64,000 bases of DNA from Nanobdellota archaeon (GTDB lineage: Archaea > Nanobdellota > Nanobdellia > Woesearchaeales > JBHPFW01): NCBI GenBank assembly GCA_042571645.1, contig JBHPFW010000002.1:3456-67455 (forward strand). Reading direction: 5' to 3'. The first letter of the stretch is position 1, and every line of letters starts with the position of its first letter. The position numbers and the translations under genes are program-made. The notes under the pieces are model-generated. The model searched no databases and had not been told where the DNA came from. It saw only the letters and a program-made list of their open reading frames with translations. This document shows, in pieces, positions 1 to 64,000 of the stretch.

Positions 1-761
1 TCCCCCTCAATAACTTTTGGGATTGATTTAAATTCCTGAAATCCTTTTATTTCTGTTCTTGCACCTTCTTTTATTGAGACATTTACATCTTGACGTATGC
101 TGCCTATGCCTCTTTTCATTCCCGGAATACTTCTTAGAATCATGCCTAATTTGGCAGCTACTTCTTTGCATTCTTCTGGAGAAGAAATAGTTGGATCTGT
201 TGCTATTTCTATTAGAGGTATTCCTAGTCTGGATAAATTAAAAACATCTTTAGTTTTGGTTCTTTCAATAACTTGACAGGCTTCTTCTTCCAAACATATT
301 GTGGGGATACCTATCTTTTTCCCATTAACTTCAACATAACCATTTCTTGCTACTAAGCCTGTTCTTTGAAAACCAGAAGTATTTGAGCCGTCTATTACCG
401 TTTTTCTCATAAACTGAAGCTCATCAACCACCTCTGCATTAAGTGCATGAGCAGTTTGAAGACCAATTTTTAGTGCTTCTTTATTTAATTCATGCGGTGG
501 TTCTTCATCTAACTCCACTAAACATGTAGAATCATAATATCCTTGATATACAAAGTTCTTGGCTTTTTGCTGTTCATGCAATGCAGCCTGGTCTACTGCT
601 CCTGATTCTCCAGCAGCTGCTCTTAGCTGGCGTTCAACTGTGAAATCAGGTTTTTCCTTACTAATATCAGTAGGACAGTTGCAGAATAGCTTTTTGCCTT
701 CTAGCTGTTGATGTATCTCTATACCGCATTTAAAGCCCAATTTCTTATAATCTAATGCCAT
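1..761 (-). CDS. gatE: Glu-tRNA(Gln) amidotransferase subunit E, 5' part (runs off window start)
   Basis: Manual translation from CAT at 759-761 gives MALDYKKLGFKCGIEIHQQLEGKKLFCNCP, the GatB/GatE N-terminal signature; directly downstream of gatD. Confidence 0.93.
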   Translation of the reverse strand, partial: MALDYKKLGFKCGIEIHQQLEGKKLFCNCPTDISKEKPDFTVERQLRAAAGESGAVDQAALHEQQKAKNFVYQGYYDSTCLVELDEEPPHELNKEALKIGLQTAHALNAEVVDELQFMRKTVIDGSNTSGFQRTGLVARNGYVEVNGKKIGIPTICLEEEACQVIERTKTKDVFNLSRLGIPLIEIATDPTISSPEECKEVAAKLGMILRSIPGMKRGIGSIRQDVNVSIKEGARTEIKGFQEFKSIPKVIEG

Positions 762-800
762 ATCAGCCTAGAATCAGTGATGGTTTAAATTATTTATGGC

Positions 801-2105
801 TTACAAATGACTTCTGACATCACTACACTCAGAAATCTCTCCTTTCAGATTTGTAGCCATTAATTCCTTGACTTTCTCAGGATTGTTAGGATACTGACCA
901 AGCAACCAAGCTAGCTTGATAAATGCAGTTTCAGTTAGCATATCTTCTCCTGGAATTACACCTGCTTTGAATATTTCAATTGCATCAGTGTATACATGAG
1001 AATGAACTCTTCCAAAGATGCATTGAGAAGTCATTGTCATAACACATTTATTTTTATTCAGAGTTTTAAGAGCTTCAAGATTTTTTAGATTAGGTTTGCA
1101 TAAATCATTTGGTGCTCCAACTGCAATATGGCCTAAGCCTGTTCCTTCTATTATTAGGCCTTTGTAATTTTTATAAAAAAGAATTTCCTCTTCATTTAAA
1201 TCAGGATGCGCTCTTAGTATGCCGACTTTCTCTTCAAATTTATTTTTTATCTCAACTTTATTTCCTTTTCCTTTTTTAGTATAATCTTTTTTATTAAAAG
1301 TAATTTTTTTTGTTTTATAATCAACACTTGCAATAGGCGTATCATTTACTGCCTTGAATGCATCTCTTCTAGAAGTGTGAAGTTTTCTTGTTTTTGTTCC
1401 AGGCAAAATAGCACATTTCAAATCCTCTTCTGTCTCATGCATGCATATTGCGACTCCAGCAAAATCTGTTTTTCCAATAAATTCTGCTGCGCAAATTAAA
1501 TTCATTCCAGCATCACTGCTGCCGCGATCAGAACTTCTTTGTGATCCAACAATTATTACAGGAATATTTAGACTTTCAATAATGAATGATAATGCTGCAG
1601 ATGTGGTTGTCATTGTATCTGTGCCATGGGTTAAAATAATCCCATCAACACCAGAGTCAATTTCCTCTTTAATTGCTTTAGCCATTACAGGATAATGTGA
1701 AAATCTCATGTCTTCAGAAAACATATTGGAAATAAGGCGGCTTTTAATATTAGCTATTTCTGCTAATTCAGGAAACATATTGATGATTTCTTCAGGAGAA
1801 AACATTGCCACAACACCACCAGTCTTATAATCAGCCTTACTAGCAATTGTACCGCCAGTATGCAATATTGCAATTGTTGGAAGTTTTGGATTATTAGCTA
1901 TCTTTCCAGGTTTAGATTCTTTTTCTGCCTTGACTTTTTCAATAACTTTCATTCCTTTAACCTTCTTTTTTTCAATTCCAATATTATAGCCAGAATCCAT
2001 TTTAATAACTACAGAATCAGTTTCCTCATTAGGCATTAATATGCCTGTAACTGTTTCCTTGTCAGTCTTAATCTCAACTTTATCTCCCGGGTTTGCATCA
2101 GCCAT
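801..2105 (-). CDS. gatD: Glu-tRNA(Gln) amidotransferase subunit D
   Basis: N-terminal KLDSGYNIG-type domain (KMDSGYNIG), asparaginase motifs TGGTIAS and HGTDT, GSQRSSDRGSSD; adjacent to gatE. Confidence 0.96.
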   Translation of the reverse strand: MADANPGDKVEIKTDKETVTGILMPNEETDSVVIKMDSGYNIGIEKKKVKGMKVIEKVKAEKESKPGKIANNPKLPTIAILHTGGTIASKADYKTGGVVAMFSPEEIINMFPELAEIANIKSRLISNMFSEDMRFSHYPVMAKAIKEEIDSGVDGIILTHGTDTMTTTSAALSFIIESLNIPVIIVGSQRSSDRGSSDAGMNLICAAEFIGKTDFAGVAICMHETEEDLKCAILPGTKTRKLHTSRRDAFKAVNDTPIASVDYKTKKITFNKKDYTKKGKGNKVEIKNKFEEKVGILRAHPDLNEEEILFYKNYKGLIIEGTGLGHIAVGAPNDLCKPNLKNLEALKTLNKNKCVMTMTSQCIFGRVHSHVYTDAIEIFKAGVIPGEDMLTETAFIKLAWLLGQYPNNPEKVKELMATNLKGEISECSDVRSHL

Positions 2106-2241
2106 ATTAAGCCTTGTTTTTGCTGTATTTATTAAATTTTGGGTCTAGACACTCTAAAACTAAATACTACTTAAAAGTAGTTTCAAAGGGAAAGATTTAA
2201 ATAACAGCGGTATTTAAAGGCTTTCTGGGGGCATTGCGCAA

Positions 2242-3675
2242 ATGAGTCAAGATATCGTAAGTTTAGTTAAAGAAGTTAAAGTTGATGAATTTAATAATTT
2301 CTCAGATCCTACTGTAGCTTATTATTTAGCAAGCAATCTGCAAGGACAACCAAGTGGAACAAATTACAGCACTTTAATTCAAGTATGCGGTTCTGATAAA
2401 GAAACCACTGCAAGAGGAGTTCTATATGAAATGCATAAAAAAGGGATGGTTGCCTATGATCTTCAGCAACATCCACAAGCATTAAGATCTTCAAAAGAAG
2501 CAGAAGAAATATGGGATTATTTTTGTTATGAGATGCATGAAAAGATTTTAAGAAATGATTCCATTGCGAGTGTTGTAAGTGCAGCAAAGCCTGGAAAAGA
2601 AAAACTACAAACAGTCCAAGCTCTCTCTTGGTTGTCTGATAATGGCTGGGTTGATTATGGAGCTTCAAACTCTGAATTTTACTGTCGAAATATTTGTGGC
2701 ACAAAAGGAGTTGTAAACAGAGACAATTTTCTTTCTGTTTTGGAAGGATTAGTTAAAACTGCATCTGATAGATACGCAACAATAAGCATACAAAGCAATT
2801 TGGGTAATGGTAAGATATATGTTTCAAAAGGCAGGATAGCAGCAATAGATTTCGAACATAAACAAGGAAATGGAAAATTTCAAGACAGTGAAGTACTTTC
2901 TAAAATCCTGCCATACACAAAACCTATAAAATACGAAATTGATTTTATCTCAGAAATGCCAGATGATAAATACAGAATGTTGGATGGAGAAATCAATTCT
3001 TTTATTGTATCAGCACGTGAGAGTTTAGGTGAGATTCTCGATGGAAATGCTACTGCAGAATATTTAGGTGAATTTTCGATAATATCAGACAAAACAGAAA
3101 ATCTAAAGAACAAAAATTGTGTTATGGCCTTAGAAAAACTCAGAGAAAGTGGATCTATAATGGGAGTTGTTAAAAGAATTGAGGCCTTAAGAGAACCTAA
3201 GAAAATAGAACAGTCCAAAAAACTTTTCGTGAGGGCTATTTCCAGACTTTTTGAACTTGGCTACATCAGTTATGACATCTCAAATCCGAATTATTATATT
3301 GGAGATTCTTATAGTTGTTCAGGAGATTTAACCAAATGGGATTTTCTCAATTGTTTAGAAAAGATGGTTTCTGGAACTCCAGATAAAACTGCTATTATAG
3401 AAGTACACAGCGGATTCACAAAAGGAGAAATATATGTTTCAAAAGGCAATGTTGTTGGGGTTAATGCTACTACAATAACTGGTGATAAACTTGAAGATGT
3501 TGAGGCCCTATCTCAATTCTTAGCTTCTGCAGATGAACTAGATTATAAACTAAAACTCGCAGCAAAACTCCCTGATGAATCAGTTAGAATTAACTCTGAA
3601 CTGCCTGCTTTCATAGCAGAGGTTAAAACTCAAGCAAGAACAGCCACAGAACAAATTTCTGGTTCTGCAAGATAA
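2242..3675 (+). CDS. Hypothetical protein with two DUF4388-like repeats
   Basis: Two internal repeats (ATISIQSNLGNGKIYVSKGRIAAI / AIIEVHSGFTKGEIYVSKGNVVGV) resemble the DUF4388 G-x-I-Y-x-x-x-G pattern. Confidence 0.55.
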   Translation: MSQDIVSLVKEVKVDEFNNFSDPTVAYYLASNLQGQPSGTNYSTLIQVCGSDKETTARGVLYEMHKKGMVAYDLQQHPQALRSSKEAEEIWDYFCYEMHEKILRNDSIASVVSAAKPGKEKLQTVQALSWLSDNGWVDYGASNSEFYCRNICGTKGVVNRDNFLSVLEGLVKTASDRYATISIQSNLGNGKIYVSKGRIAAIDFEHKQGNGKFQDSEVLSKILPYTKPIKYEIDFISEMPDDKYRMLDGEINSFIVSARESLGEILDGNATAEYLGEFSIISDKTENLKNKNCVMALEKLRESGSIMGVVKRIEALREPKKIEQSKKLFVRAISRLFELGYISYDISNPNYYIGDSYSCSGDLTKWDFLNCLEKMVSGTPDKTAIIEVHSGFTKGEIYVSKGNVVGVNATTITGDKLEDVEALSQFLASADELDYKLKLAAKLPDESVRINSELPAFIAEVKTQARTATEQISGSAR

Positions 3676-3715
3676 CAAAGGTCAGAACAAAAATCAGAAT
3701 TTAGTTACAAATTGC

Positions 3716-4483
3716 TTACAAATCAGTCGGCACATCAATAAAACCAACTTCTAAATAAAATCTTTCCTTAAGTAATTGGGCTAAAGCTTTGACACCATAT
3801 TTTTCAGTTGCATAATGCCCGCCAAAAATGACATTCATGCCAGAATCTTTTGCAATATGATATATTGAATGAGATGGTTCTCCAGTAATAAACAAATCAA
3901 GTTCTTGGTCAATAGCATCCTTTACCTGCCAAGCTGCTCCGCCTGTAACAATGCCCACTGTTCTGATATCTTTCCTGCCAAAGGGCATTGCTTTTATCTT
4001 GTCAAGCTTTAGTTTTTCTTTTATTTCCTGTATTATATCCATTATATTTTTCTCATGCTCGAACTCTCCTTTTACTCCAACAAGTTCTCCATGATACTCC
4101 CCAAAATCACTTAAGCTCTTCAAGCCTAAATCCTGGGCAAACTGAGCAGCATTTCCATAAACCTCATGCTTATCCAAAGGTAAATGAACTGCATATAATG
4201 CAATATTATTTTTTATCAGAAAACTAATTCTTTTATGAGTATAACCAACAATTGGCTCTGGCTTCTCCCAGAACAAACCATGGTGTACAATTAATATTTC
4301 GCAATTTGCATCTTTTGCTCGTTCAAAAGTCTCCAAACTTGCATCCACAGCAAAACCAATTCTGCGTATTTCTTCAGCATCATCTTCTCTGCTGACTTGC
4401 AAACCATTTACAGAATTATCCTTTATTTTATCTATGTTCAAAGTTTCATTAAGATAATTTACAATTTGTTTTTGAGAAACCAT
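3716..4483 (-). CDS. Nif3-like dinuclear metal centre protein
   Basis: NGLQV, GFAVDAS, HHGLFW, HLPLDKH, TGE, GHYATE motifs. Confidence 0.93.
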   Translation of the reverse strand: MVSQKQIVNYLNETLNIDKIKDNSVNGLQVSREDDAEEIRRIGFAVDASLETFERAKDANCEILIVHHGLFWEKPEPIVGYTHKRISFLIKNNIALYAVHLPLDKHEVYGNAAQFAQDLGLKSLSDFGEYHGELVGVKGEFEHEKNIMDIIQEIKEKLKLDKIKAMPFGRKDIRTVGIVTGGAAWQVKDAIDQELDLFITGEPSHSIYHIAKDSGMNVIFGGHYATEKYGVKALAQLLKERFYLEVGFIDVPTDL

Positions 4484-4505
4484 TAATTAACACTCTCTTT
4501 TTAGT

Positions 4506-7178
4506 TTATCCAAAGTATAGTGGCTTTTCTTTCTTGAATTCTTCCCCACGAGCAGATTTCATGGTATTTTTAAGATTTTTATATGCATCTTCGATATCTT
4601 TTGTTACAGAAGGCCCCACTTCTTTTAATGCAGATTCAAAATCTCCCATTGTGACTTGTTTTGCAGACATATCTTTTCTAAGTGCATTGATTGCAGCTTC
4701 TCTGCATACTGCCTCTATATCTGCGCCAACATATCCTTCTGTTTTTTTAGCTAATTCATCAACAGAAACATCTTTAATAGGCATTTCACCTATGTGAACA
4801 TTAAATACTTCTTTTCTTGTTTTTTCATCAGGAATTCCAATAGGAATTAATCTGTCAAATCTTCCTGGGCGGAGTAAAGCAGTATCTATTATGTCTGGTC
4901 TGTTAGTTGCAGCTATAACAACAACATCCTGCATCTCTTCTAAGCCGTCTATTTCTGTGAGCATCTGGTTAACTACTCTTTCTGTGACTTTGCTGTCAGA
5001 AGTTGCTCCACGTCTTGGTGCAATAGAATCAATTTCATCAAAGAATACAATACTAGGAGAAACTTGTCTTGCTTTTTCAAATATTTTTCTTACAGCTTTT
5101 TCTGATTCACCAACCCATTTGCTCAACATTTCCGGGCCTTTAACAAGAATGAAATTAGCTTGTGATTCATTTGCTACTGCTTTAGCTAGTAGTGTTTTTC
5201 CTGTTCCTGGCGGCCCATAAAGTAATATGCCTTTTGGCGGTTTTACACCAAGTCTTGAGAATGCTTCTGGATTTTTCAATGGCCATTCAACAGCTTCTTT
5301 AAGATTTTGCTTAGCATCTTCTAAGCCTCCAACATCATCCCAGCTTAGTTTTGGAATCTCAACAAGCACTTCTCTCATTGCAGAAGGCCTAACAACCTTC
5401 AATGCATCAAAAAAATCTTTTTTTGCGATAGTGAGTTTCTCAAGCATCTCTCTTGATATTGATTCTTCTGATTCCAATTTTAATTCAGGCAATACTCTTC
5501 TCAACACGATCATTGCTGCTTCTTTTGCTAAACTGGAAAGATCTGCTCCTACAAAACCATAAGTGACCTCAGAGATTTCTTTTAGTATTATTTCCTTTAC
5601 AATTGTTGAGATTTTATCGCTAATGTTCTTTTCATCAACAAGCTCCTTTAATTTATCCTTGACTGGGTAATTAAGTTCTCCCCCATTAAGTTCAACTTGA
5701 CCTTCTTCTTTTATTATGGAGTTCGATCTTATTGTGTTTGTTATGTCTTCTGATATCTTTTCAATGCATTTGCTCAAGAAATCTTGTTTGCTGCTATTAA
5801 CACCTTTTGGTAACAAGGCCTCAAGATAAGTAGTGATTTCTTTTTGTGTTCCTTCAAGATGGTTATCTTGAGGTTTGTGTTTTTTTAGAACAAGCTCAAT
5901 CAGTTTTGTACTATCAACTTGCTGAAGTAAATCAGAAATTTGTTTTTTTATTTCATCTTCTTTTAACCGCGGATCTATGGATGAAGGGTCCCTGTTTATA
6001 GGCATATTTCTCGTATGAATTTTTAGTATCTTTAGTCTGCCTTCTGTTCTTGGAACGCCAATATCAATTTCTCTGTCAAATCTTCCAGGCCGTCTTAATG
6101 CTGGATCTAAAAGATTTGGTACATTTGATGCTGCAATAACTACAACTTTTCCTCTGCTTTTTAATCCATCCATCAATGCAAGTAATTGCGCAACAACTCT
6201 TCTTTCAACTTCTCCTTTAACTTCTTCTCTTTTGATTGCAATAGCATCTATTTCATCGATGAATATTATTGAAGGTGCATTCTTTTCAGCATCCTCAAAA
6301 ATCTTTCTTAAATTCTCTTCAGACTGACCATAATATTTACTCATTATTTCAGGACCATTAATCACAACAAAATTAGAGTTAGTTTCAGTTGCAACTGCTT
6401 TAGCAAGAAGAGTTTTTCCAGTACCTGGCGGACCATGCAGTAATACTCCTTTTGGTGCGTCTATTCCTAATCTTTCAAATATCTCAGGATGTTTTAAAGG
6501 CAGTTCAACCATTTCTCTGACCTTTTTAATTTCCTCATCTAACCCGCCAATATCTTCATAGCTGACATCGGGAAGAGCAGATTCCTCTTTTACTTCAGTT
6601 GCTTCTGGTTTGAAAATAACTTCTGTAACTTCTGTAACTATAACTGATTGTTTAGGCTCAGCATCAACTACTATAAACTTCATCTCACCAAACCCGAAGT
6701 TCATTATGTTGTCATCTAACATATTAAATACATCATCAAAAAAGGGATTTCCGCTAGTTGTGGTTCTTCTTCTCTTTGAACCACCTAAACTCACTATATC
6801 TCCTTTAATTAAAGCTCTGCCTAATAAGCCTTGTTTGAAAAGAGATGGAGGTGCTTTGATAAAAACTCCTTTTTTAGCAGGTGCTATTGTGATTTTCTTT
6901 GCTTCCTTAACTTCTGCCCTTTTTATCTTTACTATCTCACCAATACCTGTTTTAGCATTTCTTCTTATAACTCCATCCATCCTTATTATGTTAAGACCTA
7001 TATCTCCTGGATATGCTCTGTCTACCATTGCTACAGTAGGTCTCTCGCCAGTAATCTCAACAATGTCTCCCGGCCTTACATCTATGTTCTGCATAATAGA
7101 AGTATCTATCCTTACAATTCCTTTGTTGACATCATCCTGTATTGCTTCAGCAACTTTAAGTGAGATTTCTTTTGTCAT
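4506..7178 (-). CDS. cdc48: CDC48/VCP family AAA+ ATPase with a ~130-aa insertion in D1; likely start MTKEISL at 7178
   Basis: N domain plus two AAA modules (GPPGTGKT twice, DEIDAI/DEIDSI, RPGRFDR). Confidence 0.96.
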
Positions 7179-7278
7179 TTTTTCAATATGATCTTCTCTG
7201 CCTGATTTATATACATACAATATAAGCTATTAAAAATATTTCGGTAGTTTAAGCCAATAAAACAGAATTTGCAATGAT

Positions 7279-7692
7279 TTATTGTTTCTTAGGGCTTATT
7301 TTTGGCATTGGTACAGGGGGAGGCAATCCTAGCTTATCGCTCATGATTAATGACTGTATATTACACCTTACAAGGATTGCATTAAGCAAGGGCAGAGAAT
7401 CTGCTTTGTTAATATTCTTGTTTTTCTTCCAATGATCTAATATTTTTTTGGCATCCTCAGGCTTTTCTAAAGCCAAAATATTGCCTTTTATCTCAATTTC
7501 GCCTATTTTAGGCTCATAAATTGATTTATAAGTGAAATCATACTTTATTCCTTCGTCTTTTGTGTTACCAAAGCTTAATTTAGCTTTTGAAGCATCAGTT
7601 ATTATCACATTATTATTTATCTTGATATTCCCTCTTGAAGGAGTTTTCTTTTCTGCTGTTATCTTAGTTATATTGACACCCAATATTGCCAT
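7279..7692 (-). CDS. Conserved archaeal hypothetical protein, possibly SecB-like fold
   Basis: 137-aa ORF with host-like composition; fold guess from the beta-rich pattern only. Confidence 0.5.
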   Translation of the reverse strand: MAILGVNITKITAEKKTPSRGNIKINNNVIITDASKAKLSFGNTKDEGIKYDFTYKSIYEPKIGEIEIKGNILALEKPEDAKKILDHWKKNKNINKADSLPLLNAILVRCNIQSLIMSDKLGLPPPVPMPKISPKKQ

Positions 7693-7777
7693 TTTATACC
7701 ACCCTTAAATTGAATATTATAGATATTTGATGGTTTTTAGAAGTACTGGACAGTATATAAATGTTTTGTTGAGGTTT

Positions 7778-9004
7778 TTAAGTGTCCCTTGATTTTACAG
7801 CAGTAATCCTTGGCTTTTCTAGATCATACAAATCTGTGCTAAAGACATAAGCACCTATATTTAGAAATATTAGTGATTGGTGTGTTTTTATTTCTGGCAG
7901 AAAAACTTTATCTCGAAATATATCTATCGGATCTAATGTGCATCCTCTTATATGATGGCTTTTTTTCTCTTTATTCTCTTCAGCCATTATTTTTGTTGGA
8001 ATAACCGGAAGTTCTATACCTGCCAGCATAGTATCAACACTAGAGATATATGTTGAAGTATTTAATATTATTATCTTATTCTCTTCATTGCCTTTTTTTT
8101 CTACAAGAACTTTTGTTAACAACACAAAAGCATCTGCTGCAATGCTTCTGCCGGGTTCAATTATTACTGTGGTTTCGGGGAAGTCTCTTTTTATTTGTGT
8201 TAATTCTGTTTCCCAAGCAGAATAAATTTCTTTAATAGACGGCGCTTCTTTAATATAAGTAGAAGGGAATCCTCCGCCGAGATCAAGATATTGAAGATCA
8301 ATATCTCTTTTTTTTAATTCAACTAGAAAGACACTTATCTCTTCCAGATTCTCCTGCCAGCTATTAATGTCTATGTTTTGTGTTCTGAGGTGATTGTGAA
8401 TTCCTTTTAGGTTAATGTGCGGCATCCATTCAAGCTCTTCCAAAGCAGTTTTGAACTCATCAAGATTCAGGCCTAAATCAATTGAAGTTCCATAAGCAGA
8501 ATTTTTTGGCACAATACTTGTTTTTACTCTAAGCAAAACATTTGCCTTTGTTTTTACTTTTTCTGCACACCTATTTAGAAGTTTAAGTTGCTCTAATGAT
8601 TCAATAACAATAAAACCAATTTTTTCCTCTGCAACCTTTGTTGCTTCTTTTTCAGACATTGCAGGATTATTGTATATTACATCACCATATTCTTTGAATG
8701 CGATTATTTTTGCAAGCTCGTTTAATGAGCTAACAACAAATGTGCATTTATTTTTTGAGATAATATCCAATACAGATTTTGTTCTGTTGGTCTTAACAGG
8801 ATAAGCTATAATTGTCTCTTCCCCGAACTGGGTTCTGAATTTGTCTATATTCTGCTTTAGCTTGTTTGGGCTGAAAATAAATAATGGCTCATCAATTGTT
8901 TTGCCTAACTCATGCAGATTTAAGCTGTCAAATTCAAGCTCATTATGGCTGTTAAATGCCAATAAGGACTCTGGATTTTCTATTATATTAAGTGCTGATT
9001 CCAT
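7778..9004 (-). CDS. PLP-dependent fold-type III decarboxylase (Orn/DAP/Arg decarboxylase family); likely start MESALN at 9004
   Basis: YPVKTN (PLP lysine), LDLGGGF, IEPGRSI, GAY. The ORF-track start at 9070 lies inside a repeat element. Confidence 0.85.
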   Translation of the reverse strand: MESALNIIENPESLLAFNSHNELEFDSLNLHELGKTIDEPLFIFSPNKLKQNIDKFRTQFGEETIIAYPVKTNRTKSVLDIISKNKCTFVVSSLNELAKIIAFKEYGDVIYNNPAMSEKEATKVAEEKIGFIVIESLEQLKLLNRCAEKVKTKANVLLRVKTSIVPKNSAYGTSIDLGLNLDEFKTALEELEWMPHINLKGIHNHLRTQNIDINSWQENLEEISVFLVELKKRDIDLQYLDLGGGFPSTYIKEAPSIKEIYSAWETELTQIKRDFPETTVIIEPGRSIAADAFVLLTKVLVEKKGNEENKIIILNTSTYISSVDTMLAGIELPVIPTKIMAEENKEKKSHHIRGCTLDPIDIFRDKVFLPEIKTHQSLIFLNIGAYVFSTDLYDLEKPRITAVKSRDT

Positions 9005-9060
9005 AGGTTTAGGGGGTTCTAAGGCAGTATATAAAGGTTTGGGGGTTTTAATAAAAGGAA

Positions 9061-9169
9061 TTAAAGCCACCAGTGCCTAGAGTGCCTTTGTTTTTAGTCT
9101 GGTTTTGCATCCCCCTCATGATTGCGAGATGCGACAACACTTGCTTGGCACTCGCCCTGGTGGCTTTAA
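9061..9169 (+). repeat. Dispersed structured intergenic element, family A, copy 1
   Basis: 13-bp terminal inverted repeat TTAAAGCCACCAG/CTGGTGGCTTTAA; core GCCTAGAGTGC...CATGATTGCGAGATGC...TTGGCACTCGCCCTGG shared with five other loci. Confidence 0.92.
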
Positions 9170-9213
9170 TATTTACACAAATCTTATATAAAGAAAATAA
9201 TTAAGAATTAATC

Positions 9214-9438
9214 ATGCCAAAAAAGAACCCTACAAAAAGAAAGAAAAAAGCAGCCAAGAAAAAGATTGCTAAACTGAAGAAAATTATTAAGAAAAGAATA
9301 TCTAAAAAGGAAAAAATCCGCCAAAAGAAATTAAAAAAGAAATTCATAATATGGCTGGTTGTGGTTAAGGGCATTATACTAATAGCTGTACTTATTCTGT
9401 TTTATCTGTTTGTGAGAAAATTGATGGGCCTTCTTTGA
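9214..9438 (+). CDS. Small lysine-rich protein with a C-terminal transmembrane helix
   Basis: Highly basic N-terminus followed by one hydrophobic segment; TATA-like TTATATAAA upstream. Confidence 0.6.
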   Translation: MPKKNPTKRKKKAAKKKIAKLKKIIKKRISKKEKIRQKKLKKKFIIWLVVVKGIILIAVLILFYLFVRKLMGLL

Positions 9439-9444
9439 TCAGAT

Positions 9445-10368
9445 CTATTTCTCAAGCATCACTGCAGCAAGCAAAGGAAAAACAATTGTAACATCACTAT
9501 GAACTGTTACTGCTTTTGCATTTTCATTAACTTTTCCCCAGGATTTTGCTTCAGAAGTTGTAGCTCCACTCAAAGAACCTGTGTAAGGACTTGAAGTTTT
9601 TACATAAATACAATAATCAAATCCTTCTCTCATTAAATTTGCAATAATCGCATGATGTTTTGGAGTAGCACCACCCAGTATAATTCCAGCAGTTTTTTCT
9701 GCATTAGCTGCTTGGTCGATAATATTCTTGAAATCTTTTACAATGCTTACTTCAAAATCTTGGTGTTTTTGCTGGAAAAACATTAATTGCATTCCAAATG
9801 CTCCATCTGTTAATGCTGGACAGAAAATTGGCACATTATTTTTTGCAGCCTGCCATAATATGGAGTTAGAGTCTTCTTTCATGTTTTCTCCAACAAATTT
9901 TATCAGCTCAGATGGGAGCCAGGTCTTTTTTTGTGCATATGCTTTTTCTAATATCTTAGGCATTTCATCTTCTAGGTAAGTATATCTGTCATTTGGTACA
10001 TAAACATTTCCCATTCTATTAATTCCTTTCTTACCTAATTCCGTATCTTTTTCTTCATCAAAACTTCCCTGAAGATATGGTTTGTTGGATTTAATAAAAT
10101 CTTCATCAATTGTACCAGAACTTGTGCTGATAACATTAACCAGCCCTTCTTTAATGAGCTGTGCAATCAACCCTCTTAATCCAGAAGCTGCAATATTTGA
10201 AGTAAAACTCAGAAAAACTTTAGCTTTAGCTTTCTTCATTGCTCTAATTACATCTGCTGCTCGGCCTATTTGTTGTGCTTGAAACCCAGAGTCTTTAAGC
10301 TTAGCCAATAGGTCTTTCACAGTAATATTCTCATCCAGATCAAAGTCTATAATTGGTTTATCTGTCAT
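9445..10368 (-). CDS. dys: Deoxyhypusine synthase
   Basis: FTSNIAASGLR, GINRMGNVYVPN, PALTDG, GGATPKHH, GSLSGA, EAKSWGK (catalytic Lys retained). Confidence 0.93.
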   Translation of the reverse strand: MTDKPIIDFDLDENITVKDLLAKLKDSGFQAQQIGRAADVIRAMKKAKAKVFLSFTSNIAASGLRGLIAQLIKEGLVNVISTSSGTIDEDFIKSNKPYLQGSFDEEKDTELGKKGINRMGNVYVPNDRYTYLEDEMPKILEKAYAQKKTWLPSELIKFVGENMKEDSNSILWQAAKNNVPIFCPALTDGAFGMQLMFFQQKHQDFEVSIVKDFKNIIDQAANAEKTAGIILGGATPKHHAIIANLMREGFDYCIYVKTSSPYTGSLSGATTSEAKSWGKVNENAKAVTVHSDVTIVFPLLAAVMLEK

Positions 10369-10408
10369 ATTTAAGGGGAATGAGAATGGGTTTTTAAAAG
10401 TAATGGTA

Positions 10409-11296
10409 TTATTCCCTTAGATAAGCAGGCCAATTTTCTTTATCAAAGCCGTGCTGTGCAAGAAATGCGTATGCTAGTCTATTCAGCCCTAAGCCAGTAC
10501 ATCCACTCCAGAGATTCTGATCAGGACCAACATTAAATGCTTTTACCAGTCTATCATATTCTATGCCGCAACCTGCAATTTCTCTCCATTCTTCTTTATG
10601 GGGAAGCCAAACCTCAATATCATGGATCGGGATTTCATCAGGCTTTTGTGCTTTTTTGTATTTATCGAGGGTTTCAGGAAATCCACAGCATGGTTCTCCT
10701 ACTGTAGTCCTCCAATTTATTTCAAGATTTGTGAGATAAGATAAAACATATTTTTCTACAGTTCTTCTAGTTTCTCTTACTTGGTCAGGAGTACCGATAT
10801 AAATAAGTTCTAATCTTCGAAATTCTTTTGCTTTAAAGAAGCTATCTAACTCTTCTTCTTTTTCGTTTCTAAAAGTGGGTTCTATTCCTGGTTCATAAAC
10901 CAGAAGCGGTAAGTAATTTAGAGTCTGACCTCGAATAGCTTCATATAAAGGCGCACATTGAACAGGATCAAGTATGCGAGTAGTACTTCCTCGAGTAGCC
11001 TCAAATAAAAGTTCAGGAGTGTATTTTATACAACCAAAATCTGCCAGTGTTTGAGGTAATAGGAGTCTAGAAAAAACCATTTCTCCAAATTCCATTGGAT
11101 AAACAACTTCTTTTTCAAATAATTCTCTTAATTTAGTAAAAATACCAGTTATTTCTTGTCGATAGAGAAATACCCCTGGCGAAACTTCCTTAAGCCACTC
11201 TTTCTCCTCTGCAATCTTACCAACATCTCCAGAGAATGAATTAGAAAAATTTGGTCCTTCTTTCAATACAGTTCCAAATTTAGAAAAATCTGCCAT
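10409..11296 (-). CDS. Stand-alone catalytic domain of a methanogen-type (atypical) SerRS homolog, aa:carrier-protein-ligase-like
   Basis: LDPVQCAPLY, FRNE, EFRRLE, WSGCTGLGLNRLAYAFLAQHGFDKENWP match atypical SerRS motifs; 295 aa with no N-terminal tRNA-binding domain. Confidence 0.82.
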   Translation of the reverse strand: MADFSKFGTVLKEGPNFSNSFSGDVGKIAEEKEWLKEVSPGVFLYRQEITGIFTKLRELFEKEVVYPMEFGEMVFSRLLLPQTLADFGCIKYTPELLFEATRGSTTRILDPVQCAPLYEAIRGQTLNYLPLLVYEPGIEPTFRNEKEEELDSFFKAKEFRRLELIYIGTPDQVRETRRTVEKYVLSYLTNLEINWRTTVGEPCCGFPETLDKYKKAQKPDEIPIHDIEVWLPHKEEWREIAGCGIEYDRLVKAFNVGPDQNLWSGCTGLGLNRLAYAFLAQHGFDKENWPAYLRE

Positions 11297-11375
11297 TTTC
11301 AGACTTTTAGGATTGGTTTGATTTATTTAAACCTTTTCCATAAACTATTTAAAGCTTATAAAAGCCCTTTAATTC

Positions 11376-12140
11376 ATGAACCTTTTAATTGACGCACATG
11401 CACATCTGGATGATAAAGCATTTGAATCTGATTTAGACCAAGTCATAGATAATGCCAAAGCTGCTGGAGTTAAAGCTATTATCTGTTGTGGCTTGAATGC
11501 TGAGTCAAACAAAAAGATTCTGGAACTCTCTAAACAGTATGATCTTATTAAGCCGGCTTTTGGTGTTTATCCAATTGATACAAAAGAATTGACACAAGAG
11601 CAAGAAAAAGAATTCTTTGATTTTGTTTTAGAAAACAAACCTATAGCAATTGGTGAAGTTGGATTGGATTATCATTGGGAAAAAGATCAAGCTAACAAAG
11701 AAAAACAAAAAGAGTTTTTCAAAAAAGCAATTGAATTTGCAGAGAAAAATAATCTGCCAATGTCTATTCATTCAAGAAATGCAGAAGAAGATACAATTCA
11801 AATCCTGGAAAGTGCTAATCTGAAAAATATTAAAAACAAAATAATAATGCACTGTTTTGGTGGTAATAGTTCTCAAACAAAGAAAGTCATTGAGAATGGC
11901 TGGAGTTTCTCTGTCCCAACAAATATTGTAAGAAGCCAGCATTTTCAGAATATTGTCAAGCAAGCTCCAATAACACAAATTCTCACAGAAACAGACTGTC
12001 CTTATTTAGCTCCAGAAAAAGATCAGCGTAATGAGCCAGCTTTTGTTGCTAAGTCAATCAAGAAAATTGCGGAAATTAAAGGCATGACAAAAGAAGACGC
12101 TACAAACAACATTTTCATGAATTATCAGAGGATTTTCTAG
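11376..12140 (+). CDS. tatD: TatD family hydrolase
   Basis: DAHAHL, IGEVGLD, IHSRNA, MHCF, ETDCPYL. Confidence 0.95.
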   Translation: MNLLIDAHAHLDDKAFESDLDQVIDNAKAAGVKAIICCGLNAESNKKILELSKQYDLIKPAFGVYPIDTKELTQEQEKEFFDFVLENKPIAIGEVGLDYHWEKDQANKEKQKEFFKKAIEFAEKNNLPMSIHSRNAEEDTIQILESANLKNIKNKIIMHCFGGNSSQTKKVIENGWSFSVPTNIVRSQHFQNIVKQAPITQILTETDCPYLAPEKDQRNEPAFVAKSIKKIAEIKGMTKEDATNNIFMNYQRIF

Positions 12141-12171
12141 ATTTTTAAATGATTTGAGATATTATGAATAA

Positions 12172-12221
12172 CAAAAATTAGCCAAATATTTATAGTTCGA
12201 CTTTTAGTTGGCTAATTTTTG
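12172..12221. promoter_or_regulatory. Perfect 14-bp inverted repeat with a 22-nt spacer
   Basis: CAAAAATTAGCCAA (12172-12185) / TTGGCTAATTTTTG (12208-12221), between tatD and the next gene. Confidence 0.6.
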
Positions 12222-12310
12222 GAATTACAAATCAGTACTATATTTCTCTGATTTGTAATAAACTTTAAATATATCCTTTTGTACAGTACTCTAAAACGGA
12301 GGTAATCCCC

Positions 12311-12613
12311 ATGCAAATCACAATTGACACTAAACATGATACAAAAGAGGAGATTAAGAGAGTCATAGAGATCCTGACTCGTATAGTGGATGAGCCGGTT
12401 TCTAATTACTCCAGCAATACAAGCAGCTCGGATTCTCCTGCAATAACTGACTTCTTTGGCAATCCTATTGGCACTCCAGCCAGAGAATCTAGCAGCCAGA
12501 GCCCAACACCACCACCTTCAAATCAGCCGCCAGGAGATATATTCAGCATATTCCAGCCTTCTGATAATGAGCCAGAGAAAAAGCCAGACGGTTTTAAGAT
12601 AACTGAGTATTAA
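12311..12613 (+). CDS. Hypothetical protein, Ser/Pro-rich
   Basis: Shine-Dalgarno-like GGAGGT upstream; 100-aa ORF. Confidence 0.7.
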   Translation: MQITIDTKHDTKEEIKRVIEILTRIVDEPVSNYSSNTSSSDSPAITDFFGNPIGTPARESSSQSPTPPPSNQPPGDIFSIFQPSDNEPEKKPDGFKITEY

Positions 12614-12668
12614 CTTATTTCTATCTTTATTTATTAATAACAAAAACTTTCTAATTTTGTAAGTTCCA

Positions 12669-12708
12669 CAAAAACTTAAGTTTTTGGGAGCCAAAATCGA
12701 AGATTTTG
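12669..12708. promoter_or_regulatory. Palindrome cluster upstream of archease-rtcB
   Basis: Perfect 18-bp palindrome CAAAAACTTAAGTTTTTG (12669-12686) followed by hairpin CAAAATC-GAA-GATTTTG (12692-12708). Confidence 0.55.
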
Positions 12709-12786
12709 TGCTTTTGGAATTAAAAGACGATGTCGTCATCGTCTTTTAATAAAACTTATAAACCCTATTTCAACCCCTTCTTTAAA

Positions 12787-13212
12787 ATGGACAAGAAATT
12801 TGAGTATCTAGAACATACTGCAGATAAGAAATTTAGAGCATTTGGCAGTACACTAGAAGAAGCTTTCAAAAACTCAGGTTTAGCAATGTTCAATATACTT
12901 GTGAATCCAGAAGACGTCAAGCCTGAAATCAAGCACAAACTAAAGGTTAACACAAGAAAATTAGAATCTTTGCTTTATGATTTCTTAGAAGAGCTCTTAA
13001 TACTGTTAGATACAGATGGATTTGTACTTTCTAGCATAGACAAAATAGAAATAAAAGAAAAAGACGGTATTTTTGATCTGGTTTGTGAATTTTCAGGAGA
13101 CTCCTACAAAAACTACGAAGTTTCAGGAAACATAAAATCCATTACTTACAATGATATGAAAATAGAAAAGGTTAATAATAATTATGAAATCACAGCAGTA
13201 GTTGATATTTAG
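12787..13212 (+). CDS. Archease (RtcB cofactor); likely start MDKKFEY
   Basis: EYLEHTAD, GSTLEEAF, IKSITY, C-terminal VVDI; immediately upstream of rtcB. Confidence 0.94.
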   Translation: MDKKFEYLEHTADKKFRAFGSTLEEAFKNSGLAMFNILVNPEDVKPEIKHKLKVNTRKLESLLYDFLEELLILLDTDGFVLSSIDKIEIKEKDGIFDLVCEFSGDSYKNYEVSGNIKSITYNDMKIEKVNNNYEITAVVDI

Positions 13213-13220
13213 GTGGTAAA

Positions 13221-14648
13221 ATGACAGAATACAAAAAAGTTAATGATAATGAATTTGTAATTGAGAAAAAAGGCAAGATGAAAGTTCCTGTTAGGATATT
13301 TGCTTCTGAAAAGATTATGGAAAAACTTAAAGACGATAAAAGTCTTCAACAAGGCAGTAATGTTGCACAAATGCCTGGTATTTACAAGCATGCTTTAATG
13401 ATGCCTGATGCTCACCAAGGCTATGGGTTTTCAATTGGTGGAGTGGCAGCGTTTGATGCAAAAGAAGGATGCATCACTCCTGGAGGAATAGGCTTTGATA
13501 TAAATTGTGGAGTAAAATTTCTGATAACTAACTTAACAAAAGAACAGGTAGAGCCAAAAATTAAGGAATTGCTTGAAGCGATTTATGCCAGAGTGAAAGT
13601 TGGTGTTGGTGGAGAGTCAAAAATAAGATTAGAAGATGATGAATTAGATGCAGTTCTAAAAACTGGTGCAAAATGGACATTAGAAAAAGGCTATGCAACT
13701 AAGGATGATCTTGAGCATTGTGAGGAAAACGGCACAATGGAACAAGCAGATCCTTCAAAAGTAAGTCAAAAAGCAAAGAAGCGTGGCAGAAAACAACTCG
13801 GAACACTTGGAGCAGGAAATCATTTCATGGAAATTCAAGTTGTGGATGAGATTTTTGATGAGAAAATTGCTAAAGCATTTGGCATAGAGAAAAAAGGACA
13901 AATTGGTGTGATGATTCATTGCGGTTCTCGTGGATTGGGACATCAGGTTTGCAGTGATTATATCAGAAGAATGGAAGATGAACAACCTGAATTAATGGCG
14001 AGTCTGCCAGAAAAAGATTTGATCTATGCAAAAGCTGGTACAAAATTAGCAAATGATTATTTTGGAGCAATGTGCAGTGCAGCAAATTTTGCCTGGGCTA
14101 ATCGCCAAGTAATTGCTTTTGAAGTTAGAAATGCTTTCAAAGAAGTTTTTGGTGATTCTGAACTCAAACATGTTTATGATGTTGCTCATAATATTGCTAA
14201 ATTAGAAAAACATATGATTGATGGCGAGGAAAAAGAGGTGTATTTGCACAGAAAAGGTGCGACTAGAGCATTCCCTCCAGGACATCCAGATGTTCCAGAA
14301 GCTTATAGAGCTGTTGGCCAGCCAATAATTTTGCCAGGCAGCATGGGTACTGCTTCTTATATCTTAGTTGGCACACAAAAAGCAATGGAAGAAACCTTTG
14401 GCTCAACAGCTCATGGTGCAGGCAGAGTAATGTCAAGACATGCAGCAATTAATCAGTTCAGAGGAGAAGATATCAAGAAACAACTTGAAGCTAAAAACAT
14501 TACAGTTAAAGCAGGCTCGTGGAAAGGTTTATCAGAAGAAGCACCTCAGGTGTATAAAAAAATTGAGGATGTTATTCAAGTAACAGTTGATGCAGGTCTT
14601 GCAGGGCTGGTTGCTCGTGTTGTTCCGCTAGGCGTCATCAAAGGCTGA
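13221..14648 (+). CDS. rtcB: tRNA-splicing RNA ligase RtcB
   Basis: MPDAHQGYG, GFDINCG, GTLGAGNHF, HCGSRG, HNIAK, HRKGATR, HGAGR, EEAP. Confidence 0.97.
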   Translation: MTEYKKVNDNEFVIEKKGKMKVPVRIFASEKIMEKLKDDKSLQQGSNVAQMPGIYKHALMMPDAHQGYGFSIGGVAAFDAKEGCITPGGIGFDINCGVKFLITNLTKEQVEPKIKELLEAIYARVKVGVGGESKIRLEDDELDAVLKTGAKWTLEKGYATKDDLEHCEENGTMEQADPSKVSQKAKKRGRKQLGTLGAGNHFMEIQVVDEIFDEKIAKAFGIEKKGQIGVMIHCGSRGLGHQVCSDYIRRMEDEQPELMASLPEKDLIYAKAGTKLANDYFGAMCSAANFAWANRQVIAFEVRNAFKEVFGDSELKHVYDVAHNIAKLEKHMIDGEEKEVYLHRKGATRAFPPGHPDVPEAYRAVGQPIILPGSMGTASYILVGTQKAMEETFGSTAHGAGRVMSRHAAINQFRGEDIKKQLEAKNITVKAGSWKGLSEEAPQVYKKIEDVIQVTVDAGLAGLVARVVPLGVIKG

Positions 14649-16039
14649 AGCTCTTCCTTAGCGGATTTCATCAAATATAGAAAATTTTCTCCCTTTTTTG
14701 TTATATGGTAAATAATATTAACATCGCTCTTGATTTTATGTAAAAAACCTCTTTTTGTATTATCGCTTAAATATTTCTGAGCAGTCTTAATTGAAATGTT
14801 GTGTTTTTTAGCAAATTCAGATATTCTTCTATTATTAACTGATTTCAATCTTTCATAAAGAATCTTGAAATAGTAATTTGACAGTACATATTTCAGAAGC
14901 TTTCTTCTATTGTCTTTATGTTCTGCAAAAGCATTATTTTCTATTAGCCAAATACAGACTTCAAAATTAGTCGAAAGATGAATTTTAATATCTTGAGAAG
15001 AAGAATTAATATTAAGTAGTTTTAATAATTTCCTGATGCTTGGGTGTATTGATAAATTACCTTCTGATATGAAAATATCTAAGCTTGAATTATTAGCAAT
15101 GACAGTCCCATCCCCTAAGAGATATTTTATTATGAACCCTGTAGAGAATTCTCTTAGGTAGTTATTTAATTTTTCTTGTTTTTCAAGATGTGTTCTTATT
15201 TTTGTTAGTATTGTTATCATGATTTGTCCTAAAGTAGTATTAGGAATATACATGCTATAAATTATATCTAAGAGATTCTTATTTTTAATAAGTGATATGC
15301 TGGTTTCATTGATATCTAAAAGCTTGGCAAATTCTTTTTTACGTGATTCTAAACACTCATTAGTTATGTCAGGATTGTGAAATATCATCCCTTTCCAAGA
15401 GGATTCTGGTATACCAAATAACTTGGAAATATCCATGAATAAGTTTATTTGACTTAAGAACTTCATTGTAAAATCAAGTCTAACTCCATTTTTAGAAGAC
15501 TCTGCTTGCATTAATCCGAAAAATTCACCAAGTTTTTCATCAATCGTAACAAATCTCTTTAATTCTATTGATTTTGCATTTCCTCCTTTCCCAGAACAAT
15601 ACCAAGCTTTCAGCCAATCTTCATCATTTTTGTTAAAAAGCTCAACCATTATAGTTTTATTACATTTAGTTTTTCTAGGAATCAGTGCTAATAAATCAAG
15701 ATAGTCTCCAATAATTATTCTATTAGTTCTTATATTATCAACTAAAGAGATGGATATATCTAAAATATCGCCTGTTTTCAAATTAGCCTTTTCCACAAAA
15801 TCTTTAGGAACAGCTCTTCTGACTTGTAAATTGTCTCTGCTTTTAGGCAAACTGGGAATGCTCAGATAAGTTTGATATTTGTGACTATCTTTTTGAATAT
15901 TGAGTTTAACATAATTATCTGGTTTGGCTCCGATTTTTCTTATAGAACTTGTTGGAATAGTAAATCTAAATTTATCACGATCAGGAAATACCTTGATTTT
16001 TATAAACTCTTTTTTGATTATTTTTTGATTAATTTCCAT
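14576..16039 (-). CDS. Free-standing LAGLIDADG-family endonuclease-like protein
   Basis: Two LAGLIDADG-like helices (LGEFFGLMQAESSK; GFIIKYLLGDGTV), two N-terminal AbrB-like repeats, C-terminal HTH; overlaps the rtcB 3' end antisense by 73 nt. Confidence 0.75.
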   Translation of the reverse strand: MEINQKIIKKEFIKIKVFPDRDKFRFTIPTSSIRKIGAKPDNYVKLNIQKDSHKYQTYLSIPSLPKSRDNLQVRRAVPKDFVEKANLKTGDILDISISLVDNIRTNRIIIGDYLDLLALIPRKTKCNKTIMVELFNKNDEDWLKAWYCSGKGGNAKSIELKRFVTIDEKLGEFFGLMQAESSKNGVRLDFTMKFLSQINLFMDISKLFGIPESSWKGMIFHNPDITNECLESRKKEFAKLLDINETSISLIKNKNLLDIIYSMYIPNTTLGQIMITILTKIRTHLEKQEKLNNYLREFSTGFIIKYLLGDGTVIANNSSLDIFISEGNLSIHPSIRKLLKLLNINSSSQDIKIHLSTNFEVCIWLIENNAFAEHKDNRRKLLKYVLSNYYFKILYERLKSVNNRRISEFAKKHNISIKTAQKYLSDNTKRGFLHKIKSDVNIIYHITKKGENFLYLMKSAKEELQPLMTPSGTTRATSPARPASTVT

Positions 16040-16216
16040 TTTTAATCAACTTATTTATTCCTGAAACTTTATTGAATGATTTGTGAAAAAGGAGTTTCGT
16101 AAATTATAATCTAAAAGTTGAGGTTTTTGGTAGACTGATTAAAAAGGGACAAGATCTTTAAATATCTCACGCCCATAAATGTCCACTGGGTAATCAAAAA
16201 AGTAGGGATTTATAAA
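14592..16216 (-). mobile_element. Putative homing-endonuclease insertion carrying a replacement rtcB 3' end; boundaries approximate
   Basis: Bounded by two versions of the rtcB tail, both starting GCAGG (14592 and 16217). Confidence 0.7.
16172..16190 (-). promoter_or_regulatory. GGACATTT/TCCA(C/G)TGG motif upstream of a TATA box, copy 1
   Basis: Minus strand CCCAGTGGACATTTATGGG, about 12 nt before TATTTAAA; similar motifs at 23310 and 36121. Confidence 0.55.
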
Positions 16217-16273
16217 GCAGGCATTGGCAATATAGTTGCAAGAATGAAGCCTTTGGGCGTTATTAAGGGTTGA
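16217..16273 (+). pseudogene. Displaced duplicate of the rtcB 3' terminus
   Basis: Translates AGIGNIVARMKPLGVIKG*; 12/18 aa identical to the in-frame tail AGLAGLVARVVPLGVIKG*. Confidence 0.88.
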
Positions 16274-16291
16274 ATTCTTAGCAGTTTTTAA

Positions 16292-16399
16292 AAGACTGCC
16301 AGGGCGAGTGCCTAACACATATTATTTCCTTTCGCAATCATGACAAATAGATGCAATAACATTCAGAAACTCCTTAGCACTCTGGGCGCTGGCAGTCTT
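16292..16399 (-). repeat. Family A structured element, copy 2
   Basis: Terminal stem AAGACTGCCAG/CTGGCAGTCTT; same conserved core on the minus strand. Confidence 0.92.
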
Positions 16400-16407
16400 A
16401 TTTATAC

Positions 16408-16869
16408 TTAGACCAACAACAAAATAATTATAAGAAATATCAAAACACCATTTAGAATTAATTCTTCTCTGCCTGCATTGAATAGCCAGCCAAATTCTTT
16501 TGTTTTGAACATCTCGGGTTCATATATGCTTAAGTCATCCAGCAAGTAATGGCTGTAATAAGCTAAAGCAATTATCAAAGAAGCAACAGGATTGAATATA
16601 AAAACAACACCAACAATAATACTAACAACTATAAAAGCAATAGGATTATGAAGCAAGGTTTCATGATGTTCAATATGATATACTGTTTTGTGCCACATCT
16701 TTTTTAGATCAAATTTCTTGTGAAATACCAAATTGCTAATTACATGATCAAAATCCATAAATATGGCTAAAATCGCCACTAAGAAAGCTATATGCAAGCC
16801 TAACAAACCTCTTTCATAAGCTATTACTCCAAGCAATAATGCCAGTAAAAAATGACTTTGAGGGAACAT
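16408..16869 (-). CDS. Membrane-bound metal-dependent hydrolase (YdjM/DUF457-like); likely start MFPQSH
   Basis: SH...DFDH...LLH...SHYLLD pattern with hydrophobic helices. Confidence 0.65.
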   Translation of the reverse strand: MFPQSHFLLALLLGVIAYERGLLGLHIAFLVAILAIFMDFDHVISNLVFHKKFDLKKMWHKTVYHIEHHETLLHNPIAFIVVSIIVGVVFIFNPVASLIIALAYYSHYLLDDLSIYEPEMFKTKEFGWLFNAGREELILNGVLIFLIIILLLV

Positions 16870-16921
16870 ATAAAGCTTTATAGAAGTTTCATTTAAAAAG
16901 TTTGCTTTAAAATGATCAAAA

Positions 16922-17929
16922 TTAACTTTTAGTATATATTTCAACTAATTCATGAAAATTGACTGCATTATACCTAGCAAAGAACCCACAAAGAGATGTG
17001 CAATCAAGACAATATCTGCCTTTTAGTTCTCTAATATTTCTATTTGCTTCACCAAGGTATTTCTCTCTAGTCATATCTAAAAAATTAGCATTGGATTTGG
17101 ATCCTGCTGCAGCACATTTGAAAATCTTGCCATCTATATCAATTTGGATAGCATTTAATCCTATGCCGCAGTCTTCAAATAATGCGTCATCAGCTAAATA
17201 ATTAGGAATACCATTCAAATAATGTAAAGGAGTAGTTATCAAAGCACCATTATCTTTTTCTTTAATTAAATAATCAACAATCTTTTGTAGTTCCCCACTT
17301 ATTGCTGGATCTTGGCGAATTAAAGGTTCTTGATTTACCAGCCCAAAGGATATTGAGATATTAAATGCTACTTCTTCTACTAATTTATGAATTTCATCAA
17401 GATTATAAGGAGTTATTACACAATGAATTTTTCCTATAATTCCATGCTCGTCCTTTGCATATGTTAATAGATCTATTAAATCAGGTTTTTCTGCAAGGGT
17501 TTTTTTAGAGCTGTTTATTGAATCAACACCATCTAAAGAGACATAGATAAAATCACCTCCTGCTTTTGCAAATGAATCTATGAATCTTTCATCTAATAAG
17601 CTCCCATTTGTACTAATTGAACTAATCATATTAAAGCTATTAGCATATTCTATTAAATTAATCAAATCTTCTCTTAAAAGAGGCTCTCCGCCTATGAAAT
17701 TAATGACAGGAATATCAAATTCTGTTTGAGAGTGTTCAATTATTGTGCGAGTTGATTCTTCAGAAGAAGCTTCAGAGGATTTGGGCAAGTCACAATAACC
17801 ACAATCAAGATTACAATCATGAGTTATATAATACTGTAATAAGTATAAGGCAGATAAACCTAAGAATTTTTCTTTTTCTGCATTTTTATAAAACTTTAGG
17901 AGTCTATCTATTTTGCTCGTAGTAATCAT
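16922..17929 (-). CDS. Radical SAM protein with a SPASM/twitch-like C-terminus
   Basis: CNLDCGYC, GGEPLL, STNG, SLDG; extra C-terminal Cys residues. Confidence 0.9.
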   Translation of the reverse strand: MITTSKIDRLLKFYKNAEKEKFLGLSALYLLQYYITHDCNLDCGYCDLPKSSEASSEESTRTIIEHSQTEFDIPVINFIGGEPLLREDLINLIEYANSFNMISSISTNGSLLDERFIDSFAKAGGDFIYVSLDGVDSINSSKKTLAEKPDLIDLLTYAKDEHGIIGKIHCVITPYNLDEIHKLVEEVAFNISISFGLVNQEPLIRQDPAISGELQKIVDYLIKEKDNGALITTPLHYLNGIPNYLADDALFEDCGIGLNAIQIDIDGKIFKCAAAGSKSNANFLDMTREKYLGEANRNIRELKGRYCLDCTSLCGFFARYNAVNFHELVEIYTKS

Positions 17930-17943
17930 GAGCTTTTTATCTC

Positions 17944-18000
17944 AAAAAAAAAGTTAAAAAAGGATAGTTTAAACTATTAAACAAAATGTTTAAATATTAA
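17944..18000 (-). promoter_or_regulatory. Duplicated upstream region of the radical SAM genes, copy 1
   Basis: Contains TATTAAACAAAATGTTTAAATATTAA, 25/26 identical to 19434-19459. Confidence 0.75.
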
Positions 18001-18022
18001 GAATTATCTGAGATTGTCTTTT

Positions 18023-19387
18023 TTAACTAGCGAATTTTTCAATAAATTCTCTAAAATATTCAGGTTGTGCAGTTGCTTGTTTTAAGAAGTAATTCATTCC
18101 GTTATTTGTAACTGCGTCTTCTAAACACTTTAGATATTTTGGTGAATAAGGTTGGCCATGTTTGTCTGAAAACACAGGAATACCTCTTTTTACATTATAT
18201 TTTATCCAGTCTTCGGGATATTTTGTATACAGTAGTCTTTTTGCTTCCTTATATTCATCATATAGAGCAGTTCCAGGGTAGGGGGTTTCCACACCTGGTA
18301 TGTAAAACATAAACTTTTCATTTATTACATAATCATAGAGTGTCTGTATTGATTCTTCATTTTCTCTGTCACTTCCAAGAATAAAAGATGCTGCAACTAA
18401 TACACCATTGTTTTGAAGGTCTCTTACAAACTTACCATAATCTTTTCCAATATTATGTTTTTTCCCATATCGTTTTAAGAATTTTTCAGATGTTGATTCA
18501 AACCCTACAACTAAAAATTTGCATCCCGATTCAATCATTAAATCAGTTAATTCGGGATCCTCGCTTAATGATAAAGATGTACTGCCTGCCCATCTTTTAT
18601 TCAATTTTATAAGTTCTGTTAGGAGTTCTTTTGCAAAAATAGGGTCTCCTGTTAGATTATCACTGGGAAAAAAGATATAATCTGATTCCGTTTGTTCTAT
18701 TTGATCAATAACGTCTTTTAAATCCCTCATGCGGTACTTTTTTCCACTGATTATAGGGCCTGAACAAAACTTGCACCTGGAAGGACATCCTCTGGCAGTT
18801 TCTATTGAAGTATCAAAAAAATAATGTTCTGGTTTTGTTATAGACTTATCAGGCCATACATAATCTCTTTTCATATCTAAGAATCTATTTGCTTGGTATC
18901 TTTGTTTGAGTTTGCCATGAAGAAAATCATTTAATAATTCTGGCAAAACATATTCTGCTTCACCCACAACAATAGAATCTGCATATTTTTGTGCTTCATT
19001 TGGTTTGACTGTTGGATGGATGCCTCCAAGAGCCACTTTAGAGCCATTTTCTCTAAATTTTGATGCTAATCCATATATTCTTGGAGCCATAGTGGTATTT
19101 GCGGAAAAAACCACTAAATCATTGCAATCAAACTTGTTGGGATTAATAAGTCCCATTATTTTCTCATCATGTAGTTGTATTTCAAATTCGTCTTTGTAGT
19201 GTTTTTTAGTAATTGCAGAAAGAATCATTAAAGCTAATGGCGGAAGATTAATCGCCTTTTTATGTTCAAGATGACTTTTTAATCTGCTTTTTGGAAGGAA
19301 AGCTCTAACTTGCTCAAGAATTCCTGCAGAATAAATTTGATCAATAGTATAAGGGGCAGTAGTATCTACTAATAACAACCTCTTCAT
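18023..19387 (-). CDS. B12-binding-domain radical SAM protein
   Basis: PPLAL, VALGGIHPT, VVGEAE, RGCPSRCKFC, GFES, PYPGTALY. Confidence 0.92.
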   Translation of the reverse strand: MKRLLLVDTTAPYTIDQIYSAGILEQVRAFLPKSRLKSHLEHKKAINLPPLALMILSAITKKHYKDEFEIQLHDEKIMGLINPNKFDCNDLVVFSANTTMAPRIYGLASKFRENGSKVALGGIHPTVKPNEAQKYADSIVVGEAEYVLPELLNDFLHGKLKQRYQANRFLDMKRDYVWPDKSITKPEHYFFDTSIETARGCPSRCKFCSGPIISGKKYRMRDLKDVIDQIEQTESDYIFFPSDNLTGDPIFAKELLTELIKLNKRWAGSTSLSLSEDPELTDLMIESGCKFLVVGFESTSEKFLKRYGKKHNIGKDYGKFVRDLQNNGVLVAASFILGSDRENEESIQTLYDYVINEKFMFYIPGVETPYPGTALYDEYKEAKRLLYTKYPEDWIKYNVKRGIPVFSDKHGQPYSPKYLKCLEDAVTNNGMNYFLKQATAQPEYFREFIEKFAS

Positions 19388-19402
19388 TGGTATTTTATTA
19401 GT

Positions 19403-19459
19403 AAAAAAAGTTAAAAAACCCCAGTTTAAAGAATATTAAACGAAATGTTTAAATATTAA
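19403..19459 (-). promoter_or_regulatory. Duplicated upstream region of the radical SAM genes, copy 2
   Basis: Near-identical to 17944-18000, at the same distance from the start codon. Confidence 0.75.
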
Positions 19460-19479
19460 CATTACATTTAATTGATAAA

Positions 19480-20322
19480 ATGCTTGTAAATCTCTTTCCG
19501 CCAAAAGGATCATTAAAGAATATCATAATTAATATATTGTTGTTTTCTAGTGAGACTCCTAATAAGCTGAGTGTTGAGAACATAAGAAAACAAATTAAAA
19601 AGCATCATAATCATTCTTTTACATATCAGGGGATAAATAAGATTCTGCATGCTCTTAAAGAAGAAAAAATAATAATAAGGAATGAACAATTGTGGAGCAT
19701 TAATGAGGAATGGTCAAAAACAATAGGTACCACTCTAAGCAAATATGATAATAGAGAAAAGATACCCATTTATAATTCTGATATGAGATCAATTTCATTT
19801 TCAACAATAGGAGAAGCATTTGAGTTTATGATAGAAAATATAAAGAATGATACACTTAGAACTGAAGGAGAAAGAATTTTTATCACTCATGTTAGAAATA
19901 TTGCTTTTTTTAGTTTAGATAAGGAATATAGAGATTTCCTGAGAAGGTTTTCAAAGGATACAAAATGCTATGTTCTTGTCCAGAATAATAATTTCATCAA
20001 TAGGTTTCTTGCTAAATATTTTAAATCACTAGGGTGGAGGGTTTATCTGGACATACCACGTTCTACACCCCATACTATTACAGTATATGGAAATACATTG
20101 TATAATACTTTCTCTAATGCTGATTTAATTGATTATATGACATCTGCATATAATAAGGTAAAAAGCATAACTAATGTTAAAGCCCTGAAGGTTTATGATT
20201 CCCTCAAAGATGATCAGCGTTTTCCTATAATGTTTACTTTTGAAACAGACAATGAAGCAGTAAATCAGACAAAGGAGTTTTTACTCGATCTCGTTGAGAA
20301 AAATAAATCCAAGGCTCTTTAA
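19480..20322 (+). CDS. Putative winged-helix transcriptional regulator
   Basis: N-terminal wHTH-like segment (LSVENIRKQIKK...TYQGINKILHALKEEKII); divergent from the radical SAM genes. Confidence 0.6.
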   Translation: MLVNLFPPKGSLKNIIINILLFSSETPNKLSVENIRKQIKKHHNHSFTYQGINKILHALKEEKIIIRNEQLWSINEEWSKTIGTTLSKYDNREKIPIYNSDMRSISFSTIGEAFEFMIENIKNDTLRTEGERIFITHVRNIAFFSLDKEYRDFLRRFSKDTKCYVLVQNNNFINRFLAKYFKSLGWRVYLDIPRSTPHTITVYGNTLYNTFSNADLIDYMTSAYNKVKSITNVKALKVYDSLKDDQRFPIMFTFETDNEAVNQTKEFLLDLVEKNKSKAL

Positions 20323-20330
20323 TTTCCAAC

Positions 20331-21032
20331 TCAAATCTTAATGATCTTGCCTTTTTTGCCAACATTCAGAACTTTTGTTTTTCCGAGCTTTTCCTCAATG
20401 CCTTCTGCTTCATGGACGTGGCTGCATAATAGCAGGTCTGGCTTGAATTTCTCTACAGCTCTTTTAATGCCTGGACTTCCAGGAACAAAATCTGAGAATT
20501 TCTCCATAGTTGTTTCAGAAGGATGGACATGAGTTACCATGATCTTCTTTTTTAGATAGTTTATCTTATCATTACCTTTTTTCAATAGATCATATATCTC
20601 TTTTTCAGTCATCTTATCTAATCCAATGTTTACACCACTACAACCAAAAATTCCAACATCTGCATAATTTACAGAATAACCATGTATGTTTTTCACACCA
20701 TACATATCCGCCAAAAAATCAGCTGTTGCAATTGTGTCATGATTTCCAGGTATTAGAAGAACTTTTTTATGGTGTTTTTTGAACGGCCCAATTAAATTAT
20801 CAGCATTTTGATCCATAAAAGTTAAATCACCACAAAGAATTACTAAGTCAACATTTTCTTTTTCTGCTCTTGCAGCAAGTTTTTCTGCTAGATCAGTATC
20901 TCCGTGGATGTCTCCTGCTGCAAGAATTTTCAGTTTTTTGCCTTCATTCTCCTTCCCAAATTTCTGCTCTGCAGAAATTGGGCCCAATTGAGCTTTGCTC
21001 AATTTGGGTTTATCTTTTTTAGCAGCACTCAT
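20331..21032 (-). CDS. Calcineurin-like metallophosphoesterase
   Basis: GDIHG, CGD, PGNHD, THVHP, SHVHE. Confidence 0.92.
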   Translation of the reverse strand: MSAAKKDKPKLSKAQLGPISAEQKFGKENEGKKLKILAAGDIHGDTDLAEKLAARAEKENVDLVILCGDLTFMDQNADNLIGPFKKHHKKVLLIPGNHDTIATADFLADMYGVKNIHGYSVNYADVGIFGCSGVNIGLDKMTEKEIYDLLKKGNDKINYLKKKIMVTHVHPSETTMEKFSDFVPGSPGIKRAVEKFKPDLLLCSHVHEAEGIEEKLGKTKVLNVGKKGKIIKI

Positions 21033-21610
21033 TTTTTTGTTCTTTCCTTGATTTCCAACTCTTCTTTCTCAAGGTGAATCATTGTAGAAGGACTTCCCTG
21101 CTTTTCACCATCATCAAATATCATATCAATATTATTTTTTATATCAGCATCTAAATCCTCAATTGAGGTCATATATGCTTGGCCTGTTTTATTTACACTT
21201 GTTGTAATTATCGGCATCTCAAGATCTTTTGCTATCTTTGATGTCCAGCAATCAGGAATTCTTATACCTATGCTGTCTAAACCTAAAAGAACTTCTTCTG
21301 CAACACAACTCTTGTTTTTCAATGGGATGATAAGAGTATATGGGCCTGGCAATTTGTCAATCCATTCTTCTGCATTTTCATTGATTATGCAATTCTCAAG
21401 AATCCATTCTTTACTTGGAGCAATTACAGAAAATGGTGCTTTTGATTTGTTCTTTAGTTGTCTTATTTTATTGACTGCTCCTGAATCAAGAGCATTGCAG
21501 CCAATTCCATAGATTGTGTCTGTTGGATATATAAAAATAGCTCCTTCTTTTATGTCATAGATTACTCTTTCTTTTTTTAATTCATACTCATCTTTGGTTA
21601 GTATTTTCAT
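21029..21610 (-). CDS. sua5: L-threonylcarbamoyladenylate synthase (Sua5/YrdC)
   Basis: YPTDTIYGIGC, LPGPYT, IGIRIP, TTSVN, PST. Confidence 0.93.
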   Translation of the reverse strand: MKILTKDEYELKKERVIYDIKEGAIFIYPTDTIYGIGCNALDSGAVNKIRQLKNKSKAPFSVIAPSKEWILENCIINENAEEWIDKLPGPYTLIIPLKNKSCVAEEVLLGLDSIGIRIPDCWTSKIAKDLEMPIITTSVNKTGQAYMTSIEDLDADIKNNIDMIFDDGEKQGSPSTMIHLEKEELEIKERTKK

Positions 21611-21670
21611 TGTAGAACCAGGGAGTCTAGATTGATTTAAAAATATTGAGGTTTTGTTTTTATACTAAGC

Positions 21671-22141
21671 TTATTTAACTTTCTTCGAGAATTCTTTTAA
21701 ATCATAGTTTCCTTTGATTACTTCCTTTGTTTTCAGCTCTAGTGTAGCTAGAGGATTTTTCCCTGCTAATTCTCCCATTTCCTTGAATAATTTTTCACAA
21801 TCAGAACCGCCTTTTGTTATAAAGAATGCAACTTTCTTGAATTTATCCTTATTTTCTGTGATGTAAGTTCTGATTGGAGCAGATATAGCCCAAGCCCAGA
21901 CAGGAGTGCCAAGGATAATTAAGTCATATTTTGAAGGGTCTTTTTTTATTGGTTCTAATTTTGTTAGTTTCTTTGTACTGCCGTCTCTTCCTGCACCCAT
22001 ATATCCCAAAACACCATCTCTGTTTTTAGTATCAATAATTTCTTCAATATCTGCATTTAGGGCTTTAGAAATATCTTGAGCTAATTTCCTTGTTGTGCCT
22101 GTTCTTGAATAATATGCCACTAATATTTTCATATTTTTCAT
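21671..22141 (-). CDS. Flavodoxin-like protein
   Basis: YYSRTGTT, LGTPVW, FFIT-GG. Confidence 0.9.
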   Translation of the reverse strand: MKNMKILVAYYSRTGTTRKLAQDISKALNADIEEIIDTKNRDGVLGYMGAGRDGSTKKLTKLEPIKKDPSKYDLIILGTPVWAWAISAPIRTYITENKDKFKKVAFFITKGGSDCEKLFKEMGELAGKNPLATLELKTKEVIKGNYDLKEFSKKVK

Positions 22142-22175
22142 AAGATTTTTATATCTTTTAAAATATTTTGATCAT

Positions 22176-22676
22176 ATGGACTATTTTTCACATGGATTTT
22201 GGGCTTATATCATTTTCCACAGAATTAAGAAATGGTATTATGCAGTTTTATTTGGTTTATTGCCTGATACATTATCTTGGGGTATTTACTTGGTTTATAG
22301 TATGATAACTGGCTTTAGTGTTTTCAGACAGCCGGGCCCTCCAAGAATAGATTTAATACCTGATTGGGTATTCATGCTTTATGGGATAAGTCATAGCTTG
22401 ATAGTTTTTGGTATTGTAATTTTGTTTGTTTATCTGTTTTTGAAAAGAATTCCTGTTTATATGTATGCCTGGCCAATTGCTGTGTTGATGGACATACCAA
22501 CACACTCAAGAGAATTCCTGCCAACACCTTTTTTATGGCCAATTTCTGATTGGAAATTTCCAGGGTTTAGCTGGGGTGTGAGTTGGTTTATGATATTGAA
22601 CTATTCTTTTATATTATTCTTTTTGATTTATATCTTTGTTACTAGAAATCATTCAAAGAAAAAGTTAAAGAACTAG
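22176..22676 (+). CDS. Membrane protein, metal-dependent hydrolase-like
   Basis: SHG...GLLPD...SHSL...MDIPTH...FLWP. Confidence 0.65.
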   Translation: MDYFSHGFWAYIIFHRIKKWYYAVLFGLLPDTLSWGIYLVYSMITGFSVFRQPGPPRIDLIPDWVFMLYGISHSLIVFGIVILFVYLFLKRIPVYMYAWPIAVLMDIPTHSREFLPTPFLWPISDWKFPGFSWGVSWFMILNYSFILFFLIYIFVTRNHSKKKLKN

Positions 22677-22849
22677 GAACACAGATTCCTTAGACTCAAT
22701 TCTCTTGTTTCTTGTTGGAAATTAAATTGATCCAGAAATTCAACCCTTTCCCTGTAAGTATTCCAATCAAGGTATTTTGTTTTAGATTTTTTTCTGAATA
22801 CATTAACAATTGCTGTTATTAACAATAATTCTAATAAAACTTTAATCAC
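22673..22849 (-). CDS. Possible small protein; start uncertain
   Basis: Open frame from GTG 22849 (MIKVLLELLLITAIVNVFRKK...), third in a tandem of small ORFs; not in the ORF track. Confidence 0.35.
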   Translation of the reverse strand: MIKVLLELLLITAIVNVFRKKSKTKYLDWNTYRERVEFLDQFNFQQETRELSLRNLCS

Positions 22850-22853
22850 CTCG

Positions 22854-23012
22854 TTATGCTTCTAAATATCCTACCATGAAACCCTGCTCTATTGGAGATA
22901 TTTCATCATTTTCTTCTAATGCTTCAAGATTCTCATCATTGTAAAAGTCTATTGGATCTTGATATTCTTCTATTCCTTCATATTCTTTTAGTAGTTGTCT
23001 TATGTCTTTCAT
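22854..23012 (-). CDS. Small acidic protein (52 aa)
   Basis: MKDIRQLLKEYEGIEEYQDPIDFYNDENLEALEENDEISPIEQGFMVGYLEA; abuts the stop of the upstream ORF. Confidence 0.65.
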   Translation of the reverse strand: MKDIRQLLKEYEGIEEYQDPIDFYNDENLEALEENDEISPIEQGFMVGYLEA

Positions 23013-23132
23013 CTAAACCATGCCTCCGGAAAACTGTATATCAAATGTATCTTCCAGATGGTTTAGTGTTAATCCTTTTATTTGTCTGAAGAACAAGTCT
23101 TCAATTGTTCTGTTGGTTAAGTCTATGCTCAT
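23013..23132 (-). CDS. Small protein (39 aa)
   Basis: MSIDLTNRTIEDLFFRQIKGLTLNHLEDTFDIQFSGGMV, preceded by SD-like AGGTGA. Confidence 0.55.
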   Translation of the reverse strand: MSIDLTNRTIEDLFFRQIKGLTLNHLEDTFDIQFSGGMV

Positions 23133-23171
23133 TTTTTTCACCTTTTTTTATTTGTTATGATTAAAAAATTT

Positions 23172-23272
23172 AATAGCAGAGCAGGGTTTGGGGCAAAATG
23201 CTCTGCCAAGCTTAAAGCCATCCGGAATTTTGCAAAAGAGGTTCGGAGGTGTGGGCAGCTAAAAGCCAATAT
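23172..23272 (-). ncRNA. Candidate structured leader or small RNA
   Basis: GC-rich hairpins (GCAGAGCA/TGCTCTGC; TCCG/CGGA), repeated TGGCTTT(T/A)AGCT, TATA box at 23294-23301 upstream and a T-run downstream. Confidence 0.4.
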
Positions 23273-23309
23273 GAGTTATACTGCTGGAAGTCCTTTATAT
23301 ACCTCACTA

Positions 23310-23336
23310 CCACAAATGTCCAGTGTCCAGTGGGAA
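23310..23336 (-). promoter_or_regulatory. GGACATTT/TCCA(C/G)TGG motif upstream of a TATA box, copy 2
   Basis: Minus strand TTCCCACTGGACACTGGACATTTGTGG with a tandem CACTGGA, about 13 nt before TATATAAA. Confidence 0.55.
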
Positions 23337-23492
23337 GGTATTATGTCGAATATTAGAGAATTTGGGTGTTTTAAGAGGTTTGAGCAGTGGTCAGGGGTAT
23401 TTAAATCTCAGCCACAATGTTTATATAATATTAAAAATCTAAATCTAAAAAAAGCATTGGAGAATTAATCACTCAAAGATTTTGGATATCAG

Positions 23493-24005
23493 GTGGTTGT
23501 TAAAATGAACGTAAGCATTGAGACTCTTTCAGCTACTAAAACTCCAGATTTAGACTCTGGTGCGGCAGATGAAGTCCATCTTAAGTATGTTGCTTTTCCT
23601 TCTATAGATGACTTAGTTGACCAAGCATTAGAATATGCGTCTATCTCGGATTATGAAGGATTTAAGACTGATGATGGTCTTGCTATGTATGTTTTAGATG
23701 CAATGGAAAATAATAAAGACTGTACCTATATTAGAATGATGCAATTATTAGATTCCCCTACTAGAATGAAACAACGATTAGAGAAACAAGATGCAACTCC
23801 TGGTGAGCATGTCAAAAAAATGACTGAAACAACTGATAAAAGAATATTTTTAGAAGCTTTTTATTATCAAGTTTTGCTTGCTCTTGGTCACGATGAAGGT
23901 AAAGCCAATCATTATGGATATAAATTTATGTCTCCAACAGGAGAAAATGAAGCAAAAACATTCATTAATAGTGTAAGAGAAAAAGCTTTGTATAGAGCTA
24001 ATTAA
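23493..24005 (+). CDS. Hypothetical protein, paralog of 56048..56554
   Basis: Shared blocks PS(I/M)DDLV..AL.Y, FY.QVL..L.HD, F...VREKA. Confidence 0.75.
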   Translation: MVVKMNVSIETLSATKTPDLDSGAADEVHLKYVAFPSIDDLVDQALEYASISDYEGFKTDDGLAMYVLDAMENNKDCTYIRMMQLLDSPTRMKQRLEKQDATPGEHVKKMTETTDKRIFLEAFYYQVLLALGHDEGKANHYGYKFMSPTGENEAKTFINSVREKALYRAN

Positions 24006-24063
24006 ATTATTTTATTTTCTAATTAACATAAAATTTAAATTATAGCCAGTATTAGATTTATTT

Positions 24064-24336
24064 ATGAAACAAATCAACCTAATTATCTCAGGCCAAGTCC
24101 AAGGAGTTTGGTTTAGATCTTCTACAGTAGATGCTGCTAAAGACATTGGAGATATTACTGGTATTGTTAGGAATCTTTCTTCTGGTGAAGTTGAAGTAAT
24201 AGCAGAAGGCCCTGAAGATAAATTAGAGAAACTAATTAAGTTCTGCAAGAAAGGTCCTTCTGGTGCTAAGGTTGAAGATGTTAAAATAGAATATAAAGAA
24301 GCTACTGGTGAGTTTGAGGGTTTTAGTCAGGGTTAG
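24064..24336 (+). CDS. acyP: Acylphosphatase
   Basis: GQVQGVWFR, GIVRNL, GEVEV, GPSGAKV. Confidence 0.94.
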   Translation: MKQINLIISGQVQGVWFRSSTVDAAKDIGDITGIVRNLSSGEVEVIAEGPEDKLEKLIKFCKKGPSGAKVEDVKIEYKEATGEFEGFSQG

Positions 24337-24339
24337 AAA

Positions 24340-25569
24340 TCAATTATCCTTTCCATCCCTGTTTTGCTGCAATATATTATCAATATATTTGGAAACTACA
24401 CTTTTATCAGTAAGGTTAACATAAACCATGACCTGTTTTTCATCTACTTCTACAGCGCCAATTAATCTTTCTTCCTTTATTATATCTGTATAAAGTCTTG
24501 TTAAGAAGGGTTTGTTTCCAGCTTCTTTATCATTTATCAATGAGGTTAATGTCGCATAACCTTTTTTTTTATAATCTTCAACTTCCCCTCTTAATATTCT
24601 CTCGGCTTTTCTTACATATCCATCAACAGAAGTATCTTCTTGATATGTGGGAGTTGCTAAACTAGGAAGCTGTTTTCTGTCTGCATTTTCTGCAGAACTT
24701 TTATTTCCTGCTGCCTTGGCTTTTGCCATCTTATAAAGCTTAACATTTCCTGCATAAAATACTTCAATATATGAAGCAGGAAGCAAAGTAAGAACTTCAA
24801 TAACATCCATTTTTTTGTCAGGATCAATGAAGGAATAGGTGATGAAGTTTTTTGCTCTTTCGTGAGCACCCATATTTGCGTCAGTTATATTTCTAGTTTG
24901 TTCGTGTATATATCTTCTTAAGCTTATGCTCATGCTGTTATAATACTTTGTTATATCATTCCATGAAAGTTTTGTTACTTTGCCTTTTTCAAAATAATCC
25001 GCAACCCTGCAAGCATTATATAATCCTTTTATGTCTCTTTTAGAAACACCTCTAAAATAACTTTTTACTGCATCCTGAAATTGTTTGTATAAAAAATCAG
25101 TTCCTTTCATATTATAAAAATATATGGCAATATCTCTCGGACTTTTTGGTTTTAGGCCGTGTAAAAAAGCATCAAGATTTAAAGTTCTGCTCTGGATATA
25201 TGATTCAATTTTTTGAACATCTAACATTCTTTCTCTTTGTTTTAGCGTTACTGTCGAAGGTATAAAAACAGCGAGATCTGTAGATTCACTAATAACAATA
25301 TCATCAAGTGAATCTTGATCAGAAAAATCGATTATTAATTCAGGCTCTATCATTTGAGGAACAGCCACATCAGAAGACAGAATACTTGGCAATATATGTT
25401 CTGGAATCCCGTATCTAACAGTTGCAAGACCTGTATAAGATATGGCTCCTTTAGCAACTAGTGGAGTTAATCTTCTTTTTAGTGTTAAACTGTCTAAATC
25501 AGATACAGATAATAATTCAGCAAAAGAAATGGGCGTTATAAGATTGTTATCTTGATCCATTTTGGTCAA
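24340..25569 (-). CDS. Hypothetical protein (409 aa)
   Basis: Long ORF overlapping the upstream 706-aa ORF; no motif recognised. Confidence 0.75.
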   Translation of the reverse strand: MTKMDQDNNLITPISFAELLSVSDLDSLTLKRRLTPLVAKGAISYTGLATVRYGIPEHILPSILSSDVAVPQMIEPELIIDFSDQDSLDDIVISESTDLAVFIPSTVTLKQRERMLDVQKIESYIQSRTLNLDAFLHGLKPKSPRDIAIYFYNMKGTDFLYKQFQDAVKSYFRGVSKRDIKGLYNACRVADYFEKGKVTKLSWNDITKYYNSMSISLRRYIHEQTRNITDANMGAHERAKNFITYSFIDPDKKMDVIEVLTLLPASYIEVFYAGNVKLYKMAKAKAAGNKSSAENADRKQLPSLATPTYQEDTSVDGYVRKAERILRGEVEDYKKKGYATLTSLINDKEAGNKPFLTRLYTDIIKEERLIGAVEVDEKQVMVYVNLTDKSVVSKYIDNILQQNRDGKDN

Positions 25570-27667
25570 CTACTTCTAAAAAATTATTGGGGTGGAATAC
25601 ACTTATTAAGCTTTCTAGTTTATATGTTCTTAAAAAGTCCATTATCTCTGATTTTTTGTAAAATAGGAAACTATCGCCTGTTTTTTTCTTAATGTAGTCT
25701 ATTGTCTCGGCTCTGTTGTTAATAACTTCGTATGGATCTATTTTACCACGTTGAGTGACAGATACTGCATCTGCAAACATTCTGCAAAGAGGAGTGCCTT
25801 TTTTTACTTCTTCTTGATAATTTATTGCTTTGTTTTTTGCACCAGTAAAGGTAGTTAACTCTGTATTGAACCATTCTAACATCACCCTATATCTTTCTAC
25901 TTCTCTCATCTCTATTAATTTAGCATCATAAAGAGGGATGTCTGCTCCTTTTGCATCTTTTATCATCTGTTCAAACTCTATAATATCAGCTTCTTGATCT
26001 CTTGCTTCTTGCCCGTAAAAACCTTCACCTGCAGTCTGTTTCCTCATTTTTTTTAATTTCTTCTCGGGAAATTGTATGATGGCAGCTTGATCTTTTTTCT
26101 TTTCTTCTTCTGCTATTCTAACTTTTTTTTGCCATTCAGCTTCAAGATCCATTATGCCTAATTGAGATTTCCAATATTGAGTTGGCATAGAATCTGATAG
26201 ATTTTTACAAACTGAAATAAGTGTTTTTATAGACCCGCTTGGCAGTTCAAGTGCACGATCAATAGTGTTATCTTGTATATCTTGATAAACACTTTCTGCA
26301 TAAGGAAGAATTTCTGAAACTCTTTGAGGTCCTTCTCTTTTATCAATTGTTTCAATATAATGTCTATAAAAGAAATTGTTGGTTATTTCTTTTGATACCA
26401 CCACATCAACAACAGATGAAATGACTACTGGCTCAACAGAATCTTCTATAACTCTTTCAGAAAGATATTTGAACATTGTACTTAACAAAATTTCATTTAT
26501 TATGTCCAAATGAACAGATCTTTCACCCGGAGAAAGATATTTAATATTTATTTCTAGAGGTGTTTTTTCACTTCTTTCACTTCTTAGAAATACATTGGGT
26601 CTTTCAGGATTTCTAGTTTCTGCATATTCTCTGACTCTTTCTACATATTCTTCTTTTGTTATTGTTTTTTTCCTTATTAATTTTCCCTGAACATAAAACT
26701 TTTTCTGATCTTGATCAAAAAACTCCATTAAAGTTGCGTAGTAAGGAATCATATCAACAGGAATAATGAGTTTTTCACCCATTGTTGCATCTGCGAATTC
26801 ATCTCCAGAAGTTTCAGATTGAGAAGGATCCTCTTTTTTTTCATCCTGATCTTTTAAGTGTGCAAATACCTGCAAAAGCAAGTCTGATTTGTTTGTTCTT
26901 CTCCCCAAAGACATATTTATGCTATTCAAAGTTTTATAATGGTCAAGATAAGTCTCGCCATTTCCTCCAGGTAAAAATTCTGCAAATTTTGGGTGTATTT
27001 TTTCTGCAAATAATTCATAATATCTAAGATTTCTTGAAACTACTGTTTCATTTTTTGTTGTATCTTCTTCACCCTTACTTATAAGCCAATTATTAACTGT
27101 ACTTACATTTACAAGATTCAATTGTTCTGCTTTACAATATTTTTCAAGCATGCCATATATTATATCTCTAGCTAGAAGTCTTTCTTTTTTTGCAAAATCT
27201 ACAGGAACATCTTCTCCACTATCATCCCCTACTAAAAAATTTCTCGTTGCTATATCTTCTAAGCTTTTATAGTCAAACAAACCATCTTCATGTTTTGCTT
27301 CTTCAAAAAATCCCTTTTCTTCCAAACCAGTAAAGAACAATATTCTTTGCCAAGGAACCAGTAACCCTAAATCATTGAGATGATAAACCCTATGTGTTAA
27401 GCCTCTGTAATTTTCATTATTTGCAATTAGTATTGGTTTAAGAACATCAAGAGATGGAAGTTCCATTTCAAATAAAGATGTTTCTCCTGGCTTAATGCTT
27501 CTAACATCTGTTTCATACATACTCTCTCCAAACAATACATTAGAAGCCACATTAGCGCCTTTAGCAGGCACTTTATGAAGTTGTTCTCCTACTAAATACT
27601 CAAGCAAGAAGTAAGTTCCTGATTCTTTTTTTGGCTTTGATTTCTTTTTCTTCTTCTTTTTAGTCAT
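25547..27667 (-). CDS. Hypothetical protein (706 aa), N-terminal third possibly DrmE-like
   Basis: Long ORF; recalled resemblance only (see findings). Confidence 0.7.
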   Translation of the reverse strand: MTKKKKKKKSKPKKESGTYFLLEYLVGEQLHKVPAKGANVASNVLFGESMYETDVRSIKPGETSLFEMELPSLDVLKPILIANNENYRGLTHRVYHLNDLGLLVPWQRILFFTGLEEKGFFEEAKHEDGLFDYKSLEDIATRNFLVGDDSGEDVPVDFAKKERLLARDIIYGMLEKYCKAEQLNLVNVSTVNNWLISKGEEDTTKNETVVSRNLRYYELFAEKIHPKFAEFLPGGNGETYLDHYKTLNSINMSLGRRTNKSDLLLQVFAHLKDQDEKKEDPSQSETSGDEFADATMGEKLIIPVDMIPYYATLMEFFDQDQKKFYVQGKLIRKKTITKEEYVERVREYAETRNPERPNVFLRSERSEKTPLEINIKYLSPGERSVHLDIINEILLSTMFKYLSERVIEDSVEPVVISSVVDVVVSKEITNNFFYRHYIETIDKREGPQRVSEILPYAESVYQDIQDNTIDRALELPSGSIKTLISVCKNLSDSMPTQYWKSQLGIMDLEAEWQKKVRIAEEEKKKDQAAIIQFPEKKLKKMRKQTAGEGFYGQEARDQEADIIEFEQMIKDAKGADIPLYDAKLIEMREVERYRVMLEWFNTELTTFTGAKNKAINYQEEVKKGTPLCRMFADAVSVTQRGKIDPYEVINNRAETIDYIKKKTGDSFLFYKKSEIMDFLRTYKLESLISVFHPNNFLEVVDQNGSR

Positions 27668-27733
27668 GGGAGAGAGTTTAAGACAAAAGTTTATAAAACT
27701 TACTGTTCATACCTACTCTGGAGTTAAAACACA

Positions 27734-28807
27734 TTAGAAATCAGTCAATTTCTTAGTACTTCCGGTACTTTCTACAATTGTAGTACTTCCACCTGTTCCG
27801 CCGCTGACTTTGGTGACAGAGATGAACTTGCCTTCTGCTAATTTGGAGATTTTTCTTTGGAATGTTTTATAGCCATTTTCTCCGCCTTCTTTTTTGTAGA
27901 TGTTGAACAAATCTCCAATCTTTTGGTTAGGGTTGTTTTTGGCTATTTTCAGAATGAATTTTGTTTCTTCATCCAGGCCTTCATCTTTTTTTATATAGAA
28001 ATCATTTAGTTTTTGCAGTGCAGTATCAATATTTTTCTTCTCAACTTTTTTGCTGGCTTCATCTTCTGCTGCATTTGTTGCTTCTTTCAATAAATACAAT
28101 CCTGCTCTAATATCTTTTAATTCATAAGCTTTAGAAGCAATTATATTGAAATTTGCATCATCCCAAACTCCTGGAACAAATGCATATTCCATTCTTTGCT
28201 TTAATATTCCATGAGTTTCTTGTTTGTTATATGCTTTAAACTCAATAAGCTCTGCTGTCAACCTTGATTTTATTCTATTATCCAAATCAACAATCCAATC
28301 TTTGAAGTTAGTTATCAAGATGATAGTCTTTCTATAAATATCTTCTAGGATGAAATAAAGAAAATCAGTCTCATCCAGTTTGTCAACTTCATCAAACACT
28401 AAAACAGCGCTTTTTTTGTTTAATATATTCTTCACAATAGCCATTAATTCGTCTGTTTTTTTGTTATGTGTAAATTTATAATCCAATTCTTCGCATATCT
28501 GCACAAGAATTTTGTAAGAAGTGTTTTTCTGCCAGCAATTAATGTAAATTGGAATAATATCATCTGTTTCTTCTTCTAATTCTCTAATCAAATGTTTGCA
28601 AGCCACAGTTTTCCCAACTCCTGGCGGGCCGTGCATAAAAACATTCCTTCCATTTCTTTGAGCAAACAATGGTTTTATGCACATAGCTATTTTTCTCTGC
28701 TCATCTTCTCTGAAAGGAACTAATTTAGGAATAAAATCAAAATCTAACGGCACATGATCTCTAAAAAGAGTTTGATCTGATCCTAACATATCTTTGAACA
28801 TTGACAT
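27734..28807 (-). CDS. cdc6: Orc1/Cdc6 replication initiator
   Basis: GPPGVGKT, YINCW, VFDEVD, RIKSRL, C-terminal winged helix. Confidence 0.93.
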   Translation of the reverse strand: MSMFKDMLGSDQTLFRDHVPLDFDFIPKLVPFREDEQRKIAMCIKPLFAQRNGRNVFMHGPPGVGKTVACKHLIRELEEETDDIIPIYINCWQKNTSYKILVQICEELDYKFTHNKKTDELMAIVKNILNKKSAVLVFDEVDKLDETDFLYFILEDIYRKTIILITNFKDWIVDLDNRIKSRLTAELIEFKAYNKQETHGILKQRMEYAFVPGVWDDANFNIIASKAYELKDIRAGLYLLKEATNAAEDEASKKVEKKNIDTALQKLNDFYIKKDEGLDEETKFILKIAKNNPNQKIGDLFNIYKKEGGENGYKTFQRKISKLAEGKFISVTKVSGGTGGSTTIVESTGSTKKLTDF

Positions 28808-28810
28808 TTT

Positions 28811-29131
28811 CTAGTATTCTCTTTTTTTTAATTGTTTTCCGCATCCAGGACAATACCTATATAATCCGTGCAAAGGGAAATAACATGTTGGGCATCTGCT
28901 TGGATACTTTCTTTTAGCAGGCTGTTGTTTTTTGCCTTGTTTTGATTTTTCAGGTCTTTGATATTCTTTAGGTTTGAATATGGTTAGTTTTAATGCACCA
29001 TAACCAATAAGCAGCAAAGCTACATAGTAAAACACTCTCATTGATTCTCTTAAATATGATATTGAACCAACAACCATCCCTATAACGATAAAGACCCATC
29101 CAGATATAGTGCTTCTTTTAGCCATTTCCAC
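28811..29131 (-). CDS. Small membrane protein with a C-terminal zinc ribbon
   Basis: Two TM helices, then CPTC...CPGC. Confidence 0.75.
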   Translation of the reverse strand: MEMAKRSTISGWVFIVIGMVVGSISYLRESMRVFYYVALLLIGYGALKLTIFKPKEYQRPEKSKQGKKQQPAKRKYPSRCPTCYFPLHGLYRYCPGCGKQLKKREY

Positions 29132-29193
29132 ACCTCTTTCAACACCCCTAGAAAGCTGTTAGAAGGGCTGATTTTTAATGTTTTTGGAATTAA

Positions 29194-29329
29194 AGTATGT
29201 GAATAGCATCTTCAAAACTCTGCCTTCTGGCATTCCAAGGCCCTACGTTCCCGTAGGGAGCAACCCCTCGTTACGGTCTTGATTCTAAACTTACAAGGAG
29301 TTTTGACCTTATGATGCAATGCACATACT
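29194..29329. repeat. Structured intergenic element, family B, copy 1
   Basis: AGTATGTG..GCATCTTCAAAACTC ... GAGTTTTGACCTTATGATGC..CACATACT long stem; homolog at 50972. Confidence 0.88.
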
Positions 29330-29362
29330 AATTAGAATTAAAAAGCAAGATTTGGGATAAAC

Positions 29363-30643
29363 TTATTCTTTCTTCCCAATAACCTTATTGCCGTTCATAT
29401 AAGGCAATAGAACATCTGGGATATTAATGCTTCCGTCTTCATTCTGGAAGTTCTCTAATATAGCAACTAATGCACGGCCTGTTGCAACACAGGTGCTATT
29501 TAAGGTGTGAACAACTTTGTTGCCTTCTGGTGTTCTGAACCTAGTCTTCAGACGTCTTGCTTGGTAATCTGTACAATTACTACAACTAACAACTTCTCTA
29601 TAAGTTTGTTGTACTGGCATCCATACTTCAATATCATATTTTTTAGCAGCTACTGATCCAATATCTCCTGTGCAGATATTAACAACTCTAAATGGCAGTC
29701 CTAAGCTTTCAAAAAACTCAACAGCATTTTTCAAAAGCTCTTCATGAAATTGCCAGCTTTCTTCTGGTTTGCAAATAATTATCTGTTCAATTTTGTTGAA
29801 TTGATGAACTCTGAATATTCCTTTAGTATCTTTGCCATGACTGCCAGCTTCTTTTCTAAAGCAAGCACTCAAACCAACTTCTTTAACAGGCAAATTATCC
29901 TGTTCAATTATTTCATCCATATACATTGCAGTCAAAGGATGTTCACTAGTTGCAATAAGATATAAATCTTCATCATCAATTTTATACATCACGTCTTCGA
30001 AATCTCCTAAATCAGTAACACCTTCGTAAGCTTTGCGGTTCATCATAAAAGGAGGATACACTAACAAATATCCGCGTTTTGTCATAAAGTCAACAGCATA
30101 CTTTTGCATTGCTAATTCAAGTTCTGCTATTTTTCCTTTTAAGAAATAATGTCTACTGCCTGCAATCTTTGCTGCACGCTCAAAATCTGCCCAGTCATTT
30201 TCTTCTAGAATATCAACATGACTTTTTGGTGTGAATGTAAATGTTGGTTTTTCTCCAACTTCTCTTGCAAGAGTATTGCCTTCTTCATCAGCTCCTTCTG
30301 GAACAGACTCATGGAGAATGTTTGGCAATCTCATCAAGTATTGATCTATTTTTTCTTTAATATTAGTTTGTTCTGTTTCAATTTCTTCAATTTTTTTTGG
30401 AATTTCTGCTGCTTGTTTTAGTTTATCTGCTGCATCTTTGCCTTCTTTTTTTAATGCAGCAATTTCTTTGCTGATGTCATTCCTTTGTTTTCGGATTTGT
30501 TCAGTTTCTGTTTTAAGATCCCGCCATTTTTTATCAAGTTCGATAACTTCGTCTAACCATTTTAATTTCTCTTTATCTTTTCTTTTTTCGAGATCTTTTT
30601 TTACAATTTCTGAGTTTTCTCTTATTAGTCTTATATCAAGCAT
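29363..30643 (-). CDS. serS: Serine--tRNA ligase (canonical type)
   Basis: MLDIRLIR, N-terminal coiled coil, ATSEHP, FRKEAG, GIFRVHQF, SCSNCTDYQARR, HTLNST. Confidence 0.97.
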   Translation of the reverse strand: MLDIRLIRENSEIVKKDLEKRKDKEKLKWLDEVIELDKKWRDLKTETEQIRKQRNDISKEIAALKKEGKDAADKLKQAAEIPKKIEEIETEQTNIKEKIDQYLMRLPNILHESVPEGADEEGNTLAREVGEKPTFTFTPKSHVDILEENDWADFERAAKIAGSRHYFLKGKIAELELAMQKYAVDFMTKRGYLLVYPPFMMNRKAYEGVTDLGDFEDVMYKIDDEDLYLIATSEHPLTAMYMDEIIEQDNLPVKEVGLSACFRKEAGSHGKDTKGIFRVHQFNKIEQIIICKPEESWQFHEELLKNAVEFFESLGLPFRVVNICTGDIGSVAAKKYDIEVWMPVQQTYREVVSCSNCTDYQARRLKTRFRTPEGNKVVHTLNSTCVATGRALVAILENFQNEDGSINIPDVLLPYMNGNKVIGKKE

Positions 30644-30920
30644 TTTAGATAACTGTATTTGCCTCTATTCTTTAAAATTTGCTATTTTGGCTGTTATTTT
30701 AATATTCTGTTTTTAATAGAATTAAGATAATTGATGGGTTTTTTAGTAATATAAACAAAATATTCAGAAAAATCTCTTTTTATTACGAATTTCGTAGGAA
30801 AAGTGCTATTAAAAATAACTATTTCCAAAAGAATAAACAATTCATTTATAAATAAAAAAGCAAACATTTATATACTAGTTTTACCATAACTAAGTAGTAG
30901 TAAAAAATAACAGGTGAAAG

Positions 30921-32240
30921 ATGTTTAGTATTAAGGACTATGTCAATCAAACTAGAGATGCAGGCAGAGCTTTAGCTAGATATGTTTCTCCAGAAATTCT
31001 AAAAGAAGAAGGCAGAGAGTTATTGCGTAATGCAAAAGGTAAAGTTAGAAGAGTCCTAAATCCTGATGAAAATTATAGATTAGAAGATGTTGTTTCTGAT
31101 GGTTCTGGAGCACAAGAAGTCCTTGCATTAGCAGGATTTTGTTCAGATGGAAATTTCTTTGAAAGTGGTCCAAAACAAGCATTAGAAGAAGAAGGCTACA
31201 AGGTATTCAACCCAGACCCGCCAACAAGAGAAAAAATAATGACTTACTATAATCAAGCAAAAGAAGCAGTACTGAGAATGAATAATCCTATTGTTATTGG
31301 CCACAGTTTAGGCGGATTGATAACGCATATGCTTTCAATGGATCCTGAAGTAGGACCATATATGAAAAAAGCTATTAGAGTTGGTTCACCAACAGAAAAT
31401 GGAGTAGTGCTTGCAGATATTGCAAAATATCTTACTGATAAATTTAATTTTGCCAAAAGAATAAGAGAACGTCACTTTAAGAATGCAAAAGATTTTGTAA
31501 CAACCAGTGATGTAATTAATTCAATCTCAAAAGGAGTTCCATATTGTCATTCATATCATTTAATTGGCGAAGCTGACTGGATAGTGCCAAAAAGTGCTTC
31601 AACAGGAAACAAACATATTACTTATAAAACAATTCCGAGAGCTACTCATCTTACTATTCTAACTAAAGATGAAACAATACAGGCAATCTCAGATATCTGC
31701 AATGATGGTTCAGATAGTGTGGTAAAAAATTATAGTAAACATGCTATTGAACAAACTAGCCTTACAATTTATTCTCCTGAAACAGGCAAACAAAGAATTA
31801 GTTATTCATTGCGCGCACTTTCTGATGATAGAGGATATGCTTTGATTAGAACTGTTGACAAAAAGTCAGCTATTATTGATATTTGCCTCGATAAAAATGA
31901 AGCAATAAGAAATTTTAAATCTTCTGTAAGAGGGAAAATTGCAAGTTTTTATCATGATAAGAAAAAAGCAGAAGAAATTACAAGGAAATTTGACCCTGCA
32001 AATAACGAATATACTATTGTTATCAATCCAAATGGTGTTGATTTCCCTGATGCAACACAAATCTTAATAGGAGATAGAATGGATCCTTATCATGTGGTGC
32101 TTGTTAATGGTGACTTAAGTAAAGCAAGTAAATTCACAACAGATATCCCTGTTTCGCCAAACAATTTTGTTGATTTGGCTTTGAGAAATACAAGATATAA
32201 TTCTTTAGTGAGAGAACTCCAACTTGAAATGAAAAACTAA
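30921..32240 (+). CDS. Alpha/beta hydrolase (lipase/esterase-like) with a C-terminal extension
   Basis: GHSLGG nucleophile elbow, GSP, late His. Confidence 0.75.
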   Translation: MFSIKDYVNQTRDAGRALARYVSPEILKEEGRELLRNAKGKVRRVLNPDENYRLEDVVSDGSGAQEVLALAGFCSDGNFFESGPKQALEEEGYKVFNPDPPTREKIMTYYNQAKEAVLRMNNPIVIGHSLGGLITHMLSMDPEVGPYMKKAIRVGSPTENGVVLADIAKYLTDKFNFAKRIRERHFKNAKDFVTTSDVINSISKGVPYCHSYHLIGEADWIVPKSASTGNKHITYKTIPRATHLTILTKDETIQAISDICNDGSDSVVKNYSKHAIEQTSLTIYSPETGKQRISYSLRALSDDRGYALIRTVDKKSAIIDICLDKNEAIRNFKSSVRGKIASFYHDKKKAEEITRKFDPANNEYTIVINPNGVDFPDATQILIGDRMDPYHVVLVNGDLSKASKFTTDIPVSPNNFVDLALRNTRYNSLVRELQLEMKN

Positions 32241-34069
32241 CCAAACACTCTTATAGACCTGCCTTCATTAATTGCTTTAAGCAAGTTTCTTGCAATCTTT
32301 TGGTCTTTCTTTATCTTTACTATGCCTTTTTTGCTTACTCTGCCGGTCAATAGATAATTATCTTCAATGTGAATATCTACATCTTTATTTGCAAAATCAG
32401 GAGTTAATAGAAATTTTACTGATTTTTTATCCACAACAACATCATAATCAAACATTTCTGTTTTGGGAGAGCTTTCTTCAGAGATAATTTCCTGCGATCC
32501 TAACTCTCTTATATCAAGAGATAATCCCAGCTTTTTTTCCAAAGCCTCGATGTTTTTGCCCTGCTTGCCGATTATTTTAGCAATATCCTTTTCATTTACA
32601 TATACTATGCACTTATTGTCAGAAACAAACTCTGCCTGAACATTATCAGAATATTTTCTGAATTCTTTTTCAATTGGAGCTATTGCAAGGGATTGCAAAG
32701 GACTTGATTTATGAGCTTTTACTGGAATAACAACTGTTTCTTCACCATAACTGTACATTTCAAACTCAAGTTTGCCAGTTTCAAAATCTGTTACAGTAAC
32801 TACTGGTCTTGCAAGATCTGCTTCAATCATTCCCGATGGAACTTTAACATCCATTTTAACTCCGAATACTTTTTCTGGCTGGCCATTCTTAATGAAAACA
32901 ACTGTATCAATTACTTGAGGGATAACTCCTAATTCTATTCTTCCAATAAATCGTTGGATAGCATCTATTGGATTAGTGGCATGTACTATTCCCACCATAC
33001 CTACTCCACTTAGTCTTAAGTCTGCAAATAATTTGAAATCTTCAGTATTTCTCATTTCATCAAAGATTGTATAATCTGGCCTGCTTAGTAATAGAATGTC
33101 ATGTATTTCTTGACTAGAACCATGACTAATAGAATATTGTGTTACTGTGTCTGGTAAATCTAAATCTCTAGGAGCTTCAACAGTTTTCACAACTTTGCCC
33201 GTATTTGCGTAGAATTTTGCAAGTGCTGTTGCAAACGTGCTTTTACCATGACCTGGTGCTCCTGCTATTAATATTCCTTCTGCTTGTTCTGAAATCCTTT
33301 GTTTTAATTTATCACTTATGTTATATTCATCTAACTCAAGTCTTTTTACAGGCCTCACTGCAGTAATTTCCCAACCGTCTGCAAAAGGGGGCTTAGTGAT
33401 TACAATTCTAAAATCAGATAACTGCACTATTGTGCTTCCCGGTCTTTCAATCTCAATAAAACCATCTTTTCTTATTTTGCATTCTTCTGTGATTTCTCTT
33501 GCAATATCTATTATTCCATCTCTTGTTAGTTTATTTGTGCCTATTTGTTCAAATTTCCATTCTCCAGGAATTCCTTTTTTTCCAAATGCATTAAGATTTT
33601 CTCTTAAATGCACAGACATTGTTGTTGGATCAAAGAATTTCGAAAGCTTTAGATCTTTTTTTTCTGCAAAAATCTGTTCGAGTATAACTTTCATGCCCTT
33701 TGCTTCTGCTAGTTTTGCTTGGATCTTGTCTGCAGTGATTAAAGTTGCATCTTCTGCATATGCCAGCTCTCTTATCAAACTGTCAATTTCTCCTAAACTT
33801 GCAAACTTAATTTCTGATGCGTGTGGTTTTTTACCAGAAAAATGAATCTCAAAATTGTGTTTTGTTGAGAGGTCTCTAAGTCTTTTTACTTCTTCTATTC
33901 CCAAGTATCCGATTTCCTTGTTTTCATTAGCCTGATGCTCTAGTTCAGATAGTATTGCTTCATGGATTAGGAGCTGGTTAAACTTGATTTGCTTATTTTC
34001 CAGTTTTTGGGATATTATTCCTTCTATTACCACAGATGTGTCAGGACAGAGTTTTTCTATTGTTTCCAT
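32237..34069 (-). CDS. PIN-domain/ATPase/KH protein (PINA family)
   Basis: N-terminal PIN (PDTSVVIEG), GAPGHGKS, RPDYTIFDEMR, GIVHA, KH motif IIGKQG. Confidence 0.93.
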   Translation of the reverse strand: METIEKLCPDTSVVIEGIISQKLENKQIKFNQLLIHEAILSELEHQANENKEIGYLGIEEVKRLRDLSTKHNFEIHFSGKKPHASEIKFASLGEIDSLIRELAYAEDATLITADKIQAKLAEAKGMKVILEQIFAEKKDLKLSKFFDPTTMSVHLRENLNAFGKKGIPGEWKFEQIGTNKLTRDGIIDIAREITEECKIRKDGFIEIERPGSTIVQLSDFRIVITKPPFADGWEITAVRPVKRLELDEYNISDKLKQRISEQAEGILIAGAPGHGKSTFATALAKFYANTGKVVKTVEAPRDLDLPDTVTQYSISHGSSQEIHDILLLSRPDYTIFDEMRNTEDFKLFADLRLSGVGMVGIVHATNPIDAIQRFIGRIELGVIPQVIDTVVFIKNGQPEKVFGVKMDVKVPSGMIEADLARPVVTVTDFETGKLEFEMYSYGEETVVIPVKAHKSSPLQSLAIAPIEKEFRKYSDNVQAEFVSDNKCIVYVNEKDIAKIIGKQGKNIEALEKKLGLSLDIRELGSQEIISEESSPKTEMFDYDVVVDKKSVKFLLTPDFANKDVDIHIEDNYLLTGRVSKKGIVKIKKDQKIARNLLKAINEGRSIRVFG

Positions 34070-34115
34070 AGAATCTTAGAAATCTAGGATGTATTTAAAG
34101 TTTTAGTATGGGAAT

Positions 34116-34222
34116 GAGTTCGCCAGCGCCTAGAGTGCTAAGGTATTTTCCATTGTTTTGCATCACCCATCATGATTGCGAGATGCAACAAAATCCTGCT
34201 TGGCACTCGCCCTGGCGAACTT
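34116..34222 (+). repeat. Family A structured element, copy 3
   Basis: Terminal stem GAGTTCGCCAG/CTGGCGAACTT; conserved core. Confidence 0.93.
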
Positions 34223-34264
34223 AGTATGGTAATATTTTTAAATCAGCAATAACATAATGATATT

Positions 34265-34510
34265 ATGCCTGAACTAAACCCCCAAAATGTTGTTCATCCG
34301 GTTCATACTCATCCATATAGGAATATGCTTCTCATGGGATTGATAAGTCTGATAATATTTGGTGTTTTATTGCTTGGGTTCTTTTCATATATGTTTATCA
34401 GAGTTGGATTCCCTCCAAAAACAGTTTTGTATGGTCTTGCACCAACAGTTCTTATGCTAATAGGGATTTTTGTAATGATTAAGATAGAACGGAAAAGAGA
34501 AAAGAAGTAA
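34265..34510 (+). CDS. Small two-helix membrane protein
   Basis: Two hydrophobic segments, basic C-terminus. Confidence 0.65.
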   Translation: MPELNPQNVVHPVHTHPYRNMLLMGLISLIIFGVLLLGFFSYMFIRVGFPPKTVLYGLAPTVLMLIGIFVMIKIERKREKK

Positions 34511-34528
34511 TTAGAATATTAATTATCT

Positions 34529-35428
34529 CTAGAATTCTCTCATTGCTTTAAACTCATGGAATCTTTTTTCTATTTTTTCAGAATCAACTTTCTTTAAATT
34601 GTCTAGACTAAAATCCTCTGCATTAAAACTTGCAATAACACTTCCATAAACAACAGCTTTTCTCAAATTCTTTTCAGAATGATCGCCTGTTTTTGCAAGA
34701 TAACCAATCAAGCCGCCACCAAAACTATCTCCGCAACCAGTTGGGTCTTTAATATCCTCAAGCGGATAGCCGCCTGCTGAAAAATGCTTGTCATCACAAA
34801 ACAATAAAGCTCCGTGCTCGCCTTTTTTTATTATAACTGCTTTTGGTCCGAGTTTCAAAGCAGCATTTGCTGCCTTTACTAAGTTGGTTGTTTCAAAAAG
34901 CTGTCGTGCTTCACCATCATTTATCAGGAGGATGTCAGTTTTCTTTATAACTTCAATTAATTTGTCTTTTTTATTGTCAATCCAGAAATTCATAGTGTCC
35001 ATAACAATTAGCTGGGGATTCTTAAATTGTTCAAGTGCTTTTAATTGAAGTTCGGGATCAATATTAGCCAAAAAAACATATTCTGCATTTTCAAATTCTT
35101 GAGGAATTTCTGCATCAAAACTTGCTAAAGAATTCAGCTCTGTTCTCATAGTTTTAGCTTCATTCATGTCATACTCATAATAACCTTCCCACCTGAATGT
35201 TTTTCCCTGCTTTTTCACACCTTTAATGTCAATTCCTTTTTTTATTAGAAGATCTGTATGATCTTTAGGCAAGTCTTCTCCAGCTGCTGCAACCATCCCT
35301 GGCTGAGTAAAGAAACTTGCTGCATATGCAGCATATGTTGCACTGCCACCTAGAATTTCCTCTTTCTTTCCAAATGGTGTTTCTATAGTATCTAAGCCTA
35401 TTGTTCCTATGATGATTGTTTTTGCCAT
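34529..35428 (-). CDS. PfkB/ribokinase-family kinase; likely start MAKTII at 35428
   Basis: GGSATY, INDGEA, KKGEHG, DPTGCGDSF. Confidence 0.92.
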   Translation of the reverse strand: MAKTIIIGTIGLDTIETPFGKKEEILGGSATYAAYAASFFTQPGMVAAAGEDLPKDHTDLLIKKGIDIKGVKKQGKTFRWEGYYEYDMNEAKTMRTELNSLASFDAEIPQEFENAEYVFLANIDPELQLKALEQFKNPQLIVMDTMNFWIDNKKDKLIEVIKKTDILLINDGEARQLFETTNLVKAANAALKLGPKAVIIKKGEHGALLFCDDKHFSAGGYPLEDIKDPTGCGDSFGGGLIGYLAKTGDHSEKNLRKAVVYGSVIASFNAEDFSLDNLKKVDSEKIEKRFHEFKAMREF

Positions 35429-35504
35429 ATAAGCTGTTTTTTCCTTTATTTTTATAAAGTTTATTACCCTAAAAAATATAAAGGGTGCTGAGTAATGATC
35501 TTCT

Positions 35505-36116
35505 ATGCGTAGACACAAAACCTACTCATTTTGGGGTTTTCACACATCAACCAAAGAATGGGGAGACATAGCTAAAGGCTGGGGTGCTATATCTTTAGCA
35601 GTTGCAATAGCTATTGGAGGGTTTAAGTTTAGCTTTGCATTTATTATAACAATCCTGATTTCTGCTTTTACTGTGGGCATAGGATTTCTAATACATGAAT
35701 TAGCTCATAAAATTGTTGCTCAGAAATACAGGTGCTGGGCAGAATTTAGGAGTTTTGATTTTATGCTGTTAATTGCTATACTTCTTTCTTTTTCTGGGTT
35801 TATTTTCGCAGCTCCAGGAGCAGTGATGATTTCAGGCAAAATATCAAAATCACAGAATGGCAAGATTTCTGCTGCGGGTCCTTTGGCTAATTTTGGTGTT
35901 TCAGGATTGTTTTTGTTGCTCTATCTTTTGTTTGGGCCGACAGTAAAGATGATTGCATACTTTGGAGCATATATCAATGCATTATTGGGATTGTTTAATC
36001 TGATTCCATTTGGTTTTTTTGACGGCAGAAAGATAATGAATTGGAACAAAGTTTTTTATGGAATTATAGTTGGGACTGGAATCATATTGATGATTGGAGT
36101 TCAGATGCTGTTTTAG
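35505..36116 (+). CDS. M50 family membrane metalloprotease (short form)
   Basis: HELAH, AAGP, NLIPFGFFDG. Confidence 0.88.
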   Translation: MRRHKTYSFWGFHTSTKEWGDIAKGWGAISLAVAIAIGGFKFSFAFIITILISAFTVGIGFLIHELAHKIVAQKYRCWAEFRSFDFMLLIAILLSFSGFIFAAPGAVMISGKISKSQNGKISAAGPLANFGVSGLFLLLYLLFGPTVKMIAYFGAYINALLGLFNLIPFGFFDGRKIMNWNKVFYGIIVGTGIILMIGVQMLF

Positions 36117-36120
36117 AAAA

Positions 36121-36140
36121 TTCCCACTGGACATTTGTGG
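36121..36140 (+). promoter_or_regulatory. GGACATTT/TCCA(C/G)TGG motif upstream of a TATA box, copy 3
   Basis: TTCCCACTGGACATTTGTGG, about 12 nt before TTTTTAAG. Confidence 0.55.
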
Positions 36141-36296
36141 AGAGAACTTTTTTAAGAAAACTAATTCTACCATTATTTAGAGTGGTTATTGAATAAACTA
36201 GAGTGTTTTGTGAAAAAACCAAAAGATTTATATAATTGACTATCAACCAATAAGCCTAAATAAGCTTTTTTGGTTGTCAGTCAACAATTGATTAAA

Positions 36297-36659
36297 ATGA
36301 ACCAAAAAGCTTACGAAACAGGATTTAAGGACTATATCGAAGGAGGTATGAGAGAAGAGTCTGTCAAAAGTTACAGATGTGCAGTTAATCTTTATTACAA
36401 GGCATTATGTCAATTAATAGACTACTTATTATTTAAAGAAAATATCGAAATTAACAAGCTTAAAGACCGATTAAATAAAATAGAAATATTAAATTCCGAT
36501 ATCCACAACATATTCACAATAAGTCATAGCATATATAGATCTGCTTACAAAACAAATAGAGATAAGAAAGACTGTCAAGAAATAAAAAATGGCATCAGAA
36601 AAATTATTTTCCTTAAAAACATTGAAGATAGATTTAAAGAAATTGCTAAAAAGATATAA
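36297..36659 (+). CDS. HEPN-like helical protein, putative partner of the downstream MNT
   Basis: AVNLYYKAL helix pattern, overlap with a nucleotidyltransferase gene; no RX4-6H motif seen. Confidence 0.5.
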   Translation: MNQKAYETGFKDYIEGGMREESVKSYRCAVNLYYKALCQLIDYLLFKENIEINKLKDRLNKIEILNSDIHNIFTISHSIYRSAYKTNRDKKDCQEIKNGIRKIIFLKNIEDRFKEIAKKI

Positions 36660-37137
36660 TCAAATTGAGGATTTTTACATATTTGGATCTTCTGTTAAAG
36701 GCGCAATAAAACCTTCTGATGTTGATGTAGCACTTATTTCTTATAAAAAAGATTTTAATCTGTTATCTGATGTTTTAAAAGAATTAAAAAGTTATGACAA
36801 ATTACATGTCGAAATGTTTCAATTCAAAGAGATATTCTCTGAGCCAATTTGGAAATCATTGCTGTCAGAAGGATTTTCTATTAAAAAAAATAAGTATTTC
36901 AGAGATTTGATGGGAATAAAATCAGGAGTATTATACAAATATGACCTTAAAAAAATGACCAGATCAGAAAAAACAATGTTTAATAGAGCATTTAAACAAG
37001 AAGTAAAAAGTACTGGCGGTAATTCTGTTTCTCCTGGATCTGTTATCATACCGATAGAACAAGAAAAAGAATTTGATGCATTTCTCAGTTGTTGGAATAA
37101 AGCCAAAAAGAATAAAATGAGAATTTTAATATTATAA
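36589..37137 (+). CDS. Minimal nucleotidyltransferase (MNT) with a C-terminal extension
   Basis: IFGSSVKG...SDVDVA signature. Confidence 0.82.
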   Translation: MASEKLFSLKTLKIDLKKLLKRYNQIEDFYIFGSSVKGAIKPSDVDVALISYKKDFNLLSDVLKELKSYDKLHVEMFQFKEIFSEPIWKSLLSEGFSIKKNKYFRDLMGIKSGVLYKYDLKKMTRSEKTMFNRAFKQEVKSTGGNSVSPGSVIIPIEQEKEFDAFLSCWNKAKKNKMRILIL

Positions 37138-37142
37138 AAGAA

Positions 37143-38213
37143 TCACTTCAACTCTTCAACACATTTACCGATTAATTTCAAACCTTCTTCGATCTTCTCA
37201 ACATCAAGAGCATAACTTAATCTAATTCTGTCAGGTGCGCCAAACCATTCTCCCAAATAGGTAATAACATTGTACTTGTTAAATAAATTCCACACTAATT
37301 TTTTTGGTTCAATATTATGAGGTGGTTTAGGCAGTACATAGAACGCTCCTTCTGGTTTCCAAAGATCAAAACCAAGATCAACTAATCCATTATAGATTAT
37401 TTCTCTTCTTTCACGCCATATATTTAATTGGTTATCAATAAAAGAACTTGGCAATTTTAAACTTTCAATAGCCATTTGCTGAGCTAAAAGATTTGTGTTC
37501 ATAGAAGTGTGGGTTTTGATTTCTATCATTCTCTTAATCATAGGAATTTCTGTAAACATATACCCTACTCTAACACCGCACAGAGAAAATGTTTTTGAGA
37601 AACTATTAACTACAACAACATGCTCATCTTTTGGTGTGTAATGTTCTCCATCGTATAACAATGCTGAGTAAACTTCGTCAAACAAAAGGACTGTTCCAGA
37701 ATCTTTTGTTATCTTTTCAATCTCTTTAAGCACTTTAGTTGATTGCACACTGCCTGTAGGATTTGCTGGAGAATTTACCAAAGCTAATTTTGCTCCTTCA
37801 ACTTTTTCCTGGAAATCATCAAGATCAATCTTACCATCCTTTAGGTCTGTATAAACTGGTTTAGCATGAATAAAATCACACATAGGTGGGTAAGAATAAT
37901 AATAAGGCCTAGTTAATAGAATTTTTTCTCCAGGTTTAACCACAGATCTCATAACCATATCAAGAGCTTCAGAAGCACCATTAGTAACAACAACATTATC
38001 TGGGCTGACATTATGCTTTTTTCCTAAAGCTTCTCTTAGCGGTGCTTCGCCCTGGATTAATCCATACTTAAAAGACTTGAAATTCTTAATTACTTCATAT
38101 ACTTCTTTTGGTGGAGCCAAATCAGGTTGACCAGAACCAAAGCTTATACCCCCTTCTATCCCGATGAACATTGAAGGTGACATTTCAGGTATTTTTTCTG
38201 CCATATTAATCAC
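37143..38213 (-). CDS. Class I/II PLP aminotransferase
   Basis: GQPD, TNGASEA, NSPANPTG, DEVY, SFSKTF, RVG. Confidence 0.93.
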   Translation of the reverse strand: MINMAEKIPEMSPSMFIGIEGGISFGSGQPDLAPPKEVYEVIKNFKSFKYGLIQGEAPLREALGKKHNVSPDNVVVTNGASEALDMVMRSVVKPGEKILLTRPYYYSYPPMCDFIHAKPVYTDLKDGKIDLDDFQEKVEGAKLALVNSPANPTGSVQSTKVLKEIEKITKDSGTVLLFDEVYSALLYDGEHYTPKDEHVVVVNSFSKTFSLCGVRVGYMFTEIPMIKRMIEIKTHTSMNTNLLAQQMAIESLKLPSSFIDNQLNIWRERREIIYNGLVDLGFDLWKPEGAFYVLPKPPHNIEPKKLVWNLFNKYNVITYLGEWFGAPDRIRLSYALDVEKIEEGLKLIGKCVEELK

Positions 38214-38268
38214 TTAAATTGAGATTTAAATTATGGTAAATCAACAATTTAATAAAAATGTATCTTTT

Positions 38269-38967
38269 TTAGCTTACTTCAATTTTTACTGCGCCAATTG
38301 GAGCTCGGTCTTCTATTGCATATATCGCCACAAAATCATATTCACTAAGGTCTGTGGTATCTTTAATATAATACATTTGAGCACCTGACCCTGTTTCTAA
38401 TAATCCCAAATTGCTAAACCCTGTCTCTATTGGCTTATCATCTGGAACCTCTTCTTTTTTGACTAAATAAACCTGTGTTCCCCTGGTTCTTTCAGTTTGG
38501 AAATCATCACCAAACGCAACAATATATGCATTTGTAATTGTTTTTATCACTCTCAAAGAGCCTGAAGTTCTTTTGCCAGATCTTCCGCTGAATTTCCCCT
38601 CAGACACGACCTTGCCTCTTATATTGATTGTTTTCTCATTTGCATTTTTTACTTTTATTGTGCCAGAGGTTTCAGTAGAAGGCCATGGCACAATATTTGA
38701 TTGTTGTGGAGTAGCTGAATCTGTTGAACTGTCTGTTTCTTTTGAGGAATCTGATTTTTCATCTGCTTCAGGAGATGTTTCTTGAGAGCTGTCTGAATCA
38801 GATGAGCCTTCTGCAGCTGCATTACCTGAATCATTACCAGTTCTAACAATAGCAAATACTGCTAAAAATAATACTATTATTCCGAAAACTATAACTAATG
38901 CCACTACTCTTCCAATTTCTGTGTTTTTTTTCATACTTGGATTGTTTTTCTTAATCATTGCCATCAC
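38269..38967 (-). CDS. Membrane-anchored protein with a DM13-like C-terminal domain
   Basis: N-terminal TM, Ser/Asp/Thr linker, then G-F...TSG...VYLV...LG.L...G.Q.Y.I...DLSEY..V.I pattern. Confidence 0.6.
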   Translation of the reverse strand: MMAMIKKNNPSMKKNTEIGRVVALVIVFGIIVLFLAVFAIVRTGNDSGNAAAEGSSDSDSSQETSPEADEKSDSSKETDSSTDSATPQQSNIVPWPSTETSGTIKVKNANEKTINIRGKVVSEGKFSGRSGKRTSGSLRVIKTITNAYIVAFGDDFQTERTRGTQVYLVKKEEVPDDKPIETGFSNLGLLETGSGAQMYYIKDTTDLSEYDFVAIYAIEDRAPIGAVKIEVS

Positions 38968-40179
38968 CTAACCAAACTTTAATTGTCTGGCTTTAATTTT
39001 TTTAATTTTGTTGTCATTATAAACCATATTTCCCTTAATTAGGGTGGTAATAACAGCTCCTTTAACTTTCTTTCCATTATAAGGAGTCCATTTGCATTTG
39101 TAAAGTATTTTTGAGTTAGTTATTGTATTTTTCTTATTTATATCAACAATTACCAAATCTGCATCATAACCTTTCTTTATTTTGCCTTTGTTTTTTATGT
39201 TAAATATTTTTGCAGGATTTTCGCACATTAATTCCTGGAGTTTTGCTAAAGAGAGTTTTTTCTTATTTACTGCGTCAAGCATTAGTTGGAGAGAAGTCTG
39301 AACACCTGGAACACCATAAGTTTTTCCTGGCTTTTTCTTTTCTGCTTTTGTGTGTGGAGCATGATCTGTTGCAATTGTATCAACTAATCCTGAATTTATT
39401 GCTTTCCACAAAGCATTTTGGTCGGTTTTTGTTCTTAACTCTGGCTTCATTATATTGAATTTGTTTTGCTGGGATTTTGTCAAGAAAAGATGGTGCGGAG
39501 TTACTTCAACAAAGATTTTGTTTTTGTGTTTTTTTTGTTTCTTAGCTTTCTTTATTATAATAAGTTCAGAAGCTTTGGAAATATGACATAAGTATAGTCT
39601 ATTTTTTTTACTTAATTTTATTGCTTTTTTTACAGAGTTTCCTTCAGCATGGACTGCAACAAGTTTGTTTTTGTTGAGTGTGTTGAAAACTTCTTTCAAA
39701 CCATTGTCAAGCTTAAGATTTCCAGTAGTTTCATTCATGTAAACTTTTAATCCAGCAATATTTTTTGCTTTTTTTATTTCGGCAGAGTTTTTTCCATTTG
39801 TTCCTATATATAGTCCATAATTAACAATGCTTTTTTTAGCTGCCTTTCTCTTTTTGTTAAGTTCTTTAACAGTGAATGTTGGCGGAATTGTATTAGGCAT
39901 ATCTATTACAGAAGTTATTCCACCTGCAGCTGCTGCTCTTGATTCAGTTAGCCAATTGCCTTTATGAGTTAATCCTGGATCTCTGAAATGTACATGAGAG
40001 TCAATTATGCCTGGCAGGACTATGTTGTTTTTTGCATCAATTTTCTTAGCTTTATTTTGCTTGCTAGTCTTTATGGATTTGGCGATTTTGGCGATTTTGC
40101 CATTCTTGATTAGAATATCTGTCTCAGTTAATTTCCCATTCTTCGGGATCCTGCAGTTTTGGATTAGAATATTAGTCAT
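38968..40179 (-). CDS. pyrC: Dihydroorotase-family amidohydrolase
   Basis: PGIIDSHVHFRDPG, DMPNT, HAE, CHIS, EVTPHHL, TDHAPH. Confidence 0.85.
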   Translation of the reverse strand: MTNILIQNCRIPKNGKLTETDILIKNGKIAKIAKSIKTSKQNKAKKIDAKNNIVLPGIIDSHVHFRDPGLTHKGNWLTESRAAAAGGITSVIDMPNTIPPTFTVKELNKKRKAAKKSIVNYGLYIGTNGKNSAEIKKAKNIAGLKVYMNETTGNLKLDNGLKEVFNTLNKNKLVAVHAEGNSVKKAIKLSKKNRLYLCHISKASELIIIKKAKKQKKHKNKIFVEVTPHHLFLTKSQQNKFNIMKPELRTKTDQNALWKAINSGLVDTIATDHAPHTKAEKKKPGKTYGVPGVQTSLQLMLDAVNKKKLSLAKLQELMCENPAKIFNIKNKGKIKKGYDADLVIVDINKKNTITNSKILYKCKWTPYNGKKVKGAVITTLIKGNMVYNDNKIKKIKARQLKFG

Positions 40180-40269
40180 TTTGTCCCCAATTCAAGTGTG
40201 TTTAAATAAGAATTGATCAAATATTAATAATCTTTTTGGTTTTTAAAGGCTTTTGCTGTTTTTACATCT

Positions 40270-40285
40270 TGTCCAATATTAGACA
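40270..40285. promoter_or_regulatory. Putative arg operator upstream of argF
   Basis: TGTCCAATATTAGACA, about 36 nt before TTTATAAA. Confidence 0.78.
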
Positions 40286-40353
40286 TTCTTGTTCTTTTTG
40301 TTCTCAGCTTAGTCAATATCTTTATAAAACAGTCCAGCTCAGCTTAAACTACA

Positions 40354-41241
40354 ATGAAACACCTATTAACACTTATGGACTGGAAATCTGAGGAAATAAA
40401 GGAACTGATAGATAATGCTATAGAAGGCAAGAAAAAGCCTCTTAAGACTAAAAACGCAATGAAAGACAAGACTTTGGCTATGCTGTTCCAGAAGAATTCC
40501 ACTAGAACTAGGTTGAGTTTTGAGGTTGGTATGAAACAGCTAGGAGGAGATGCTATTTTCTTAGACTGGCAAAAAACCAATATCACAAAAGGCGAACTTC
40601 AGGATGAAGTCAAATGCATGGAAAGATATGTTGATATAATCATGGCTCGTGTGAATAAGCATGACACACTTAAGCAGATGGCAAAACATTCCAGCATTCC
40701 AATAATCAATGGTTTGTGTGACAAATTTCATCCATGCCAAGCATTAGCAGATTTAATAACAATAAAAGAAAAACTTGGCAAATTATACGATCTTAAATTA
40801 GCTTATATTGGTGATGGCAATAATGTCTGCAATAGTTTAATCATTGCCTGTACTTTAGTTGGAATGAAAATCTCTGTAGCTACACCAAAAGGTTATGAAC
40901 CCTTAAAAGAAGCGATTGATTTTGCTAAGAATTATTTGGAACTAACAAATGATCCTGCAGATGCAGTAAAAGATGCAGATGTAATCTACACAGACACTTG
41001 GGTTAGCATGGGCCAGGAAAAAGAAAAAGAAAAACGAATAAAAGCCTTTAAAGATTTTACTGTCGATAAAAAGCTAGTTAAAAAATCCGGCAAACCCAGT
41101 TTAATAATGCACTGTCTGCCAGCAAATGAAGGTTTGGAGATTACTCGTGAAATAATGGACAGTGAGAATTCTGTAATTTATGACCAAGCTGAAAACAGAA
41201 TGCACGCACAGAAAGCGGTATTGTTAAAAGTTCTGGAATAA
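40354..41241 (+). CDS. argF: Ornithine carbamoyltransferase
   Basis: FQKNSTRTR, HPCQ, GDGNN, DTWVSMG, HCLP, QAENR. Confidence 0.94.
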   Translation: MKHLLTLMDWKSEEIKELIDNAIEGKKKPLKTKNAMKDKTLAMLFQKNSTRTRLSFEVGMKQLGGDAIFLDWQKTNITKGELQDEVKCMERYVDIIMARVNKHDTLKQMAKHSSIPIINGLCDKFHPCQALADLITIKEKLGKLYDLKLAYIGDGNNVCNSLIIACTLVGMKISVATPKGYEPLKEAIDFAKNYLELTNDPADAVKDADVIYTDTWVSMGQEKEKEKRIKAFKDFTVDKKLVKKSGKPSLIMHCLPANEGLEITREIMDSENSVIYDQAENRMHAQKAVLLKVLE

Positions 41242-41712
41242 TTATTCATTGACTGCTTTTCTTCTTTCAGTTGTAGCTACAACTGAATATTCTGTTTCTT
41301 GACTTTTTGGTTTGTAGGGAATTAAGTTAGAAACAGAATGCGATGTCTGGAATCCAGTTAATTGTAAATCTGGACCAAATGAATCATATGTTGTTGAAAC
41401 TTCATCAAACTTAACACCAAAAGATTTTAGACAAGCTTCTAAGTTTTTTTGAAGAGCTAAAGGAATATTTTCTATGTCAGATCTAGACACAATATAATTT
41501 TCAAGAAGAGGAGTATTGTGCAATAGCTTAGCATCAGAATGACCATTAACCAGAAGAGGACTAGAAGGAGTACTTTGTTTAAAATCATATCTTAATTCAG
41601 TTTGTCTGTCATAAAGACTGCTTTTAAAACTAATTGAATCTATTTTATTACCAGTTGCTCTTACAACCATTTCACTTTCTTTGCCCAACAAAGGCACACT
41701 ATATTTTTCCAT
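41242..41712 (-). CDS. Hypothetical protein; likely start MEKYSVP
   Basis: ORF between argF and argG; the longer ORF-track start would overlap the argG operator. Confidence 0.55.
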   Translation of the reverse strand: MEKYSVPLLGKESEMVVRATGNKIDSISFKSSLYDRQTELRYDFKQSTPSSPLLVNGHSDAKLLHNTPLLENYIVSRSDIENIPLALQKNLEACLKSFGVKFDEVSTTYDSFGPDLQLTGFQTSHSVSNLIPYKPKSQETEYSVVATTERRKAVNE

Positions 41713-41786
41713 ATAAATTACGAATTTCGAAGTTGTATTTAAGGCTTTGCCAAGTAGTACTACTATAGAATATAAGCAAGTTATAA

Positions 41787-41802
41787 TGTCCAATATCAGA
41801 CA
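41787..41802. promoter_or_regulatory. Putative arg operator upstream of argG
   Basis: TGTCCAATATCAGACA, about 37 nt before TTTATAAA. Confidence 0.78.
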
Positions 41803-41875
41803 TATCTGTTCATATCTTGATTAAGGTAGGTCAATATCTTTATAAACAGAAATAGAACCCTTTAGACTGATAAAA

Positions 41876-43087
41876 ATGGCAAAAGAAAAAGTTGTACTAG
41901 CATATTCAGGTGGTTTAGACACATCCTGTATACTCAAATGGCTGATTGAAAAAGGCTATGAAATAATAGCAGTAGCTATTGATTTAGGCCAAAAAGAAGA
42001 TTTTAAGGAAGTAGAAGAAAAAGCTTTGAAAGTTGGGGCTTCTAAATTCCAGCTAATTAATGTTCAGGAAGAGTTTGTTAAAGATTTTGTTTTCCCAGCA
42101 ATTAAGGCTAATGCAAAATATGAAGGAAAGTATTTATTGGGTACTAGTTTAGCTAGACCTTTAATTGCAAAAAAATTAGTTGAAGTAGCTAAAAAAGAAA
42201 AAGCTCAGTATATTTCTCATGGTGCAACAGGCAAAGGCAATGACCAAGTTAGGTTTGAATTAACTGCTTCTGCATTAGCACCAGAATTAAAATTCATAGT
42301 ACCGTGGCGTACACAGGAATTCCTAGATCAATTCCAGGGAAGAAATGATTTAATTGAATATGCAGAAAAACATAATATTCCAGTAAAAGCTTCTAAAAAA
42401 GCACCTTGGAGTACAGACCCAAATGTTATGCACATTAGTTATGAAGCGGGCATATTAGAAGATCCTTGGACTCCACCACCAGAAGAGATGTATGAGATGG
42501 TAGTTCAGCCAAAAGATGCTCCAGACAAGGAAACAGTTTTGGAGATTGAATTTAAGAAAGGTATTCCTGTAAAAGTTAAACATGATGGAAAAGAAGTAAC
42601 TGGAGCTTTGAAATTGTTTGAATACCTAAATAAAGTCGGTGGAGAAAATGGTGTTGGAATAATTGACATGGTGGAAAACAGATTTGTTGGAATGAAATCT
42701 CGCGGCAGTTATGAAACTCCTGCTGGTACAATACTTTTTGAGGCTCATTTGGATATTGAAGGCATTACAATGGACCGTGAAGTCAAGCTATTACGTGATG
42801 GTTTAATACCAAAGTATGCTACTCTGATTTACAATGGTTTTTGGTTTGCACCAGAAATGGAATTCTTACAAGCAGCATTTGATAAAAGCCAAGAGAATGT
42901 AGAAGGCACAGTGAAGTTAAGTTTGTATAAAGGAAATATCAAATTACTTGGACGTAAATCACCAAATAGTTTATACGATGAGAAAATAGCTTCAATGGAT
43001 GAACATGGTGGCTATGACCAAAAAGATGCAACTGGATTTATTAAATTGAATGCTTTACGGTTAAAAGCTCGGAGTAAGAAGAAATAA
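41876..43087 (+). CDS. argG: Argininosuccinate synthase
   Basis: [39 protein letters not shown]. Confidence 0.97.
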
Positions 43088-43095
43088 GTTAATAT

Positions 43096-43201
43096 GAGTT
43101 CGGCAACGCCTAGAGTGCTAAGGTTTAACACATAGTTTTGCGTCAATGATCATGATTGCGAGATTATATAATACTTTGTTGGCACTCGCTCTGGCGAACT
43201 C
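43096..43201 (+). repeat. Family A structured element, copy 4 (partly degenerate)
   Basis: GAGTTCG/CGAACTC ends; CGCCTAGAGTGCTAAG and CATGATTGCGAGAT core; begins 9 nt after the argG stop. Confidence 0.9.
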
Positions 43202-43224
43202 AAAAATTAAGGAAAAGAAATAAA

Positions 43225-43479
43225 ATGGAATGGATCATCTTAATAGGACTAACTGCTGGCATATTGACTACTGCTTCATTCTTACCTCAGGTAATTAAGA
43301 CTATAAAACTTAAAGAAACAAAGGATATTTCTCTGGCAATGTATTCTATTATTTCCACTGGAATATTTTTATGGTTGGTTTATGGTTTATTAATCAAGGA
43401 TTTACCAGTTGTTCTTGCTAATGCAGTATCATTAATATTAGTTCTGACAATGGTTGGATTGAAATTGAAGTATGGTTAA
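43225..43479 (+). CDS. SemiSWEET/PQ-loop transporter; likely start MEWIILIG
   Basis: SFLPQVIKT, TKDISL, WLVYG, LANAV. Confidence 0.9.
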   Translation: MEWIILIGLTAGILTTASFLPQVIKTIKLKETKDISLAMYSIISTGIFLWLVYGLLIKDLPVVLANAVSLILVLTMVGLKLKYG

Positions 43480-44163
43480 TCATTTCTTTTTATCAATAAG
43501 TGCTGGAAAATAATAATCAAATACAAAAAGAGATTTCTTAGAGAAAGCTTTGTTAATACGAGTTTTTCTCGGCAAGAACCATTTTGCTAAAGCAGACTCT
43601 ATATTATGCTCTTCTAATTTTTTGATATTTTTATCATTAAAGTCCCAAAAGAATAACTCAATTGCATCAAGTCCTGCTTCTAAAACTTTTGAGAAATTTG
43701 GTTTTAACCTAAATACGCCGCCGTTGCATAATTTTTTCCATCCTTTTGGAAGTTTTCCTGCGTTTGATAGATAGTTAAGATTTTGCGAAGCAAAATATAC
43801 TTCTTTTGTTTTAATATCCTTTAAAATATTTTGAATTTCTTTCTTAGTTATTGATTTATCTTTAATATCTAAAAACAATATGCTTTTGTCTTGTACAAGT
43901 TCAGCAATTTCTTTTAAAGTTGCAACAGTAGGATATTTTTGTTTTAATTTATTGAGTGGTTTCTTAAAGAAATATTTTGCCAATAAATATTCAAAAGTAT
44001 TACCATGATAACAGAATATCACATCATCAGTGCTTTTTCTTAAATCAATCTCAATAATATCAGGTTTGTGTTTAAGGCTTTCTTTAATTGCTTCTATAGA
44101 ATTCTCTACACCAAAACAATCACCGCCTTTGTGAGCTAAGATTAGAGGTTTCATTATCTCCAT
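43480..44163 (-). CDS. Glycerophosphodiester phosphodiesterase-like protein
   Basis: AHKG, ENS, EIDLRKSTD, CYH, LDIK. Confidence 0.82.
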   Translation of the reverse strand: MEIMKPLILAHKGGDCFGVENSIEAIKESLKHKPDIIEIDLRKSTDDVIFCYHGNTFEYLLAKYFFKKPLNKLKQKYPTVATLKEIAELVQDKSILFLDIKDKSITKKEIQNILKDIKTKEVYFASQNLNYLSNAGKLPKGWKKLCNGGVFRLKPNFSKVLEAGLDAIELFFWDFNDKNIKKLEEHNIESALAKWFLPRKTRINKAFSKKSLFVFDYYFPALIDKKK

Positions 44164-44705
44164 TTAATACTACAACCTTGGCTTGGCAAGAATTCCTTAC
44201 TAACTTTTCCAGATTCTAAGAATTCATTAATCACTTCTTCCATTGTGTTTTCATTAGCATTATCATCAGGACTCATTGCATCATTTAAACGACCATGCCA
44301 AATTAATTTGAGATCTTTGTCGAATAGATAGGGATCAGGCGTGCATACTGCATCATAGGCTTTAGCAACTTCTTGTGTAGAATCGATTAAATAAGGAAAA
44401 TCAAAACCTTCCTGCTCAGCAATTTTTTGCATATTCTCAAAACTATCGTCTTGATAATTAGGATTATCATTTGGATTAATTGCTATTAAATTAACACCTT
44501 TGTCTTTGAATTTGTCAGCCAAATCTTTAATCACCGCAAACTTAGTAATAACATAAGGACAATGATTACACATAAATATAATCAAAGTGGCTTTTTTTCC
44601 TTTCAGATCCTTTAATGTGTGCATGGCTTCATCTGTGCCTTTCAGATTAAAGTCTGGAGCAGAATCTCCTGGTTTGAGTTGTTGGGTTGATTTTAAGAGT
44701 GTCAT
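44154..44705 (-). CDS. Thioredoxin-fold (AhpC/TSA) protein
   Basis: APDFNL, FMCNHCPYV, FDFPYL, AVCTPD. Confidence 0.9.
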   Translation of the reverse strand: MTLLKSTQQLKPGDSAPDFNLKGTDEAMHTLKDLKGKKATLIIFMCNHCPYVITKFAVIKDLADKFKDKGVNLIAINPNDNPNYQDDSFENMQKIAEQEGFDFPYLIDSTQEVAKAYDAVCTPDPYLFDKDLKLIWHGRLNDAMSPDDNANENTMEEVINEFLESGKVSKEFLPSQGCSIKWR

Positions 44706-44753
44706 AAGAAGAAAAGGTTTAATTATTACTTTTAAAGATTATCTAATATAAAT

Positions 44754-44769
44754 TGTCTAATATCAGACA
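44754..44769. promoter_or_regulatory. Putative arg operator upstream of argH
   Basis: TGTCTAATATCAGACA, about 37 nt before TTTATAAA. Confidence 0.78.
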
Positions 44770-44835
44770 TTAATGTCAAATATCTCTAAAATATAGGTCA
44801 ATAGCTTTATAAACAAAACTTGCATAATTGCTGAT

Positions 44836-46206
44836 ATGGCAAAATTATGGGATAAAGGATCTAGTAAAGGAAAAGGCACAAATAAGGAAACAGCCAAAGC
44901 AGTAGAGAAATTTACTGTTGGAAATGACTATTTGCTGGATAAGCAGCTTGTTTGTGCAGATGCATTGACTACTGCAGCTCATGCTATGATGCTAAAGAAG
45001 ATAGGTATTCTTGATAAAAATGAGCTGAAAAAACTCAAAAAAGAATTAAAGAAAATCTTTAATCTTGGAACTAAAGATAAATTTGAAATCTCACAAAAAG
45101 ATGAAGATGTTCACACTGCTATAGAAAATCATTTAACTAAAACTGTTGGCAAAGCAGGCAAAAAGATTCATACTGGCAAATCAAGAAATGACCAAGTTCT
45201 TACAGACACAAAACTTTATACAAAATATATGCTGTTAAAAATAGAAAAAGAACTAATTGATTTTGCAAACACATTACAAAAGCTGGCAAAAAAAGAACAA
45301 TTTACTGTAATGCCTGGTTATACCCATATGCAGAAAGCAATGCCTAGTTCAATTGGATTATGGGCAGCAGGTTTTTTAGAATCTACGCTAAATGATTATG
45401 AAACAATAAACTTTGCTTACACACAAAATGATTCATGTCCATTAGGAAGTGCTGCAGGTTATGGTGTAAATCTGCCATTAGACCGCGAATATGCTGCAAA
45501 ATTATTAGGATTCAAAAAAATTGACAATGCAGTTACTTATCCGCAGATTTCCCGAGGAAAAACAGAATTAAATACACTAAATGCACTAAACAATATAATG
45601 CTTACTATAAATAAATTAGCAACAGACTTATCCATATTTACAATGAGTGAATTTGATTATTTCAAAGTACCAGATGGATTCACAACAGGCTCAAGTATTA
45701 TGCCGCAAAAGAAAAATCAGGATGTTTGTGAACTAATAAAAGGGAAATCTGCAGTAATGCAGGGTTATATTGCACAATTAAATTCTCTTTATCTTAATTT
45801 AATGTCTGGTTATAATCGTAATATGCAGTTAGTTAAAGAACCCTTAATTAATGGTCTAAGTTTATGTTTAGAAACATTAAGCATCACAAACATGCTTATG
45901 AAAAAAATAAAAGTGAACAAAGAATCTTTAACAAAAGCAATGACTCCAGAGTTATTTGCAGCAGATTATGCAAATGAATTAGTCAAGCAGGGTGCTACCT
46001 TCCGTGATGCATACAAAGTTGTTGGCAAGAATCTTGATACTCTTAAAGCAATTGATCCGGTTAAGAATATTAAATCAAAGAAATCAACTGGAATGACTGG
46101 GAATTTAAAATTAAATAAAGCTAAATCAGCAATAAATAAGATGAAATTAGACCATAATAAGAAGAATAAATCATTCTCAGGAGCTATTAATAAGCTTCTA
46201 GCCTAG
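44836..46206 (+). CDS. argH: Argininosuccinate lyase
   Basis: KLW, EDVH, HTGKSRNDQ, PGYTHMQ, GSSIMPQKKN, FRDAY. Confidence 0.95.
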   Translation: MAKLWDKGSSKGKGTNKETAKAVEKFTVGNDYLLDKQLVCADALTTAAHAMMLKKIGILDKNELKKLKKELKKIFNLGTKDKFEISQKDEDVHTAIENHLTKTVGKAGKKIHTGKSRNDQVLTDTKLYTKYMLLKIEKELIDFANTLQKLAKKEQFTVMPGYTHMQKAMPSSIGLWAAGFLESTLNDYETINFAYTQNDSCPLGSAAGYGVNLPLDREYAAKLLGFKKIDNAVTYPQISRGKTELNTLNALNNIMLTINKLATDLSIFTMSEFDYFKVPDGFTTGSSIMPQKKNQDVCELIKGKSAVMQGYIAQLNSLYLNLMSGYNRNMQLVKEPLINGLSLCLETLSITNMLMKKIKVNKESLTKAMTPELFAADYANELVKQGATFRDAYKVVGKNLDTLKAIDPVKNIKSKKSTGMTGNLKLNKAKSAINKMKLDHNKKNKSFSGAINKLLA

Positions 46207-46265
46207 CCAATACTCAACACAACATTGGCAAAGTTTATTAATATCTTATTTTCTTTATGATTTAA

Positions 46266-47375
46266 GTGATTATCATGAAAATATCCGAACTACAAAGGTT
46301 TGAACTGAAAAAGTTCATTAAGGGTCTTGAAAATTTCAGAGGCAGGCACACAGAACTAGTTAGCGTGCTAATCCCCTCAGGATATGATATGAACAAGATC
46401 ATACAACATTTAGCACAAGAACAGGGCACTGCCACAAATATCAAATCAACTTCTACAAGAAAAAATGTTATTGATGCCTTGGAAAAAATGATACAACACT
46501 TAAGAGTTGTTGGTCCTACTCCCCCAAATGGTTTGGTTGTATATTCAGGTAATGTAGCTGAACAAGAAGGAAAACAAGACTTTAAAGTTTGGAGTATAGA
46601 ACCTCCAATACCTTTAAAGACACGAATATATCGATGCGACAAGGAATTTGTTCTAGAACCATTAAGAGAAATGGTTGAAATTAAGGAAAGCTATGGTTTA
46701 GTTGTTTTGGATAGAAGAGATGCAACAATAGCTCTGTTAAAAGGAAAATCAATTGTGCCATTAGCCAAAACCCATTCAGAAGTTCCAGGAAAATTTAAAG
46801 CTGGAGGACAATCAGCAGCAAGGTTTGCCAGAAATCGTGAGTTGGCGATAAAAGATCACTACAAAAAAATAGCTGACCATATAAAAGACCAGTTTTTCCA
46901 TCTAAAAGAACTCAAAGGAATAATTATTGGCGGACCAGGAGTTACAGTTTCAGATTTTATGAATAAAGGATACATTACTGGTGATTTACAGGCAAAAATT
47001 ATAGGCACAAAAGACTTGAGTTATACAGATGATTTTGGTCTGCAGGAACTTCTTGAAAAAAGTGAAGATTTACTTGCAAATGAAGCAGTAGCAGAAGAAA
47101 AAAAGATAATGCAGAAATTCTTAGAAATGCTTGCAAAAGATATGGGAAAAGTAACATATGGATTTGATCATGTCAAAAAAGCACTAGAAATGGGTGCAGT
47201 TGAAGTTTTATTATTATCTGAATCTTTAGAAGACCAACAAATAGAACAACTTGAAGAAATAGCACTTGGCCTCGGAACAGAAGTAAAAATAATTTCTACA
47301 GAAACAAGAGAAGGTGTGCAATTAAAAGACATTGGAAAAGTGGCTGCTATTTTAAGATATGAAGCTGATATTTAA
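46266..47375 (+). CDS. prf1: Peptide chain release factor aRF1
   Basis: TELVSV, ATNIKS, YRCD, GGQS, AAILRY. Confidence 0.96.
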   Translation: MIIMKISELQRFELKKFIKGLENFRGRHTELVSVLIPSGYDMNKIIQHLAQEQGTATNIKSTSTRKNVIDALEKMIQHLRVVGPTPPNGLVVYSGNVAEQEGKQDFKVWSIEPPIPLKTRIYRCDKEFVLEPLREMVEIKESYGLVVLDRRDATIALLKGKSIVPLAKTHSEVPGKFKAGGQSAARFARNRELAIKDHYKKIADHIKDQFFHLKELKGIIIGGPGVTVSDFMNKGYITGDLQAKIIGTKDLSYTDDFGLQELLEKSEDLLANEAVAEEKKIMQKFLEMLAKDMGKVTYGFDHVKKALEMGAVEVLLLSESLEDQQIEQLEEIALGLGTEVKIISTETREGVQLKDIGKVAAILRYEADI

Positions 47376-48490
47376 TTGGCATTATGATAACCATTTGTTT
47401 TTGCTTTTACTAAAGGATCATTTCTTCCTGCTATAATAAGATTATAATTTTGTCCAACGGTGAAAGCTTTTATATCACTAAGACCGATATAATTAAATAA
47501 ACTTGGAGGCATTACAGCTGAAAAAAACTTCATAGCTATTGTTTCTCTAAAAGGTCTATTTTCTGAAATCTTATCAAGCTCTTTTGCAGGAGTTCTAATA
47601 AGAAAATCAAGCCAGTAAGGAGATCTTTCAGACACCATCATCTGTACATGACTGAATTTTCCTGCTATTACATTATAGCTATGAGAATTAGAAAGACTTG
47701 TTTCAGGTGGTGTACTGATTGGGTCATTTGTAGGTGTTACTGTTGCAATTTTTGTTTCTTCATCAAACTCAAGATTTCTAAGCTCTAATACATAATCACT
47801 CATTGGCATCATCTGACGTGCAGACTTAGCAAAAAAACCCAGGTATGCCACAATAGTTCCAAGATTTGGTGTTCCCATTGATATAAAAGTATCTAAGCCG
47901 TGCCTATAAGGATTTCTCTTGAGATAACCACCTATTGCTAAACCACCCATACTCCAACCAATACCAATTATTCCTGGATAATTATTTTTCTTTCTTATTT
48001 CATTAATTGAATTACCTGCAATGCCTTCATGCTTTTTTATATCCTGCATAAATGGTGATACTTGAACATAAACATCATATCCTAATTGATTAAGTGCGGA
48101 TACAAGAGGAACAGAAGCTTCATTAGCTGCAAAACCGGGATAAAAATATATTGCAGGTAATTCTGGATTTTGTGGATTGCCAGGCATATATTCTAAACGA
48201 CCATCTCCTACAAAAGAATCTTTAGTATATGCCAATAAAGTTTGAGGTGCTAATTCCAAGATAGATCTTGCTTCTCCTTTTAAAGAATGAATAAAATCAG
48301 GTATATCAATTCCGCCTCCCTCTAACCAACCATCCCTCAGTCTAGAGAAATAACTTAACTCACCAAGATCCGGTTCTTCCTGAGAGATCAATAGCTCTAA
48401 ATCACCAGGAGAAATCTCTATATTTTCGTAACTTCTTCTTTGGGGGGTTGGCATATCCATCTTATACCTAACAGCACTAATAATGCACAA
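47372..48490 (-). CDS. Alpha/beta hydrolase (lipase/esterase-like)
   Basis: GWSMGG, GTPNLG, Asp (NDP) and His (FSH). Confidence 0.78.
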   Translation of the reverse strand: MCIISAVRYKMDMPTPQRRSYENIEISPGDLELLISQEEPDLGELSYFSRLRDGWLEGGGIDIPDFIHSLKGEARSILELAPQTLLAYTKDSFVGDGRLEYMPGNPQNPELPAIYFYPGFAANEASVPLVSALNQLGYDVYVQVSPFMQDIKKHEGIAGNSINEIRKKNNYPGIIGIGWSMGGLAIGGYLKRNPYRHGLDTFISMGTPNLGTIVAYLGFFAKSARQMMPMSDYVLELRNLEFDEETKIATVTPTNDPISTPPETSLSNSHSYNVIAGKFSHVQMMVSERSPYWLDFLIRTPAKELDKISENRPFRETIAMKFFSAVMPPSLFNYIGLSDIKAFTVGQNYNLIIAGRNDPLVKAKTNGYHNAN

Positions 48491-48619
48491 AAGAACACTT
48501 CATTTCCCAACACTACAGAGCAATTTCAAGCAAGTTTATTTTTAAATTTTTCTTGATTTTTGACTAGAAAATAGCTACAATAGTAAGATTTTTATAATTA
48601 CAGCCAATCTGAAGGTATT

Positions 48620-49546
48620 ATGGAAGAGATAGTAGATTATGCCATGCAAAGCAAAAAGAAGAAATATGAGGGTTTATTTTCAGAATCAGAACTACCCAAA
48701 AAGAAAAAAGTAGTTGAAAAACCAGATGATCATGAAAAAGAACATTCTCAAAAACAAGCAGATAATTCTCATCTTGGTTATGGTATGAAAAGATTAAATG
48801 CGGAAATGAAAAAGGCAGAAGAGAAGATTGAATCTGCAGAAGATTTATTGGATTTTACTCATAATCCAAAAGAATTGATTATTCATGCATTTACAAAATT
48901 ATATCCTCATGTTAAATTTAATTATATTCCAAAAATAGTTTACTCTGGGAGATTCTCAGATTATAATGCAAATGTAAAATTAGAAAATGATATTTTAGAA
49001 TTCTCTCTCTGCAGAAAGTGGAGAGATGTTGCACCAGAAATACAAATCGGGTTGATACAAGAATTATTAGTTAAATTATTCAAGAAACAATACAAAACAC
49101 CAAGAACAACAATGTATATTGATTTGTATAATGGTTTTGTTAAAAGATTGCATTATGCTATTCCAAAGAGAAAATCTCATCCTGTTCTGGAAGAATCCTT
49201 TAATAGGATTAATGCAAAATATTTTGATGACAGAGTTGATATACCTAATTTAGTTTGGGGTCAGTGGAGCAAAACTAAACTTGGAAGTTATGATTATAAA
49301 AAAGATGAGCTTTCTATTAGCAAAGTATTTACTAAATTAGATCCAATACTTCTTGATATGGTTATGTACCATGAAATGCTGCATAAAAAGTTTAGCTTTA
49401 AATCTAGTGGGACAAAGAATTATTATCATACAGCAGAATTTAAGAGAGCAGAAAAACAATTTGAGAACTGTGATGAACTTGAAGAGCAATTAAAGAAAAA
49501 GTTAAGATATCTGAAGATTAAGAGTTTGTTTGGGTTTGGGAAGTAA
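48620..49546 (+). CDS. SprT/YgjP-like zinc metalloprotease-domain protein
   Basis: LGSY, YHEMLH, H..EF near the C-terminus. Confidence 0.75.
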   Translation: MEEIVDYAMQSKKKKYEGLFSESELPKKKKVVEKPDDHEKEHSQKQADNSHLGYGMKRLNAEMKKAEEKIESAEDLLDFTHNPKELIIHAFTKLYPHVKFNYIPKIVYSGRFSDYNANVKLENDILEFSLCRKWRDVAPEIQIGLIQELLVKLFKKQYKTPRTTMYIDLYNGFVKRLHYAIPKRKSHPVLEESFNRINAKYFDDRVDIPNLVWGQWSKTKLGSYDYKKDELSISKVFTKLDPILLDMVMYHEMLHKKFSFKSSGTKNYYHTAEFKRAEKQFENCDELEEQLKKKLRYLKIKSLFGFGK

Positions 49547-49553
49547 TTTAATT

Positions 49554-50843
49554 TCATTCAGAGCCAGAAGGTTCATTTAACTTATTATTTGCTTCATTAA
49601 ACGCCTCAACAGATTTCTTTCCTAAGTCCTTGCCAAAAGATTGTAGTCTTTCGTCGATTTTCTTTTTGGTTGATTCCCTCTCTGCTTCTTCGATATTAGA
49701 CTCAACAAATTTACCACCTTTATAGATATCTATTGAAGAGCCTATAATCCTATCCTTTACGCCATCTATTGCCTCTGGATCTAAATAATCATATTTAAGA
49801 ATTGTTACAACATCTTTTTCATACCTGAATACATAAAAATATTCATAATAAGAATTGCCCTTAGCTAAACCAGAAGAGACTCTCTTAACTCTAGCTATAT
49901 CAATAATGATATGACCCTCATTGTCTTTAAATATATTACAATTGATATATACTTTTGCATTAGAATCCGTCTGAAAACGTAAAGACTTTATTTTTTTATT
50001 TTCAATGCCCACTGTCAACCAATCTCCATCAGACGTTTTAAATGTACCCCCTTGATTTTTTATCAGATACTCTTTATCCTCTAAAGGCCAACCATTTCTA
50101 TAATAGTCTGCAACATTAATACATCGAGCTATATCAAAGTCTTTCATTGGTAACTGGTCATTTGATGAGCCTGGAAATCCCACTCCTGGCCATAAAAATA
50201 TCAGTGCAACAAAAACCAAAACAGCTACTCCTGCCACAGCTATGCTATGTCCAGCTTGTTGAGGTTGTGGTTTTAATATTGCTTTAACTTTTGGTTCTTC
50301 TTTTTTCTCTATTAAACCAAGCTTTTCTGCAGCTTGCTTAATGAAGTTCTCATACTTCATGACTCTTTCAGATAATTTTTCTTCCTGTTTAGCTTCTTTT
50401 GCTTGTTCTTTTAAATCAACTTTTTTAACTGCTTCCCTTTCTTTTACCTCTACTTTTTCTCGTTCTTCTAATGCAGGAATCAAACCTTCCCTCAGAATAT
50501 GACTAACAACAAGTTCAAGATGAGGCATCTTTTTAGCATAAATCGTATCATCAAACAAAGATTTTCCAGAAGAAATTGTTTCATGAAGTTGTTCGAGAAC
50601 TTTCTTATGATCACTTTCAGCAAGTTTAAATGCTTCTAAATCTTGTTTTGCAGCTATAATCAATTTCTTTGATTCGGCAATTTGATCATCTAAGAGTTTT
50701 AAAGCTCTTTTCTGATGATGTTGTTCTATTTCTAAAGAAGCTTTTTCTGCAATATATCTTCTTTTCGTTTCAAGTTCAAAAAGCTTATGAGCGCGCTTTA
50801 AAGCAATATTCAAATCGTGGAATTCATCTTTTGCAGTTACCAT
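49554..50843 (-). CDS. Hypothetical coiled-coil plus single-TM protein
   Basis: Charged N-terminal helices, one hydrophobic segment, C-terminal domain. Confidence 0.7.
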   Translation of the reverse strand: MVTAKDEFHDLNIALKRAHKLFELETKRRYIAEKASLEIEQHHQKRALKLLDDQIAESKKLIIAAKQDLEAFKLAESDHKKVLEQLHETISSGKSLFDDTIYAKKMPHLELVVSHILREGLIPALEEREKVEVKEREAVKKVDLKEQAKEAKQEEKLSERVMKYENFIKQAAEKLGLIEKKEEPKVKAILKPQPQQAGHSIAVAGVAVLVFVALIFLWPGVGFPGSSNDQLPMKDFDIARCINVADYYRNGWPLEDKEYLIKNQGGTFKTSDGDWLTVGIENKKIKSLRFQTDSNAKVYINCNIFKDNEGHIIIDIARVKRVSSGLAKGNSYYEYFYVFRYEKDVVTILKYDYLDPEAIDGVKDRIIGSSIDIYKGGKFVESNIEEAERESTKKKIDERLQSFGKDLGKKSVEAFNEANNKLNEPSGSE

Positions 50844-50971
50844 TAAATGACTTTTCAGGCTTTACTCCTTATAAAGTTTTTTTTGAAAATTAGGCAAATT
50901 CTATTTGGAAACCAGATCTTGATAATTATTATTTATTTTCTATACTGACAATAAATAACTTCTAATCACTT

Positions 50972-51106
50972 AGTATGTGCATAGCATCTTCAAAACTCTG
51001 TATGAGAAAATTCTATAGCTCTGCGTCCCCGGATGGGGCGTCCCCCCGCGACGAGCTTGATTCTGAGCTTCTAAGGAGTTTTGACCTTATGATGCTATAC
51101 ACATAC
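50972..51106. repeat. Structured intergenic element, family B, copy 2
   Basis: Same outer stem as 29194-29329 with a different GC-rich interior. Confidence 0.88.
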
Positions 51107-51187
51107 TCAAACTCCACAAGCTTTAAATAGAACTTCTAAACCCAAAAGGATTGGTGTATTTATAATCATTCAAAAGAGGGTGTTTAG

Positions 51188-51586
51188 ATGGGAGAAACAA
51201 AGCTAGCTAGTGTGGGATCATTACAAAAAGGCTCATATGTTGTTATTGATGGAGCTGCTTGTAAAGTTACAGATACTAAGACTTCAAGACCTGGAAAACA
51301 TGGTCATGCAAAAGTCAATATGATGGCTGTAGGATTATTGGATGACAAAAAAAGAAACATCATAATTCCAGGACATGATAATATTGAAGTGCCAATTGTT
51401 GAAAAGAAAAATGCTCAAGTATTAAACATTTCAGGCAAAACAGCAAATGTCATGGATAATGAATCATATGAAACATTTGACATGGACATTCCAGATGAAC
51501 TAAAAGACCAAGTTGTTGAAGGAGCAACAGTAGTCTACTGGGTTGTTTTGGATTCAAAAGTTATGAAACAGGTAAAAACAGAATAA
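51188..51586 (+). CDS. eif5a: Translation factor aIF5A
   Basis: SRPGKHGHAK hypusine loop. Confidence 0.97.
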   Translation: MGETKLASVGSLQKGSYVVIDGAACKVTDTKTSRPGKHGHAKVNMMAVGLLDDKKRNIIIPGHDNIEVPIVEKKNAQVLNISGKTANVMDNESYETFDMDIPDELKDQVVEGATVVYWVVLDSKVMKQVKTE

Positions 51587-51612
51587 ACACAATATTATAA
51601 GGAGTGATTCAC

Positions 51613-51684
51613 ATGGGTAAGCAACAAAAATTAGAAATTTTTGAGCTTACCCCTATAAACACAAGAGGTAATTATAATGGGTAA
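51613..51684 (+). other. Upstream ORF (23 aa) with a long hairpin before rpl40e
   Basis: SD GGAGTGA then ATGGGTAAG; hairpin GGGTAAGC...GCTTACCC (51615-51652); stop overlaps the L40e start. Confidence 0.5.
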
Positions 51685-51841
51685 GTTTCCAGAAGCTGAT
51701 GCAAGATTGTTCAAAAACATTTACGTAGACAGAAAAACAAAAAAGAAAATTAGAGCTCCACCTTTAAAAGTTATAGCTGGCAAGATCAAAGGCAGAGGCA
51801 AACAAGGATCAAAATTTTTGAGGACAAAGAGAAAGAAATAA
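51677..51841 (+). CDS. rpl40e: Ribosomal protein L40e, Cys-free variant
   Basis: Manual translation MGKFPEADARLFKNIYVDRKTKKKIRAPPLKVIAGKIKGRGKQGSKFLRTKRKK; follows aIF5A; SD GAGGT. Confidence 0.8.
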   Translation: MGKFPEADARLFKNIYVDRKTKKKIRAPPLKVIAGKIKGRGKQGSKFLRTKRKK

Positions 51842-51842
51842 A

Positions 51843-53045
51843 ATGGATTTCTATTCTCTTATAAGTTCTAATAAGTTCTGGGCTATTATTTTCTACTCTG
51901 TTATTTTTTTCTTAATTTACAAATATAGGAAAAAGTTTGAGATACAAGGGAATATAATTGCTTTATACAGGACAAAAATTGGCCTTAAATTCATGGATCA
52001 TATGGCTAAAAGATTTGGTAAGATTATAAGGGGTATTGCTTATATAGGAATTGTTGCTGGCTTTATTGGAATCATCATGATTACTTTCTTTCTTACAAAG
52101 GGTCTTAAAGACCTTATTTTTGTAAAAGATGCTCCTGCTGTTGTTTCACCGATAATCCCTGGAGTTCAGGTTGGGGGTATTTTATTGCCGTTTTGGATTG
52201 GTATTGCATCTATTTTTGTTGTTGTGGTAGTTCATGAGTTTGCTCATGGAGTAGTTGCCAGAGCACACAAACTAAAAATAAAATCTTCTGGTTTTGGAAT
52301 GTTTGCAATATTTCCAATAGCATTTGTTGAACCAGATGAAAAAGAACTGAAAAAACAAAAAGATGTTGTTCAACATTCTGTTTTTGCTGCTGGACCCTGG
52401 GCAAATGTGATATTAGCTGTGCTGGCATTACTTATTGTTTCTTTTGTGATGAGTCCTGTTTACGGATTAATCACACAGCCAATTGAACCAAAAGGAGTTT
52501 CTTTGATCAATGTTACATCAGATCTTCCTGCAGAGAAAGCTGGACTTGGGCCGGGACATTTAATAACTGCAATAGATAATCACACTGTAGAAGATTATTC
52601 ATCATTTCTTGAAGGATTAAAAGATGTTAAACCAAACCAAACAATAGAAATAATGGCAAATGGCACAGTTTTCACATTAGTTACTGCTTCTCATCCTACG
52701 AATCCTGAAAAAGGCTATCTTGGAGTGTTTCCAAACCCGGGACCAAGAGTTGAGCTTATTCACAATACAATCATTTATAGATCTCTTCAATCTGTTATAG
52801 TTTGGTTTACAAGACTTCTGACATGGATTTTCATACTTAGCTTGGGTATTGGATTGATAAATCTCTTTCCAATATTTATTACAGACGGCGCAAGAATGCT
52901 TCAGATATTCACTGCAAGTGTATTCAAGAAAGAGAAAAAGAGTGCCAGTATATGGACAAAGATTAATGCTGCTTGTTTGGTTATACTTATCATGAATATG
53001 CTTATTCCATTTGTTAGATGGCTTGGGGAAATAATCATTAAATAA
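51843..53045 (+). CDS. Site-2 protease (M50) with PDZ domain
   Basis: HEFAHG, AFVEPD, AAGPWAN, PDZ-like PAEKAGL, NLFPIFITDG. Confidence 0.92.
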   Translation: MDFYSLISSNKFWAIIFYSVIFFLIYKYRKKFEIQGNIIALYRTKIGLKFMDHMAKRFGKIIRGIAYIGIVAGFIGIIMITFFLTKGLKDLIFVKDAPAVVSPIIPGVQVGGILLPFWIGIASIFVVVVVHEFAHGVVARAHKLKIKSSGFGMFAIFPIAFVEPDEKELKKQKDVVQHSVFAAGPWANVILAVLALLIVSFVMSPVYGLITQPIEPKGVSLINVTSDLPAEKAGLGPGHLITAIDNHTVEDYSSFLEGLKDVKPNQTIEIMANGTVFTLVTASHPTNPEKGYLGVFPNPGPRVELIHNTIIYRSLQSVIVWFTRLLTWIFILSLGIGLINLFPIFITDGARMLQIFTASVFKKEKKSASIWTKINAACLVILIMNMLIPFVRWLGEIIIK

Positions 53046-53054
53046 AACAATAAA

Positions 53055-53771
53055 ATGATTTCTATAATCTTGGTCGAGCCTAAGAACTCAGGCAACATAG
53101 GCGCTATAGCAAGAATAATGAAGAATTTTGAGTTTAGTGAGTTAATTCTGGTTAATCCTAAAGTGAATCATCTTTCTCAGACTGCCAAAAACAGAGCAAA
53201 ACATGCCCAAGAGATTTTGAAGAAAGCTAAAGTAAAGAAATCTGACAAAAAGCTGGATAAAATTTTGGGTGGTTATGATTATTTGATTGGAACTACTGGC
53301 AAAATTGGTTCAGATTATAATATTCCAAGATCTCCAATAACTCCTGAGAAATTAGCTGAGAAATTAAAAGATAAAAAACTTCTAAAAAAGAAAATAGGAC
53401 TAATTTTTGGGAGAGAAAACAAAGGTCTTTACAATAAGGAGATACAAATCTGTGATTTTGTAGTTCACATACCGGGAAATAAGAAATATCCTGTTTTTAA
53501 TCTAAGCCATTCTATTGGAATTATTCTTTATGAATTATTCAAGAAAAAACCAGATAAAACTACATCAAGCTCTTCACATATAGTATATGCTTCTAAAACA
53601 GAAAAAGATCAGCTTGAGAAACTTCTTAACAAAGCTCTGAATAATCTGGAATTTTCTACAGCAGAGAAAAAATTAACTCAAAAAAAAGTGTGGAAACGAC
53701 TGATAGGGAAAAGTTTCTTAACAAAAAGAGAAGCTTATGCACTGATGGGGTTTTTTAGGAAATTAATTTAA
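53055..53771 (+). CDS. SPOUT RNA methyltransferase (TrmJ-like)
   Basis: LVEPKNSGNIGAIARIMKNF, FGRENKGL, NLSHS. Confidence 0.92.
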   Translation: MISIILVEPKNSGNIGAIARIMKNFEFSELILVNPKVNHLSQTAKNRAKHAQEILKKAKVKKSDKKLDKILGGYDYLIGTTGKIGSDYNIPRSPITPEKLAEKLKDKKLLKKKIGLIFGRENKGLYNKEIQICDFVVHIPGNKKYPVFNLSHSIGIILYELFKKKPDKTTSSSSHIVYASKTEKDQLEKLLNKALNNLEFSTAEKKLTQKKVWKRLIGKSFLTKREAYALMGFFRKLI

Positions 53772-54661
53772 AATTCATACTTAGGATTTATTCTGTGACT
53801 TCCTTCTCCACCATAAGGAATTATGGCCAAGTTCAAAGCTCCAACAGGACTACCTAATCTTGTATCAATTACACTCAACATTCTTTGACGAGCCCGAGCA
53901 GATAAACCTTTACCAAAACAATCAGCAAAATCTGTTGCTCTTGCGAGATTTGTCATAGTATCATATGTGTCTGGTGCTTGTTTTTCTTGTTCTTCTGGCA
54001 AACCAGCAATAGTAAAGTTAACATTCCTACCAATTGTTCTTCCACTTTCAGGTGCTCCATCCACTTGCTCTTTCAATTTATGAGCAATATAACCAATAAG
54101 AAAATCTTCAAACATTCTTTGAACACCAAATGAATCAAACTCTCCTATGTTCCATTTATCAGTATTTCCTATTCTATTAGATGGATGATAACGTACTCTG
54201 GATCTGTCTTCTTCAAAATTTTTTCCTGATGGCTCTGGCATTCCAGTGATATCAGAAACAATCTGCCACAAGTATTTGTTATCATAACTTCTTTTTGTGT
54301 CTTCCATATCATAGCCAAGAGAATTCAAAGCATCTGGGTGATCACAAAAAATTAGCTGAGCATAACCATTATTTAAATAAGGTCCAAGCGCTTCTGTTAG
54401 ATCTCCTTCTCCACTAAAAGAATCCCTATATGAGGATAATTGATCGTTTAAGAAAAGAAATAATGCAGGAGTTTCTTCTTCTGTTGAAATTAATTCTGCA
54501 ACCTTTTCTGGGTTTTCTGCAGCTAAAACCTCTAACCCAGGGAATAATTCAGGCATTTTCTTTGTAAAATGATTAAAAAAACTAAGCGAACTTAATTGAA
54601 CAGAATAAGGATTAGCAATAACTAACTTTCCAATAGTCTCAACCTGATCAACCCCAACCAT
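53768..54661 (-). CDS. Hypothetical protein (297 aa)
   Basis: Long ORF, no motif recognised. Confidence 0.7.
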   Translation of the reverse strand: MVGVDQVETIGKLVIANPYSVQLSSLSFFNHFTKKMPELFPGLEVLAAENPEKVAELISTEEETPALFLFLNDQLSSYRDSFSGEGDLTEALGPYLNNGYAQLIFCDHPDALNSLGYDMEDTKRSYDNKYLWQIVSDITGMPEPSGKNFEEDRSRVRYHPSNRIGNTDKWNIGEFDSFGVQRMFEDFLIGYIAHKLKEQVDGAPESGRTIGRNVNFTIAGLPEEQEKQAPDTYDTMTNLARATDFADCFGKGLSARARQRMLSVIDTRLGSPVGALNLAIIPYGGEGSHRINPKYEF

Positions 54662-54707
54662 AATTAAAGGTTGGAAGATATAGGTATTTAAGCTTTTCTG
54701 TGTTTAT

Positions 54708-55013
54708 TTAAAAAGACAAAATTAATAGAATTACTGACTTGTCTCCTTTTTCCCTAATTATCTCTTTAATTTTGTCTAGTCTGTCAGAATTTAAGTAATA
54801 ATTCCAGCCATGAAGTTTTTTCTTTTTTATGCAGATCTTTTGTTTAACTAAGGCTTCTAATACAGTTTCAACCTTGTTGATATACTCTTGATTAAAGCCT
54901 TTCTTAAGTGTTTCATAGTATAATGAACCTTTGCCAAAGCAGTTTGCACGGTAAAGTCTAATAACTATTGTTCTGCTTATCTTAACATAATCGCTTTTTG
55001 TGATTTTTGTCAT
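54708..55013 (-). CDS. Small basic protein, winged-helix-like; likely start MTKITK
   Basis: Helix-helix-wing pattern; the ORF-track start touches repeat copy 5. Confidence 0.55.
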   Translation of the reverse strand: MTKITKSDYVKISRTIVIRLYRANCFGKGSLYYETLKKGFNQEYINKVETVLEALVKQKICIKKKKLHGWNYYLNSDRLDKIKEIIREKGDKSVILLILSF

Positions 55014-55023
55014 CTTAAACACC

Positions 55024-55130
55024 AAGTTTGCCAGCGCCCAGAGTGCTAAGAAACATATTCATGGATTTGCATGGTTGCCTGAGATTGCGAGATACAACCG
55101 CACATTGTTGGCACTCGCCCTGGCAAACTT
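55024..55130 (+). repeat. Family A structured element, copy 5
   Basis: Terminal stem AAGTTTGCCAG/CTGGCAAACTT; conserved core. Confidence 0.92.
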
Positions 55131-55179
55131 AATTTAATGAAAAAGTGGGATAACTATATAATCTTAGTGGTCAGAAAAA

Positions 55180-55195
55180 TGTCCCTTAAGGGTCA
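55180..55195. promoter_or_regulatory. Near-palindrome upstream of a wHTH gene
   Basis: TGTCCCTTAAGGGTCA, 12 nt before TTTATATA. Confidence 0.45.
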
Positions 55196-55236
55196 AAATA
55201 GAAACCTTTATATATCATTAAGCATTTCTTTAAATT

Positions 55237-55599
55237 ATGGAAAAAGAAAAATCACTTTTTTTAGAGATTGAAGGTAACACTACTAAGAATCGGATATGGG
55301 ACTTTCTAATAGTCCATTCTGAGTTTGATTATTCAATGAAAGATATAGCAAAATTTTCAGAAGTTGGATATACAACACTCAAGAGTATTTGGAAGGATTT
55401 TACCAAAAGAAAAATAGTAATTCAAACAAGAACAGTTGGCAAAGCAAAAATGTACAAATTAAATAGGGATAATCCTGTAGTTGAGAGATTTATAGATTAT
55501 TTCTGGACTGTTGTAGATTCAGAAGTTAATAAGGGATTGAATAAGAAAAGTTCTAAGTTAATTGAATCAGAAAGAACCAGTTCTAAAAGTCATGCTTAA
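55237..55599 (+). CDS. Winged-helix (ArsR-like) DNA-binding protein
   Basis: RIWDFL...YSMKDIAKFSEVGYTTL...RTVGKAKMYKLN. Confidence 0.8.
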   Translation: MEKEKSLFLEIEGNTTKNRIWDFLIVHSEFDYSMKDIAKFSEVGYTTLKSIWKDFTKRKIVIQTRTVGKAKMYKLNRDNPVVERFIDYFWTVVDSEVNKGLNKKSSKLIESERTSSKSHA

Positions 55600-55913
55600 G
55601 ATTTCTGTTTCTCAACAAAAGCCTTAACCTGAGGATCGCCTTGTGGCTGGGCACTTGGGCCTAAAGCATAATACTTCTTTTCTACTGTGCCTCCCCAGCT
55701 GAAATTACCCTGCTCAATTTTGACTTCATCAGCTTTAATTTCACCCAAGTCAATACCTTTTTGCAAATGATAATAGATAGAACGTAATGTAACTTTTGGG
55801 AAGATTTGTTTGTATATTTTGAAGATCTCATAGCCATAAGCTTTACCTACAACTGCTAGAATCTCAATGACATTCTGCCTTATCTGGCTTTTTACAGGTC
55901 TTCCTCTTGGCAT
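55596..55913 (-). CDS. PadR-like winged-helix protein; likely start MPRGRP
   Basis: AYGYEI, SIYYHLQK, KKYYALG. Confidence 0.7.
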   Translation of the reverse strand: MPRGRPVKSQIRQNVIEILAVVGKAYGYEIFKIYKQIFPKVTLRSIYYHLQKGIDLGEIKADEVKIEQGNFSWGGTVEKKYYALGPSAQPQGDPQVKAFVEKQKS

Positions 55914-56047
55914 ATAAAGAAAGGAGAAATTCCTATTTAAATAGTTTTTGTATATATTGAAAAGAAATTCGCCAGGAAGCATAATCTTAAATAATACTAA
56001 TTAATCCGAAACATTATAATAATCAGATATAGTTTTGGTATGTTACA

Positions 56048-56554
56048 ATGGTTGCAGTAACACTTGAAGAACAATCTAGAAAAGGTGAACGAGGCATTAT
56101 CACTGCTTCTGAAGTAAATGACAATTATCTAAATCTTCCTAGTATGGATGATTTAGTAAATCATGCTTTGAGATATATAAAATTGCCAGGATATGACTGC
56201 TTTTCTACTGATAAAGACTTTGCTGAATATATCAAAGATACAATTCTAGAATCTTCTTTATGCGCAAAAGAAAGCTTTATTGAAGGTATGAAAATAATGC
56301 CCCAGAACAAAGAAGATTTCTTGAGTGGAAAGTTTGTTGACTGTGGCATACACAGATCAGTTGGTGATGGCATATTAAGATTCGAAATTCTCCAATCATT
56401 TTATAATCAGGTTCTATATTTTCTTGAACATGATGGACCGGAAACACGGTTTGGAGGCTATGATTTTATCTCTCTAACTGTTCCATTTAAGAATCAGGTT
56501 GAAACCTTTGTTGAGAATGTCAGAGAAAAAGCACAAGAATATAGAACTCAATAA
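56048..56554 (+). CDS. Hypothetical protein, paralog of 23493..24005
   Basis: Shared sequence blocks with 23493..24005. Confidence 0.75.
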   Translation: MVAVTLEEQSRKGERGIITASEVNDNYLNLPSMDDLVNHALRYIKLPGYDCFSTDKDFAEYIKDTILESSLCAKESFIEGMKIMPQNKEDFLSGKFVDCGIHRSVGDGILRFEILQSFYNQVLYFLEHDGPETRFGGYDFISLTVPFKNQVETFVENVREKAQEYRTQ

Positions 56555-57032
56555 AGATTCTAAAATCATATGCCCATTAAAGAAAGGTTTTTATACAATC
56601 TCCAAACATCCTTTTTCTATGCAAATATATGAAGGAGATTTTCAAGCAGCTTGGGGAAAACCTCTAGAAGAGATTGCAGCTATGTATAAAGAGCAAGGCC
56701 ATCTAGATTTAGCTAAATTAAAACCTATATCAAATAATGATTACTTAAGAAATCTGCATTATGAAAGGCAAGCTAAAGAATGGACTGATTATGCATTCCA
56801 AGAAATGAAATCTCCTTTCCTAAGAGAATATGCTAGTCCTGATGAAATCCAAGGGTTGATTGATTCAGCAGTAGATGAGACAAAAGAAGCAATATTATTT
56901 TTAGCTAGTTCTTCTGCAGAAATGGCAAGAGTAGAACTTGGCGATAAAATAAGATCTATAGGTCAATTAAGAAAAGAAAGAGAAGCAAATAAAATATTAC
57001 CAGAACTTAGGGCAGAATTAGCTCAAAAGTGA
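56499..57032 (+). CDS. Hypothetical protein; start possibly 56619
   Basis: Helical ORF; the 5' part overlaps the previous gene. Confidence 0.55.
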   Translation: MKPLLRMSEKKHKNIELNKDSKIICPLKKGFYTISKHPFSMQIYEGDFQAAWGKPLEEIAAMYKEQGHLDLAKLKPISNNDYLRNLHYERQAKEWTDYAFQEMKSPFLREYASPDEIQGLIDSAVDETKEAILFLASSSAEMARVELGDKIRSIGQLRKEREANKILPELRAELAQK

Positions 57033-58010
57033 ATCAAATTCTCTCAAATATTTCTCAGCAATCTCTTCATCCTCAATTATCACAATATTCTCATCATTAT
57101 TAACATCTGCATTGATGCTGGGATTAAAACTGCCAGTAATGACTATCTTTTTGTCTATGATGAATACTTTGTGATGCATCATTCCACCATTATTGTCCCA
57201 TGAAATTTCTATATTTGTTTTGTTCTGCAAATTTTTGAACTGATTGTATTTGCTGTTCTGGGATTTCTCAAAAACACCCTTAATAGTGATGCCTTCTTTT
57301 GCTTTTCTTATTAAAGCTCTGCTGATCCAATCATGAGTAAAAGAAAATGTCATGAAATAAATACTGGAATTTGCTTTTTCGATTTGTTCTAAAATCCTAT
57401 TAGCACACCAATCCTCTGGACAAAAATAATACTCTATTGAAATATTATTATGAATTAATTTGTTGTTTTTTGTTCTTTCTTTGGTGTATTTGTTTTTCCA
57501 CAATTCTTGGAATTCTTTTTCATAGTTTTCTGCCATGGATTTTGAGTTGATTATCATGAAATTGTTGTTGTTTCTCTTATCTCCATTAAGAGTCGGGTTG
57601 AAAGATCCTGTAGTTATTGTTTTATTATCTATCACACAGAATTTGTTGTGCATATATTTCCCTTTTTTATCAATAGCGTAATTGCTTGCAGGGATTTTAT
57701 TAATTATTTCATCCAGATTTCTGTCATCCACAATAACTAAGCCATTTTTTTCATTTATTATCTTGATTATTTCGTGCAGGTTAAGCTCAAAGAATGCGCA
57801 ATGGATAAATTGAGTGGATTTGTTTAAGGTGTTAGCTAAATGAGTTGAACAATTATCTCTAGGACAGAAATAGATTTGGATTGGGGAGTTAGTTTCTGTA
57901 ATTATGTTATTTGTTTGGTTGTTTGGTGAGCTTATCTCGCTTGTTTCACAACTAATTATGAAAAAGCTGTTTATAACGATCAGCATCACAATAATCATTA
58001 TTTTATTCAT
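57018..58010 (-). CDS. Phospholipase D family protein, secreted or lipoprotein-like
   Basis: Two HKD motifs (HNKFCVID, HHKVFIID), GSFN; N-terminal signal with Cys. Confidence 0.92.
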   Translation of the reverse strand: MNKIMIIVMLIVINSFFIISCETSEISSPNNQTNNIITETNSPIQIYFCPRDNCSTHLANTLNKSTQFIHCAFFELNLHEIIKIINEKNGLVIVDDRNLDEIINKIPASNYAIDKKGKYMHNKFCVIDNKTITTGSFNPTLNGDKRNNNNFMIINSKSMAENYEKEFQELWKNKYTKERTKNNKLIHNNISIEYYFCPEDWCANRILEQIEKANSSIYFMTFSFTHDWISRALIRKAKEGITIKGVFEKSQNSKYNQFKNLQNKTNIEISWDNNGGMMHHKVFIIDKKIVITGSFNPSINADVNNDENIVIIEDEEIAEKYLREFDSLLS

Positions 58011-58101
58011 TCAAATAGAGAATGCAAAGGGGTTTAATAACCTTATTGAGAAAAGTTATCCCGGAATTAGAAAAGTTCTAAAAAAATAAATTAAAAAATA
58101 C

Positions 58102-60234
58102 CTAATAAACAGGTATCTTAGTGCTAGATTCTTTCAACTCTATGTTCTTGACCTTGCCTAAATCTTCTATCCTATTTATTCTTAACAAGCTAGGAGATTT
58201 TGTGTAGAGCAATTCCTCGATGTAGAGGCTTCTTTCAACTAGAGGTTGATATCTATAGTTATTGCTGCTTTCTGCCATTGAATGGTCTATTAAGCCACGA
58301 AGCTCAATTTCGTCTTTGGTTATCTTAAACACAAATGCGCCATTATAGCTTTCATCTTCATCCCTATAACTTCTGCTATGAGCAGGTATCACAAGCATTT
58401 CTTTTTCTTTGGAAAACAAGAATGCCTTATGCTCATACAAAGCACTAGAGTCTGAGTAACGTTCATCTGCAATATAATTAGCTATTTCTTTTGGATTCTC
58501 AAAATCACTAACATCAAACAATGAAATTTTTAAGCCTTTCTGACGGCCAGTTTCTGTTGCATCTTTGCCAATACCAATTATTGTATTTTCATCATAAGGA
58601 TGAAGATATCTTGAAAATCCTGGAATCTTTAATTCACCAAGCTCTACAATATTGCTAGGATCAGCTAAGTCAATTACAAAGAATGGATCAACCTGCCTGA
58701 AAGTAACCATATACAATTTGTCTCTGATAAATCTTGTTGAGAAAATTCTTTCTCCTTCTGCTAGGCCTTCAAGTTCATCCAATATTTCAAGATCTTTGTC
58801 CAGTGTGTATATATTGTTAGTTGACTGGGATCTTTCTTTGCTGAATCTTGACCATCTTGGGCTTACTGTAGTAGCAATTCTAAAAACATCATCATATTCG
58901 TCCATAGAAAACTGATTCAGCACTTGCCCAGGAACTTTGCCATTAGCTTCTGGTTTGATTGAGGCTTTATCCACATTGATTTTATTTATTATTGTAAATT
59001 CAAAGAACTTGAATTCTTCTAATTTTTTGGTGAGAGAAGCTTCAACATCATCTTCAAGCTCATCTTGGTCTTCCTGCGACATAAAGTTTATGTAGGTCTG
59101 ATAAATCTGCCAAATCTTGTTTTCTTTTTCTTGTCTGGAAAGAACATCATTGTCTGTTGCTTTGATTTTTTCTATTACTTTTTTGTCTGCATTGGACAAT
59201 TTATCTTCTAATAAATCTATAGTTATTTCTCTTCTTAAATCCCACTCATTTATACGTTCTGTATAAGTAATGTAGATATTATCCTGAGACATGTACATAT
59301 TTCTAGAGCCTTCAACAGCAATAGTCTTTGATGAAACATCTTCTGAAGGATTCTTTAGATTAATTGCATTAATATTTACAAACTGAGCATTTTGGTAAGG
59401 AATGTCAAAGTAAAAAATATCCTCTACTGCCACAGATCTCATTACATTATCCTCAAATATCACCGGCATCGGAATTGGCCTATGAACCATACCTGAAGAT
59501 GTTATGAAATACGCATAGCCATTAGTCATTCTTGCTCTGAAATACCTGCCTTCAAACTTGTATTCCTTTGTTAATTCAGGATTATTTCTGTCAGAGATAT
59601 CATATATGTTAAAGAAAGTCATTCCATTAACCGGCCTAAAATCAATTTCATTGAAATAATCATTATCATAGAAGTTTCCAAACACAGCTAAATTATCGCC
59701 ATTGATGAATATGCTTTCTGGTTTGTTATCAAACTTAATTGTGGAAACAATCTCTGCATCTTCTCCAGGATATGCTTTTATTATGTAAAGAACTTTTTTT
59801 GAAACAGTGTATATATAGTTGCCGTCTGTTTTGATTATATCTGCTTCATCTACACCTTTAACTTGGATGTTTGTTTCTGAAAAATCAGTTGGAGCCTGAG
59901 CAATTTCTCCACCTGCTTTTGCTGTTGGAGCTGCCATTGGAACAGATTCTTCCATAACTGCCATGTCCATATCAACCATGGCATTTCTTTCCATCATAAT
60001 CCCGCCATAATATCCTGAGCCTTGATTTTCTTTTATGAAATTCAGAAGTTCTGTTTCTGACTGAAATTGTTTTGTGACAATTTCTTCATCATAACTTAAA
60101 GTTGATGTGGAATAAGTGCCAGGATCTATTGTGACCGAAGGAGGACTTGGCGGTCTTGGTTGTTCGCATGCTATTGTAAAAAACATCAAAGAAATTAAAA
60201 GAATGCTTATTATAATTTGATTTTTTTGTTTCAT
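58102..60234 (-). CDS. Secreted beta-propeller domain protein (Beta_propel family)
   Basis: Signal peptide plus Cys; FSETNIQVKGVDEADIIKTDG, NQFSMDEY, VTFRQVDP, GELKIPGFSRYLHP. Confidence 0.9.
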   Translation of the reverse strand: MKQKNQIIISILLISLMFFTIACEQPRPPSPPSVTIDPGTYSTSTLSYDEEIVTKQFQSETELLNFIKENQGSGYYGGIMMERNAMVDMDMAVMEESVPMAAPTAKAGGEIAQAPTDFSETNIQVKGVDEADIIKTDGNYIYTVSKKVLYIIKAYPGEDAEIVSTIKFDNKPESIFINGDNLAVFGNFYDNDYFNEIDFRPVNGMTFFNIYDISDRNNPELTKEYKFEGRYFRARMTNGYAYFITSSGMVHRPIPMPVIFEDNVMRSVAVEDIFYFDIPYQNAQFVNINAINLKNPSEDVSSKTIAVEGSRNMYMSQDNIYITYTERINEWDLRREITIDLLEDKLSNADKKVIEKIKATDNDVLSRQEKENKIWQIYQTYINFMSQEDQDELEDDVEASLTKKLEEFKFFEFTIINKINVDKASIKPEANGKVPGQVLNQFSMDEYDDVFRIATTVSPRWSRFSKERSQSTNNIYTLDKDLEILDELEGLAEGERIFSTRFIRDKLYMVTFRQVDPFFVIDLADPSNIVELGELKIPGFSRYLHPYDENTIIGIGKDATETGRQKGLKISLFDVSDFENPKEIANYIADERYSDSSALYEHKAFLFSKEKEMLVIPAHSRSYRDEDESYNGAFVFKITKDEIELRGLIDHSMAESSNNYRYQPLVERSLYIEELLYTKSPSLLRINRIEDLGKVKNIELKESSTKIPVY

Positions 60235-60296
60235 TTTTAGTTACCTCGTTGATATTTTATTAATATTTAATTTTACTATAATTTATGTTTTAACTT

Positions 60297-60402
60297 GAGT
60301 TCGCCAGGGCGAGTGCCAACAATGTGTTTTTGCATCTCGCAATCATGACAGGTGATGCAAAACAATTGGAAATACCTTAGCACTCTAGGCGCAGGCGAAC
60401 TT
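60297..60402 (-). repeat. Family A structured element, copy 6
   Basis: Reverse complement closely matches copy 3; begins 6 nt after the stop of 60408..61127. Confidence 0.93.
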
Positions 60403-60407
60403 AAGTT

Positions 60408-61127
60408 TTAATCATCATATTTTCTAATAATATAATCTACTAATACATAGCATGCAACACCGAATATTGCGCCTGCTGCAAAAAATAATGCTAATTCAAC
60501 AGGAGAAAATTGGGAAATATATGTTATTGCTCTTGAAGTTTCCTGAACAGCAGCATCTGTCACAACTGGTGCTGCTTGGACTGCTTTTTCAGAAACAGCA
60601 TCTGCTCCTGCAGCTAATGCTTCCTGTGCTACCTCCTGTGCTGCTGGAACTGCTTTTGCTGCTTCTGGTGCAACTTCAGCCATCATCTTTCTTGGTGCAA
60701 AAGATTCAGCAACAAAAATCTTTCCAAATGTTTTTGAAAACATGCCTATTAATGTTGCTGCTCCACCAGTTAGCAAAGCAACTGGCAAAATTCTCTTAAG
60801 TTTTTCAGCAAATCCTTCTGAAGGCTTTTTTGGAGCAATTATTACATAACGGTTTGCAAGTGAATAATGCAAAATTTCTCTGCCTTTTTTGCTGTAATGA
60901 AATTCCTCTGTCTCAACTAACTGGGCTTTTACAAGATTTTGAAGATTATAATGAACAGTAGATAATGGCAGATTGAGTTTTTCTGCAATTTTAGTCTCAG
61001 AATGCGGGGTTTCAGCTAGAATATCCAATATTTTCCTAGAAGTATCACTTGAAATGACTTGAGCAAGCTTTTTTGCTTTGTTATCTTCCAATGATACTAA
61101 CAGGAATTTTTTGTCTTTTTTTGCCAT
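60408..61127 (-). CDS. ArsR-family HTH regulator with C-terminal membrane helices
   Basis: SRKILDIL...LNLPLSTVHYNLQNL...SKKGRE...YSL, then hydrophobic segments. Confidence 0.85.
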   Translation of the reverse strand: MAKKDKKFLLVSLEDNKAKKLAQVISSDTSRKILDILAETPHSETKIAEKLNLPLSTVHYNLQNLVKAQLVETEEFHYSKKGREILHYSLANRYVIIAPKKPSEGFAEKLKRILPVALLTGGAATLIGMFSKTFGKIFVAESFAPRKMMAEVAPEAAKAVPAAQEVAQEALAAGADAVSEKAVQAAPVVTDAAVQETSRAITYISQFSPVELALFFAAGAIFGVACYVLVDYIIRKYDD

Positions 61128-61172
61128 GAAGCTTAGTAGATTGGACTTTTATTTAAATATGTTTTAATGTTC

Positions 61173-61194
61173 AATTTAGATCGAAGTCTAAATT
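61173..61194. promoter_or_regulatory. Inverted repeat upstream of the ArsR gene (possible operator)
   Basis: AATTTAGA-TCGAAG-TCTAAATT. Confidence 0.5.
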
Positions 61195-61397
61195 TGTCTG
61201 ATTTTCAGAATATTCTTCTTAAAATACAATATATACTTCCGATTAATAGCTAAAAATACTAAAAATCCTTTAAAAATGCTAAAAATCGTTCTTTTTAAAT
61301 AAAAATCCGAAAAAAAAATTAATTTTCTGAAAATCCGAAATCTTTATAAATGAATAATAGAGAAATAACACAAATCCTTCATACGAGCTATTGAAGA

Positions 61398-61688
61398 ATG
61401 AAAAAATATCCAAAGATTGTCCAATGCGACAGCAGAGGACAAATAGTAATACCAAAGGACATTCGTAGAGAGCTTAATATAGATGAAGGAACGGGCTTCT
61501 GGGTTTATGCTGTAACAGACGAAGGAATTCTTCTCAAAAAGATCGACACCCCCAATCTCGATCCGGATAGCAAAGAAATCCAGAAGCTCAAACTTAAATC
61601 TGAAAGACTTGGCATGAAAGAATCCAATGTAGATGAAACTGTAAAGAAATACAAGAAAACCAAAGAAGGCAATCTTGAATTAGTTTAA
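61398..61688 (+). CDS. AbrB/MazE/SpoVT-family DNA-binding protein
   Basis: DSRGQIVIPKDIRRELNI.EG. Confidence 0.9.
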   Translation: MKKYPKIVQCDSRGQIVIPKDIRRELNIDEGTGFWVYAVTDEGILLKKIDTPNLDPDSKEIQKLKLKSERLGMKESNVDETVKKYKKTKEGNLELV

Positions 61689-61711
61689 GATAATTAAAGA
61701 TCACAACTAAA

Positions 61712-64000
61712 ATGCAACACCTGACAAAAAACAAAAAATCAGAAATGGCAACATTAGCTGTAGTAATGGCAAGTGTAGTTGTAGGACTATTGGGAGTTGC
61801 AATGCTTACTAATTTAGGTAATGTTTTGACTGGTTATGCAACTATTAGCGGTATAGACATTTGTGGTTATTATGCAAATGAAGATGTTTTGTTAAGCGGA
61901 GATAGCACTAACTGTGCAAATGGAATAACTGTAAATGCAACTGACATAGTGATTGATTGTAATGGCCATACAATAATGGGACAAGGAGTGGGAACCCAGG
62001 GAATAATTGTTGGAAACAAAAGTGGTGTGACTATCAAAGATTGTGAGATTACAAATTTCACTGTTGGAATTAATTCCCAAGCAGAAAACACAAACATAAC
62101 AGGCAATACCTTCTCTGGTTATACAAGAGATGCTATTGCATTGATAGATGCCCAGAATGCAAATATCGAATTCAATACTTTTAATCCAAATGTTAGTTAT
62201 GGAGTTTATATGGAAGAAGGTGGAAACCACGAAATAATTTACAATGAGTTTGATATAATCTGTTATGGTATTCTCGGGGATAAGACTAATAATAATATAA
62301 TCAAAGAAAATTCAATTACTGGAATACCTAATGGATCCTATGGTTGTCCAGCTCCAGAAGGAAGAATTTCGGGATGGCATAATTCTGGAATTAAATTAGG
62401 AAGGTCAGATAACAATCAACTAATAAAAAATGTGATTTCAAACACAGGAAATGTTGGGCATTCACCTGGCGGCAGAGGTATATTCATAAGCTCTGGTTCA
62501 CAAAGCAATCTTATAGAAAATAACACCTGTTATAATAATACTGAAGCCCTTATAATTGGTCACGATGCCCAAATTACCTGGCCAAATAAATATTCTGATA
62601 ATAACATTGTTAGAAATAATGAATTTCAGAGTTCAAGAAGCACTTCTTCCATAATCCTAACAGGCGCACAATATAATCTAATTACAGGTAATCAAATTAT
62701 TGATTCTCTTGGAGATGGAATCAAAATCCATATAGGTAATGATAACAAGAAAACAAGCTATAATAACATCACAAACAATCTTCTGACATATGACACCAGT
62801 GGAAGCGGTGCCAATGGCATAGCAATCAGGAACGAGCTTATAGATCACGCTGAAGAAGAAATCACAGGAAATATAATTGACAACAACACAATCCTATACT
62901 ATAACTGGAAAGGTATTAGCATTGAATATGCAGATTCAACTACAATCAGCAATAATAAAATAAATGTCAGTGGGTCAGATTATAATCTTGTAATGACTTC
63001 CCAAGAAAATGTGACCAATACTGATGTCTTTGGAAACAGTTTTTATAATCAAGGTGTAAATGATGAAGGAACAAGCACCACTTTCTGTGTAAATTCTATT
63101 GGAAACAAATATTATAGTATAAGTGATTACGACGAATTCGGTGCAGATGAATGCGTACCAGAAACTGCACCTGCATTGCATATTCCTGATTATATCCAAA
63201 CCTCTTCTACACTTACTGTTGCAGGTTATACAAATAAATCAGGAATTAATGCAACAGTGGTTGGAGTGCAAGGAACACCTTATCAATCAGAAACAGAATT
63301 AGGAAGTGCTCAATCCGATTTAATTGAAACATGTACGGTTACAGGCAGCTGCTCAGGAACAAGTTGTAAAGTAGGCTGCAGCCAGGCAAGTGTTGGCAAT
63401 GGATTAAGATTAGCAGGACATGTAAAAGAAACAGGAAAAGACTATCTAATTGATGCAGTTGCACCGCAAGACCAAGGTGCTTGGCTGACTCTCTCAGATG
63501 ATATTGATGGAAGTCCTTTAATAGGTGAGACAGCATACATATATGAAAATGAAGAGCCAACAGGATGGTTTGATTTAGATATAACCTTGCAGCCAGGAGT
63601 GAATGTTATTACTGCATCTGGCCACAACCAAATAGGAGAAAGCGGCAATCAAAGCAATTATACAGTATTATATGAAGTAGCCACAGATGTGAGTGGAGCT
63701 AATGTTTGTGGTTATTTAGCAAATTCAAGTATTAGATTAACTTCAAGCACACCATCAGAATGCGCTGCTCATGGAATAATAGCAAACAAGGACAATATAA
63801 TAATTGACTGCAATAACAAAATAATTAATGGCAGTGGAAATTATAATGGTATTCACATAGGTGCTCATAACGGAGTTACTGTCAAAAATTGCATAATAAG
63901 AAATTTCACAAAGGGAATATACTCTGTTGGCAGCAATAATACTATGAAGTATAATAACATTCAAACAAATGAGTATGGAATTGAACACCAAACATCAAGC
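61712..64000 (+). CDS. Large secreted right-handed beta-helix (NosD/pectin-lyase-like) surface protein, runs off window end
   Basis: Manual translation MQHLTKNKKSEMATLAVVMASVVVGLLGVAM...LTGYAT, IDCNGHTI, VTIKDCEITNF; a second homologous module starts near 63690; same frame at the window end. Absent from the ORF track because it has no stop. Confidence 0.85.
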   Translation, partial: MQHLTKNKKSEMATLAVVMASVVVGLLGVAMLTNLGNVLTGYATISGIDICGYYANEDVLLSGDSTNCANGITVNATDIVIDCNGHTIMGQGVGTQGIIVGNKSGVTIKDCEITNFTVGINSQAENTNITGNTFSGYTRDAIALIDAQNANIEFNTFNPNVSYGVYMEEGGNHEIIYNEFDIICYGILGDKTNNNIIKENSITGIPNGSYGCPAPEGRISGWHNSGIKLGRSDNNQLIKNVISNTGNVGHSPGGRGIFISSGSQSNLIENNTCYNNTEALIIGHDAQITWPNKYSDNNIVRNNEFQSSRSTSSIILTGAQYNLITGNQIIDSLGDGIKIHIGNDNKKTSYNNITNNLLTYDTSGSGANGIAIRNELIDHAEEEITGNIIDNNTILYYNWKGISIEYADSTTISNNKINVSGSDYNLVMTSQENVTNTDVFGNSFYNQGVNDEGTSTTFCVNSIGNKYYSISDYDEFGADECVPETAPALHIPDYIQTSSTLTVAGYTNKSGINATVVGVQGTPYQSETELGSAQSDLIETCTVTGSCSGTSCKVGCSQASVGNGLRLAGHVKETGKDYLIDAVAPQDQGAWLTLSDDIDGSPLIGETAYIYENEEPTGWFDLDITLQPGVNVITASGHNQIGESGNQSNYTVLYEVATDVSGANVCGYLANSSIRLTSSTPSECAAHGIIANKDNIIIDCNNKIINGSGNYNGIHIGAHNGVTVKNCIIRNFTKGIYSVGSNNTMKYNNIQTNEYGIEHQTSS

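Follow-up and report, generated by a model that had tools for sequence, protein, structure and literature searches.

In the 64,000-nucleotide window analysed here, the whole stretch of Nanobdellota DNA under study, from a tiny DPANN archaeon of the Woesearchaeales, a 16-base palindrome (TGTCYAATATYAGACA) precedes each of three arginine biosynthesis genes, and very probably a so far undescribed family of amino-acid-sensing regulators docks there. Our preferred reading, to which we assign as a whole a probability of roughly 0.6 on sequence evidence, is that the three copies are distal operators of an arginine regulon, bound by an ACT-domain regulator that represses with arginine. The three genes and two divergent neighbors are:

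38968..40179, minus strand: pyrC, dihydroorotase, divergent from argF (Pfam Amidohydro_1; TIGR00857, 305 bits, cut-off 279)
40354..41241, plus strand: argF, ornithine carbamoyltransferase (Pfam OTCace and OTCace_N; TIGR00658, 393 bits, cut-off 281)
41242..41712, minus strand: orphan ORF divergent from argG, 156 aa when read from the first ATG
41876..43087, plus strand: argG, argininosuccinate synthase (Pfam match; NF001770, 571 bits, cut-off 334)
44836..46206, plus strand: argH, argininosuccinate lyase (Pfam Lyase_1 and ASL_C2; TIGR00838, 329.5 bits, cut-off 279.5)

The identities of argF, argG and argH each exceed a curated NCBIfam equivalog cut-off. As the initial annotation had noted, unrelated genes separate the three: the orphan ORF on the minus strand, a SemiSWEET gene, a GDPD-like gene and a peroxiredoxin gene. 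The orphan ORF, which gave no match in Pfam and NCBIfam searches, sits at the position that the regulator gene described below takes in relatives; it was rejected as a homolog of that regulator (hhalign probability 0.6% against the family). Arginine synthesis in this genome consists of only the last three steps plus carbamoyl-phosphate synthetase, and argG occurs in 15 of 61 order-level genomes searched (14 relatives and the Nanobdellota genome itself), which goes some way towards the scarcity of amino-acid synthesis first ascribed to the lineage.

Palindromes had been claimed at 40270, 41787 and 44754, and all three were recovered there on the plus strand. Scores refer to a family matrix derived from 126 sites found in other genomes, with the Nanobdellota genome left out.

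40270..40285, plus strand: predicted distal operator box of the argF promoter, TGTCCAATATTAGACA, 15.8 bits
41787..41802, plus strand: predicted distal operator box of the argG promoter, TGTCCAATATCAGACA, 16.5 bits
44754..44769, plus strand: predicted distal operator box of the argH promoter, TGTCTAATATCAGACA, 15.4 bits

A genome-wide scan showed the motif to be anything but frequent: at one mismatch or fewer, these are the only three sites in the 1,493,466-base assembly (~1.49 Mb), and all three fit the 16-bp form TGTYY-N6-RRACA. Allowing two mismatches, the window holds eight strand-hits, where 100 dinucleotide shuffles give an expectation of 0.24 and none reached eight. One two-mismatch match, at 23344, was excluded from the set; it lies within an ORF and falls short of 10 bits when scored with the family matrix. 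The argF box falls inside the 174-nt pyrC-argF intergenic region, and pyrC may share it.

The palindrome is one part of a conserved control region of about 60 bp at the arg promoters, in the order distal palindrome, TGTYM half-site at +20, degenerate proximal box and TATA box. The remaining elements, the half-sites taken from promoter alignments, are:

40290..40294, plus strand: half-site TGTTC of argF, at +20 counted from the distal box start
40300..40315, plus strand: degenerate proximal box of argF, GTTCTCAGCTTAGTCA, right half AGTCA, 5 nt from TATA
40321..40328, plus strand: TATA box of argF, TTTATAAA, 33 nt before the ATG, start to start
41807..41811, plus strand: half-site TGTTC of argG, at +20
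41818..41833, plus strand: proximal box of argG, TGATTAAGGTAGGTCA, 6.0 bits, 5 nt before TATA
41839..41846, plus strand: TATA box of argG, TTTATAAA, 37 nt before the ATG
44774..44778, plus strand: half-site TGTCA of argH, at +20
44785..44800, plus strand: proximal box of argH, TCTAAAATATAGGTCA, 5 nt before TATA
44806..44813, plus strand: TATA box of argH, TTTATAAA, 30 nt before the ATG

In archaeal promoters transcription starts about 25-30 nt downstream of an A/T-rich 8-bp TATA box, and TTTATAAA at 30-37 nt before each ATG would fit leaderless or near-leaderless mRNAs. Start to start, the palindrome and TTTATAAA are 51-52 nt apart. The constant spacing described initially thus stands, with its length corrected from 36-37 nt to 35 (argF), 36 (argG) and 36 nt (argH). 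The sequence just before TATA (TAGTCAATATC in argF, AGGTCAATATC in argG, AGGTCAATAGC in argH) contains the AG(G)TCAATA(T/G)C element originally noted, which we reread as belonging to a second box, the proximal one, whose right half it forms. This box begins at +30/+31 relative to the distal one, leaving a gap of 14-15 bp, and in all three promoters it terminates in (G)GTCA 5 nt before TATA; in argF it therefore overlaps the expected BRE position. The proximal boxes of this genome are degenerate, at 6.0 bits or below and mainly through the left half; in argH conservation is limited to the right half, GGTCA. The argF proximal box is orthologous to TGTCC-N6-GGGCA of the relatives L089, L098 and L108.

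The same layout is present at arg-side promoters of six other Woesearchaeal genomes, so that the motif does recur at orthologous arg promoters, and across nine promoters from seven genomes the control region is kept while the spacers diverge. The TGT of the half-site is invariant both in this alignment and among the three promoters of the window. One could see the likeness of the three promoters as a relic of recent promoter duplication, dating from the break-up of an ancestral argG-argF-argH operon, with no selected site. Relatives do keep argG-argH or argG-argF-argH as operons, and the three Nanobdellota promoters therefore probably share an origin; among them, however, identity is confined to the boxes and TATA while the spacers have diverged, and the same blocks are conserved even in genomes whose ArgG is just 33% identical. 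A relic is thus very improbable and already disfavored. Together with the scarcity of the motif, this conservation upholds the initial proposal of a specific regulatory site defining an argF/argG/argH regulon.

In other genomes, the palindrome is tied to a particular protein-coding gene. An exact TGTYY-N6-RRACA lies upstream of this candidate regulator gene in 70 of 80 other genomes, at a density of 89 sites in 27.7 kb of upstream sequence versus 22 in 381 kb (55-fold, P = 2e-82). Upstream neighbors of the gene (n = 73) include 22 ArgG, five ArgF, one ArgH and two AA_kinase+NAT, and at about 30 of the 73 loci the gene is divergent from arg genes. Arg operons carry the same box type in eight of the ten genomes that have both argG and the regulator; in one relative the best single box in 13 kb lies upstream of argJ, at the head of a full argJ-argBD-argC-argG-argF-argH operon. 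Ten relatives have the regulator without argG, and its regulon is accordingly not limited to arg genes.

In the Nanobdellota genome the regulator gene is found beyond the window, on contig C20 (positions 3-269, minus strand), whose end cuts off the C-terminal part and leaves the N-terminal 88 aa. The fragment matches the family profile with E = 1e-34 and is 70% identical to the L076 protein and 68% identical to that of L084. Its promoter carries the box TGTCCAAAACGAAACA, the same as that of L076, abutting its own TATA, which implies autoregulation. With the family matrix, the four best intergenic sites of the genome are, in order, those of argG, argF, the C20 regulator promoter and argH (the intergenic/coding split relying on a crude ORF caller); with coding sequence included, the four rank third, seventh, eighth and ninth.

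The regulator that the initial annotation had left without identity therefore has a named candidate, a protein of about 210 aa with a DUF7523-like helical N-terminal domain and a tandem ACT domain; DUF7523, ACT_7 and ACT are its only Pfam matches. Structure tests were run on proteins of close relatives, the Nanobdellota copy being the N-terminal part. The relatives' regulator matches ACT_7 at 28.7 bits (cut-off 27), and the AlphaFold model of one (pLDDT 93) has two consecutive ACT units of the beta-alpha-beta-beta-alpha(-beta) pattern, with the C-terminal ~140 aa matching the aspartate-kinase regulatory domains 3c1m, 3tvi and 2zho (Foldseek, E ~1e-9). All of the top 50 Foldseek hits were such domains, and TM-scores normalized to target length were 0.6-0.66 against free-standing ones. 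The N-terminal domain has four helices and an invariant stretch N-Y-S-x-L-x-R ... A-x-L-x-A-x-R-R; it gave no significant fold match in the PDB and no sequence match beyond DUF7523. A weak winged-helix Pfam match in 14 of 41 members, with the conservation pattern, hints at a DNA-binding fold. The family comprises about 2,000 clusters at 50% identity, and we found no literature on it. As to conventional regulators, the initial view that the site is not ArgR-like agrees with the absence of Arg_repressor (PF01316) at E <= 0.01 from this 82% complete assembly, where nine of 14 control genomes match; nor did we find an ordinary Lrp, just weak PF01037 matches inside ORFs of 328 and 344 aa.

A paralogous subfamily provides a further link between protein and site. 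This lysine-type paralog, with a differing helix S/N-Y/F-G/A-N-L-A-E, adjoins dapA, dapB or lysA at 48 of 80 loci, and TGTTA-N6-TAACA is found in 53 of 80 of its upstream regions (54 sites in 17.4 kb versus two in 353 kb, P = 3e-69). The two subfamilies have their own palindromes of the same 5-6-5 geometry, each more than 50-fold enriched at its own genes, and since protein and site change together, the protein itself appears to bind DNA. A putative code would pair the N-Y-S-x-L-x-R helix with TGTYY and the S-Y-G-N-L-A-E helix with TGTTA. The co-variation weighs against the idea that some other transcription factor binds the palindromes and the ACT protein is merely co-regulated, as a metabolic sensor or the regulatory subunit of an enzyme. 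That idea draws on the N-domain being unlike known DNA-binding folds in the PDB and on tandem ACT domains being enzyme regulators elsewhere; against it, no other regulator gene is conserved in the neighborhoods and no enzyme partner is constant across loci. We judge it improbable, and consider it quite likely that the sites are operators of the DUF7523-like, tandem-ACT family.

For the sign of regulation, the initial annotation had suggested an activator from the palindrome's position upstream of BRE/TATA. That palindrome is only the distal site, with a second box at the BRE, and the positions of boxes at or near TATA favor repression: the conserved proximal box lies 5 nt from TATA, the relatives' arg-side box abuts TATA within 2-5 nt, the regulator's own-promoter boxes in the clade of the Nanobdellota genome abut it directly, and the lysine-paralog box lies just downstream of it. 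The same protein and sites could instead activate the arg promoters in the manner of LysM or Ptr2, recruiting TBP/TFB to a weak BRE/TATA under low arginine or in the presence of ornithine or citrulline; arginine would release the protein, and its own promoter could still be repressed. Activators typically sit where the strong box does, its center being ~73 nt ahead of the inferred start site. The BRE-like sequence at the arg promoters (AATATC, or CAATATC) is weak, poor compared with the AGTAAAA at many relatives' regulator promoters, and has the look of activator-dependent archaeal promoters; a divergent, autoregulated layout also resembles activator-type systems. Ptr2 of Methanocaldococcus jannaschii, an Lrp-family activator recruiting TBP, likewise uses two upstream palindromic sites adjoining BRE/TATA, a comparison that bears on activation only. 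Set against the four repressor-type positions, we regard activation as possible but rather unlikely, and arginine-dependent repression as the favored mechanism.

Under repression, the three palindromes would serve as high-affinity operators. One regulator dimer would bind each TGTYY-N6-RRACA box, in which 11 bp, or about one helical turn, separate the half-site centers. The weaker second box, 30-31 bp downstream, would lie about three turns away on the same DNA face and cover the BRE position. With both boxes occupied cooperatively, TFB/TBP would be kept out and argF, argG and argH turned off, most likely when arginine fills the aspartokinase-type tandem ACT domain, the predicted amino-acid sensor at the C-terminus. 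The regulator gene would be autoregulated through the box at its own TATA.

The proposed system resembles ArgR/AhrC with its ARG boxes as a predicted end-product-sensing, autoregulated control of arginine genes, with phased palindrome pairs overlapping the core promoter and scattered over several arg promoters. The ARG box has the 18-bp consensus TNTGAATWWWWATTCANW and occurs in pairs 2-3 bp apart, whereas the box described here is 16 bp (TGTYY-N6-RRACA, half-sites TGTCY/RGACA) with the second box, by inspection, 14-15 bp away. The protein is also unrelated, its sensor is a tandem ACT rather than the ArgR hexamerization domain, and the setting is an archaeal TATA/BRE promoter. TrpY of Methanothermobacter thermautotrophicus is autoregulated and divergent from its biosynthetic operon, with repeated TRP boxes overlapping BRE/TATA; the present candidate would likewise be an autoregulated, amino-acid-responsive archaeal regulator, divergent from biosynthetic genes at many loci, but protein family, box sequence and amino acid all differ. 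Aspartate kinase regulatory domains bind Thr or Lys at ACT interfaces, and the regulatory (beta) subunit or domain (3c1m, 3tvi, 2zho, 2dtj) has the same tandem ACT fold; in our candidate, by contrast, the fusion partner of the ACT pair is a helical N-domain, not a kinase, and the genetic association is with palindromic DNA sites, not with an enzyme. Archaeal Lrp/AsnC (FFRP) regulators include Grp (PMC2504300), FL11, and LysM, an activator of lysWXJK in Sulfolobus that is released by lysine (PMC3597687). Like these, the candidate is a small one-component protein combining a presumed DNA-binding domain with a beta-alpha-beta-beta-alpha-beta amino-acid-binding module, would control amino-acid biosynthesis and would use several phased sites, as they often do. 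Unlike them, it lacks HTH_AsnC and AsnC_trans_reg (RAM), having a double ACT of aspartokinase type and an N-domain that matches DUF7523 only.

The palindrome is thus probably an arginine-specific operator of an undescribed one-component family that joins a new helical DNA-binding domain to a double ACT sensor. Woesearchaeales would rely on this family as their main amino-acid regulatory system, and it would extend to other DPANN lineages and, judging by record titles, to Thermoplasmata-labeled and Spirochaetia MAGs. It would have radiated into arginine, lysine and probably serine paralogs, each with its own TGTnn-N6-nnACA operator.

We know of no characterized, dedicated arginine regulator that is to archaeal arg genes what ArgR is to bacterial ones, and of almost no studies of transcription control in DPANN archaea. 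The analysis yields a concrete regulon, a named protein family, base-precise predicted operators and a candidate specificity code, and it ties each paralog to genes for arginine, lysine or serine. EMSA, ITC and in vitro transcription can thereby be directed at the way in which host-dependent archaea of reduced capacity regulate the few biosynthetic modules they retain, and compact amino-acid-responsive switches for archaeal genetics could follow. As predicted from the sites, the retained ornithine-to-arginine module would be actively controlled, not a decaying remnant.

The three 16-mers lie on the forward strand where the initial annotation had placed them, in front of genes whose products exceed curated equivalog cut-offs for ornithine carbamoyltransferase (argF), argininosuccinate synthase (argG) and argininosuccinate lyase (argH). 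The features in this part of the window are as follows.

38968-40179, minus strand: dihydroorotase gene (pyrC)
40270, plus strand: palindrome before argF
40354-41241, plus strand: argF
41242-41712, divergent from argG: orphan ORF
41787, plus strand: palindrome before argG
44754, plus strand: palindrome before argH

Allowing up to two mismatches, TGTCYAATATYAGACA has eight strand-hits in the window, against a mean of 0.24 in 100 dinucleotide shuffles of the window, none of which reached eight. Across the whole assembly (1.49 Mb in 55 contigs, 34% G+C, estimated completeness 82%; the window is C2:3456-67455), the genome-wide scan proposed by the initial annotation finds matches with at most one mismatch only at the three arg sites, and the arg genes are indeed kept apart by unrelated genes (an orphan ORF, a SemiSWEET, a GDPD-like gene and a peroxiredoxin). 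A site at 23344, with two mismatches, within an ORF and scoring below 10 bits, was treated as a chance match. Downstream of each palindrome by 35-36 nt, and 30-37 nt ahead of each ATG, starts TTTATAAA, which fits an archaeal TATA box of a leaderless or near-leaderless mRNA with predicted start sites. Reading the palindrome as an RNA hairpin was rejected on inspection because arms of only 4-5 bp would not hold a stable structure; no Rfam families or tRNAs were found in the window. The predicted operator of argF lies within the 174-nt region between this gene and the divergent pyrC, which may share it, and the two gene products belong to the two pathways drawing on carbamoyl phosphate.

The three arg promoters align in blocks only: the palindrome (distal box), a TGTYM half-site 20 nt from the palindrome start, (T)AG(G)TCAATA(T/G)C, and TATA. 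The spacers between these blocks differ, which argues that the blocks have been kept by selection and not by recent copying. The AG(G)TCAATA(T/G)C element described initially is present on the forward strand, though to be read differently: its (G)GTCA forms the right-hand portion of another 16-bp box, which is degenerate. This proximal box begins 30-31 nt after the start of the distal box and ends 5 nt before TATA. The same layout, TGTCYAATATYRGACA - N4 - TGTYT.ATTTGTCY.. - GG(G/T)C - 5 nt - TATA, recurs at the arg-side promoters of six other genomes (loci L087, L089, L098, L099, L107 and L108), two of which encode an ArgG with just 33% identity to that of the genome under study.

A candidate for the protein reading these boxes emerged from order-level relatives representing 61 families. 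Among 61 genomes searched, 15 have argG (14 relatives and the genome under study), and several relatives carry TGTYC-N6-GRACA boxes together with a divergent gene for a ~210-aa protein upstream of argG. In Pfam, this protein matches DUF7523 weakly at its N-terminus and ACT_7 at its C-terminus; public sources give it no name beyond 'ACT domain-containing protein' or 'hypothetical', and no description of the family was found in the literature searched. COG2150 is a possible lead. A scan with one genome per species gave 226 relatives of this arg-type regulator, titled mostly as Woesearchaeota/Nanoarchaeota, as MAGs of unclassified archaea, or as assemblies bearing the machine label 'uncultured Methanosarcinales/Thermoplasmatales', and the regulator profile retrieves 2,053 clusters at 50% identity among 1.84 billion representatives. 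The orphan ORF beside argG was rejected as the regulator, having no Pfam or NCBIfam match and an hhalign probability of 0.6% against the family.

Gene neighborhoods tie the family to arginine synthesis. For the best 80 of the 226 loci, the upstream neighbor of the regulator is ArgG in 22, ArgF in 5, ArgH in one and AA_kinase+NAT in 2, and in 70 of the 80 the 350 nt ahead of the regulator gene contain an exact TGTYY-N6-RRACA. In these 80 loci the arg-type box occurs at 89 sites in 27.7 kb of upstream sequence versus 22 sites in 381 kb, a 55-fold difference (P = 2e-82). Typically one box lies beside the regulator TATA and another, about 30 bp off, beside the TATA of the divergent gene. The motif is also conserved at the arg promoters of relatives, as the regulon claim had supposed: eight of the ten with argG plus a strong match to the regulator have a box scoring 10 bits or more ahead of the leading gene in their arg operon. 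One woesearchaeal relative (G060) has regulator and arg operon on different contigs, and there a single box exceeds 10 bits within 13 kb; it scores 19.9 bits and is located some 150 nt ahead of argJ, with which argJ-argBD-argC-argG-argF-argH begins. This complete operon includes a fused ArgB-ArgD (AA_kinase plus class-III aminotransferase, 661 aa; L113:1184-3169, minus strand). The three testable genomes with argG and without a strong regulator match have no box before argG, which is possibly operon-internal in them. In 11 of 73 arg-type loci with a counted upstream neighbor, the divergent partner is a ~256-aa uncharacterized protein with no Pfam match (motifs AGHIYTNE ... VFIDNYNP ... LLDACLY ... 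LDEQY..QQK), which may be an as yet unrecognized enzyme in arginine-related metabolism.

L036:1564-2334, minus strand: ~256-aa protein; also in L037, L039, L042, L043, L047, L050, L051, L052, L064 and L099

Applied to the entire assembly under study, a weight matrix built from 126 boxes of other genomes returns the arg promoters. Under a crude ORF-caller mask, the best four intergenic sites are argG (16.5 bits), argF (15.8), C20:538 (15.7) and argH (15.4); with coding sequence counted, these same sites rank 3rd, 7th, 8th and 9th. The box at C20:538, TGTCCAAAACGAAACA on the strand of the gene, abuts the TATA of an operon in which a hairpin leader and a small ORF precede the regulator copy of this genome, of which only the first 88 residues are present because contig C20 ends; the missing C-terminal part was not found on other contigs of the assembly. 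This fragment is 70% identical to the L076 regulator, whose box is identical to that at C20:538, and 68% identical to that of L084. The next-best intergenic sites, C30:5303 (14.7 bits) and window position ~61168 (11.8 bits), lack support in relatives and count only as possible regulon members. The former, TGTTTAAAACCAAACA at C30:5303-5318 and fifth-best overall among intergenic sites, abuts a TTTAAATA box before a gene for a MarR-like HTH plus nucleotidyltransferase, and could be chance or an additional member. No box was found upstream of carA/carB on C22. Beside the regulator-side box, at +20, lies a second box, TGTCCTATTTTAAACT (C20:538-573, 12.1 bits), facing a small ribbon-helix-helix-like ORF (MKHKTSVSFDEKTIEAIRELIRSRYFRNKSHVVEYAVHKLIDEIK...) on the opposite strand, which may be an extra target.

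In the nearest clade the regulator operon opens with a conserved hairpin of about 55 nt, followed by a small conserved ORF (MQKDLSEWIDVS..., 30-37 aa).

Upstream of regulator in L080, L087, L089, L098, L099, L107, L108 and L111: hairpin UUGAGCGRURUGUCUUUUUG..AGAGUACCACAAAG..CAAGRCAUAKACGCUCC

RNAalifold gives it 17 pairs, five of them compensatory, with none broken among the outer 13, and it has no match in Rfam. In the genome under study (C20:270-540, minus strand) the small ORF is present, but the hairpin differs and is G+C-rich. The leader may add another layer of control over the regulator, at the level of RNA.

An AlphaFold2 model built on a 45-sequence alignment (pLDDT 93) has four helices in residues 1-77, the last one long, followed by two ACT units that resemble the regulatory domains of aspartate kinases (3c1m, 3tvi, 2zho, 2dtj; E about 1e-9). 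Modeled alone, the N-domain of the sequence under study has a pLDDT of 81; it finds no significant Foldseek match in the PDB, where a sequence profile search gave only noise. The only matches are to DUF7523, in 41 of 41 members, and weakly to a winged-helix family, in 14 of 41, so that DNA binding by this domain is a prediction. Its invariant residues fall in the third helix (N27, S29, L31, R33) and the fourth (A46, L48, A50, R52, R53). Within the arg-type subfamily, a comparison of the residue that follows the invariant Arg with C/T at position 4 of the box gave no information on specificity.

Up to three full-length paralogs with weaker matches occur in many of the relatives, and those examined diverge from dapB-dapA, from an amino-acid kinase plus diaminopimelate-type decarboxylase, or from a serA/serC-like pair. 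The lysine-linked paralogs differ in the third helix (S/N-Y/F-G/A-N-L-A-E), and their palindrome, TGTTATTATTATAACA, has another sequence in the same 5-6-5 geometry. A second scan, for the lysine-type paralog, gave 257 relatives. By title, the 80 best loci come chiefly from MAGs of DPANN or unclassified archaea, some 19 being from Spirochaetia and a few from Aenigmatarchaeota. In these 80, dapA, dapB or lysA adjoins the gene in 48 and an exact TGTTA-N6-TAACA lies within 200 nt upstream in 53 (54 sites in 17.4 kb upstream versus 2 in 353 kb; P = 3e-69). This box sits just downstream of TATA, which is a repressor-type position. That protein and box differ together from one paralog to the other is the strongest argument that the predicted regulator itself reads the box. 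The paralogs in Spirochaetia MAGs (41-48% identity), among them one on the complete 4.3-Mb chromosome OY782041.1, adjoin dapA and are preceded by AT-rich TAACA/TGTTA repeats; a crossing of the family between archaea and bacteria is probable.

L208, L209, L212-L215, L218, L223, L225, L226, L228: Spirochaetia lysine-type loci
L230, L231, L236, L241, L244, L245: Spirochaetia lysine-type loci, continued

With half-site centers 11 bp apart, a dimer could well occupy consecutive major grooves. Distal and proximal boxes are 30-31 bp apart center to center and thus on the same DNA face, and extra phased half-sites in relatives suggest a higher-order complex. The initial annotation had proposed an activator because the palindrome lies upstream of BRE/TATA; activation from the distal box, at arg promoters whose BRE is weak, is the less likely alternative, given that the proximal box overlies the BRE position and that this clade's own-promoter box abuts TATA. 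We favor, from these positions, ligand-dependent repression of the arg promoters by the predicted regulator, which would act by occluding TFB/TBP; its linkage with arginine genes makes arginine the likely co-repressor. ArgR with its ARG boxes and archaeal Lrp-type regulators such as LysM would be functional analogues, but neither an ArgR domain nor an ordinary Lrp was found in this 82% complete assembly, in keeping with the initial view that the palindrome is not of ArgR type; TrpY is alike in layout and belongs to a different family. By tblastn, argB, argC, argD and argJ are absent from the assembly and carB is present, so the regulated module would turn scavenged ornithine or citrulline into arginine.
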